A DNA stretch of 11,111 bases, taken from the NCBI GenBank assembly GCA_046153645.1, contig JBJXGI010000073.1, forward strand, positions 1 through 11,111. Reading direction: 5' to 3'. How positions within the stretch are numbered: position 1 is the stretch's first letter; every line of letters begins with the position of its first letter. This DNA is from Elusimicrobiota bacterium. Its GTDB lineage: Bacteria; Elusimicrobiota; Elusimicrobia; F11. The translations under genes were made by a program, and so were the position numbers. The notes under the pieces were generated by a model, which ran no database searches, was not told where the DNA came from, and was given only the letters and a program-made list of their open reading frames with translations. This document shows, piece after piece, positions 1 to 11,111 of this stretch.

Positions 1-2
1 TG

Positions 3-3000
3 ATCGCCAACGCTCTCTTGGTTGATAATAATTACGGAATTCTTATTGCACTTGCTATTTCTCAAGTGCTTGGAATTCTCGAACACTTAAAGATTAATTG
101 GATTTTGAAGGATTCGGTACCGGCGTCCCATACACGAACAAGCACGTCATTTACCCCCATAATAACTTTCACTCCAGAACAAAAATTGAAATGGCTTTCA
201 CTAGAAACGAATCAATCGGGATTAGATTTAATTCCGGAGTTCAAAGTTCTAGATAATAAAAAATCCAAGTATCTAAGTAGCATTATTGGCGATTTATTTC
301 GGAATGCTTATGATGCCAGTGACAAAGGAAATGAAACAGAAAAACTCAATGACGCTCAAGTTGTATTTGGCATAAATGAAAAGGGAGATGGGGTTTTTAG
401 AATATCTAACCCTCAAAGAATTAACCGAGAAAAAATAAAAGACTCGCTACCGGCTATTAGAGATAACTTACTGAAAATTCGGAAACTTATTCGTTCCAAT
501 TCAATTGACCCTGAAATATTATCACCATTTCAAGTTTTACCTTTGTTGAATTTGCCACATAAGAAACCTGCTGAATATCTCCGGGAAAGTTTAGGTATTG
601 TTTTATTGTTATTAACAAAAACGGATGATCTCACCGATGAAGACGTGGACTCTTTATTTTTTGCGGCATTTACAACGACAAAAATATCAGAACAAAAAAA
701 CACTTATTTTAAAGAGATGGCTCAAGAAGATGCCTTAGGTGGCACAGGATTTGGCTTATTTTTAGCTAAACAAATCGCACCTTATTTGGGTGCCCAAATA
801 AAAACACGTTACCTTCCAAACGAAACAATATTTGAGTTCATTATTCCGAAAGAATTATTTCAAATTAATTCCGTCCAAACAAAAACGAAACCGAATATAG
901 ATAAAACTGAATTCATTAAACGGTTGCGTTTTAACGGAATGCAACTTCCCGATGAAATATTGGAAACAATAATAAAAATAGAAAATTATTCAGTTGAATC
1001 TGTAACAGCAGCTTTTAGTAAACATAGAAAAAGAATATCTTTGCTCCTGACTTTCAAAATCGCAGATATTGCTTATTCGCTTCAAAATTCTCTTTTTCCA
1101 CTTTTTACACATAAAAAAGAACCCGTTAAAAAAAGTCGGGCGACGGCCAAAAACTTAAGTGATCAAGATGTCAATGCTCTTGCAGAAGAAATAAATAAAA
1201 AATTAGGAGGGCCGAATTTAATTCGTTTACCGGATATAGAAATAGAAGGACAAAAAATTCAAGTTGAAACATCGAAACCCATTCCCAATAAGATAAATAC
1301 CCTTTATAGAGTAGGCCCTCTTATTGTTGTTTTAATTCCAACGTTAGAAACAGGTATTTACAATATTAAAGAGAAAAAAAATGAACTCATTGAAAAACTA
1401 GGGGAACTCTACGAAAATAATAGAGGCAACATATTGTTTTGTTGCGCGCCTCCTTATCAAAAAGCCATGTTTGAAGTGGGACATTATTTGAGCCCTCACG
1501 CATTTGTACCCTTAGCCCACTTAATTGTTCATCGAGAAAAAATAAAAGATGTAACTATTGGCTTTGGTTCAGCTGACGCCTTATTAGAACAAGCCGCCTA
1601 TGTGTTGGGAAAAGGAAAAATAACTTTGGTTGAGAAAGAGACAGGGTCTTTAATGGCTGGTTATGCCAATATGTTTGATTTGATTGAAAACGAAAGTGAT
1701 GTCATATTGGTAAATGAAGATATTTTAAATATTGAATTAAATGACCCTATGTTTTATGGCGTTAAAACAGTCATTGCCAATATTGGGTCCCCTAATGTAT
1801 ATCTCGGAGTGAATGATAAAGTTGTTCAAATTGTTAAAAACATAGCGGGCTTAGAATTGTTTATCAACTCGGGCTGGCTGTTTAATGATCCAGCGGCCAT
1901 TTCATCTCTTAATCAAACAGTGAATGTTTTAGGGGGAAAAAGGTACGACTATATACTTCCATTAACATTTCGAGGTGGAAATTCAGATTTTAAGATGAGC
2001 GTGATTGTTTATGAAAATTCACAAACGAGAAACTATCATCCCGTACAATGGGAAACCGAAAAAATAGCGCTCATTGAAAAAGAAAATCCTGGAATAACAG
2101 AGAAAATTAAAAAAATATTGAGTTCCTACCCCCATAACTTACAGGAAGGGATTGATTTTGAAATAAGGGAAGAAGGAATAAGTGAACGGGTTTATCTCAT
2201 AAAACTGAATAAACCCATTTTAATGGATGGACGACTTCTGACCCACATAAAAATAAAAGGAGCAACATTACCCAGAGGGGGATCAAAAAAACTTTTTGAC
2301 CCTAAAAAATTTTTACTAGAAAAAGGATTTCTAAAAAACGAAGGAACAAATAGATTCGGTAGATATGTTACAAATAAAGACGGAATTATTTCTTATGCCG
2401 ATAGACTTGATGTTCCTCATTTAGGCATAACATTTGACAAGGCTCAAAGAGAATTTATTGGAAATAATAATATACCGTTTGATTTCTCCTCGCCTATTTC
2501 ACTGGGACTTGCTTCTTTTTCCGACCCCAATGATCTGATGGCCAATGGGCTACCAGCGGGAGCTGTGATCGAAGCTATTCCTGCGGTAATTAGTGGAGGG
2601 GATATGCTTTCTATGATGACAACCCTATTTCAAGATGGAATACGGGAAGGCAATCCTGATCCACAATACATTTCTGATTCCAATAGATTTTATGCGGGGG
2701 CAGGCAATAATTTAGCGGAACTTGCCAGTCAAAAAGTTCTCCATGAACAACTGCATATAAACAATTGGGGAATCCAAGAAACAGATGAAAAAGTTTTTAT
2801 ATCTGATAATGAAAGCACAATATTAAATAATGAGTTAACGCCATTACAATATTTCGCGCAATTATTTATAGCTCTGAGAAATATGAGCGGGTCCGCTGTT
2901 CGAGGATATAATACGGACTTCTTCCAGAAATTCAAATACAATCCCGTTCCACACATCACCAGAGGATTTTTAGGATCTGATTCATTTCCGAATTTAACCT

Positions 3001-4940
3001 CAGATGATCTTGATGACACCATTAAACAATCACAGCAAATGCCGCTATTTCTAAGCAACAACCCATTGATTAATGCCATGCGGTTGAGGTTCCCAGCTCT
3101 CACTCAAGCCTGTGAAGAACAACTAAAAAATATAAAGGCAGACTGGCAAGGAAAGTACAAAGGAGAAACAAAAAAAACAACCACTCCCAACGCCTCTCAT
3201 ACAGGTTATTGGGTTTTAGATTCCTTTACTGAACAAATTTTTCCAGCGCTGGCAACTTTGATAGGGGGAAGCATTTTTTATTATCTCAATGGATCGGGAA
3301 TGTTTGGGGGAAATATTAGTCCTCATTTAACTTTATTTGATTATTTCCTTGGCTTTTCCATGTCGATGTTATTTTTTACCTTTGTTTTCTTTAGGATTTT
3401 CGATTGGCTTCACAATAAACAATTTGAAAATGTAAAAGACAAGCTTGCTCAAATTTACCCGAATGAAAAAATAACTCGAGATTTATATTCTTATCATCTC
3501 TTTAAATTATCTGCTTATTTTGTTGTCCCAACATTTATTTCATTTTTTCTTATTGTTTATTTCTTCAATGATTTTAGGTTGGCTTTTGAAGTGTCTCAGC
3601 GAATTGGGATTTCTGCTCATCTTATTCTCAATTACTTTAACAGAAGAAAAATTCTCGCCTCTCACAGCGGAAGAAATAAAATTAAACGAAACCACAAAAA
3701 GCTTCCATCGTTACCCTTTATGACTGGGTCTATTTACGATCCCAAATTTATTAAAAAAGAACGGGCCGTTTCAGCAACAAACCCCACTGTTGTATTCGAT
3801 CTCAACAACACCTTAGGTTTTATGCAAGATGGTCAGTGGAAAACAAGACCAGGTGTTTTAGAAGAACTTAAAAAACTAAAAAAGAAAAACTATCGATTGA
3901 TTTTATGGACATATTCAAATCAAAAACTTGTCGAAGACGTTCAACAGCAAGATTCTCGATTCATGGAATATTTCGACCAAATTATTACATTTGAAAATTA
4001 TAGACCGGAATCGAATGAGCCCGATATATTTGATCCTTTCATTGAAAAAGTGAGGAACGCTTACGCAGAATATATTGATCCTAGCCGAGAAACAACTTTT
4101 GACCCTCATTACATTATTACAATAAACAAAGGAAAAGATATTAGTTTACTGGGGTATCACGTTATTGTTGATGACCAAGATCTAGCAACAACGTCAAATT
4201 GGTCTCCAACAGGTTCGATCAAACATATTCATGTTTCTGGTGTTAATCAAATCACAACACCAACAACAATTGTTGATAGAGAAATTTTAGAGTTAACAAC
4301 CACAATAGAAGCGCAAATAAATGAGAGATCAGCAAATCAGGAACTCATTGAGCTATTTATGGGAAACACAAAATCTTTAAATATCTCTGATATTGATGGT
4401 GTTCGCTTTAATAAAGCTGAAACACCATTAGCGCTCAAAAAAATAAATGAATTCAAGAAAGATAAAGTGATACTCGTCGACCAATCGATGCTTGATTGGC
4501 TTATCCCTCAGTGGGGTTTAATTTCTGCGCAAAACCAAACCTCTCAAAACAAAATTATCCTTATTCCATCAACCAAAGCTATAGAAGAGGCCCTTATAAG
4601 TAACATTCCAAAAGATCCTAACAATGAAGGAATTGAAATTATTTCATTCAAAAAAAGTAAAAAACTCTTCGAAACAATCAAACAAAATAAATTATTTACC
4701 GGAATAAATTCTGATGAGTTAATTGAATTGCTTAAATTCGTTCGCAAACAGACGAAAGCACAATCCGCACTGGATGTGGCTTTGTTCATTCCGTCTACAT
4801 TCAGACTGATTCTTGATAAAAAAGGAACCGATATAGAAAAGTTATTTCATACGCTTTTCATTGTTATTGATTCTTCACAAGGGTTATCCATTCTCACCAC
4901 CAACATCAAAGTTCTTAAAGCAACTGAGAAAGCTGCTTAA
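3..4940 (+). CDS. Giant multidomain membrane-associated protein, 5'-truncated by the window (HATPase_c-like, SAM-methyltransferase-like, kinase-like, CPBP-like membrane module, FCP1/NIF-like HAD phosphatase, unknown C-terminal domain)
   Basis: The ORF track gives 18..4940 from a TTG, but the frame has no stop back to nt 3 (ATC GCC AAC GCT CTC TTG), so the true start is upstream. Motifs: GDLFRNAYDA (288-317) and GGTGFGLFLAK (738-770); VTIGFGSAD...LVEKE (1551-1640); IKIKG (2247-2261), HEQLHINN (2742-2765) and ISDNE (2799-2813); a hydrophobic block at 3204-3656 with FTEQIF, FDWLH and HLILN; VVFDLNNTL (3789-3815), LILWTYS and KDISLLG..IVDD (to 4175). Confidence is high for the CDS and moderate for the domain calls. 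Confidence 0.88.
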   Translation: MANALLVDNNYGILIALAISQVLGILEHLKINWILKDSVPASHTRTSTSFTPIITFTPEQKLKWLSLETNQSGLDLIPEFKVLDNKKSKYLSSIIGDLFRNAYDASDKGNETEKLNDAQVVFGINEKGDGVFRISNPQRINREKIKDSLPAIRDNLLKIRKLIRSNSIDPEILSPFQVLPLLNLPHKKPAEYLRESLGIVLLLLTKTDDLTDEDVDSLFFAAFTTTKISEQKNTYFKEMAQEDALGGTGFGLFLAKQIAPYLGAQIKTRYLPNETIFEFIIPKELFQINSVQTKTKPNIDKTEFIKRLRFNGMQLPDEILETIIKIENYSVESVTAAFSKHRKRISLLLTFKIADIAYSLQNSLFPLFTHKKEPVKKSRATAKNLSDQDVNALAEEINKKLGGPNLIRLPDIEIEGQKIQVETSKPIPNKINTLYRVGPLIVVLIPTLETGIYNIKEKKNELIEKLGELYENNRGNILFCCAPPYQKAMFEVGHYLSPHAFVPLAHLIVHREKIKDVTIGFGSADALLEQAAYVLGKGKITLVEKETGSLMAGYANMFDLIENESDVILVNEDILNIELNDPMFYGVKTVIANIGSPNVYLGVNDKVVQIVKNIAGLELFINSGWLFNDPAAISSLNQTVNVLGGKRYDYILPLTFRGGNSDFKMSVIVYENSQTRNYHPVQWETEKIALIEKENPGITEKIKKILSSYPHNLQEGIDFEIREEGISERVYLIKLNKPILMDGRLLTHIKIKGATLPRGGSKKLFDPKKFLLEKGFLKNEGTNRFGRYVTNKDGIISYADRLDVPHLGITFDKAQREFIGNNNIPFDFSSPISLGLASFSDPNDLMANGLPAGAVIEAIPAVISGGDMLSMMTTLFQDGIREGNPDPQYISDSNRFYAGAGNNLAELASQKVLHEQLHINNWGIQETDEKVFISDNESTILNNELTPLQYFAQLFIALRNMSGSAVRGYNTDFFQKFKYNPVPHITRGFLGSDSFPNLTSDDLDDTIKQSQQMPLFLSNNPLINAMRLRFPALTQACEEQLKNIKADWQGKYKGETKKTTTPNASHTGYWVLDSFTEQIFPALATLIGGSIFYYLNGSGMFGGNISPHLTLFDYFLGFSMSMLFFTFVFFRIFDWLHNKQFENVKDKLAQIYPNEKITRDLYSYHLFKLSAYFVVPTFISFFLIVYFFNDFRLAFEVSQRIGISAHLILNYFNRRKILASHSGRNKIKRNHKKLPSLPFMTGSIYDPKFIKKERAVSATNPTVVFDLNNTLGFMQDGQWKTRPGVLEELKKLKKKNYRLILWTYSNQKLVEDVQQQDSRFMEYFDQIITFENYRPESNEPDIFDPFIEKVRNAYAEYIDPSRETTFDPHYIITINKGKDISLLGYHVIVDDQDLATTSNWSPTGSIKHIHVSGVNQITTPTTIVDREILELTTTIEAQINERSANQELIELFMGNTKSLNISDIDGVRFNKAETPLALKKINEFKKDKVILVDQSMLDWLIPQWGLISAQNQTSQNKIILIPSTKAIEEALISNIPKDPNNEGIEIISFKKSKKLFETIKQNKLFTGINSDELIELLKFVRKQTKAQSALDVALFIPSTFRLILDKKGTDIEKLFHTLFIVIDSSQGLSILTTNIKVLKATEKAA

Positions 4941-4962
4941 AAAGCCTGATCGTTATGCTAAA

Positions 4963-4981
4963 CTTCAAAAACTTTTTGAAG
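4963..4981. promoter_or_regulatory. Perfect 9-bp inverted repeat (CTTCAAAAA-C-TTTTTGAAG), possible operator overlapping a putative extended -10 (TGcTAAACT, 4956-4964) upstream of tRNA-Pro
   Basis: The palindrome is read directly. A 1-nt spacer cannot form a good RNA hairpin loop, so a DNA-binding site is more likely than a terminator. Function is inferred. Confidence 0.35.
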
Positions 4982-5017
4982 GAACATAAAGGCGTACTCT
5001 ATTAAACTTCCTCAAAT

Positions 5018-5090
5018 CGGGGTGTAGCTCAGTTGGTAGAGCGCTTGGTTCGGGACCAAGAGGCCGCAGGTTCAAGTCCTGTTACCCCGA
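5018..5090 (+). tRNA. tRNA-Pro (anticodon CGG), CCA not encoded
   Basis: Acceptor stem CGGGGTG/TACCCCG, D arm GCTC-AGTTGGTA-GAGC, anticodon arm CTTGG-TTCGGGA-CCAAG (CGG at 5051-5053), T arm GCAGG-TTCAAGT-CCTGT and discriminator A5090. C1-G72 with A73 is typical of bacterial tRNA-Pro. Confidence 0.97.
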
Positions 5091-5120
5091 AGTTTTTAAA
5101 AATTATTCAGGAGAATTTAA

Positions 5121-5792
5121 ATGCGAAAAACAACTGTTCATTTATTAGTAATGGTAATTATTTCTATGGGCTTAACAGGTTGTGCTGAATTAAATCGAAC
5201 CGCAAAAGGCGGAATGATTGGGGCAACAACCGGTGCTATTTTAGGGGGCGTTATTGGAAAACAAAGTGGAAATACAACAGCTGGAATTTTAATTGGAGCT
5301 GCTTTAGGTGGAGTTGCCGGTGCTTCCATTGGTCATTATATGGATAAACAAGCAGCCGAAATTCAAAATGACATTAAAAATGCGAAAGTAGAACGTGTAG
5401 GAGAGGGAATTAAAATCACTTTTGACTCCGGCATTTTGTTTGATACCAATTCTGCTGTCCTTAAGTCTGCTTCTAGAGATAACATCGCAAGTCTCTCCAA
5501 AACACTAAATAAATATAAAGACACAAATATTGTCATTCAAGGTTATACTGATTCAGACGGATCTGATGATTACAACTTAGCGCTTTCTCAAAAGCGGGCG
5601 GAATCTGTATCCGGCTATACTGTCACACAAGGAGTTCTTGGTAGCCGTATTAGCACGGCTGGAATGGGAGAATCTAATCCTGTTTCAGATAACTCAACAG
5701 CCGCCGGCAAACAAACCAATAGAAGAGTTGAAATTGCTATTTTCGCTAATGACAAACTAAAAAAAGCCGCAACAGAAGGAAAGGAACTTTAA
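5121..5792 (+). CDS. OmpA-family outer-membrane lipoprotein with glycine zipper (YiaD-like)
   Basis: SD AGGAG at 5109-5113; signal peptide with lipobox LTG-C; Gly-zipper GGMIGATTGAILGGVIG...GAALGGVAGASIG; OmpA_C peptidoglycan-binding motifs ILFDTNSA, GYTDSDGSDDYNLALSQKRAESV and NRRVEI. Confidence 0.95.
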   Translation: MRKTTVHLLVMVIISMGLTGCAELNRTAKGGMIGATTGAILGGVIGKQSGNTTAGILIGAALGGVAGASIGHYMDKQAAEIQNDIKNAKVERVGEGIKITFDSGILFDTNSAVLKSASRDNIASLSKTLNKYKDTNIVIQGYTDSDGSDDYNLALSQKRAESVSGYTVTQGVLGSRISTAGMGESNPVSDNSTAAGKQTNRRVEIAIFANDKLKKAATEGKEL

Positions 5793-5797
5793 TAAAC

Positions 5798-5826
5798 TTG
5801 TTGAAAATCAACTTGTTTTCTACAAT
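5798..5826 (+). promoter_or_regulatory. Putative sigma-70 promoter for the sigma factor/apt unit
   Basis: TTGTTG (5798-5803), 17-bp spacer, TACAAT (5821-5826), within the 44-bp intergenic gap. Confidence 0.55.
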
Positions 5827-5836
5827 CATTACTTAA

Positions 5837-6667
5837 ATGAAAGATAATCTAGATCCAGTTACACTTTATTTTCAAGGAATTAAACATCTTCCTCCTATTG
5901 CTAAAGAGGAATTTGAAGATCTTTGGAAACGCGCAGGTAAAAACGACAAGGTTGCCAAAAAGAGATTAATTGAAGGGAATTTGCGACTTGTCATTCCTAT
6001 CGCGAAAAAATACTTTCGACCGGGTGTTGATTTCTTGGATCTTATTGAAGAAGGAAATTTAGGGCTCATCCATGCAGTAGACAAGTTTGATTACACGCGT
6101 GGGTTTCGTTTTTCTACTTACGCGGCCTACTGGATTGAACAATCTGTACGTCGCGCCATAGATGAGCAATCCAAAACCATTAGAATTCCACCCCACGCTT
6201 GGGAAGCCCTTCGTAAATGGCTTAAGAATTGGGACCAACTTCATGGCCAGCTGGGGCGAGATCCGACTCTTTCAGAAATGGCCAAAAGACTCCATTTATC
6301 AGCAAGGCAAATTCGTGGTGTGTTAGATGCGGCAGAAGCCTCTCGTGGCCTTGAAAGTTTAGACACTCCGTTAGATGACGATGAAGATCTTTTTGTAAAA
6401 GATATTGTAGCCGAATCATCCGTTCATGCACCTGACAATATTCTTTCTGAAATGAGAATGAAAGATGAAATGGAAAAGTGTATGGGAAAAATTGGCGAAC
6501 GTGAACGCCAAATATTAGAGATGCGCTTTGGTTTGGTTGGTAACGATAGAATGACTTTAGAAGAAGTAGGAAAAAAATTACGTCTTTCACGTGAGAGAGT
6601 TCGCCAATTAGAAGAAAGAGGGCTCCAACGATTAAGAAGATCTGCTCAACGAATGGGTTTAGTTTAA
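5837..6667 (+). CDS. RNA polymerase sigma-70 family factor, RpoD/RpoS-like, non-primary (no region 1.1)
   Basis: Region 1.2 DPVTLYFQGIKHLPP; region 2 NLRLVIPIAKKY...DLIEEGNLGLIHAVDKFDYTRGFRFSTYAAYWI; region 3 TIRIPPH...LGRDPT; SLDTPL; region 4 HTH MTLEEVGKKLRLSRERVRQLE. Length 276 aa. Confidence 0.95.
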   Translation: MKDNLDPVTLYFQGIKHLPPIAKEEFEDLWKRAGKNDKVAKKRLIEGNLRLVIPIAKKYFRPGVDFLDLIEEGNLGLIHAVDKFDYTRGFRFSTYAAYWIEQSVRRAIDEQSKTIRIPPHAWEALRKWLKNWDQLHGQLGRDPTLSEMAKRLHLSARQIRGVLDAAEASRGLESLDTPLDDDEDLFVKDIVAESSVHAPDNILSEMRMKDEMEKCMGKIGERERQILEMRFGLVGNDRMTLEEVGKKLRLSRERVRQLEERGLQRLRRSAQRMGLV

Positions 6668-6673
6668 TCAAAA

Positions 6674-7207
6674 ATGACCCCTGGTTCTCAGCTAGAATTA
6701 AAACAATTCATTAGAGACATCCCCAATTTTCCTAAACCAGGTATTTTATTTCGAGATATCACAACTCTCCTCAACAATCCTATTGCCTTTAAATCAGCCA
6801 TTGATGACCTCGCTTATCGTTTTAAAGATAAAGGAATCACTAAAATTGTCGGAATTGAATCTCGAGGTTTTTTAACAGCGGCTCCCTTAGCCTATCTTTT
6901 AGGGGCTGGTTTTATTCCCGTTCGAAAAAAAGGAAAACTTCCTTATCAAACAAACTCTGTTTCATATGCGCTTGAGTATGGGTCTGATACTTTAGAAATC
7001 CATACGGATGCAATTAAAAAAGATGAAAAAGTTCTTATTGCCGATGACCTTTTGGCAACAGGGGGGACGGCAAAAGCAACTTGTGAATTGATTGAAAAAA
7101 GTGGGGGCAATATAGTCGGACTTGCTTTTCTTATTGAATTAACGGGACTTAATGGCAGAAATGCCTTAAAGAATTATAATATCCAGTCATTAATGACTTT
7201 CCACTAA
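6674..7207 (+). CDS. apt: Adenine phosphoribosyltransferase
   Basis: IRDIPNFPKPGILFRDITTLL, GIESRGF, VRKKGKLP, YALEYG and the PRPP-binding motif VLIADDLLATGGT. Starts 6 nt after the sigma stop codon. Confidence 0.97.
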   Translation: MTPGSQLELKQFIRDIPNFPKPGILFRDITTLLNNPIAFKSAIDDLAYRFKDKGITKIVGIESRGFLTAAPLAYLLGAGFIPVRKKGKLPYQTNSVSYALEYGSDTLEIHTDAIKKDEKVLIADDLLATGGTAKATCELIEKSGGNIVGLAFLIELTGLNGRNALKNYNIQSLMTFH

Positions 7208-7227
7208 ATATAATGAAAAGGATTTTT

Positions 7228-7300
7228 GTCTCCGTAGCTCAATTGGAAGAGCGGCTCCGTCCTAAGGAGAAGGTTGCTGGTTCGATTCCGGCCGGGGACA
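7228..7300 (+). tRNA. tRNA-Arg (anticodon CCT), CCA not encoded
   Basis: Acceptor stem GTCTCCG/CGGGGAC, D arm GCTC-AATTGGAA-GAGC with the A20 arginine identity element, anticodon arm gCTCC-GTCCTAA-GGAGa (CCT at 7261-7263), T arm GCTGG-TTCGATT-CCGGC and discriminator A7300. Confidence 0.93.
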
Positions 7301-7312
7301 GAATAAATATAT

Positions 7313-7966
7313 ATGAATACAACTGAAAACGCAGAACAAAAAATAACCAATGGCATAAAATCTTTTTTTGAATGGTCTTTTTCAAATATCCAAACCATTG
7401 GAATTGCATCGGCCATTATCATAGGTGCTATTCTTATTGGAAGTGTTTTTGTTTTAAGACAAAAAGAGGCGCACGAAACCCAACTAACAAATTTAGCTAT
7501 TGCTGAAAAATTTATTGGTCAAAAACAATATCCCAACGCTGAAAAAATATTAACTGAAATAAAAAATAAAAATCCGAAAAAAAATGTTTTATTGCCTACC
7601 TTATATTATCTGGGTGATATTGCGACGCATTCTAATTCCCTAGATAAAGCCTTGGAATACTTAAATGAAGCCAAAGGCATATCTAATAACTCACCATTCC
7701 TTCCCTTAATCCTTTCCAATATTGGATTCGTTTATGAAGAGAAGAAAGATTTTTCTTCTGCTGCAGATACCTATCGCCAATTCATGAATTCTTTTTCTGA
7801 GCATTTTATGTCGCCGCGGATTCAATACAGTTTGGGGAAAACATTAGTCCTTTCAGGAAAAAATGACGAAGGTCGTAAAGAGCTTGAACGACTCGTGGAT
7901 CTTTACCCTTCTTCAAAATGGGCCGAAAAATCACGTATAATGATGGACAAATCAAAAACTCGCTGA
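7313..7966 (+). CDS. Membrane-anchored tetratricopeptide repeat protein (YfgM/CpoB-like architecture)
   Basis: Single N-terminal TM helix (IGIASAIIIGAILIGSVFVL) followed by TPR-like units: YYLGDIA...ALEYLNEA, SNIGFVYEEKKDFSSAADTY and YSLGKTLVLSGKNDEGRKELERLVDLYPSSKWAEKS. Confidence 0.88.
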   Translation: MNTTENAEQKITNGIKSFFEWSFSNIQTIGIASAIIIGAILIGSVFVLRQKEAHETQLTNLAIAEKFIGQKQYPNAEKILTEIKNKNPKKNVLLPTLYYLGDIATHSNSLDKALEYLNEAKGISNNSPFLPLILSNIGFVYEEKKDFSSAADTYRQFMNSFSEHFMSPRIQYSLGKTLVLSGKNDEGRKELERLVDLYPSSKWAEKSRIMMDKSKTR

Positions 7967-7972
7967 TAAAAT
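7944..7972 (+). promoter_or_regulatory. Putative sigma-70 promoter with extended -10 for the first beta-barrel gene
   Basis: TGGACA (7944-7949), 17-bp spacer, TAAAAT (7967-7972), preceded by TG at 7964-7965 (the TGA stop of the TPR gene). SD AAGGGGG at 8051-8057. Confidence 0.6.
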
Positions 7973-8065
7973 AAGACAAATTTGATTTCTGTTTTTTTTA
8001 GTTTTCTGAGTTTATAGTAGTACAGCGTTGTACAAATCTAAAAAACTCCTAAGGGGGAAAACATA

Positions 8066-9433
8066 ATGAAGAAACTAATGGCTTTGGCCATAGTTAGTGT
8101 TGTCGCCGCGTCCACGCCGTCGTGGGCAATTATCGGCATGGGAGACATCAAATTCGATGGCTCTCTAGAAGTAAGTGGTAACTCCGCTAATAACGAAACT
8201 GACTTCGCTCCAGCCAATGATCACAGAGGAAACACAACTTCTCGTGTTCGTTTGGGAATGGATACTGTTGTCACAGAAGGTGTTAACGGTAGATTAGAAG
8301 TAACCAGAACAGCAGAAAGAGCAGGATCGGGAGAAGTATTATACGGTGGTTCTAGTCGTTCAAATAGCGTGCATACGGAATCGGCGAACCTTTTCCTTGA
8401 TAATGCTTACGTTGAATTCGAAAATCTATGGAATCACAAGTTTCGCTTAGGACGACAATATGTTGGTCAACAGGGCGATCTTATTTGGCATATCGGGCCA
8501 AAAAGTGACGATAGCTTATCAGTTACATCAATTGACGGATTGCGGGCGGAATGCACGCAAATTGAAAAATGGCTTGGTGAGCTCTTCGTTGGTAAACTCT
8601 CTGAAGATGATGCTGTTGCAAACTCAGATGCTGGTGATACCACTGGTGATGTGAATCTCGGAAATCTTTCTGTTGTTTACAGCTTACGTCCAGAAGCGAT
8701 ATTAAATGCTGGATTCCTCTGGGGCGTTGATTCAAACACTGCCTCTGCAAGCGACAACAACAGACTCAACATTATCCGTGTTGGTTCAAAAGGTGGATTC
8801 CAGGAAAATCTTTTCACCTATCGAGCTGAATATCTCCAAAACTCTGGTGCCCTTCAATCAGGTACAACTGATTATAAAGGTAGTGCCATTGATATTGGAT
8901 TTGGCTTTAATCCTAAAGATACATCCATTGGAAATTTTGGATTATGGCTCAACTATGTTCAGGCCTCCGGCGATGATAAATCTGATAAAGAAGATAAATC
9001 ATTTCATGATTTTTCAACATTTGGAACCAACACCTCAGATCGTTACTTCGGAGAGATTTATGGCCGAAGCAATACTTTGGGTGGCGGAACCCCTTCTGGT
9101 CAAGGCCTAGATTCTGGTGTTCAAGGATCTGGTTTAGTGGTCCTTAATTTTGGGTTTCATTTCAAACCAGCTAAACTTCCTAAGAACTGGGTTAGATTCG
9201 ATTACTTCAACTTAAAAACCGATAAAGATGTTTCGACAACTTTAGGTGATAAGCTTGGTAATGAATTAGACATAACCTTTGGTTATGACCAGTCTAACAA
9301 CGTTAAAATTGTATTTGGATATGCACAATTAACTCCAGATTCAGCACTCATTGGAAGCACCACTGCTCCTGATGATGATGTAACGAAATTCTTTGCACGT
9401 GCCAATGTTCATTGGGGCGGAGAAGATAAATAA
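8066..9433 (+). CDS. Outer-membrane beta-barrel protein, alginate export (AlgE)-like family
   Basis: Sec signal peptide MKKLMALAIVSVVAASTPSWA; alternating amphipathic beta-strands; motifs RVRLGMD, LDNAYVEF, FRLGRQ, IDGLR, YVQASGDD, RFDYF and LGNELDITFGY, typical of this porin family. Confidence 0.8.
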   Translation: MKKLMALAIVSVVAASTPSWAIIGMGDIKFDGSLEVSGNSANNETDFAPANDHRGNTTSRVRLGMDTVVTEGVNGRLEVTRTAERAGSGEVLYGGSSRSNSVHTESANLFLDNAYVEFENLWNHKFRLGRQYVGQQGDLIWHIGPKSDDSLSVTSIDGLRAECTQIEKWLGELFVGKLSEDDAVANSDAGDTTGDVNLGNLSVVYSLRPEAILNAGFLWGVDSNTASASDNNRLNIIRVGSKGGFQENLFTYRAEYLQNSGALQSGTTDYKGSAIDIGFGFNPKDTSIGNFGLWLNYVQASGDDKSDKEDKSFHDFSTFGTNTSDRYFGEIYGRSNTLGGGTPSGQGLDSGVQGSGLVVLNFGFHFKPAKLPKNWVRFDYFNLKTDKDVSTTLGDKLGNELDITFGYDQSNNVKIVFGYAQLTPDSALIGSTTAPDDDVTKFFARANVHWGGEDK

Positions 9434-9460
9434 GTAAAGTTTAGATAAATTGTTTTACCG

Positions 9461-9498
9461 AAGCCCCATTGTCTTTCGAGGCAATGGGGCTTTTCTTT
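9461..9498 (+). terminator. Rho-independent terminator
   Basis: 14-bp stem AAGCCCCATTGTCT/AGGCAATGGGGCTT with one G-U pair, TTCG loop and T-rich tail TTTTCTTT, 27 nt after the stop at 9433. Confidence 0.92.
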
Positions 9499-9500
9499 GC

Positions 9501-9529
9501 TTGATGATCTCTCTTACGTCTGTTACAAT
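9501..9529 (+). promoter_or_regulatory. Putative sigma-70 promoter with extended -10 for the second beta-barrel gene
   Basis: TTGATG (9501-9506), 17-bp spacer, TACAAT (9524-9529) with TGn at 9521-9523, immediately after the terminator. Confidence 0.65.
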
Positions 9530-9568
9530 CTTCAGAATTATTAAATCTATCTCCATGGAAAATTAAAA

Positions 9569-10903
9569 ATGAAAAGAAACAAATTAATTGTATTTTTAGC
9601 TTTTACTACCCTGGTCAACTTTATTCCAAACAACTCTCAAGCCACATCACTTTCATTGGGTGCTGATTATCACCTAAAAGGTATTTCAATTACGCAACGG
9701 GATAAAACGCTTAATGATCTCGACTATTATGATCAGCGCTTACAAGGTTATCTCATTACTGATTTAAGCCAAGAGGTAGAAGCGACGATAAAAATTCAAT
9801 CCATTACTCCATGGGGATACGAAACCTCGACAACAACACTACAAAGCCGCTACCCCAACGCCAATGGGCAACTTTGGGTGCAAAATGCTTTTTTACGATT
9901 GCCTAAATTATGGAAAGATAACATTGTATTAACTGTGGGAAGGCAACCTCTTCAATGGGGGGATGGATCCATTTTATCTGATGATGAACTAGGATTTAAT
10001 GCCATCAGAGCGCAAATGAAATCTCCCTGGGAGAAATTATCTTTTGATATTGAAGGTTTTCTCGCGAAAATAAATGAAAGCCTTGCCTCAAAAGGCGATA
10101 AAGACCTCTATGGTGCTTCTATTGGTTTTGATCGACAAGCGCTTCGTTGGGAAATAATGGGACTTTTAGAAAAATCAGATGGCAATCAAAACTATGAAAA
10201 CGGCGCAGACACCACAACCTTTACTGCCAGTAAGATAGACCGCCAAATTTTGGGCGTTCGAGTAAAATCAAATCTGCGAGACGCCTATGTTAAAGGTGAA
10301 TATTACCTTCAAACAGGTAAAGTAAAACAAGCTTCTGGCGCGAGAGATGTTGATTTAAGTGGGACAGGTTATTTATTCGGTTTGGGAGGGAAATCAAATA
10401 CGTCAAAATATGGCCGTTTTGGCGCCGTTGTAGAGTATGCCGTAGGCGATGGAGATAAAGCAGACACTCCCAATAAAGATGAAAGCTTTAGGCCCAGTTT
10501 TGCAGGTCGTTGGAATGGCTTAGAAAGAAAAGGCTATGGTAAATACTATGCAGCCACATTCTCTGATGCCTACTCACCGACAGATCCATTTGGAGAGGCT
10601 TCAAGTCAAAATGACGGCCTTCCTGCCGGCACATCAGGCATACAAACCATTAAATTTGGGGTTGATTCCACGCCACTGCCGAAATGGACATTCTCATTTG
10701 ATTACTTTCAGTTTAAAGCACAAAAGAACATCTCTGGACCTAAAGAATTAGGAACCGAGTTTGATTATGGAGTTGTTTATAGATATTCAGGACTTGTGAG
10801 TGCACATGTCAGCTATTCGCAATTTAGACCAGGGGACGCTTATCCTCAATCAAGTAGGCAAACAGCGAACTTCAGTTCTGTGGAAGTATTAATTAAGTTT
10901 TAA
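9569..10903 (+). CDS. Outer-membrane beta-barrel protein, alginate export (AlgE)-like family, paralog 2
   Basis: Signal peptide ending NSQA; motifs VQNAFLRL, LTVGRQPLQWGDG, GFNAIR, YAVGDGD, FDYFQF and LGTEFDYGVVYRY; C-terminal Phe (VEVLIKF) consistent with a BAM beta-signal. Confidence 0.8.
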   Translation: MKRNKLIVFLAFTTLVNFIPNNSQATSLSLGADYHLKGISITQRDKTLNDLDYYDQRLQGYLITDLSQEVEATIKIQSITPWGYETSTTTLQSRYPNANGQLWVQNAFLRLPKLWKDNIVLTVGRQPLQWGDGSILSDDELGFNAIRAQMKSPWEKLSFDIEGFLAKINESLASKGDKDLYGASIGFDRQALRWEIMGLLEKSDGNQNYENGADTTTFTASKIDRQILGVRVKSNLRDAYVKGEYYLQTGKVKQASGARDVDLSGTGYLFGLGGKSNTSKYGRFGAVVEYAVGDGDKADTPNKDESFRPSFAGRWNGLERKGYGKYYAATFSDAYSPTDPFGEASSQNDGLPAGTSGIQTIKFGVDSTPLPKWTFSFDYFQFKAQKNISGPKELGTEFDYGVVYRYSGLVSAHVSYSQFRPGDAYPQSSRQTANFSSVEVLIKF

Positions 10904-11014
10904 ATTCAACGCCGCTTCATATTCACTTCTATAATTCAAGGTGAATCTACTTTTCTTCGTGATGCGCTAAAATCGAACCCGCTTAGGGCCTGTTGCGAAA
11001 TGAAGTGCCGAATC

Positions 11015-11100
11015 TGTCATCCCGGCCCTTTTTCTAAGGGGTGTGATTGCTGAGGAGAGAATAAGCCGGGATCCATTTGTTCCGGCGAATGTCGTGACGA
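11015..11100. repeat. REP-like palindromic element (GTCATCCCGGC...GCCGGGATCCA type) with a degenerate second half
   Basis: ATCCCGGC (11019-11026) pairs with GCCGGGAT (11065-11072), enclosing an inner CCCTT-TTTCT-AAGGG hairpin, and is followed by TTCCGGC...GTGACGA. It is GC-rich relative to the window. Only one copy is visible, so repeat status is inferred. Confidence 0.5.
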
Positions 11101-11111
11101 CCCACCTTTTT

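Follow-up and report, generated by a model that had tools for sequence, protein, structure and literature searches.

Whether giant bacterial proteins act whole or are cut into several products is a question that the candidate cleavage sites described here may help to address. The window, that is, the whole 11,111-nt stretch of DNA that was analyzed, is a complete contig (C78) of an Elusimicrobiota bacterium, and it opens within a forward-strand ORF of 1645 aa whose 5' end is open (3..4940). A preliminary description had claimed that a short word, A-S-H-[T/S], recurs in this protein at the edges of multi-helix membrane modules and might mark sites of self-processing. The word does occur where it had been reported, as ASHT at aa 41 (nt 123-134) and aa 1064 (nt 3192-3203) and as ASHS at aa 1219 (nt 3657-3668), when only 0.012 copies are expected by composition and none of 20,000 shuffles contains three. 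When the count is corrected post hoc by admitting every 4-mer of equal rarity whose last position allows two letters, 1 in 1,000 shuffles reaches three copies, and the bare 3-mer ASH is less striking (5.6% of 2,000 shuffles). What does this word do at the edge of a membrane cassette?

The answer depends on the gene to which the open frame belongs. The terminus of contig C49 is 100% identical to the first 127 nt of the window, and synteny independently confirms the linkage: of the 9 Elusimicrobiota loci looked at, 7 have homologues of the pair of genes that precede the giant ORF on C49 directly ahead of tRNA-Pro and the sigma gene, with the giant absent (the two remaining loci had no match to these two genes). 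The window is thus the 3' end, and C49 the 5' end, of one giant Elusimicrobiota gene. The sigma factor next to it has its closest matches, at 86-92% identity, in Elusimicrobiota MAGs. Since the acyltransferase-like gene (a label given from sequence) and the tRNA-Pro(CGG) gene between which the giant sits adjoin each other in these 7 of 9 relatives' loci, the arrangement suggests a lineage-specific insertion next to a tRNA.

The part of the gene borne by C49 codes for 1,459 aa, which comprise, in order, a signal-like start, a domain of ~500 aa, a two-helix hairpin, a beta-propeller, and a membrane cassette. The ~500-aa domain is common to 47 other ORFs of the same genome (hereafter, the paralogues), and the combination of signal-like N-terminus and ~500-aa domain that characterizes Elusimicrobiota giants finds matches in all 11 of the other genomes of the family. 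In the paralogous giants, F-A-H usually stands close to where the signal-like stretch ends, with E and W-x-E-R-R after it, which looks like a conserved targeting signal. Another contig of the assembly, C86, carries a 10,189-aa ORF whose eight membrane modules belong to another type, one that bears HExxH; the word N-P-I-N precedes most of them.

A third piece of the gene probably lies on contig C46, which codes for 864 aa with both ends open and on which a cargo with a weak PolyA_pol match is flanked by one and a half further cassettes, whose DNA is 94-96% identical to that of the C49 copy. Public contigs from four DNA runs of one study, which may include the source sample and whose depth was not taken as copy number, show three distinct continuations at window position 127: that of the window, that of C46, and one absent from the assembly. 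With three starts and three ends, these data fit one gene with three near-identical cassettes and the divergent one at 3207-3656, in which C46 would be placed between C49 and the window. The giant gene thus probably carries at least four copies of a four-helix membrane cassette with Glu, His, His, and Asn. The analyses below bear on the three pieces (C49, or locus L001; C46, or L002; and the window), which total 3,968 aa; the features of the window are collected in table 1.

Table 1. Features of the 11,111-nt window, with the basis of each label.
Position (nt)	Strand	Feature	Basis
3..4940	+	3' portion of giant modular membrane-protein gene	ORF; 127-nt 100% end overlap with C49; synteny
3..122	+	Tail of near-identical cassette copy; H-x-x-x-N of its last helix at nt 84-98	
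123..134	+	ASHT, C-flank motif, 13 residues past His of HxxxN; inter-copy DNA identity ends within it (position 127)	
270..860	+	HATPase_c-like cargo (weak)	Pfam PF02518, E 0.0022, below cut-off
1530..1800	+	Possible Rossmann/methyltransferase-like cargo	Label of the preliminary description
2058..3143	+	Kinase-fold-like cargo, SelO/MchC look-alike	L090 homologues, ESM Atlas
3192..3206	+	ASHTG, N-flank motif, 13 residues ahead of conserved Glu	
3207..3656	+	Four-helix membrane cassette, E3231, H3411, H3618, N3630, CPBP-like pattern	Residue conservation, AlphaFold model
3657..3671	+	ASHSG, C-flank motif, 13 residues past H3618	
3768..4175	+	HAD-superfamily cargo, motif I D-L-N-N-T	TIGR01684, E 7.6e-9, below cut-off; Pfam HAD-type hits
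4290..4937	+	C-terminal domain, no family assigned	Pfam, NCBIfam searches
5017..5091	+	tRNA-Pro(CGG)	Downstream border of giant-gene site
5121-5792		OmpA-family protein with glycine zipper	
5837-6667		Sigma-70 factor	
6674-7207		Phosphoribosyltransferase	
7227-7301		tRNA-Arg(CCT)	
7313-7966		TPR protein	
8066-9433		Outer-membrane-barrel-like protein, first of tandem pair	No Pfam hit
9569-10903		Outer-membrane-barrel-like protein, second of tandem pair	Alginate_exp, E 7e-9
10984-11111		~127-nt repeat at contig end	Also on C33 (100% and 78%) and C30 (84%)

The cassette places its polar residues in a fixed order, with Glu on helix 1, His at the end of helix 2, and His-x-x-x-Asn at the end of helix 4, and in the window these residues are found at the positions named earlier. 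An AlphaFold model built with a 62-row alignment shows four helices (pLDDT 78, pTM 0.65), with the N-flank motif directly ahead of helix 1 and the C-flank motif closing helix 4; a first structure model had reached a pLDDT of 54 and its fold search was uninformative. Lysines and arginines number 4 in the N-flank, 0 in loop 1-2, 6 in loop 2-3, 1 in loop 3-4, and 9 in the C-flank, so that by the positive-inside rule both ends of the cassette and its Glu, His, His, and Asn would share one membrane face.

When a profile of three cassettes was searched against 1.84 billion representatives, it returned the three pieces of the gene itself and a single outside protein, P0004 (E 3e-14, 28% identity), whose C-terminal part matches the giants of two relatives. 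P0004 keeps ASHSG ahead of its cassette as well as the Glu and both His, with H-x-x-x-D replacing HxxxN, and has no motif after the cassette. Across the three lineages that can thus be compared, 139 columns are free of gaps, and the 27 of these that do not vary include the A, S, H, and G of the motif, the Glu, and both His. Elsewhere, a word-indexed protein search for homologues of the cassette type returned the window protein only, contig scans found no relative, the ESM Atlas gave leads below 0.9 only, and none of the 11 other genomes of the family (71-100% complete) had a match; among 401 genomes of the phylum, weak matches in 6 others (E 0.002-0.007, four of them with internal stops) were not used.

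How closely is the motif tied to this cassette? The three pieces of the gene together hold six ASH[TS] and, if K is admitted as a post hoc addition at the third position, seven A-S-[H/K]-[S/T] where 0.2 would be expected, and all seven lie at cassette edges: four of them 13 residues before the cassette Glu, and three at the same distance past the His of HxxxN. The C-flanks read ASHT, ASHS, ASKS, and ASKS, with K for H in two copies; the additional unassembled cassette copy seen in public contigs also runs on into A-S-K-S. The two His-bearing C-flanks belong to cassettes that are just 34-37% identical. Codons of the motif vary synonymously between sites, and the fourth residue is coded TCC, ACA, or AGC, from which it follows that the A-S-H word is conserved as protein; on account of this codon variation, a DNA recombination core was also rejected as the nature of the motif. 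A signal peptidase I site, weighed by the usual rules for such sites, was set aside as well, no membrane helix preceding the N-flank sites. Between the near-identical copies, DNA identity sets in some two codons ahead of the N-flank ASH and stops at the C-flank A-S, at window position 127, so that the duplicated unit is the cassette plus its motif. The claim that the motif brackets the cassettes is therefore borne out, by the fixed spacing, the conservation at the protein level, and the recurrence in a distant homologue that keeps the Glu, His, and His; so is the claim that the first copy in the window follows the tail of an equivalent module, since the window opens in the tail of a homologous cassette of which complete copies are found on C49 and C46. 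The broader idea that the motif marks domain borders holds for cassette edges and not for domain borders in general: within the pieces, it is absent from the cargo-cargo borders (HATPase-like, kinase-like, HAD and C-terminal domains), and the two-helix hairpin ahead of the beta-propeller on C49 is without ASH.

Outside this gene, the motif is scarce. The 47 paralogous ORFs hold one match in 105,301 aa, the 1,502 other six-frame ORFs of the genome hold eight in 660,056 aa, and the relatives hold two in 256,749 aa (86 long ORFs at 81 loci, namely 80 long-frame regions from 150 listed of 620 matches, plus locus L014), neither of which adjoins a cassette. The enrichment in giant ORFs for which the preliminary description had proposed to look is hence absent from paralogues and relatives alike: the motif belongs to this one gene and is no mark of the giant-protein family.

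We also asked whether matched flanks are a general feature of such cassettes. Among 93 cassettes in 56 clusters, a cassette's own N- and C-flanks resemble each other little more than mismatched pairs do (nine tests, P 0.027-0.40), and flank pairing within genomes, with the ASH cluster left out, is not significant (P 0.12-0.40); the window cassette ranks third of the 93 for 5-mer similarity between its flanks, at the symmetric positions E-13 and H+13. An EM motif run on all N-flanks exceeded its null (LL 73 vs. at most 62 in 12 shuffles), and the trained family flank motif failed 15 of 16 cross-validated tests. Given this failure, a universal flank motif was rejected; the hand-made patterns were post hoc. 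In two other clusters (L082 and L090), A-S-I stands on both flanks (2 of 55 clusters, post hoc P 0.014). The weak pairing, the failed trained motif, and the A-S-I pairs indicate together that the flank signal pertains to certain cassette types and does not extend to the family as a whole. In L082, three related cassettes stand in tandem within one giant; in L090, the A-S-I cassette follows two homologues of the kinase-like cargo of the window.

The preliminary description had likened the cassette to the CPBP/Rce1 proteases. Within the CPBP or type II CAAX family (PF02517; MmRce1, MroQ, myxosortase MrtX), TM4-TM7 are described as making up the core domain (PMC11980579), and Glu140, His173, His227, and Asn231 are described as lining a cavity that opens to the cytosol (PMC12067869). 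The cassette has the same order of Glu, His, and His-x-x-x-Asn, four helices, and ends that are predicted to lie on one face. Its HxxxN on the last core helix is present as H3618/N3630; H3411 is invariant at the end of helix 2, as in FxxxH, with F three residues earlier, not four; and the Glu at nt 3231, invariant in the three lineages, stands in E-Q, without the second Glu or the Arg of EExxxR. Sister cassettes in the same giants do match PF02517 (9 of the 62 aligned cassettes, best E 5.4e-7), but these matches all fall among the 59 other cassettes (E up to 0.1), against 0 of the 3 ASH-type rows. A cassette-family HMM, built from 84 rule-based candidates from which nine rows were dropped as false and to which two of the gene's own cassettes were added before iteration, gave 124 aligned hits, 95 of them with E, H, H, and N/D, while reversed controls reached an iE of 0.34. 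When the ASH type was left out of this HMM, it scored an iE of 3.3 (reversed controls reaching 0.26), and hhalign between the ASH type and other cassettes gave probabilities of 2% and 0.4%. Fold searches with the better model returned generic helical matches only, Rce1 and SpdC being absent among the matches listed, and the cassette-family profile retrieved nothing useful from PDB sequences. Membership of the ASH-type cassette in the CPBP family was thus not demonstrated by HMM, profile, or fold search, and its CPBP ancestry and protease activity are putative. It looks as if the cassette works like a CPBP core, in view of its residue order and charge pattern, and CPBP proteins without catalysis are reported to exist (PMC13692083).

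Of the cargo labels in the preliminary description, that of HATPase does correspond to a Pfam match, which falls below the cut-off, whereas that of methyltransferase finds no database support, as window positions 1530..1800 hit nothing in Pfam and nothing of relevance in NCBIfam or the PDB. The kinase-like cargo bears an H-x-x-x-H-x-x-N loop and D-N-E; two tandem homologous copies of it occur in the giant L090 (E 3e-34 and 1e-30), and its ESM Atlas leads stand at 0.93-0.96, with one cluster in which SelO is found on 35% of the members. In the HAD cargo, the second Asp of the canonical DxDxT motif is replaced. On C46, aa ~500-720 form a nucleotidyltransferase (PolyA_pol/CCA-type)-like cargo between near-identical cassettes, with a Pfam E of 0.005, below the cut-off.

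Among the possible functions of the motif, the one that we favor, at a confidence that falls a little short of even, is that A-S-[H/K]-[S/T] is a cassette-specific self-cleavage site that would release the cargo on the cytoplasmic side. A motif that stands 13 residues away from residues of catalytic type at either end, predicted to be on one face, is what a cassette would need to free both its neighbors. Each cassette would then be a pared-down four-helix CPBP-like glutamic protease core, for which the motif would serve as the recognition and cleavage signal proper to the cassette type of this gene. A cut at the N-flank would free the C-terminus of the upstream cargo and a cut at the C-flank the N-terminus of the next one, either in cis or by a neighboring cassette copy, with the scissile bond most likely immediately after A-S. 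The giant would in this way mature into an anchored head and soluble blocks, which would be the nucleotidyltransferase-like block of C46, the HATPase/kinase-like block, and the HAD and C-terminal block. The occurrence of every site at a cassette flank, ASHSG in P0004, the synonymous codons, the cytosol-fitting K/R pattern, the Rce1-like matches of sister cassettes, the A-S-I pairs of L082 and L090, and the bounding of DNA identity by the motif are in favor of such self-cleavage. Against it stand the lack of a profile link to CPBP, E-Q in place of EExxxR, a C-flank motif that is variable or missing, the lack of a family rule, the ASH-free hairpin of C49, the existence of CPBP proteins without catalysis, and the signal-peptide-like start of the gene, which is difficult to reconcile with cytoplasmic cargo. 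As the signal-like N-terminus implies export of the head, when the charge pattern puts the cargo in a cytoplasm, the cargo might act in another cell.

The strongest rival, which we consider possible yet distinctly on the doubtful side, is that the motif closes off the cassette structurally, as a helix cap or an interface loop, that the repeat unit duplicates and recombines with cargo at such ends, which would make the C-flank copies relics of tandem duplication, in which one unit ends where the next begins, and that nothing is cleaved, the cassettes being membrane anchors that perhaps bind metal or lipid. The exact coincidence of the start and end of the duplicated unit with the motif would be explained in this way, as would its position before helix 1 and at the end of helix 4 in the AlphaFold model, the inconstancy of the C-flank copy, and the want of a family-wide flank rule; moreover, in other genes as well, duplicates were seen by eye to stop close to short words at the flanks (9 genes, 16 pairs). 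However, the residues are retained despite synonymous divergence, which argues against a DNA recombination core, there is no clear reason for one word to serve both as N-cap and as C-cap, and polar residues within the membrane helices, namely the Glu and both His, stay invariant at ~30% identity. That C-flank readings are so uneven (ASHT, ASHS, twice ASKS, and nothing in P0004), among copies that are not independent, could also mean that the N-flank ASHSG alone is meaningful, as one of the usual conserved stretches of the domain, with C-flank matches that arose partly by chance atop a conserved A-S; the His-bearing C-flanks sit, however, on cassettes as divergent as those described above, and the high rank of the window cassette in flank similarity at E-13/H+13 also speaks against this, which makes it very improbable in our eyes. 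We find it unlikely, if somewhat less so, that some other enzyme or a receptor acts on the motif (a protease, whether of a host or a housekeeping one, a Ser/His kinase, or a sorting or translocation factor), the cassette itself not being the catalyst. The motif does lie at the membrane face next to K/R-rich linkers, 19 of 27 matched paralogue N-termini have a His close to where the signal-like stretch ends (often as F-A-H), as an echo of A-S-H, and T-A-S-H resembles the phosphohexomutase phosphoserine motif. A shared enzyme should nonetheless leave its motif in many paralogues, when a single one was found among 47, and the two occurrences in the relatives' 86 long ORFs are never beside a cassette.

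Self-cleavage by the cassette would have analogues, so that the view that no bacterial system compares with this layout needs to be qualified: multi-site self-processing is described for MARTX (PMC2900308), and for fusions of PrsW, a CPBP-related intramembrane peptidase, autoproteolytic release of the fused toxin is proposed in polymorphic toxin systems (PMC3482391). In MARTX, a protease embedded in one giant bacterial polypeptide cuts it at multiple sites on either side of the effectors, and a repeated motif, a candidate site, stands before and after cargo here too; the MARTX enzyme, as described, is a single soluble InsP6-activated cysteine protease that acts at Leu sites, in a toxin aimed at eukaryotic cells (PMC2900308), whereas neither RTX repeats nor a MARTX-type cysteine protease were seen in the three gene pieces. 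The PrsW-toxin fusions are described as one eight-helix PrsW domain with one C-terminal toxin domain (PMC3482391), when the giant would have four or more cassettes, with internal cargo to either side of them and a flank motif that recurs. Compared with CPBP proteins, finally, the cassette is the four-helix core only, occurs in multiple copies between soluble cargo in one chain, and would have its own flank as substrate.

For the giants of Omnitrophota and Elusimicrobiota, described as very long and multi-TM, cutting into several products is proposed in a preprint (bioRxiv 10.1101/2023.11.21.568195) that, in the text available, ascribes cleavage to C39/S8 peptidases, states the cleavage points as unknown, and does not contain the terms "CAAX" or "polyprotein". 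In the available text of a 2026 Omnitrophota preprint (10.64898/2026.06.07.730766), a term search found the words "motif", "cleavage", "CAAX", and "CPBP" absent. Our literature search yielded no description of CPBP cassettes, flank motifs, or this layout in these giants; the bioRxiv supplements, which lay outside its scope, might bear on this point. The new part is the paired flank motif, which, if the cassette cleaves, would define a new variant among self-processing multi-cargo proteins.

By extension, one may speculate, with rather little confidence, that these giants are membrane-threaded polyproteins in which each reduced intramembrane protease cassette, with cut sites to match, excises itself. 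The cassette with its two sites would then be a portable "cut here" unit by which a bacterium could string unrelated enzymes together in one gene and release them, be it into its cytoplasm or inside the cell of a prey or host, and its specificity words (A-S-H, A-S-I) would have diverged by cassette type. The giant gene provides exact candidate cut sites and candidate catalytic residues within a unit of ~160 residues that can be expressed alone, which reduces the question of a whole or a cut protein to one construct. If the unit cleaves, an intramembrane protease core able to cut on both sides of itself would be a new route to a bacterial polyprotein, and it might double as a self-excising membrane tag.
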